DNA from: a virus
Taxonomy: Duplodnaviria; Caudoviricetes
Virus record (IMG/VR): IMGVR_UViG_3300044674_002650
Location: 1 to 24,793 of that record
Direction: 5' to 3' (one strand)
DNA length: 24,793 nt
The notes below the pieces were generated by a model. The model saw only the letters and a list, made by a program, of their open reading frames with translations. It was not told the origin of the DNA and made no database searches. Positions 1 to 24,793 of the stretch are shown here, one piece after another (positions within the stretch are counted from its first letter, which is position 1; every line of letters starts with the position of its first letter). The position numbers and the translations under genes are program-made.

Positions 1-128
1 GGAGATAGGCTAGTCCCCCATGGAACCGTGGTATGCGACCGCCGCCGAACCTTCCATTTGCTACCCCCCCCTCCCCCGTGGGCCTTTCTCAGGGGATCAG
101 GGCGACCACATCATCTCGGATGCAGTGG

Positions 129-572
129 TCAATCGCCGTAACCTTCTGATTTAAATGGCAAAACATTCTCCGGCAAATCCTCCTCCGGCTCTAAATCCGC
201 GAAGAATCCGCTCGAAACCGTCTCGATCTGCTGTTTTTCTGGGGCAAATGCACCGATGACCTTGCCAATCAACTCAAGGGATCGAACGCGGGCGGCATCA
301 CTGTTCTCGGCGTCAAGCGCTTCGACCTCAAGACGGCCCATCAGCCAATCGTGTTTATCCACCGCTCTGACCATCAATTGCCGCTTGTGAGCCTCAATAG
401 CCGCCTGAACGTCAACGTGAGTCAACAACCGTGAGCCCTGCTGTTTCGGGTGTGAATAGCCTGCCGCTTGGGCCGCTTTGGTGGCGTTGCCATGCTCAAC
501 AAACTCGGCAACAAACTTGGACTGACGCCAGTTGAGATTCTTTGGGTTTCCTTCCCCTGTATTGGTATCCAT
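129..572 (-). CDS. terS: Terminase small subunit (Terminase_2-like)
   Basis: N-terminal LNWRQSKFVAEFVEHGNATKAAQAAGYS..QGSRLL..VQAAIE is the typical terS HTH motif. GGA precedes the ATG. Confidence 0.85.
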   Translation of the reverse strand: MDTNTGEGNPKNLNWRQSKFVAEFVEHGNATKAAQAAGYSHPKQQGSRLLTHVDVQAAIEAHKRQLMVRAVDKHDWLMGRLEVEALDAENSDAARVRSLELIGKVIGAFAPEKQQIETVSSGFFADLEPEEDLPENVLPFKSEGYGD

Positions 573-648
573 TCCTATGGTGTTTCCTTACTGGTTGAAG
601 AGGATCCGGTGTCGCGGTTATCGGGTTTTTTCCGCGCCCAAAAAATTT

Positions 649-942
649 TTACTTGAGCCACTGGCCAGCGATCGCGAGAAGCGCCGCGAAGATGATCCAG
701 CCAAGCCGCTCCCAAATGAGGGCTGATCCGGATTGCTTCTGGAATTGCTCGACCAGTTCGCGATGCTCGCGCTCGATCCAATCAATGCGGGTCTCATGGC
801 GATTCAGTCGGGCGTGAGCGGCATCGGTTCGCTCGTCGATCCTGCCCAGTTCTGATAGCTGATCAGTCAGCTTGTCGAGTTTTGCCTCGATTCTGAGCAG
901 TCTGTCCTGCAATTCCATACCGTCGATATCCCGCATAATCAT
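649..942 (-). CDS. Coiled-coil protein with C-terminal TM helix (XhlA/holin-like); start may be 936 or 918
   Basis: Heptad-rich LQDRLLRIEAKLDKLTDQL followed by hydrophobic LGWIIFAALLAIAGQWLK. Confidence 0.55.
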   Translation of the reverse strand: MIMRDIDGMELQDRLLRIEAKLDKLTDQLSELGRIDERTDAAHARLNRHETRIDWIEREHRELVEQFQKQSGSALIWERLGWIIFAALLAIAGQWLK

Positions 943-972
943 TGGGTTTTGCGATTTAATTTAACTTTTTTC

Positions 973-1015
973 ATTCTAAGGTGTTGTTTTGCCATTTCAA
1001 CTGTGTTTTTATAAT
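973..1015. promoter_or_regulatory. Overlapping divergent sigma70-like promoters
   Basis: Rightward TTGCCA(989-994)-15-TATAAT(1010-1015). Leftward TTGAAA(1000-995)-16-TAGAAT(978-973). The site is an AT-rich gap between divergent genes. Confidence 0.55.
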
Positions 1016-1020
1016 AACCG

Positions 1021-1255
1021 TTGGGCCGATACAGCCCCACCGTGCGGGACTGCGTTAAGTCCGCCAGACCTCAAGGATGAGGTGCTGACCCAGAGCCAGA
1101 GAGGCGAATCGCGAGTCACTGTATTGCAGGTGATCGACGGGAGGACCGGAGCGAGTGGGAACCCAACGACGGGGTATATCGGCGGCGACCGGAGGAGCAG
1201 GATGCTCGGCCAAGCATAAGCGGCACTCAGCGATGGTTGCGATCACCTTTTTGTC
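1021..1255 (+). ncRNA. Unclassified structured leader/sRNA with CsrA-type GGA hairpins
   Basis: No credible ORF. Long-range stem 1025-1038/1171-1183. Hairpins ACCTCA-AGGA-TGAGGT (1068-1083) and GAGCA-GGA-TGCTC (1195-1207). 9-bp complementarity 1128-1136/1240-1248. Bounded by the promoter and a hammerhead cleavage site. Confidence 0.5.
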
Positions 1256-1332
1256 GGGGTCTGAAGCTGACCCCCTGATGACCCAAACCACTGGGCATTG
1301 GTTACTCAATGGGCGGAGCACCGCCGAAACAA
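1251..1332 (+). ncRNA. Hammerhead ribozyme, type III, variant with two hairpins inserted between A9 and stem II (HHR1)
   Basis: TTGT-C(1255), stem I GGGGTC/GACCCC, CTGATGA (1275-1281), insert 1282-1311, stem II GGCGG-AGCA-CCGCC, GAAACAA. Loop I GCT is complementary to loop II AGC. Confidence 0.7.
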
Positions 1333-1348
1333 TCTGGAGATTAAAAAC

Positions 1349-2203
1349 ATGGCAAATCAAAAACGAAACATCGGGCAGGAACTCACCGACGCGATCAAGG
1401 CAATGATGCTCGAACACGGCACCGACTGGACCAAGCCCTTTCAGTCACTCGCCACCGTCCCCACCAACGCAGTAACGGGCAATCCATACCGTGGGCTGAA
1501 TGCACTATGGCTAGGCCTGATCGGCGTCCAGTGGGCGGCAGGGTACAAGCAGTGGCAATCCATCGGCGCTCAAGTCGTGAAGGGAGGCAAGTCGGTCGCC
1601 ATCACCGCACCCCTGCCGATTAAGGACAAAGAGGATCCCACCAAGCTGGCGGCCCTGCTGTTCCGACCCACCAACATTTTCCCCAGCAGTCAGGTCGAGG
1701 GCTGGACCGCGCCCGCTGTTGAGACTACCGACACCACCGAGGTGCTGGCCGAGGTTGACGCCTATGTCGCCAACTGCAACGCCCACATCGAAACCGGCGG
1801 CAGTCAGCCCTGCTACATCCCGTCGCGGGATCAGATCTCGATGCCACGCCGCGAGGCCTTCACCGAGACCGACACCAGCACGGCGACCGAGACCTACTAC
1901 TCGACGCTACTGCACGAGCTTATTCACTGGACTGGTCACAAGTCACGGTGCGATCGATTGGATGACAAGTCGAAGCGCGGCTATGCCTTCGAGGAGCTTG
2001 TCGCTGAGATCGGCTCAGTGCTTCTCTCAGTGCGTCTGGGGGTCTCCCCCACGGTACGGCCCGATCATGCCAAATACCTCAACGGTTGGCTCAAGGCCTT
2101 GGACGATGACCAGTCCTATATCACCGATGCCGCGAAGCTGGCCCAGAAGGCTATCGACTACCTCGATGGTCTCCAGACTGTAGAGCTTGAGCAGGCGGCG
2201 TGA
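1349..2203 (+). CDS. ardC: ArdC-like ssDNA-binding antirestriction protein (DUF1738 plus zincin MPTase domain)
   Basis: NAVTGNPYRGLNALWL, YKQWQSIGAQVVKG, YYSTLLHELIHWTGH and YAFEELVAEIGS. GGAG RBS before ATG 1349. Confidence 0.92.
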   Translation: MANQKRNIGQELTDAIKAMMLEHGTDWTKPFQSLATVPTNAVTGNPYRGLNALWLGLIGVQWAAGYKQWQSIGAQVVKGGKSVAITAPLPIKDKEDPTKLAALLFRPTNIFPSSQVEGWTAPAVETTDTTEVLAEVDAYVANCNAHIETGGSQPCYIPSRDQISMPRREAFTETDTSTATETYYSTLLHELIHWTGHKSRCDRLDDKSKRGYAFEELVAEIGSVLLSVRLGVSPTVRPDHAKYLNGWLKALDDDQSYITDAAKLAQKAIDYLDGLQTVELEQAA

Positions 2204-2253
2204 GTCGCTTTGCTCGGTTTTTTTCCGCAACCCAAAATTTTTGAGGAGTCACC

Positions 2254-2538
2254 ATGAAGCTTTCCAAGCGAGTTCTAGACGTTATTCAGGAGCGCCAGCA
2301 CAGCGCCGAGTGGTGTGCAAAAATCGCCGCCCGAATCGAGGCCGACGACGAAAGCCTGCCCGATCACTTTACCCGAGGCGGGTACGGCTCTCACTACTAC
2401 TTCGGCCTCCGAGACGCCGCCCACTCAACCATCGAGTCATTGCTGATGGCGCACGAAGCCTACGCCGGATTCAGCCATGAACTTTGCCAAAAAACGCAGG
2501 CCCGATGGAATCAATACTCCCTGCGCAAAGCGCAATAA
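2254..2538 (+). CDS. Hypothetical early protein (94 aa)
   Basis: GAGGAG RBS. The stop codon abuts HHR2. Confidence 0.75.
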   Translation: MKLSKRVLDVIQERQHSAEWCAKIAARIEADDESLPDHFTRGGYGSHYYFGLRDAAHSTIESLLMAHEAYAGFSHELCQKTQARWNQYSLRKAQ

Positions 2539-2600
2539 CCCGTCTGACGATGGCCCGAGGGATACGGGCCGAAACACCCTTCGGGGTGTCACGGGAATCC
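2539..2600 (+). ncRNA. Hammerhead ribozyme, type I (HHR2), predicted cleavage after C2590
   Basis: CCCGT-CTGACGA-t-GGCCCG-agggata-CGGGCC-GAAA-CACCC-ttcg-GGGTG-TC-ACGGG. Loop II GGAT pairs with tail ATCC (2597-2600). Confidence 0.93.
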
Positions 2601-2648
2601 ATCTCGTACCCCAAACCACTGGGGGTTACTCACAATCTGGAGGTCACT

Positions 2649-3041
2649 ATGACCATGCAAAAAGACTACCTGTCCTACGTTTCAATCGGCGGCGGCTCAT
2701 CTTGGGGCTACGGCGAAACACCCGCCGAGGCTGTGGCAAATATGCTCGGCAGTCTCAAGGACTGGACGATGTATTACGACCTGTCCGAGACCAACGTCTA
2801 CTCAGCAATCTATGACGTTGCGGACTACGCCGGATTCAGCGCAGACCATCGCGGCCTGTATGGATCGCTCGGCGACGGTACTTACACCGACGCGCCGCTG
2901 GAGCCTATCCAGTTCAGTCGCACCCTCACCCCGAAGCACACGCGCAAGCGCAACTGGACCGAGGCGAAAGCCACGCTTGCCGCACTGCGCACAGTGTTCG
3001 CCGATACCTTCGAGGCTGTCGAGGTCAGTGACGCCGCATAA
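2649..3041 (+). CDS. Hypothetical early protein (130 aa)
   Basis: CAATCTGGAGG RBS before ATG 2649. Sits exactly between HHR2 and HHR3. Confidence 0.75.
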   Translation: MTMQKDYLSYVSIGGGSSWGYGETPAEAVANMLGSLKDWTMYYDLSETNVYSAIYDVADYAGFSADHRGLYGSLGDGTYTDAPLEPIQFSRTLTPKHTRKRNWTEAKATLAALRTVFADTFEAVEVSDAA

Positions 3042-3103
3042 CCCGTCTGATGAGCCTGTCTGGACGGCAGGCGAAACACCCTTCGGGGTGTCATGGGAAT
3101 CCA
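3042..3103 (+). ncRNA. Hammerhead ribozyme, type I (HHR3), predicted cleavage after C3092
   Basis: CCCGT-CTGATGA-GCCTGTC-tggac-GGCAGGC-GAAA-CACCC-ttcg-GGGTG-TC-ATGGG. Loop II TGGA pairs with tail TCCA (3100-3103). Confidence 0.95.
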
Positions 3104-3144
3104 CCCATCCCCAAACCACTGGGGCAATCAATCTGGAGGACGTT

Positions 3145-4029
3145 ATGTTCGACGATCTAGCGACACACGACATCACCAAGGTGCCGACCAAGCAGGCGGG
3201 CCACAAGTGCCCCCGATGCCGAGGCGCTGGTCACTACACCTACGCCAACGGTAACACCTACCCCTGCGGCAAATGCCGTAGCACTGGGCGACTCAAGACC
3301 AGTCCGGAGCAACGCATCAAGAATCGCGCCTATCGGGCGACCGCCGCAATCAAGCAGAAGGCGGACAACGTCGAGGAGTTCGGTAAGCGTGAGCCTGCCG
3401 CCCTCGCGTGGCTCAAGGACAGCCGCAGTAATTTCGCGGCATCCCTGCTCGATCAGGTCAAAAAGAAAGGCGACCTGTCACCCAATCAACTGCAAGCCGT
3501 TTACCAGTCCATCGCCCGCGAGGAAGACTGGGCCAAGCAACGCGAGCAGAAGGCCACGCAGACGCAGTTCGACATGGAAGATCTGCTGGCCCGATTTGCC
3601 CTCGCTGTGGAGGCTGGCAAGAAGCGCCCCAAGATCAACGTCGGAGACCTGCTGTTCTCGCTAGCCCCTGCTGGCGGGCGCAACGCCGGACACGTCTACG
3701 TCAAGGGCGAGAAGGACTGGGACGGCGAACGCCCCTACCTCGGCAAGATCACGCCAGAGGGCAAGCTGTACTTGGGCGCTGGCGTCTCTGATGAGATCAG
3801 GGATCGAATCCTCGCCATCGGGTCCGACGTCGTGAAATCTGCCAAGGCTCACGGCGCTCAACATGGCAACTGCTGTTTCTGCGGGTCACCCCTATCGACC
3901 GACGCATCAGTCAGTAACGGCTACGGCCCGATCTGTGCTGACAACTGGGGTCTGCCGTGGGTTGTCCGCGAGGAGTTCAAGCAGGCGAAAGCCGATCTCA
4001 AGCAAGCCAATCAGGAGGCCGCATCATGA
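3145..4029 (+). CDS. DUF6011-domain protein with N-terminal DnaJ-type Zn finger
   Basis: CPRCRGAG..CGKCRSTG at the N-terminus. C-terminal CCFCGSPLSTDASVSNGYGPICA is the typical DUF6011 motif. GGAGG RBS. Confidence 0.75.
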   Translation: MFDDLATHDITKVPTKQAGHKCPRCRGAGHYTYANGNTYPCGKCRSTGRLKTSPEQRIKNRAYRATAAIKQKADNVEEFGKREPAALAWLKDSRSNFAASLLDQVKKKGDLSPNQLQAVYQSIAREEDWAKQREQKATQTQFDMEDLLARFALAVEAGKKRPKINVGDLLFSLAPAGGRNAGHVYVKGEKDWDGERPYLGKITPEGKLYLGAGVSDEIRDRILAIGSDVVKSAKAHGAQHGNCCFCGSPLSTDASVSNGYGPICADNWGLPWVVREEFKQAKADLKQANQEAAS

Positions 4030-4304
4030 ATGCTCAAGTTGAATCTATCGGACGCATGGTGTCTCTCGATGCCGCCGCGCAACGCAACGGCTGGGAGATC
4101 GTCCACGTCGAGGCAAACCAAACCGATGCCGTCGTGATGTTTGACCGAGGGGCTGACCGAAGCCCGCTCGGCCCTGAGAAGCGCTACGGCACCTCGGAGT
4201 TTTACTTCCCCGCTGGTTACTTCGGACAGGGTCATTACGACCTGAGTATCGATGAGGCGCGAGTCGATTTCCGAGAGCGCTGTAACCGCACCTTCCCCGT
4301 CTGA
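4026..4304 (+). CDS. Hypothetical protein (92 aa)
   Basis: ATGA overlap with the upstream stop and GGAGG RBS. Its TGA lies within the HHR4 core. Confidence 0.7.
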   Translation: MNAQVESIGRMVSLDAAAQRNGWEIVHVEANQTDAVVMFDRGADRSPLGPEKRYGTSEFYFPAGYFGQGHYDLSIDEARVDFRERCNRTFPV

Positions 4305-4358
4305 TGAGCTACCAGAGGAATACTGGTCGAAACCCGCTCCGGCGGGTCACGGGAATTC
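4296..4358 (+). ncRNA. Hammerhead ribozyme, type I (HHR4), predicted cleavage after C4348
   Basis: CCCGT-CTGATGA-G-ct-ACCAG-aggaata-CTGGT-C-GAAA-CCCGC-tccg-GCGGG-TC-ACGGG. Loop II GAAT pairs with tail ATTC (4355-4358). Confidence 0.9.
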
Positions 4359-4381
4359 ACCCGAACAATCTGGAGATTGAA

Positions 4382-4876
4382 ATGAAAACTATCGACATGA
4401 CCCCAACGTGGGAAGGGATCCTGCCCCTCTACATCGCAGGCATCGAGAGCGGCTCTTTCGAGGGCATCAAGAGCGCAACGGAAGAGCTTTACCGGATGGC
4501 GAGGCTGGCAGACATGCAAGTCGCCGCAGAGAAGGAACGCAACCTGACTTGGTCAATGGATAACTATCCACCCAAGTGGGAGCGACCCGTCCTGCTGGCA
4601 CTGGTCAAAGCCATCCTCAAGCGCGGTCACCCGATCTCAATCTGGATGGAAGACGAGCCAATCATCGAGCACTCCAGCGACCTCGCCGAGATCATCAAAA
4701 ACCTAGCCGCAGGCGATGGGGACGTAATCATCATGAATGACGGTCAGGGTGTGGGCTGGTTCAGCCTGATCTACAACAACGGCTCTGAGCATGAGCCGAT
4801 GATCGTGATCTCTGACTATTCAGCCAATGACGTGTGCGACGAGATCGTGCGCGAAGTCGAGCAGGAGGTGGGGTGA
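4382..4876 (+). CDS. Hypothetical early protein (164 aa)
   Basis: CAATCTGGAG RBS before ATG 4382. Confidence 0.75.
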   Translation: MKTIDMTPTWEGILPLYIAGIESGSFEGIKSATEELYRMARLADMQVAAEKERNLTWSMDNYPPKWERPVLLALVKAILKRGHPISIWMEDEPIIEHSSDLAEIIKNLAAGDGDVIIMNDGQGVGWFSLIYNNGSEHEPMIVISDYSANDVCDEIVREVEQEVG

Positions 4877-5190
4877 TGAGACACATCAAAGCCCTCGAAT
4901 GGCACACCTTCGAGTCAGCAGAGGAGGCCGCGAACGCGGCTTACCTCGCCCTCGTTATGGACTGTGCTGAGTACGACCAAGACCCGAACTATGAGGTGCA
5001 GATCTACTCCCCCGAGGAAAGCCAAAAGCGCGGCTACACCAGCGGCTGGCATCTCGTCTGGGAGTGCGGCCCTCATGGCTGGGGAGTCTCTCAATCAATG
5101 GCAATCGTCACTAGCGGGATCATCCCGTCTTGGGGTTTCTGTGAGACCCAGTGGGGATTCGACCTCATCTTCGTAGAGGAGGAAATGTAA
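4876..5190 (+). CDS. Hypothetical protein (104 aa)
   Basis: TGATG coupling and GGAGGT RBS. Confidence 0.7.
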   Translation: MRHIKALEWHTFESAEEAANAAYLALVMDCAEYDQDPNYEVQIYSPEESQKRGYTSGWHLVWECGPHGWGVSQSMAIVTSGIIPSWGFCETQWGFDLIFVEEEM

Positions 5191-5405
5191 TGGGAAAAGT
5201 AATCGACTTCGACGGCGTCAGGCCGAGCGATCAATTCGACGTAATCTTCAATGGCGCTGGTCAATACGAGCAGGCGGCGGAAGCCGCCATCGCGACTCTG
5301 CAAACCGATTCAGATCAGAACAATCAGAGGCAGGCAATCGCGATTCTCACGTTCCTCGGTGCCAAGCTTGATGATCTTGAAGCCAGCGGAGTGGACATTG
5401 CATGA
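5190..5405 (+). CDS. Hypothetical protein (71 aa)
   Basis: TAATG coupling and GAGGAGG RBS. Confidence 0.7.
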   Translation: MGKVIDFDGVRPSDQFDVIFNGAGQYEQAAEAAIATLQTDSDQNNQRQAIAILTFLGAKLDDLEASGVDIA

Positions 5406-5623
5406 GTGCATTTTTGAGTGAAGAGGACATGCCAGAGAATGCGATCTTTGGGTACTTAGTTGCCGACCTGTCCACGCGGATGGGTCACCTTGGATTCAAC
5501 GCTGGCTCTACGTTTTGCGACATGTCTCCCGAAGCCCAGAAGGAAATCATCGAAGACTGGGTGATGCTTCTCAACCAGTGCGCTGAATCTTTGGGCGAAA
5601 AAATAGAGGGCCGAATGCAATGA
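5402..5623 (+). CDS. Hypothetical protein (73 aa)
   Basis: ATGA overlap in the operon chain. Confidence 0.65.
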   Translation: MSAFLSEEDMPENAIFGYLVADLSTRMGHLGFNAGSTFCDMSPEAQKEIIEDWVMLLNQCAESLGEKIEGRMQ

Positions 5624-5715
5624 ATGAGCTTGGTGAGCACTGGATCGCCTTGCTGGCGGTCCTGACTTTACATCTTTGCTTTGTGGCCTTCGAGGCCTAC
5701 ACAATAGGAGGTTAA
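5620..5715 (+). CDS. Small single-TM peptide (31 aa, MNELGEHWIALLAVLTLHLCFVAFEAYTIGG)
   Basis: Not in the ORF track. ATGA overlap, GAGG upstream, fills the gap to the next gene, hydrophobic core. Confidence 0.55.
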   Translation: MNELGEHWIALLAVLTLHLCFVAFEAYTIGG

Positions 5716-5719
5716 TCTC

Positions 5720-5944
5720 ATGGAAGAAAAAGAGTTTCAATTCTTTGACCTAATCCGGAAGCACGACTTCTGGTACACCTACTCCGATGACCATCGGTAC
5801 TACACCCAAGGACGGAGAGAGCGGAAAGAGATCCATCGGTGGCTGGAGGATCACCCCAATCTTTCGTGGATCTGGGACAGATTCTGCAAGGCAATGTCTG
5901 ATCGCCGCACCCCCTCTAGCTTGGAGGAACTGCGACGTGATTGA
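5720..5944 (+). CDS. Hypothetical protein (74 aa; HDFWYTYSDDHRYY motif)
   Basis: AGGAGG RBS. Confidence 0.75.
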   Translation: MEEKEFQFFDLIRKHDFWYTYSDDHRYYTQGRRERKEIHRWLEDHPNLSWIWDRFCKAMSDRRTPSSLEELRRD

Positions 5945-6344
5945 GGGAATTACCGCGCCAGAGGTGAAGGCGCTCGCCGAGAAACACCGTCAAGGGTGGA
6001 GTATCAGGTCACTTGTCACCGCGTCCAACATCCCACAGCATAGGCTCAGCAGATACCTTCGTATCTATGAGTCGCTGGGAGATGGGGCGTTCGTGCCTGA
6101 GAAGAGACAGCTAAGCTACACCGCCAGTAACAACCGGAAGTTGCGCAAGCTTGTGGAGAAACACGGTCTTACCCGACCGGAGATCTGCGAGCTACTCAAC
6201 GCTCCCTCGGGAACGGTCAAGAACTGGCTACGCGGAGAGGATACGAAAGGATTCTGTCCGATGCCCGCCTACGCCCTCGAACTCCTGCAAATCAAATTGC
6301 GGGAGGGGAAGGCACTCGAAGAAATGCGACGGGCCATGGATTAG
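5937..6344 (+). CDS. HTH transcriptional regulator (probably two HTH units)
   Basis: GTG start after GGAGG. Contains GWSIRSLV..IPQHRLSRYL and GLTRPEICELLNAPSGTVKNWL. Confidence 0.65.
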   Translation: MIEGITAPEVKALAEKHRQGWSIRSLVTASNIPQHRLSRYLRIYESLGDGAFVPEKRQLSYTASNNRKLRKLVEKHGLTRPEICELLNAPSGTVKNWLRGEDTKGFCPMPAYALELLQIKLREGKALEEMRRAMD

Positions 6345-6537
6345 GCTCGTCCACTTCTCCCACCAAACTGTCTTCGACCATGTCGAACAACCCGTACCAA
6401 TCGCCGTTGTCGGAGCTTCCGTAAACCAAATACAGTCCCTCGATCTCGGGGGACTTTTCCTCAAAGAAAGTCCATCCCTCTCTGTGCAGGAACACGACAT
6501 TGTCCCTGCGCTCCAGAACGTGCGCGGCCTCGGTCAT
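6292..6537 (-). CDS. Hypothetical protein (DUF551-like pattern)
   Basis: W..EKSPEIEGLYLVY...VAFLRVPSPP. GAGG RBS. Last gene of the minus-strand operon. Confidence 0.5.
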   Translation of the reverse strand: MTEAAHVLERRDNVVFLHREGWTFFEEKSPEIEGLYLVYGSSDNGDWYGLFDMVEDSLVGEVDEPNPWPVAFLRVPSPPAI

Positions 6538-6835
6538 CAGAAATCCTCTGTTGCGGTGGGTGACGACGCTTCCAAAACCTTTGCACCCCGAATTTCACTT
6601 CGTCTCGAATGCCTATCAGAAGCCCATCGTCTTCAGGATAAGTATCGATGACCTCTCTTCTCTCTTCCAGACTTGACAGTTCACAGATGCGTGAGCACAC
6701 GAAGATCAGGCACAATTTCATTGCCAGATCTTGAAATTCTGGTTTGAGTTGTTCCTCTAGATAGGCCTTGATGTCGGGGTATCTGATTCGCTCTGCGGCC
6801 TGCATCGAGACCGCCCGCAGGTCAGCGGGATGCAA
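6461..6835 (-). CDS. Hypothetical protein
   Basis: Overlaps the end of the resolvase gene and has a GAGGG RBS. The C-terminal tail overlaps the next gene. Confidence 0.55.
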   Translation of the reverse strand: MHPADLRAVSMQAAERIRYPDIKAYLEEQLKPEFQDLAMKLCLIFVCSRICELSSLEERREVIDTYPEDDGLLIGIRDEVKFGVQRFWKRRHPPQQRISDDRGRARSGAQGQCRVPAQRGMDFL

Positions 6836-7223
6836 TGGCTTCCCTCACTATCATGATGAAGTCGAACCAATCGATGACCGCTTTGCAGTCGTTGGTCCGT
6901 GGAAAATCTGGGTTGATCGCGTACAGCGGCACGACGCATTGCGTTGGCTGTCGGTCAAACCTGTAGACCAGAGCGGGGATGAGCTTGTGCTCGTCAGCCG
7001 CAACGACTACCTGATCCCACCACTCTTGGTGGTACATCCCTCCCCTTGCATACCTCTTGCACTCAATCGCGAACGGCGGCACGAAGATGTCGGGCAGGCT
7101 GTTCTCCCTGTACTGATCGAGGATCCGCTTGATCGGCTCGTCCACGATCTTCCCCAGTTCAGCCCGTAGCTGGTTGACGATCTCCCTCTCGAAGTTCAGT
7201 CCCTTACGCCGCGAGTTCACCAT
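6822..7223 (-). CDS. Holliday junction resolvase, Hjc-like PD-(D/E)XK
   Basis: SRRKGLNFEREIV...PDIFV..FAIECKR..WWDQ. Confidence 0.8.
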   Translation of the reverse strand: MVNSRRKGLNFEREIVNQLRAELGKIVDEPIKRILDQYRENSLPDIFVPPFAIECKRYARGGMYHQEWWDQVVVAADEHKLIPALVYRFDRQPTQCVVPLYAINPDFPRTNDCKAVIDWFDFIMIVREAIASR

Positions 7224-7482
7224 CGCTTACCCTCCATGGCTTTTTCATCCATTCACGTCGCCAAGTCACGCACTCGTAAAGCGTGTTCTCCCTGCCGTAT
7301 TTACCCATCTCAATCGCAACTCTCAGCCTGTCTGTCTGGATGCCCAGATAGATCATCAGTCGCACCTCGTTCATCGGGATGTGCATCTTGTGGACTAGCT
7401 CTTCAGCCGTGAACGTCACCAGCCCCATCCCCATCAAGCGCTCAAGATTCATTGGCGCTTTGGTCTCTGGTTTTTTAACCAT
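7204..7482 (-). CDS. Hypothetical protein, possible winged HTH
   Basis: FTAEELVHKMHIPMNEVRLMI. Overlap-coupled in the operon. Confidence 0.55.
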   Translation of the reverse strand: MVKKPETKAPMNLERLMGMGLVTFTAEELVHKMHIPMNEVRLMIYLGIQTDRLRVAIEMGKYGRENTLYECVTWRREWMKKPWRVSDGELAA

Positions 7483-7744
7483 TTTCCCCGCCCTCTTTTT
7501 TTTCTAGCGCGACCAGCGCGAGCAGTCCGTAGTGACAGATCTTCATGATGTCGTGCTCCACATCTGCCCCCTCCTTCTTGCCCAGCCGTGACGCATACTT
7601 GATGACGCAAGCCATGGCGTGTTCGATGCCGTAGCCGTTAGCAATGATTAAGTCGATTGCCTGCAATCCGTTCTTTGCGTAATGCTCCCCGTAAGTCTTG
7701 AGCACATACGACTCAAGCTTCTTCAGTGCTTCCTTCTCCCGCAT
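7475..7744 (-). CDS. DUF3310/SaV-like (T7 gp1.7-related) protein
   Basis: HYAKNGLQAIDLI...VIKYASRLGKK..DIMKICHY. Confidence 0.7.
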   Translation of the reverse strand: MREKEALKKLESYVLKTYGEHYAKNGLQAIDLIIANGYGIEHAMACVIKYASRLGKKEGADVEHDIMKICHYGLLALVALEKKEGGENG

Positions 7745-8177
7745 TTTTAATCACCTCAAATCTCTCAATCTTGAAGACCGCAAGAGGCTCCACATCCTCC
7801 TCGTTGCGCATTTTTTCTTTGCTCCTTCCCGCCACGACGTACTCGTCAGGGGCCATCAGGTTGATCCACGCATGGGTTCCGCACTTCCAGCGCACCAGAA
7901 ATCTGGTTTGATGGTTTTGCGTTCGGAGCCAGTCGGCGAACTGCACCTTTCGTAGCGAGCACCAAACGTCGGGATACTGGCCGAACTTATGATTCCGGTT
8001 GCGGCACTCACCCCATATCACTGGCTCTCTGTTGCCCTTTCGGTGGAAAGTCACATCAAGCGTGTGGTTCTGCGGAAGCTTGAAGAAATCAAGTCCCCAC
8101 TTTTCTGAGAACACCCTCGCTATCTGCTTCTCAACCTCCCTGTCCTCGTCCGTCTCATGAAAAGTTTCTATTGGCAT
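7713..8177 (-). CDS. Putative PD-(D/E)XK nuclease-fold protein
   Basis: E..IA...LDVTF...WGECRNR, an EXK-like motif with R in place of K. Confidence 0.55.
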   Translation of the reverse strand: MPIETFHETDEDREVEKQIARVFSEKWGLDFFKLPQNHTLDVTFHRKGNREPVIWGECRNRNHKFGQYPDVWCSLRKVQFADWLRTQNHQTRFLVRWKCGTHAWINLMAPDEYVVAGRSKEKMRNEEDVEPLAVFKIERFEVIKNAGEGSTEEA

Positions 8178-8491
8178 TCCCTCTCCTCCCTGAGTTTCAT
8201 TACCAACTCCTCGACGATGAACATCAGCTCCAACTCAGGCCCGTAGCGCTCCTCGAATCGGCGCTTGTATGGATGCCTGCTGGTGAACTGTTCGATGTCA
8301 CTGCCCTGACGATGGTGGTGGTAGCAAAGGGGGATGATGTGAAAGTGCGCACCCACCTTTGTCTTACCGTCCAAGTGGTGAATTTCCGCAGGGGTTTCAC
8401 CAAGCCCCTCTCTCCGACAAACGATGCAACCCAGTGAAGCGACATCGTCCATCCACCTTTTCTCATCAGCCGTTGGAGTGCGGCCCTTCAC
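8168..8491 (-). CDS. Ref-family (recombination enhancement) HNH nuclease
   Basis: LGCIVC..PAEIHHL..IIPLCYHHHRQG..FEERYG. Confidence 0.85.
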   Translation of the reverse strand: MKGRTPTADEKRWMDDVASLGCIVCRREGLGETPAEIHHLDGKTKVGAHFHIIPLCYHHHRQGSDIEQFTSRHPYKRRFEERYGPELELMFIVEELVMKLREERECQ

Positions 8492-8730
8492 TTCTCGACT
8501 GGCCTCCCAATAACACCCTCCGTTGCGATGGCCTTCCTTCCGTGCTTCTCCAGCACTTCATTGATGGCCTCGATCAGGATCGAGTTCAGGGGCTTCTTCT
8601 GCTTCCGTGCCAAGATCTGTAGTGACTTGAGTGCCTTGGTGTTAAGCCGACACGTCACTGCTTTTCTCTCTTCCCTCATGCGTTGTATGCCCTCCGTTCT
8701 AGGCGATTGCTTGCTTTCTGCGAGCGCCAT
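8488..8730 (-). CDS. Ribbon-helix-helix DNA-binding protein
   Basis: KAVTCRLNTKALKSLQILARKQKKPLNSILIEAINEVLEKHG. Confidence 0.7.
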   Translation of the reverse strand: MALAESKQSPRTEGIQRMREERKAVTCRLNTKALKSLQILARKQKKPLNSILIEAINEVLEKHGRKAIATEGVIGRPVEK

Positions 8731-9011
8731 TGCTCGAACTCAATTTCGCAGGCTCTGAACTCAGCTTTCGCCGCCGCGAGCATTCCCTTGGCGGTACCTC
8801 TGTTGACGCGGGCGTTGTATACATCCCCCTCAAGGTCTGCGAATCTCATCTGAGCGGCGGCTGTCTTGTTCCCCTCACTCTCTGCTCTGACCATGGCCTT
8901 GGCGTACAGCATCTTCTCCATCGCCTCTGCCCGAGCGATCTCCTCCTCGGCAACGCGCATCTGCTCCCCCGCCGCTCTTATATTCATTGCAAAACGCTCT
9001 TCCTCCATCAC
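8676..9011 (-). CDS. Helical coiled-coil protein next to the helicase (possibly recombination-mediator-like)
   Basis: All-alpha A/E/R-rich sequence. GGAGG RBS and overlap with the helicase stop. Confidence 0.55.
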   Translation of the reverse strand: MMEEERFAMNIRAAGEQMRVAEEEIARAEAMEKMLYAKAMVRAESEGNKTAAAQMRFADLEGDVYNARVNRGTAKGMLAAAKAEFRACEIEFEQWRSQKASNRLERRAYNA

Positions 9012-9964
9012 CCCTCCAGTTCCGGTCTGTAAACAAACGGCTTACCGCTCTTCGTGTGGAAGGCTCTGGCATCTGTGCGCCACAGCCCTATGTTTGATTC
9101 AAAGCCAGACAGGCGTTGCTTTTTCACCATGATCGTGACGTCCGGTTGGGCCAGAAGATCAACGTCGTCATCTCGGGGGGCAGATCCGTTCTCCAGCCAG
9201 AACTGCCTGTCCTTTTTCTTCTTGTTCGACCAGCAAGCAATTACGTTCATAGCGTTATCGGCCAAGCCGCCGGACCCCTTCAGGTCATCAATCACTGGAC
9301 GCGGGTTGTCCCCGTCCGAGTGACCCGTCTTCCGCGAGTGGTGAACGAGAATCAGGTGGGCGTTGTGGGTGCGAACTAGGTTGGTCAACTCGACCACGAA
9401 GTCTCGCTCCAGATTGAGGTCATTCATGGGCATCGTGATCCTCTGGAGGCAGTCCAGCACGATCAACTTGCACCCCTGCTTCAGCATGTGATTGACCTTC
9501 GCGATAGCGGCGTGTGGCTTATCAACCATCTCGTTGATGACGTAGAGGTAATCATTCATGAGGTCCAAACATTTAGCGGCAAACGTGGACGGAGTGTCTT
9601 TCGTGCCCGCCAACTGATCGCACATCAGGCTTAACAGGTACGGGGTGTCCATCTCGTAGCTGATGTACCCCGCCTTGATCTTGTGCATGACGTAGTCGGC
9701 GACTAGATAGTTGGCGACGGTGGACTTGTAGGAGCCGCGACTGCCGAACAGGATCGTCACTTCACGCGGGCGTAGAGCGAACTTGTCGCCCTCCCTGTCC
9801 CAGAAGGGGAAGAATGCGTCCCTGTTGACGCCGTGCTGGCGGAAGTCCAGAACCTGCTCCGTGAACTCGCCTGCGCTGAAGACGTTCTGAAATCCCTCAA
9901 GCGATGAGTTGACGTCCAAGTCTTCGAGTTGCATGAACTCGCTGTCGGCTGGCTTTCTAGACAT
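9008..9964 (-). CDS. DnaB-like (SF4) replicative helicase, RecA core only
   Basis: Walker A GSRGSYKST, YISYEM, LIVLDCLQ, LVHHSRK, DDLKGSGGLADNA, KKQR. Confidence 0.88.
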   Translation of the reverse strand: MSRKPADSEFMQLEDLDVNSSLEGFQNVFSAGEFTEQVLDFRQHGVNRDAFFPFWDREGDKFALRPREVTILFGSRGSYKSTVANYLVADYVMHKIKAGYISYEMDTPYLLSLMCDQLAGTKDTPSTFAAKCLDLMNDYLYVINEMVDKPHAAIAKVNHMLKQGCKLIVLDCLQRITMPMNDLNLERDFVVELTNLVRTHNAHLILVHHSRKTGHSDGDNPRPVIDDLKGSGGLADNAMNVIACWSNKKKKDRQFWLENGSAPRDDDVDLLAQPDVTIMVKKQRLSGFESNIGLWRTDARAFHTKSGKPFVYRPELEG

Positions 9965-10622
9965 AGAGATCCTCCTCCTTCTGCTCTGGCGTGGAGACCT
10001 CGTCGAGCCAGCGCTCTTGGTTTATGTAGGTTTCTGGGTTCAGGATGTAGCGCGGATCGGGATTCCAAACGCGGGCGCGGAGATCCTTCTCAATCAAACC
10101 CAACGTGGCCATGTCGAGTCTTTCTAGCTTCTTGATGCACTTGGACTTGGCAACCTTTTTAGGGAAAAGCCTCCAGATTGCTTCGATCTTTTCCTCTTTC
10201 TGTAAGCCTGAGTCACGGCCCGTAAAGTCTTTGTCCCGTGACTGTCCCGTGACTGTCACATTCTGTTCTTTATTCTTATTTCTTAATTCTTCTTCTTTAA
10301 CGAGCTTCTCTCTTGCGCGTTGCCTTCTCTTGCGAGCGGCCCCAGTCGCATCAGAACTCTGCTTGTCTTCCCAGTTGATGATGTCCCAGTCTTCCGCGAT
10401 CAACTCCACGTCCATCAAGCGTTCCTTCACCTGCGCCATCTCGACAGGGGTGAGTCCCAGATGAACTGACAGCATCTGGTCTCGGAGCTTCGCGTTTGCT
10501 TGATCGAGCGTCCCGTCCGCCTTTGCGCACATCACGGAGATGTAGTGCCAGCGGTCCTCGAAGGACAGGATTCTTAGGCGGGGATGGTTTGCGATCTCGG
10601 GGTACAACTTGAACCACTTCAT
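9957..10622 (-). CDS. Phage replication initiator/replisome organiser
   Basis: MKWFKLYPEI..PRLRIL N-terminus, IINWEDKQ..GAARKRRQR linker, IWRLFPKKVAK..YILNPETYINQERWLDE C-terminus. The ATGA overlap sets the start at 10622. Confidence 0.8.
   Translation of the reverse strand: MKWFKLYPEIANHPRLRILSFEDRWHYISVMCAKADGTLDQANAKLRDQMLSVHLGLTPVEMAQVKERLMDVELIAEDWDIINWEDKQSSDATGAARKRRQRAREKLVKEEELRNKNKEQNVTVTGQSRDKDFTGRDSGLQKEEKIEAIWRLFPKKVAKSKCIKKLERLDMATLGLIEKDLRARVWNPDPRYILNPETYINQERWLDEVSTPEQKEEDLYV
10210..10300. repeat. Iteron-like repeats and AT-rich tract, putative replication origin
   Basis: TGTCCCGTGAC x2 (10232-10253) plus partial TGTCACA, next to a T-rich tract at 10261-10300 inside the initiator linker. 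Confidence 0.55.
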
Positions 10623-11068
10623 GCTTCGCGGCTCCAAGCGTTGGTCTTATAGAACTCCAGTGCGTTGCAGTTGAGTCGGCGTGATTCACGCTTGACTGCC
10701 GCCTGAAACTTCTCCCAGTCTTCTTTCGTGAACTGACTGCGCGGCTGATCGAGACCAATACGAACGATGAACTCGTCGTCTTCCGGCACCCAGTTCTTGG
10801 GGCGGCGGAATCCTTCGCGGTGGGTGTGCGGATCCTCTGGAAACAGGTCGCTTTCGGACATCCCCACCGATTCCATGATATCTTTCGGAGGACAGCCGTG
10901 GCTTCGGCAGATCATGATGATCGCGCCAGTGCGGCCTATTTGGACATCAAGAGAGGGGCTTTTGTCATTGTGGGCGGGACATCTTGCGCGGTATCTGTTG
11001 TCGCCTGTGCTTCGTGCGTACTCAAGTTTGGATACGAATTCTTCTAACTTTCTTAGTACCGACACCAC
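10619..11068 (-). CDS. CHC2-type zinc-finger protein (primase Zn-binding domain, no TOPRIM)
   Basis: ARCPAHNDKSPSL..ICRSHGC..DIMESVGMSESDLF. Confidence 0.8.
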   Translation of the reverse strand: MVSVLRKLEEFVSKLEYARSTGDNRYRARCPAHNDKSPSLDVQIGRTGAIIMICRSHGCPPKDIMESVGMSESDLFPEDPHTHREGFRRPKNWVPEDDEFIVRIGLDQPRSQFTKEDWEKFQAAVKRESRRLNCNALEFYKTNAWSREA

Positions 11069-11287
11069 AGCCCCCTTTTGCCATAGTTAAAACCCGATGG
11101 CACATATTAAAACGGCCTGCGCTACTTGGCAAGTGTCACCTTTTGCTGATCTGTAGTCTCGAAAACTCCCTAGTTAAACTGTAAACTGTAAGTTGACATC
11201 AGGTTTTACTGGGTGTTAAATCTAAAATGTACGGACAGGTGCCATCTGTACATTCAAAAAACTGGGCACCCAAAAGGGGAAATTAAA
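11069..11287. promoter_or_regulatory. Divergent immunity/control region
   Basis: AT-rich gap between the replication operon and the repressor. TTGACA(11193-11198)-17-TTAAAT. Inverted repeat TGCCAT-N12-ATGGCA (11079-11102). TAAACTG tandem. Confidence 0.55.
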
Positions 11288-11728
11288 ATGCCGGTGGTTG
11301 CACTTGACGACCAAGCATCAGAAATTAAAAGAGAGCAAAGGTCAGAGCGTTTTAAAGCTGTATTGAAAAGACACGGGATAGCAGAGCACGGCGCTCAGAC
11401 AGCTATTGCGAAAGAGGTAGGCGTATCAGATGCGACAGTTGCCGCATGGATGCGAGGCTCAATGCCACGGGATCCAGAAGTGTTGTTTCGTTTCTGTGAT
11501 ATCTATGACGTCGATCCCTACTGGTGGACGGGAGGCCAGTCTCGTCCTCGCGATTCTATCGACTCTGAAAAGCTAGTTCGTGCGTGCAAGGTCGTTCACA
11601 ACTACTGCGAAGCAAACGGATTAAAAGTAAGCCAAGAGCAAATGGCCTTGTTGTGTGCGAAAGCCTACGACGACCCCGCTGGCGCTCAAGCTTATTTAGA
11701 ACAGATGGCACCGTTTTTCGCCAGTTAA
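11288..11728 (+). CDS. XRE/CI-like repressor without S24 peptidase
   Basis: AQTAIAKEVGVSDATVAAWMRGSMPRDPEVLFRFCDIYDVDPYWW. AGGGG RBS before ATG 11288. Confidence 0.8.
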   Translation: MPVVALDDQASEIKREQRSERFKAVLKRHGIAEHGAQTAIAKEVGVSDATVAAWMRGSMPRDPEVLFRFCDIYDVDPYWWTGGQSRPRDSIDSEKLVRACKVVHNYCEANGLKVSQEQMALLCAKAYDDPAGAQAYLEQMAPFFAS

Positions 11729-11769
11729 AATGATATGTCGCATCAAGATACATATACCCCCATAATAAG

Positions 11770-11798
11770 TTGACACTACTATTTAGCTGTTGTTTACT
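11770..11798 (+). promoter_or_regulatory. Putative promoter of the recombination operon
   Basis: TTGACA(11770-11775)-17-TTTACT in an AT-rich gap. Confidence 0.4.
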
Positions 11799-11822
11799 CC
11801 TCTTTAACAAAGGGGGGCAAAC

Positions 11823-12470
11823 ATGCCAGCAGGTAAGAAAGAAATCTTCGAGACTCTATCGGAGATTCCGGTTAAAGATTATGTAAAACACTCGAAGGCA
11901 GAGGACGGGAAGATGCTTCCCTACCTGCCTTGGACTCACGCTCATCAGCTAATGATGGCGAACTACCCCGAGTACGAGTGGAGCTTTTCTGAGAATCCTG
12001 AAGGCCTTGAGGTGTTCTACTTCAAGGACGGTACTGCCGAGGTGCGGGTTGTGATGTCCATCGGTGACGTCACCATGATCGCGTCGAAGACCGTTACCAA
12101 CGGCACCGGCTCCGCCTACCCCAATCCCAACGCAAACGATATTCACAACGCCAAGATGCGATGCCGCACACGCGCCATGGCAGAGCTTGGCCTTGGCTGG
12201 GATCTATGGATCAGCCCAGAGAACTACCCCTACGCAGAACCTAAGAGCGTCGTTAAAGAGGCGCTAGAGAAGGCCGAGGACAGCAAGGCAGAGGAGCCTG
12301 AACAGTCTAAGGAAGACGAACTTTTCTCGCATGTGCTGGAAGCAAAGAGTGAGAAGGAGGCCCGCGCCATCTACACCAAGGTGAAGGGTGCATTTAAGTC
12401 GCGAAAGCTAGATATGGACGAACTAGAAAAGCGGTGGAGTGAGCTGAAAAAAACAAAAGGATGGAAATGA
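11823..12470 (+). CDS. Sak/Rad52-like single-strand annealing protein (DUF1071-like)
   Basis: LPYLPWTHAH..YP, GTAEVRV, DIHNAKMRCRTRAMAELGLG. Adjacent to the exonuclease and SSB genes. Confidence 0.8.
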   Translation: MPAGKKEIFETLSEIPVKDYVKHSKAEDGKMLPYLPWTHAHQLMMANYPEYEWSFSENPEGLEVFYFKDGTAEVRVVMSIGDVTMIASKTVTNGTGSAYPNPNANDIHNAKMRCRTRAMAELGLGWDLWISPENYPYAEPKSVVKEALEKAEDSKAEEPEQSKEDELFSHVLEAKSEKEARAIYTKVKGAFKSRKLDMDELEKRWSELKKTKGWK

Positions 12471-12534
12471 AAATGAAAATGAAATCATTCATTGATCAAT
12501 GGCTTGATGGATCTGGAGACTCTGGAGGGCAAGC

Positions 12535-13557
12535 ATGAGCGGCGCGGTAGAGCAAGGCTCTGCTGAATGGCTGGAGCAACGACGGGGAAAGATATCAGGG
12601 ACAGCGGTAGGCGTCCTAGAAAACTGTAATCCCTACCAGAAGCAAGACGACTTGCTACGGTCGATGGTCAGAGACCTCGCCGGAGCGCCCTCAGAATTTA
12701 AAATGAACCCCGCTGTCGAGCATGGCCATGCAATGGAATCGGTCGCGAAGCAGTGGTACGAAAAAGCGTTCAACGTAATCGTTGATGAAACGGACTTTGT
12801 CGTACACCCAATGTATGAGTTTCTTGGCGCATCACCTGATGGCCTTGTCGGACTGGATGGCGCGATAGAGATTAAGTGTCCGTACCCACGCTTCACCAAA
12901 GCACCCTACTCTGTCTTCGACGAGAAGAAGAAGATGTACCTGCGCCAGTGCCAACTGGTTATGGAAGTGTGTCAGGTGGATTGGCTGGACTTCATCTGCT
13001 ACCTCGCGCCTCACGCTGATGCCCACCCTGAGTACAACATCGAACGGTTGCACAGGGATGATCAGTGGCTTCATGAGGATATCTCAGGATCTCTCCTGCC
13101 CGTTCCAAAAGCTGGGACTATACCGAGGATTGACCTGTATGCAGAGTGGCATGAGTTCATCATCGCGGAGCATGACAGCCCGACCCGCCGCAAGAAGCAC
13201 ACCGAGTCTTCGCAAGACATTTACGAGGTGGTTCAGAGCGATGCGCTTTCAATCCTGTCTGCCGCACTGACCAAGAAGGCCAAGCTTGAATCCGAGAACT
13301 CTGAGGTGCTCGCGGAGATAGCTGTCCTCGAAAGCACGATCAACGACACCAAGAAGGTGGTCGCTGATGAATATGGGAAGAACGTGACCGACGGTGTCGC
13401 CAAGGTTCAGGTGATCAGCCGCAAGCCCACGTTTGAATACCGCAAAGCATTTGAAGCCCTCGGGGGTGACGCCGCGCTACTAGCCGGTGGTCATGACATC
13501 GATGACTTCAGATCAACGTCGAACACACGACAAATCAAAGTGAAGATTGGAGAGTAA
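12535..13557 (+). CDS. YqaJ/lambda-exonuclease family recombinase
   Basis: QGSAEWLEQRRGKISGT, HGHAME, FLGASPDGLVG..IEIKCP, YLRQCQLVM. Confidence 0.92.
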   Translation: MSGAVEQGSAEWLEQRRGKISGTAVGVLENCNPYQKQDDLLRSMVRDLAGAPSEFKMNPAVEHGHAMESVAKQWYEKAFNVIVDETDFVVHPMYEFLGASPDGLVGLDGAIEIKCPYPRFTKAPYSVFDEKKKMYLRQCQLVMEVCQVDWLDFICYLAPHADAHPEYNIERLHRDDQWLHEDISGSLLPVPKAGTIPRIDLYAEWHEFIIAEHDSPTRRKKHTESSQDIYEVVQSDALSILSAALTKKAKLESENSEVLAEIAVLESTINDTKKVVADEYGKNVTDGVAKVQVISRKPTFEYRKAFEALGGDAALLAGGHDIDDFRSTSNTRQIKVKIGE

Positions 13558-13559
13558 AA

Positions 13560-13985
13560 ATGAGTCAAGTAGTTGTGGAAGGAACCACGAACTTCAGTCA
13601 CCTGACCAAGTTCGAGGAGTACAAGGGAAAGAGCACAGAGCGATACGCTTTGACGATCACTCTTGATGACGATACCGCTGAGAAGCTGGAGTCGAAGGGT
13701 GTCAATGTTCGTGAGTACGACGGCAAAAAACAACGCAAGTTCACCTCGCAGTATGAGGTTCGCGTTGTGGATGGCGCTGGCCAGCCATTTGAGGGAGAGA
13801 TCCCATACAACTCGTCAGTCAAAGTTGCCTTCAAGTACGGCAACGCAGGCGAGCACGGCGTCCCGACCTACCTGAATGCTGTTCAGGTTGTCGAGGCGGC
13901 GAACGGTGGATTGCCCGCTGAGTTCAATGTCGCGCCTCCGCCTAAGCAGGACGACTTTGCAGAGAGTGAAGACATCCCGTTTTGA
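13560..13985 (+). CDS. ssb: Single-stranded DNA-binding protein (T7 gp2.5-like)
   Basis: RYALTITL, YLNAVQVVE, acidic tail ending EDIPF. Confidence 0.8.
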   Translation: MSQVVVEGTTNFSHLTKFEEYKGKSTERYALTITLDDDTAEKLESKGVNVREYDGKKQRKFTSQYEVRVVDGAGQPFEGEIPYNSSVKVAFKYGNAGEHGVPTYLNAVQVVEAANGGLPAEFNVAPPPKQDDFAESEDIPF

Positions 13986-13992
13986 TGACAAA

Positions 13993-14076
13993 GGCTGGGG
14001 CACTCCTTAGCGTAGCGTCGGCCTGCGCATTACTCATGATGTCCACAAGGATGTGGAGAAAAGCGTGGCCCCAGCC
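13993..14076 (+). promoter_or_regulatory. Structured leader with consensus CsrA-binding hairpin
   Basis: A 9-bp closing stem 13993-14001/14068-14076 encloses hairpin 14010-14028 and TCCACA-AGGA-TGTGGA (14042-14057). Confidence 0.65.
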
Positions 14077-14100
14077 GGTTCATAGTTGAGCACGTTAATC

Positions 14101-14520
14101 ATGAGAGCCGACACTAATTTGAAAAGCTTGACCCTTGGGAGGGGTATCGGGCAGTCCGTGTACATAGGCAGGCATATCGATCAGAAGAATCCTGCTGACA
14201 CTGCGGACGTGAGAGTGATGCTCAAGGGTATATACAAAACCACCAATGGGTGCGTTGCGCTCTTAGAGATCACTGAGGGGAAGGAGAAGGCAATGGAAAT
14301 AGCACTGGCGGACGGGCATCAGGCTCCCGTGACAGTGCAAGACGTGGAGATTTATTTCACGGGGGTGAAGCAATACGTCGTTGAGGAGACTGAGTGCCCG
14401 CGTTGCGGGTCCGAGCAGGAAGGGAAGCCAGTGAGACGTATCAATGGACTTATCAGAATTAGAGCGCCTGAGAGCGCAAAGATATCAAGAGGAAACAGGA
14501 TCGGAAAAAACGCTCGATAA
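14101..14520 (+). CDS. Divergent CsrA/RsmA-like RNA-binding protein with internal duplication and CxxC (alternative start TTG 14086)
   Basis: LTLGRGIGQSVYIG resembles CsrA LILTRRVGETLMIG. DVEIYFTGVK resembles EVTVTVLGVK. LIRIRAPESAKISR resembles VRIGVNAPKEVSVHR. Confidence 0.65.
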   Translation: MRADTNLKSLTLGRGIGQSVYIGRHIDQKNPADTADVRVMLKGIYKTTNGCVALLEITEGKEKAMEIALADGHQAPVTVQDVEIYFTGVKQYVVEETECPRCGSEQEGKPVRRINGLIRIRAPESAKISRGNRIGKNAR

Positions 14521-14842
14521 GAAAAGGGGTGCGGCTCTCAGGGTAAAGCTGAAGCACATCGATGATCTTAATCGGCAGTTTCCGGAAAAGCGGTGGGCGA
14601 CTCTGCTCAGAATGCACTTCCGCCCAGTCATTCCGGTAAGGCTGAATCCTGAGACGACAGAAATACTGCGAACGCGCAACGGGCACGGGGACGAGGTCTG
14701 GCAGGTCGGCAGTGAAGTGATAACCAAGGACGAGGCAATCTACCTCGCCGAAAAGCTTAGGGTTGAAAAGACCCCCCCTGTGTGGGGTACGATAGACGGG
14801 CGATTCGGCGACAGTTTCCTCGATGAAGAATATGGGGAGTAA
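14444..14842 (+). CDS. Hypothetical protein upstream of the integrase (start uncertain)
   Basis: Fills the gap to int and ends 2 nt before the int ATG. Confidence 0.55.
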   Translation: MDLSELERLRAQRYQEETGSEKTLDKKRGAALRVKLKHIDDLNRQFPEKRWATLLRMHFRPVIPVRLNPETTEILRTRNGHGDEVWQVGSEVITKDEAIYLAEKLRVEKTPPVWGTIDGRFGDSFLDEEYGE

Positions 14843-14844
14843 CT

Positions 14845-15735
14845 ATGAAGACGTATCGCGAAGTGGCCGAGCGCTACTTGAAGCAACCAACCAAGCGACT
14901 CAACCGACCTAAAGGTGAAGAGTGCGTCCGGTACACCGGATACGCTATTGATCGGTTCGGTGACCGTGAACTGGATGGCTTTAAGAACGCAGACGTCACG
15001 ATGTATGTCGAGGATATGCGGGAAAAGGGGTACTCGAACGGAACGATCAACACCTGCGTTCGGTATTTCCTAGCGGTCCTCAACTATGCGCAACGGGATC
15101 TGGAACTGATTCCATCTGTGCCTCACTTCGATAAGTTGCCTACCGACGTTGGCGGCAGGAGCATATCGCCGGAAGAGATCTTGGCCTTACTGGCTGAGCT
15201 TCCGAGACTGAAGGCAGTGATGATGAGGTTCGCGCTGGAGACTGGTCTCCGAGGGGCTAACGTGAAAGCCCTCCGGTGGGAGCAGGTAAACATGGACGCA
15301 CTCCAGTTGGAAATTCCTGCGGCGCTAACCAAGGCGGGTAAGATGTTGTGCCTGCCGCTGAGCGACGGTGCTGTATCGATACTGAAGTCTCGGCGGAGCG
15401 ATCAGGAGCATCTGGATAATCCAGAGTTCGTGTTCACGACAGCGCACGGCAAGCCCTATTCGCCGAAGACGAAGATGACCAATGGCTCTTGGAGGAGAGC
15501 GGTCAAACGAGCAGGACTGGAGCGTGTCACATTTCACGACATGCGGCACACATGGGCAACGCGACACACTATCGCGGGGACAGCACCGGCAGTTCTCAAG
15601 GACTTGGGTGGCTGGGCTAACCTAGAGATGGTTGAGCGGTACACGCACATGAACACTTCGGCACTGCGAATGGCTGTAAACAATGCGTCGGATAATGTGG
15701 TCGGGGATATTGCTATTGCAGATTCTGCGGCCTAA
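14845..15735 (+). CDS. int: Tyrosine recombinase/integrase
   Basis: ETGLRGAN, TKAGK, FHDMRHTWAT, LGGW, ERYTH. Adjacent to a tRNA fragment. Confidence 0.95.
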   Translation: MKTYREVAERYLKQPTKRLNRPKGEECVRYTGYAIDRFGDRELDGFKNADVTMYVEDMREKGYSNGTINTCVRYFLAVLNYAQRDLELIPSVPHFDKLPTDVGGRSISPEEILALLAELPRLKAVMMRFALETGLRGANVKALRWEQVNMDALQLEIPAALTKAGKMLCLPLSDGAVSILKSRRSDQEHLDNPEFVFTTAHGKPYSPKTKMTNGSWRRAVKRAGLERVTFHDMRHTWATRHTIAGTAPAVLKDLGGWANLEMVERYTHMNTSALRMAVNNASDNVVGDIAIADSAA

Positions 15736-15744
15736 AATCCGCGC
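15710..15744 (+). promoter_or_regulatory. Stable-RNA-type promoter upstream of the tRNA fragment
   Basis: TTGCTA(15710-15715)-17-TAAAAT(15733-15738) followed by GC discriminator CCGCGC. Confidence 0.6.
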
Positions 15745-15908
15745 TATATCAAACGGTTATATAGGACCGGATGATGTGCTCACCATGGAGCACTGCATAA
15801 AAAATGGCTACGTAGCTCAGTTGGTTAGAGCACAGCATTCATAATGCAGTATTCCACAGTGACCACCTCATTCGCCCTTATAACTTAACTGTCTATATCA
15901 AAATATAG
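15744..15908. promoter_or_regulatory. IHF-like sites flanking the att core
   Basis: CTATATCAAA direct repeat (15744, 15893). TATCAAACGGTTA (15747-15759) matches WATCAANNNNTTR exactly; the second copy has one mismatch. Confidence 0.6.
15806..15847 (+). other. attP identity block: 5' half of elongator tRNA-Met(CAT)
   Basis: GGCTACG-TA-GCTC-AGTTGGTTA-GAGC-A-CAGCA-TTCATAA-TGC, after which similarity stops. No T-arm or 3' acceptor strand. Lies 70 nt from int. Confidence 0.85.
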
Positions 15909-15992
15909 GTTGGAAACGCTACTCGTTAGCTAGGATCCTGTCGCCGGATATCCCACTTAGATTTTGAAATGACCACATCATTAAGGGAGAGA

Positions 15993-16232
15993 ATGATGAC
16001 TGTAATACGAATGCACAAAGGCAAAGACGTAGAAGATAGTCCAATACTTTCTTTGACTGCGACCTACCTCGATCCGGAAGTTCACTTAGGGCCGTCCGCC
16101 TACAGGGGCGAGGTTCTGATGGGGAGCGAGTGGACGCAGATGGATTGGGAGGATCGCTTGATCTTACTTCAAGATTGGATCCGAGACTTGGAGAGGCTAT
16201 ACGTGATAGAGAGAGAAGGCTCTATTGGGTAA
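15993..16232 (+). CDS. Hypothetical protein (79 aa; alternative start 15969)
   Basis: GGGAGAG RBS. Resembles the 5402-5623 protein. Confidence 0.65.
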   Translation: MMTVIRMHKGKDVEDSPILSLTATYLDPEVHLGPSAYRGEVLMGSEWTQMDWEDRLILLQDWIRDLERLYVIEREGSIG

Positions 16233-16674
16233 CAAAAGTGTGGTGGTCGATAGTCGCTCTTCGGAGCGGCTGTTTTCCAGAGGCAGGAAAGACGACGCCA
16301 CAAACTATTTTATTAACATCTGGCAGGCGGAACTCCGCGAGGAGGAGAGCCTCTGCAAGATCACCGCGCAAGCAGTTACTGGAGAGGATGGGGCGTTCCT
16401 AGAACACGGAATAGACCTTGCCTGTGCTTGCTACTGCCAGCATGAGGATCCCTATCCAGACGTGTCGTTATGCAAGGGGCCGCGCAGAGAGAAGATCCTG
16501 TCTGATATTGAGAGGACTCGCTCTGAGAAACCGAAGGATCGATTCCAGTATGAAGAGAGACCCAGAACGCCAAGGAAGGTGCGCAACACTGTAACCGGCC
16601 ATGTGTTTGACTGGCATCCTCTGATGCACATTTCAGAGAACGACGATCTGGAAGTGATTGCTTGGTTCAGATGA
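16225..16674 (+). CDS. Hypothetical protein (start uncertain)
   Basis: Longest ORF filling the gap. Its stop abuts the convergent gene. Confidence 0.45.
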   Translation: MGNKSVVVDSRSSERLFSRGRKDDATNYFINIWQAELREEESLCKITAQAVTGEDGAFLEHGIDLACACYCQHEDPYPDVSLCKGPRREKILSDIERTRSEKPKDRFQYEERPRTPRKVRNTVTGHVFDWHPLMHISENDDLEVIAWFR

Positions 16675-16941
16675 CTACTCTTCGGGGTAGTCCTCTTCAT
16701 CAAAATCATCAGCATCATCAAACAGAGCATTCAGGCAGGCCTTGATCTCCATTCCCTGAAGTGCGCCCAGTGCCGCTATCACGTCAGGCAAATCCCAATC
16801 CCCTCCGTACACCACCGCAGTCTCCATATCAGCGACATCAGTGAAGGCGTAGAACTTAGTCGCCTCCCCTGACAGGAGCATTTCTCTCAGCCTGTCGAGT
16901 TGCTCTATCGCTTCAGCGTTCTGGATTGGGATTACATTCAC
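16675..16941 (-). CDS. Hypothetical acidic protein (88 aa)
   Basis: GTGA overlap with the DUF1289 gene. Confidence 0.65.
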   Translation of the reverse strand: MNVIPIQNAEAIEQLDRLREMLLSGEATKFYAFTDVADMETAVVYGGDWDLPDVIAALGALQGMEIKACLNALFDDADDFDEEDYPEE

Positions 16942-17174
16942 CCTAGCTTTCTCGGCGTCTTTTCGACGTGGCAGGTATGGCGTATCGCGAAGTCACGCTT
17001 AGCCAGATCGATCACGACCAGTTTCTTTTCGACGTCGGACATCTGGTTCCACTCGGAGATCTCCTCCTGAGTGCGACCACATCCTTTACACGCCACGTCA
17101 CCAAAGATCGTTGCGGAACACCACCCATTGCAGGGGCTGTCCGACAGCGATGTTACTTCCCCATTGAGATCCAT
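16938..17174 (-). CDS. DUF1289 family Cys-rich (predicted Fe-S, YdhL-like) protein
   Basis: SPCNGWCS..CKGCGRTQEEISEWNQMSDVEK. GGAGGT RBS and upstream TATAAT (17210-17215, minus strand). Confidence 0.85.
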   Translation of the reverse strand: MDLNGEVTSLSDSPCNGWCSATIFGDVACKGCGRTQEEISEWNQMSDVEKKLVVIDLAKRDFAIRHTCHVEKTPRKLG

Positions 17175-17570
17175 CCTGACCTCCTTCTGAGAACATCATC
17201 ACAGCTTCTATTATACCGCGAAATGGCAAAGTCAAAGGGGGTTTCGGTGGTTCAGATTTTTCCCGCCAAAAATATTTTTTGTGATTTATTAACGCCGTAA
17301 AATCAATAACTTACGAAATGTCAGGGACAAAAATAGCCATTTTTTTGGCCATTTATTGCGGGATTCAGCCCACCAAATCCTCGTTTTTCGGGTGCAAGGC
17401 CTAGTGTTTATGCGGGTTTCAGCCCCACGATCCAAGGAAAATAGGATTTCGGAAAAGTACGTTTGATATGATGATCACATCACGCGCATCGTGACGTGTG
17501 AGAAAGGGGCCGGTGGGAGAACCACCTCCACACCGGCAGATGGCACAGGAACAATCTGGAGGAAAGACCC

Positions 17571-17801
17571 ATGCCAGCACGAAATGATACACCCAATCGC
17601 ATCCGTAAGATACCGATGCATCGCAAGATAAAGTACCTCATCAACGAGGAGGAGTGGGCGCACTACATGGGGTGTCACTACTTCAAGCAGATGGATGATG
17701 CGGGAGAGGACGTCTGGTACGCCGACCTTCTGGAGTTCAACAAAGTCGTCGAGGCATCAGACCTCACCCTTGAGGAGTTCCTCGATAAGGATTGGCGCTA
17801 A
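17571..17801 (+). CDS. Hypothetical protein (76 aa) with early-type leader
   Basis: Extended -10 TGaTATGAT (17464-17472), AACCAC hairpin and CAATCTGGAGG RBS. Confidence 0.7.
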   Translation: MPARNDTPNRIRKIPMHRKIKYLINEEEWAHYMGCHYFKQMDDAGEDVWYADLLEFNKVVEASDLTLEEFLDKDWR

Positions 17802-17908
17802 TACTTCTTCGCGGCCTTCTTCTTGGGGGCCGCTCGCTTCTTGCCCATGCACTTCCCCGCCTTCTTGCACTTCATCTTAGTCTTGCATCCTGCACACGGT
17901 TTAAACAT
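17798..17908 (-). CDS. Small basic Cys-rich peptide (36 aa, MFKPCAGCKTKMKCKKAGKCMGKKRAAPKKKAAKKY)
   Basis: Not in the ORF track. TGATG coupling and AGGAG RBS. Confidence 0.65.
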   Translation of the reverse strand: MFKPCAGCKTKMKCKKAGKCMGKKRAAPKKKAAKKY

Positions 17909-18165
17909 CACTTGCTCCTATGACGCGCTGTCTTCTTCGCAACCTTCTTAGGTTGCTTCGAGTGTTGCTTCCCCTTCTTCGTGTCCTCTCGCTTCTTGCG
18001 AGACGTTGCGGCGTACTCCTTTGCCGACAGGGACTTGATTGCCTTCTCAGGCAGGTAACGCTCACCCGTAGCCTTAGAGCCTTGGGTGCTGTTCTTGCCG
18101 GACTTGGTCCGCCACTTTTGTTTCGTCCACTTCTTGAGGGACTTCTGTGATTTCTTCAGGGCCAT
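17908..18165 (-). CDS. Basic protein, DUF5872 C-terminal half
   Basis: SQKSLKKWTKQKWRT..GERYLPEKAIKSLS..EYAATSRKKR..GKQ. TGATG coupling sets the start at 18165. Confidence 0.75.
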   Translation of the reverse strand: MALKKSQKSLKKWTKQKWRTKSGKNSTQGSKATGERYLPEKAIKSLSAKEYAATSRKKREDTKKGKQHSKQPKKVAKKTARHRSK

Positions 18166-18368
18166 CAGTCTCGATACCCCCCGCCAGCTTTCTTGTACTG
18201 CTGTGCCAGCATCTGCGCCTTCCTTGCTGACCACTGACCGGCCTTGCCACCCTTGCTACCGGCCTTGATCTTTTCAAAGAGACGCTTCCTCATGGCTGGC
18301 TTGGTGTAGTTCCCTGCGGCGTTTACCTTCGACTTCGATTTGGGCTTTGACTTCGCTTTCTTTGTCAT
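18165..18368 (-). CDS. Basic protein, DUF5872 N-terminal half
   Basis: YTKPAMRKRL..IKAGSKGGKAGQWSARKAQMLAQQYKKAGGGY. Confidence 0.8.
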   Translation of the reverse strand: MTKKAKSKPKSKSKVNAAGNYTKPAMRKRLFEKIKAGSKGGKAGQWSARKAQMLAQQYKKAGGGYRD

Positions 18369-21300
18369 CTCGTAGCCTCTCTGTAGCGCTGGTTGAACTT
18401 GTCGTACAGCTTCTGCATCTCAACTTCGATTCGCTGGATCTGGTCGTAAGCCTTGACCGGATCCTTCTGCGTCTTCTCGATCTGCTTCTTGCGCTGTCGT
18501 AGCTTGCGGAGTTGCTTCTGCGTCTCCTTGTACAGAGGCTCCAGCTTCGTCACTGATCCGAACTCGCGCTGGAACTCAAGCTTCTCTGCCCCAGTCGCCT
18601 CCTCGTTCTCTTTAAAGATCTGAGTCGCGGACCCGATGTAGTCGTAGTAGTCCATCTTGTCTGCGTAGTCGGATGGCTCGCCGAAGAAGTAGCGAACAAT
18701 CGGCACGTCAGAAGCTGTGATCTCCTCGTCCTCTGGACTGTTGTACTTGGCCGCGAGATCAGCAGAGCGGTTGACGAATCGACCCAGTCCGCCCAGCAGA
18801 TACTCTTGCAGGTACTGCATCCCGTCAGGCGAGACGTCTACTGCGCCAGAGCGGTACAGAGAGCCGCCTGTGGCGTCGTTCATCCACTCGGCGATATCTC
18901 GGTATACCTGTGAAGTAGCTCGCTTAGCTCGCGACGAGTCGGGCGCTGAAGGCCGGATGAGCGGGTTGTCCTCAAGGTACAGCGGACTACCAAAGTGATT
19001 AGTGTTGGTTGCGTACTGCACAACAGGCTCGAAGATCGAGGGAGCCACGTTGCCCAGCATCCGCTTTTGAAACTCGTCGAGATCATCAACCGTGCCGATA
19101 GATCCGACAAATCCGAGGGGGGGCGGAAGCATGTGATGCGCGAACGATGCTGTAATCTCTGCCGCTACGTCGCCCTCATCCTTCGTCTCGTTCATGTACT
19201 CGGCACCCAGACGTCCCAGCGTGTGGAAAAAGCCGTAGCCGTAAGGCATTGGGATCTGTGCAAACGTCTTGCCGTCGTCCAGAACCATGTTCCAAGACAT
19301 CAGGTGATCGTAGTCAGACAGATCGTTGTAGAGCGACTCTCCGTCGTCATCTTCGTCAGCCGCCCCGAGGTTGTGCTGAGTCACCATGTAGGCAATCAGA
19401 GCAATACTAGCGGCACCGATCTGGGCCTTTGTCAGAGAGCCATCAGCGGTCCTGCCCGACATGGCTTGCGCGATGTTTGCCGTGCCCTGAACTGCCGCGT
19501 TGAAGAACAGATAGAACAGGTTTAGGCCTGCACTCATTTCTCCCTTTCTGTTGAAGTTCACGGTCAGATTCTTGGCAAGGTTCGCCGCCGACTGAACAGA
19601 GACACCAGACTCTCTCGCAGAAACATAAGTAGCGAAACGGACTGCGTTCTCTGAAGCCTGATTGAGGTATTCAATCTGCTGAAGACCCTGCTTTCCTTTA
19701 GTGGTCAGGGGGCCGTCAGTTACCAGAGCGAAGAGTCTTTCTCGTTGCTCCTCGATCTCCTTCGTAAGAGTGAGTCCTGTTGGAGCGCCTGACTGTTGAT
19801 ACTCATCAAAGTATGCGTCGTACTCGTTGTCCGCTTTGTTTCCGCGAAGATTTTTGTAGTACGCGCTGTAGGCAGGCAGGTAGCGACGGATGATCTCGCC
19901 GGTCAGATTCTCACCCTCGACCATGCCGCCCTCTTTGCTTTCTTGCGCGAGGTTGTACATCAATCCGGTCTGGATATCGCGGAGTGGGTTGATCAGGAAC
20001 CAGCTTGGGTTCCAGTTGATCAGCATATTCCGGCGGAAGTTCTGGAACTTCTGCATAACAGGAGCCGCCGCTCCCAAGAAGCCAGTTAAGTTTTCAAAGT
20101 TCTCAGCGCCTACGTTATGCATAGCCTTGGCAAGGCCGAGGTTTTTGATCTCGATAAAGACCTCTTGCCCATCGACCTTGACGGACATAAATTTTGGGAC
20201 TTTGGGGGCGTCATCCCTTTTTGCAGTCCGCATCGTGGGCGCAGTTAATCGGCGTTGGCTAACCTTTCCTGTCGCGTCCGCTTCTCGCTTACCCATCGGG
20301 TATTCATCTTCAGGCCGATACACCTTTAGTTGCTCACTGCCACGCTCTTGGATGGCGTCGGCTAAGGCTAGAAACTGCTTTCCAACTTCGTTCCTTCTTG
20401 ATCGAGTAATCTTCTCTTCCGAGTCGGCTATCGCAAACAGAACGGGATTCTCTGCCTGAGAGACGCGGCCAAGCGCTCTGAATGATTCTTTGCCAGATAC
20501 GCTAAAGCCCTTGGGAAGCCCTCTAGGAGCAACCATGCCTTCATCACCATCGCTGGTGGCAAATCCTTTGAGCGGGACATAGAACTCATAGGTGCTGTCC
20601 CATGAGTCAGCCGTTTGCTCGTTTATCAGTCCAGCCTCTACCATCCGCTCCCTGTTCTTCGCGAGCATCTTGTAGACGATGTCAGCCGCCTTGAGCATAG
20701 AGGCGTTTTCAAGCTCTGCGACTACACGGTTTGCGTCCTCTGTAGTCATGCCCGCACCGATAAAGTCGGGGAGCGGACCCTCATAGTTCTGTTCTTCGTA
20801 CATCTTGGCGATCTTCGCGTTTCTCTCAGGCGCGTGTTTTGCCATCAGATACAAACCGAAGTCGTCGGGGTCGATGTCGTTTTCTCTGAGGATCTCCGCC
20901 ATTGGAGCGATGTAGTTATTCTCCAAATCGTCCAAGTCAGTCTTAACCTTCCCGCTGTGCAAAGTCTCTCCGACGTAAGTCTGCATGTGCTCTGGAAGTT
21001 CTTTGAGGCCCAAGAACTCTGCCGCCGCATCTTCAAACTTCTTCAGTGACAGGTACTGGTCTTGGATTCTTCGGAGAAATAACTCCAGACGAGTCTCATC
21101 ATCGAGAGTGAACTCGTTGCTAGATGGGTTGCCGTCTAAGAGGGTGTTGTCGCGCTGAGCGTCAGCGTGGGATTTCTTTTGCCCGCGCTTTGCGAGCGGA
21201 GTGTCTACTGCTGATTCTTGCGAGCCGACGTCAGGAGTTGCTGTACCTTCAGCTTGCTCGGCAACTGCTGGTTGCTCAGCGACATCTCCAGATCGTGCAT

Positions 21301-24300
21301 CTCCTGCACCTCGTCTATCGCTGTCAACACCGAATCGCTCTGCAAGTCTTGCGGCGGCGTTTGCGTAGTCTGGCGCTTCCGCATCTTCATATCCATTTTC
21401 AAATTCCTCTTGGCTTCTTGCGCCGTCGTATAGCCGTTTCTCAGGATACCACAGCAGAGCCTGAAGATCCGCCATGGTCAGTTCTGGGTAGTCGTTACGA
21501 AGCTCTGTCAGCGCGTCATTAAACACCTTGCGGATACGGTTTCTCTCCGCCGCAGTAGGCGCTTCAATCTGTCCGTCAGCGTCCTTGGCTAGACCGTTGC
21601 CCACCTTGCGCAGATCCTGCCCCAGATCAGTACGGTTCATGACCTCTCTGTTAGCGGGAACCATAGACGCCTTCTGGATTGCGTTCGCAGTCTCGATAAC
21701 GTCGGCATTTGACTGGGTTCTGATGTTGACGCCCAGATCCTTGAACGAACGCTTCTCTTCAGCAGTCATCTTGGCCACGATCTGGCGCATTTTCTTGGTT
21801 TTGTCCGCGATCAGATCAGGGCGCTCACCAATCAATGTGCCGGTCCATCGGCCCCACGTTCGACGCAACCAGCGATCCATCGTTAGCTGGTCAAAGTTGC
21901 CGTTCAGGTTGGCAAAGAATCCGTTGCCAATCTTAGGCCCGATAATCGCGGCACCGTATACCTCAGTATCGACCCACTCTCCGGTTACCTTGAAGCCAGC
22001 CTTCTGTAGCTCACCGACAGTCGTCTTAGAGTTGAACAACTCCATGACGTCGTTGATGCCGTACTGCTCAACCATGTCGTTGAACAGCTTGAACGTCTTG
22101 TTGATCGCGGCGGCGGCGTTACCAATGCCCACGTTGGTCGGGAACTTGCCGTCTCCCGCATCTTTATAAGCCCTGTATGCCGACTCAGCTAGCTCGAAGT
22201 TCTTGTCTACCTTCAGGCCATTCGAGGTGTTGGCGAGGGCAAACGTAAATGCAAACTTTGCTTGCGGATCTGTGGCGATTTCTGGGTGAATCTTGGCCAG
22301 CGTATTGATAGCCTCGCCAACCGTTCGGTCGTACCAGCCGATAGCATTCTCGTTATCAACCAATGCTTCTTGCGCATCGCTGACGGTGATCTCGACGAGG
22401 TACTTGTTTGCCTCTTCGGTATCTTCGCGCAGGTTCAGGCCCATGCGCTCCTGCTCATCGAGAGATTTCTGCTGTAGATCTACCTTGAACGGACGCTGGT
22501 TGGGATAGCTGGTAGCCGCCGCAGTCTCTCTGGCAGATACGAGACCCATCGGGGATCGCATGAGCAGGACGTTGTCTGCGGGGGGCAGTTCATACCCCAT
22601 GAGTTGGATGAGGCGCTGAACCGCTTCGTTGCGGTTGTCGCCTATGCCGAATATGGCGTCAGGTGATCCTGCGTCTGACTCGACCCAGATCCATCTGGGC
22701 GTTGAGAACTGAAGGGTGTCTCGGAATATCTGTGTAACGGTCCCGTCTGGGAATGTTACGTTGTACTCTCCGTTGGTGGAGAAGTTGTCTGCTCGCTTGA
22801 TGACGAGGTCTTCTGGGCGTACCACCCGTCCGTCACTGTCCCCGTCTGGCTGTTCGGTCTCTCCGCCCACGACTTCACTGGTCGGCCCCGCTTCAGCGCC
22901 ATCTCCGCCAACGACTCCAGTTCCGCCTGCGTCTTCCACTTCTGCGCTTCCGCTGACGGTGGATGGCCGAACTTCTCCCTGTACTCCTGTACCTTCGGGC
23001 TGTACTTGGGCTTCTGTATTTTGATCTGTCGCATTGTCTGCGCCTCGGATGGTTCGGATGACCTCGTAGGCCTCCGGTGCTTGTGATTTTAACAGGCGGG
23101 GATCGCTAACGTACACCGCGCCAAGCTGGGCAAAGACCTCTTGCTCCATGGTTCGGCCCAAAATATCGAAATCCGCATTGAGATCCTGCGTGTCCTCATC
23201 GAGCATATTGAACGGGTACGCGAATAGCCGCCCCACTTCCGTCTGATTGACGTAGTTATCGTACAACTCCATGACAACGTCGCCAGCCGTCATTACCGGA
23301 CCCTCTGCCGTGAAGGAGATCTCCGTCTTGAAGCTGGGCAGGTTCAGAGTGATGTCGTTGTTGAGGTCGAAGACGTGGTGCATCTCATGCGCGAGGATCA
23401 TTCGCAGAGCACTAGCTCCCTCATCGGTTCTAGCCTTGTCCACCACTCCGTCACGCAGGCTTACGCCACTGGCGAGAGCAACACCATCAGCGCCATTGAA
23501 GTCGTCGTCAGTGTGAACGCTGATCTGTTCGAGGCTACTGATTGCCTCGGGAGCCATTCCGCTCTCCACCAAATCAAAGACAGCCTGCTGAATCTCTTCA
23601 ACGAGATCCTGATTTGCTTCCCCCAGATATTTGTTTGCGGGCTGGTAAAACGAAACAGTTTTATCTCGGTTTCGCACCTTGAACTGATTGCGCATCGCTG
23701 TAGCGACTTTTTCTGCAATGCCATCAAGACCCGTGGACGGGATGACAATCGGGTCATCGCCGTTTGGTTGCTGTATTTCCTGTCCCGCCGTGGCGTCTAG
23801 GTTTGCCTGACGCTCTTCGAGAGTGACTGACCCAGCGCGGTTAATCACACCGTTGAAGATGCTGGTTTCGTCGGTGCGGTCAAACGTAGAAGACGCGATA
23901 GGAGTCTCCTCCATTTCGTCGCGGGTCATCAGAGCTTCGATACGCTTGCGCAGAGGCTCCTGTCTGGCCTCCGGCATGGTCTGGATGATCTCCTCGACCT
24001 GCTCTACAGGGATCGTCTCTTCAAGTACGTCTGCCTGCACCAGTGCGACCTGCAAATCCTCTGGCAAGTCGTCTGCCTGAACGATCTGATTAGCCAAGTC
24101 GGAGCGCATCTGTTGCACCTCGACACCGGCCTTCGCATCTTCAATGGCCCTAGCCATTTTCTTGCCGAACGTGCGAGGCTCTCCGTCCATGGTCTCTGCC
24201 GTGACCGTAGAGACTTCGCCATTCTCATCGTAGTTAGTGCTGAAGTAGCGGAACGTGCCGCGACGGGCTGTGAATGTGGAGTCCTCGGCGTTGAAGGTAA

Positions 24301-24793
24301 CGCCTCTGCCGCCCTCAAGCTCTACTGTGGAGTCACGTTGCTCTAATCCGGAGACTTCTGCTGGCTGATCCTGATTGGCCTCACCGCTCTCAATGGTGAT
24401 TTCTTCGCCAGTCTGGAAGTCAGTGTATGCAAAGATGCCATCTTCGCGACGACGCAGTACACCTTCGGAATCGTCTTGCCCTACAACCTGACCGACCAGA
24501 TCGTTGAGGCTGGGGTTGAAGTCATCACGTAACTGGAGTGTTTCTGCCTCCAGTCTGGTGTTCTCGTCTTCGCTGATGTCCTGACCCAGATAGTATTCGT
24601 CTGGGATGATGTTCTGAATCGCCTCAAGAGAAACGCCACGGTTCCTTCTCGCAGGGCCGCTTTCGTATGCGTCGAGGTAATCGACGTAGGACTCGAAGCC
24701 AGCCTGCTGTGCCTCTAGCTCCTCCGACTGCGGAGTCTCGACAGGCATATTGCCTTCCGAGTCTGGCATCGGGCTTGGCTGGGGCAGACGCAG
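18365..24793 (-). CDS. Giant polyvalent/virion-ejection protein with C-terminal LPD38; 5' end lies beyond the window
   Basis: The frame stays open to the window edge (LRLPQPSP precedes the listed Met). Contains AKNLTVNFNRKG..FFNAAVQG, IPMPYGYG..NHFGSPLY..SPDGMQYL..GGLGRF and zincin HEMHH..EQEVFAQ. Confidence 0.8.
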   Translation of the reverse strand: MRLPQPSPMPDSEGNMPVETPQSEELEAQQAGFESYVDYLDAYESGPARRNRGVSLEAIQNIIPDEYYLGQDISEDENTRLEAETLQLRDDFNPSLNDLVGQVVGQDDSEGVLRRREDGIFAYTDFQTGEEITIESGEANQDQPAEVSGLEQRDSTVELEGGRGVTFNAEDSTFTARRGTFRYFSTNYDENGEVSTVTAETMDGEPRTFGKKMARAIEDAKAGVEVQQMRSDLANQIVQADDLPEDLQVALVQADVLEETIPVEQVEEIIQTMPEARQEPLRKRIEALMTRDEMEETPIASSTFDRTDETSIFNGVINRAGSVTLEERQANLDATAGQEIQQPNGDDPIVIPSTGLDGIAEKVATAMRNQFKVRNRDKTVSFYQPANKYLGEANQDLVEEIQQAVFDLVESGMAPEAISSLEQISVHTDDDFNGADGVALASGVSLRDGVVDKARTDEGASALRMILAHEMHHVFDLNNDITLNLPSFKTEISFTAEGPVMTAGDVVMELYDNYVNQTEVGRLFAYPFNMLDEDTQDLNADFDILGRTMEQEVFAQLGAVYVSDPRLLKSQAPEAYEVIRTIRGADNATDQNTEAQVQPEGTGVQGEVRPSTVSGSAEVEDAGGTGVVGGDGAEAGPTSEVVGGETEQPDGDSDGRVVRPEDLVIKRADNFSTNGEYNVTFPDGTVTQIFRDTLQFSTPRWIWVESDAGSPDAIFGIGDNRNEAVQRLIQLMGYELPPADNVLLMRSPMGLVSARETAAATSYPNQRPFKVDLQQKSLDEQERMGLNLREDTEEANKYLVEITVSDAQEALVDNENAIGWYDRTVGEAINTLAKIHPEIATDPQAKFAFTFALANTSNGLKVDKNFELAESAYRAYKDAGDGKFPTNVGIGNAAAAINKTFKLFNDMVEQYGINDVMELFNSKTTVGELQKAGFKVTGEWVDTEVYGAAIIGPKIGNGFFANLNGNFDQLTMDRWLRRTWGRWTGTLIGERPDLIADKTKKMRQIVAKMTAEEKRSFKDLGVNIRTQSNADVIETANAIQKASMVPANREVMNRTDLGQDLRKVGNGLAKDADGQIEAPTAAERNRIRKVFNDALTELRNDYPELTMADLQALLWYPEKRLYDGARSQEEFENGYEDAEAPDYANAAARLAERFGVDSDRRGAGDARSGDVAEQPAVAEQAEGTATPDVGSQESAVDTPLAKRGQKKSHADAQRDNTLLDGNPSSNEFTLDDETRLELFLRRIQDQYLSLKKFEDAAAEFLGLKELPEHMQTYVGETLHSGKVKTDLDDLENNYIAPMAEILRENDIDPDDFGLYLMAKHAPERNAKIAKMYEEQNYEGPLPDFIGAGMTTEDANRVVAELENASMLKAADIVYKMLAKNRERMVEAGLINEQTADSWDSTYEFYVPLKGFATSDGDEGMVAPRGLPKGFSVSGKESFRALGRVSQAENPVLFAIADSEEKITRSRRNEVGKQFLALADAIQERGSEQLKVYRPEDEYPMGKREADATGKVSQRRLTAPTMRTAKRDDAPKVPKFMSVKVDGQEVFIEIKNLGLAKAMHNVGAENFENLTGFLGAAAPVMQKFQNFRRNMLINWNPSWFLINPLRDIQTGLMYNLAQESKEGGMVEGENLTGEIIRRYLPAYSAYYKNLRGNKADNEYDAYFDEYQQSGAPTGLTLTKEIEEQRERLFALVTDGPLTTKGKQGLQQIEYLNQASENAVRFATYVSARESGVSVQSAANLAKNLTVNFNRKGEMSAGLNLFYLFFNAAVQGTANIAQAMSGRTADGSLTKAQIGAASIALIAYMVTQHNLGAADEDDDGESLYNDLSDYDHLMSWNMVLDDGKTFAQIPMPYGYGFFHTLGRLGAEYMNETKDEGDVAAEITASFAHHMLPPPLGFVGSIGTVDDLDEFQKRMLGNVAPSIFEPVVQYATNTNHFGSPLYLEDNPLIRPSAPDSSRAKRATSQVYRDIAEWMNDATGGSLYRSGAVDVSPDGMQYLQEYLLGGLGRFVNRSADLAAKYNSPEDEEITASDVPIVRYFFGEPSDYADKMDYYDYIGSATQIFKENEEATGAEKLEFQREFGSVTKLEPLYKETQKQLRKLRQRKKQIEKTQKDPVKAYDQIQRIEVEMQKLYDKFNQRYREATR

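Follow-up and report, generated by a model that had tools for sequence, protein, structure and literature searches.

A phage type III hammerhead variant with two hairpins inserted between A9 and G10.1

No small ribozyme has been studied more than the hammerhead, and the search logic of a 2023 survey, in the part of its text available to us, assumed a separation of no more than 1-2 nt between the catalytic core and stem II (PMC10085705). In the window, which here means the whole stretch of 24,793 nucleotides that was analysed, an RNA with the parts of a type III hammerhead carries 30 nt at this very point, folded into two hairpins and placed ahead of the first gene of an early phage operon. This raises the question of whether such an element is a working hammerhead, how its core could accommodate the insert, and what its cleavage would do to the early mRNA.

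The element and its close relatives

The window is a linear phage record, ~47% complete, with terminase, holin, primase/helicase, recombination and integrase genes. Its rightward early operon begins after TATAAT at 1010-1015 and contains four hammerhead-like elements, each followed by the ribosome-binding site (RBS) motif CAATCTGGAG and a gene; the first is a type III with an insert and the other three are type I. The TATAAT hexamer is kept in L005 and in most loci of the clade of close relatives, and is not among the promoters listed by a strict consensus scan. The features of this region are as follows.

1010-1015, + strand: TATAAT, promoter-like -10 hexamer ahead of the early operon (inferred; -35 element ambiguous)
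1021-1250, + strand: structured leader of ~230 nt, the predicted 5′ cleavage product, 78-98% identical in the clade loci
1243-1247, + strand: upstream strand predicted by folding to pair with the Shine-Dalgarno (SD) region, a weak extension of stem III
1251-1255, + strand: 5′ strand of stem III and GUC site (1253-1255), predicted cut after C1255; GUC in 29/29 distinct insert-bearing members
1256-1274, + strand: stem I, 6 bp (1256-1261/1269-1274), with loop I UGAAGCU (1262-1268); two-sided changes at 6/6 pairs (30 sequences)
1275-1281, + strand: catalytic core C3 to A9, CUGAUGA, read from the sequence
1282-1295, + strand: inserted hairpin A, loop (A/C)ACCAC, repeat family D8
1296-1311, + strand: inserted hairpin B; compensatory U-A to C-G change in L001, L002 and L331, same fold from another sequence in L327 and L328
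1312-1325, + strand: stem II, 5 bp (1312-1316/1321-1325) with G10.1-C11.1, loop AGCA, predicted contact with loop I; 4/5 pairs covary
1326-1332, + strand: G12 to A15.1 (GAAA, 1326-1329) and 3′ strand of stem III; the two outer pairs covary
1336-1339, + strand: Shine-Dalgarno GGAG inside the CAATCTGGAG motif common to the early genes
1349-2203, + strand: anti-restriction gene ardC, which opens the operon in this genome (PHROG 7245, E 9.5e-63; Pfam PF08401 and PF18818, ArdcN and MPTase-PolyVal)
2539-2595, + strand: HHR2, type I hammerhead with one extra U (2551) at A9/G10.1, predicted cut after C2590
2609-2624, + strand: second copy of hairpin A (D8), just 5′ of the RBS, then a 9-mer common to hairpin B
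3042-3097, + strand: HHR3, type I hammerhead, predicted cut after C3092
3109-3124, + strand: third copy of hairpin A (D8), just 5′ of the RBS
4296-4353, + strand: HHR4, type I hammerhead with a CU bulge (4309-4310) after G10.1, predicted cut after C4348

A first-pass annotation had read the element as a type III hammerhead carrying two hairpins between A9 and G10.1, and direct reading of the sequence confirmed every coordinate of it, as well as the extra U of HHR2 and the CU bulge of HHR4. The CUGANGA core, the GAAA and the NUH cut site stand in type III order, the blocks run S-C-G and not in one of the non-circular permutations SGC, CSG or GCS, and stems I to III all occur, with G10.1-C11.1 and A15.1-U16.1, stem III having 4 bp (1251-1254/1329-1332). 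Because the 30-nt insert (1282-1311) breaks the usual layout, a three-way junction with A9 and G10.1 at most 1-2 nt apart, the element was filed as a hammerhead variant. Hairpin B is present, but in place of the 5-bp drawing of the annotation a helix of 6 bp closing a 4-nt loop is preferable, the added pair being G1301-U1306, which in L331 is G-C; half of the GGUU in a proposed AACC/GGUU kiss between hairpins A and B can therefore lie in the stem. The kiss was not borne out, as the best complement between these loops is 1-2 Watson-Crick pairs in 10/10 two-hairpin variants. Stem III had also been described as using the first bases of the RBS motif; it does cover the ACAA, but GGAG itself lies outside.

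Relatives of the window clade were found via an ArdC search and a leader motif scan of metagenomes, giving 6 distinct variants of the element including that of the window. All six share an unchanged scaffold, with the same cut site, core, G10.1-C11.1 and loops I and II, while hairpin B carries the U-A to C-G double change in three variants, an additional G-U to G-C change in L331, and a different sequence with the fold retained in L327 and L328. The segment 1240-1350 folds with z = -3.2, with 0/200 shuffles folding equally well, and this result, together with the homologues keeping both hairpins through compensatory or wholesale change, indicates that the structure is more than chance.

Standard models do miss the element, as had been anticipated: it has no Rfam hammerhead match in the window at E≤1 and does not reach the gathering score of RF00008. 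At the same E≤1, Rfam also misses HHR2, HHR3 and HHR4, which are ordinary type I copies, so the miss is not specific to the insert. Among 15 insert-bearing loci scanned, only sub-threshold RF00008 matches were obtained, in 2, and the canonical type III in L007 likewise falls under the threshold (39.8 vs 48.5). The segment 1020-1345 has no match among annotated phage records.

Several further features were observed in the window. A pseudoknot is likely in HHR2 and HHR3 (2539-2600 and 3042-3102), where the GGAU of loop II can pair with an AUCC immediately 3′ of stem I. Repeat D2, a T-run/A-run element, is present in two similar copies at 611-649 and 2204-2242, the second just past the ardC stop, and is possibly terminator-like. 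A 76-aa ORF is preceded by a fifth CAATCTGGAG motif (17552-17561, + strand), where no hammerhead core was seen. ARAGORN found no tRNA or tmRNA; a weak, truncated tRNA-like match (15806-15865, Rfam E 0.89) just after the integrase gene is a possible attP.

An optional insert in a wider phage subfamily

Judged by its loops, the window element belongs to a phage type III subfamily with U-NNN-GCU in loop I and AGCA in loop II, and this RNA also occurs in unrelated phages, in which A9/G10.1 holds no hairpin, one or two. L106, with the same stem II and a 14-nt one-hairpin insert, was the starting point for a wider search of viral and genome sets, in which the CUGAUGA core was included in every pattern. 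The main family pattern gave the loop motifs and core bases and left the stems and the cut site unspecified. Its 34 viral matches comprise 30 insert-bearing hammerheads with stem I paired 6/6, stem II paired 5/5 and GUC, 1 canonical element and 3 noise matches. In the genome set, 2/41 matches are real (Devosia enhydra and a Cohaesibacter genome), and a further scan added two Spirochaetes contigs. A swapped-loop pattern gave 32 matches, none with a full stem I, which shows what chance matches look like, and found nothing real in genomes; loose patterns returned mostly noise, L106 and L097 being real among the matches listed. L127 and L178 were removed ahead of the count, being ambiguous or chance matches, L536 and L538 are noise, and L541 (Microvirga lupini, about 1500-1567), with the same scaffold and an extra hairpin inside loop II, was excluded from the count. 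Loop II is 6 nt long in L465 and in L537/L539; of these, L465 belongs to the 30 aligned insert-bearing sequences but is outside the 69 members described next, and L537 belongs to neither set.

A short-insert search gave 60 canonical matches among 69 loci. All loci together contain 69 distinct members, of which 40 have A9 and G10.1 separated by 0-1 nt (mostly U) and 29 by 14-37 nt, with none at 2-13 nt. In two pairs of loci (L352/L508 and L345/L532) the 52-nt scaffold is identical although only one of the two carries an insert, and homologous uncharacterised genes follow both one- and two-hairpin forms. The bimodal lengths, the shared scaffolds and the shared genes behind one- and two-hairpin forms indicate that the insert is an optional module and, read from this distribution, it has been gained or lost more than once, at the bulged-U position. 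Two complete phage records each yield a single core match in the range of the pattern, the insert-bearing copy. Many insert-bearing hammerheads (L343, L350, L353, L364 and related ones) are directly followed by genes for one family of uncharacterised proteins of 170-370 aa, which lack Pfam matches and have hardly any PHROG matches; PHROG and Pfam matches are equally scarce for the genes that follow other members of the ribozyme family.

Covariation among homologues was proposed at first as a check on the architecture, and it agrees with it. Across the 30 insert-bearing sequences, 12/18 pairs change on both sides, including 6/6 in stem I and 4/5 in stem II, with a score of 0.656 vs 0.131 for shuffled sequences, and G10.1-C11.1 and A15.1-U16.1 are invariant (30/30). 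Since these 30 rows were pre-selected for pairing, it is the covariation, and not the percentage paired, that is informative here. The contact between GCU of loop I and AGC of loop II that the annotation had envisaged is likely, because L097, an insert-free member, has a GAC/GUC double compensatory change at positions left unspecified in its pattern; the loops are complementary in 30/30 insert-bearing sequences, a count in which the bases were largely imposed by the search patterns. The window loops also fit the 5′U/3′A motif as set out in the available portion of its source (PMC2632901). In the type III hammerheads of L007, L009 and L010 (cut sites 4931, 3112 and 4928), the loop sequences are swapped between stems I and II.

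A junction model and its competitors

When folded alone, two-hairpin inserts leave 0-0-0 unpaired junction bases in 8/10 cases, against at most 0.7% of shuffles and in about four independent lineages, L327 and L328 reaching 0-0-0 only via a lone C-G pair beside a U-U mismatch. One-hairpin inserts leave 2-5 unpaired junction bases in 20/20, with C-N-N-G in 16/20 and again in L537. Four helices can stack pairwise without a linker, and three need a bulge. The base counts match these junction stacking rules, from which we infer that the insert would be a four-way junction grafted on stem II. As described in the accessible text on the pseudoknot hammerhead, A9.G12 pairs next to G10.1-C11.1 (PMC11300833), so that the core extends stem II, and with 0-0-0 in two-helix inserts, what is a five-way junction on paper can be read as an ordinary hammerhead plus a grafted four-way junction. 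With A9.G12 stacked on G10.1-C11.1, the core end of stem II, the main part of that stem and hairpins A and B would meet without unpaired bases, in a perfect four-way junction from which hairpins A and B would be stacked sideways. One-hairpin members would instead have a 2-5-nt bulge, in which C-N-N-G could be what is left of hairpin B. Cleavage can probably do without the insert, which may modulate its rate or the folding of the RNA.

The reading we favour, and hold to be rather likely, is that the window carries a type III hammerhead with two hairpins at A9/G10.1 that likely self-cleaves after C1255, the hairpins being predicted to form a four-way junction that is optional and does not disturb the active site. 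The element is a genuine and conserved structural variant of type III that is probably active and whose A9/G10.1 position carries an optional helical module. One doubt about activity comes from folding predictions. In the predicted minimum free energy (MFE) structure of the window element, the CUGAUG core (1275-1280) is paired with the 5′ strand of hairpin B (1296-1301), 2.0 kcal/mol under the active fold, and this core-sequestering fold is the MFE in 5/6 clade variants and is predicted to form first during transcription. The gap of 2.0 kcal/mol is not decisive, because canonical relatives show gaps of 0-5.4 kcal/mol between active fold and MFE; in L345 and L364 the active fold lies less than 1 kcal/mol from the predicted MFE. 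A pairing of 1282-1285 with 1310-1313, which had been raised as the competing fold, does not appear as the predicted MFE. In its 3′ strand, hairpin B is similar to the catalytic core, as an exact copy plus a U in L364 (1129-1136, + strand) and as CUGAUG in L327 and L328, giving two possible registers.

Other explanations were weighed against the preferred one. If hairpin A were the real stem II, the extra material would lie between hairpin A and GAAA; Rfam aligns L343 and L348 in this register, at weak scores, and hairpin A of most one-hairpin members begins with G and ends with C, like G10.1-C11.1. However, hairpin A begins with C in the window and in all two-hairpin members, the G-C pair directly before GAAA is invariant (30/30), and the AGCA loop matches loop II of the insert-free twins, so that this register is scarcely credible. 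That the insert actively aids catalysis, pre-organising stems I and II and speeding folding at low Mg2+, and is selected for doing so, would agree with its being folded in 30/30 members and flush with A9 in 28/30 (shuffles 7-39%), and with the hairpin ribozyme, whose junction accelerates folding nearly 1000-fold according to the section available to us (PMC8216279). We nevertheless judge such a role improbable, since mere tolerance would likewise select folded, flush inserts, and insert-free members are commoner (40/69) and share identical scaffolds with insert-bearing ones. The sequestered core, with a minimum core unpaired probability of 0.08 in the window, could also mean that the ribozyme is slow or dead, its core trapped by a recombined leader hairpin and its sequence persisting as an RBS and leader scaffold; hairpin A and the 9-mer are common to the HHR2 leader in the same order, which suggests a recombinational origin. 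Yet the cut site, core, G10.1-C11.1 and loops have stayed identical across the six clade variants while hairpin B compensates or is replaced, and GUC is retained in all 29 distinct insert-bearing members, which makes a dead ribozyme highly unlikely. A point against the preferred reading is that insertions of 2 nt near C3 impair cleavage, in the consulted part of Perreault 2011 (PMC3088659), though at a position other than A9/G10.1.

A regulatory role for the clade insert finds more in its favour. The loop of hairpin A is AACCAC in 3/3 copies in the window and CACCAC in 3/3 copies in both L002 and L003, so the three copies in the early leaders vary in concert, and L005, without leader and ribozyme, has an ACCAC loop on a flipped stem (4964-4979) directly before the ardC RBS. 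The keeping of this loop on a flipped stem suggests recognition specific to the loop or its sequence, and the ACCAC-loop hairpin before early-gene RBSs is a candidate protein operator. The clade insert might accordingly be a switch, in which a protein on the (A/C)ACCAC loop shifts the balance between sequestered and active folds and gates or times both cleavage and early translation; all three clade variants of hairpin B keep 5-6 pairs with the core, and the core-like 3′ strand of hairpin B in L364 and L327/L328 would make strand displacement possible. Against this, the complementarity to the core is weakly above that of shuffles (p 0.016-0.39, clade), is absent from one-hairpin forms and could be a relic of an inverted duplication, gene conversion among the repeats also explains the concerted loops, the loops of hairpin A are unrelated outside the clade, and the binding protein is hypothetical. 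We regard the switch as possible though doubtful. The unpaired bases and loops of the insert are not conserved family-wide, which disfavours a shared small-molecule aptamer, and the ACCAC loop is conserved in the clade and in other leaders. A broader proposal, that A9/G10.1 is a natural plug-in socket, the clade hairpin a shared protein operator and the element a protein-gated hammerhead timing release of the 230-nt leader and translation of the first early gene, seems to us unlikely.

Leader release and comparison with known ribozymes

On the preferred reading of an active hammerhead with an optional insert, the most likely role of the ribozyme is to cut the 230-nt structured leader off the first early mRNA. 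The leader (1021-1250) has no Rfam match, and its motif has no match in genome contigs. It shows compensatory changes in one stem within the clade and also between the window and L009, has a 40-41-nt insertion in some relatives and is absent in L005. Its 5′ part (about 90 nt) recurs in the more distant phage L009 (2474-2555; 79% over 87 nt), with no hammerhead seen directly behind it there. In L007 (about 4700-4925) and L010 (about 4700-4922), ardC is preceded by a type III hammerhead of canonical form, and a different, GC-rich leader of ~230 nt separates this hammerhead from the promoter. This recurring order, in which a promoter is followed by a leader, a type III hammerhead, an RBS and the first gene, suggests that cutting frees a leader RNA. 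Cleavage would release the 230-nt leader from the first early mRNA and leave the cut mRNA with a 5′-OH, a terminal hairpin and a modestly opened RBS, and the three downstream hammerheads would act likewise for the next genes. Such a 5′-OH end and terminal hairpin would stabilise the mRNA.

The effect on the RBS is, in these predictions, modest and not specific. The predicted cost of opening the RBS falls after cleavage from 2.9 to 1.6 kcal/mol in the window and is lower in 6/7 clade cassettes and higher in L331; the loss of upstream RNA of whatever kind tends to make an RBS more accessible. In the active fold of the window, 1243-1247 is predicted to be paired with the SD; the surrounding 1240-1250, which we take to resemble the 3′ end of 16S rRNA, has only its last seven bases invariant in the clade. 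An SD-like motif lies within 30 nt in 24/29 insert-bearing and 30/40 insert-free members, so that RBS proximity is a trait of the family. The suggestion that the insert couples cleavage specifically to ardC did not hold, as the 7 distinct clade cassettes stand 4 times before an ArdC-type gene and 3 times before other genes, and in other loci the element ahead of ardC is an ordinary type I hammerhead (L001) or a type III of canonical form (L007 and L010), or there is none (L005).

Since 29/69 subfamily members break the 1-2-nt rule, descriptor and covariance searches miss a sizeable share of phage hammerheads. The natural twins, identical scaffolds with and without insert, make the effect of the insert directly testable, and if the insert-bearing twins cleave, A9/G10.1 would be an overlooked grafting site for aptamers or protein-binding hairpins that leaves the likely contact between loops I and II untouched. 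The insert-bearing family is also a handle on the role of phage hammerheads.

A literature search found no description of hairpins at A9/G10.1, and supplementary alignments could contain such variants. A paper from 2026 refers to Weinberg 2015, Eckert 2023 and Forgia 2023 for hammerheads that have extra helices (PMC13725137); the hammerheads of Forgia 2023 are only length variants in the portion available to us, the divergent hammerhead cluster of a 2026 preprint is described as three-stem (10.64898/2026.10.21.760802), and the accessible text of PMC6765202, PMC5737381, PMC11014351, PMC13481778 and 10.64898/2026.09.16.752053 holds nothing closer. Outside the hammerheads, the hairpin ribozyme has a perfect four-helix junction, with two poorly conserved auxiliary helices and no unpaired bases (PMC8216279, available sections); it is a different class, and its suggested likeness to the window element is one of secondary structure only.

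Within the hammerheads, the pseudoknot hammerhead with helix IV, which is the extra-helix variant of Weinberg 2015, is likewise a natural hammerhead with an additional helix but, as far as the consulted text describes it, its helix II is replaced by a pseudoknot, helix IV is linked to helix I, and A9 runs straight into G10.1 (PMC11300833). The window element instead keeps stem II intact (5 bp, 4 covarying) and has its extra helices interrupting A9-G10.1, and is not of the pseudoknot type. CChMVd(+) is reported to have a single extra base at A9/G10.1. Hammerheads of the CChMVd type with 5′U in loop 1 and 3′A in loop 2 (Dufour, PMC2632901, as partly consulted) share with the window element a seven-base, U-initial loop 1, a penultimate pyrimidine and an A-final loop 2; the window loops are additionally predicted to form three Watson-Crick pairs, GCU/AGC.

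The closest known system is the type III hammerhead of RF00008 in the intergenic regions of phages and prophages (Perreault 2011, PMC3088659), which has the same block order, core bases and three stems, and the contact between loops I and II that is likely in the window element. In the part of that study available to us, phage hammerheads likewise stand before small phage genes, several per operon, with anti-restriction genes near (ardA there), and core insertions are of only 1-2 nt. The window family differs from RF00008 by its folded 14-37-nt insert between A9 and G10.1. With the non-circularly permuted hammerheads of Eckert 2023 it shares a natural rearrangement around an unchanged core; that survey, in its accessible text, gives the known alignments as without insertions of more than 1-2 nt between CUGAnGA and the adjacent stems and treats these as an unbreakable block (PMC10085705), whereas the window family keeps the ordinary type III order and breaks the block itself.
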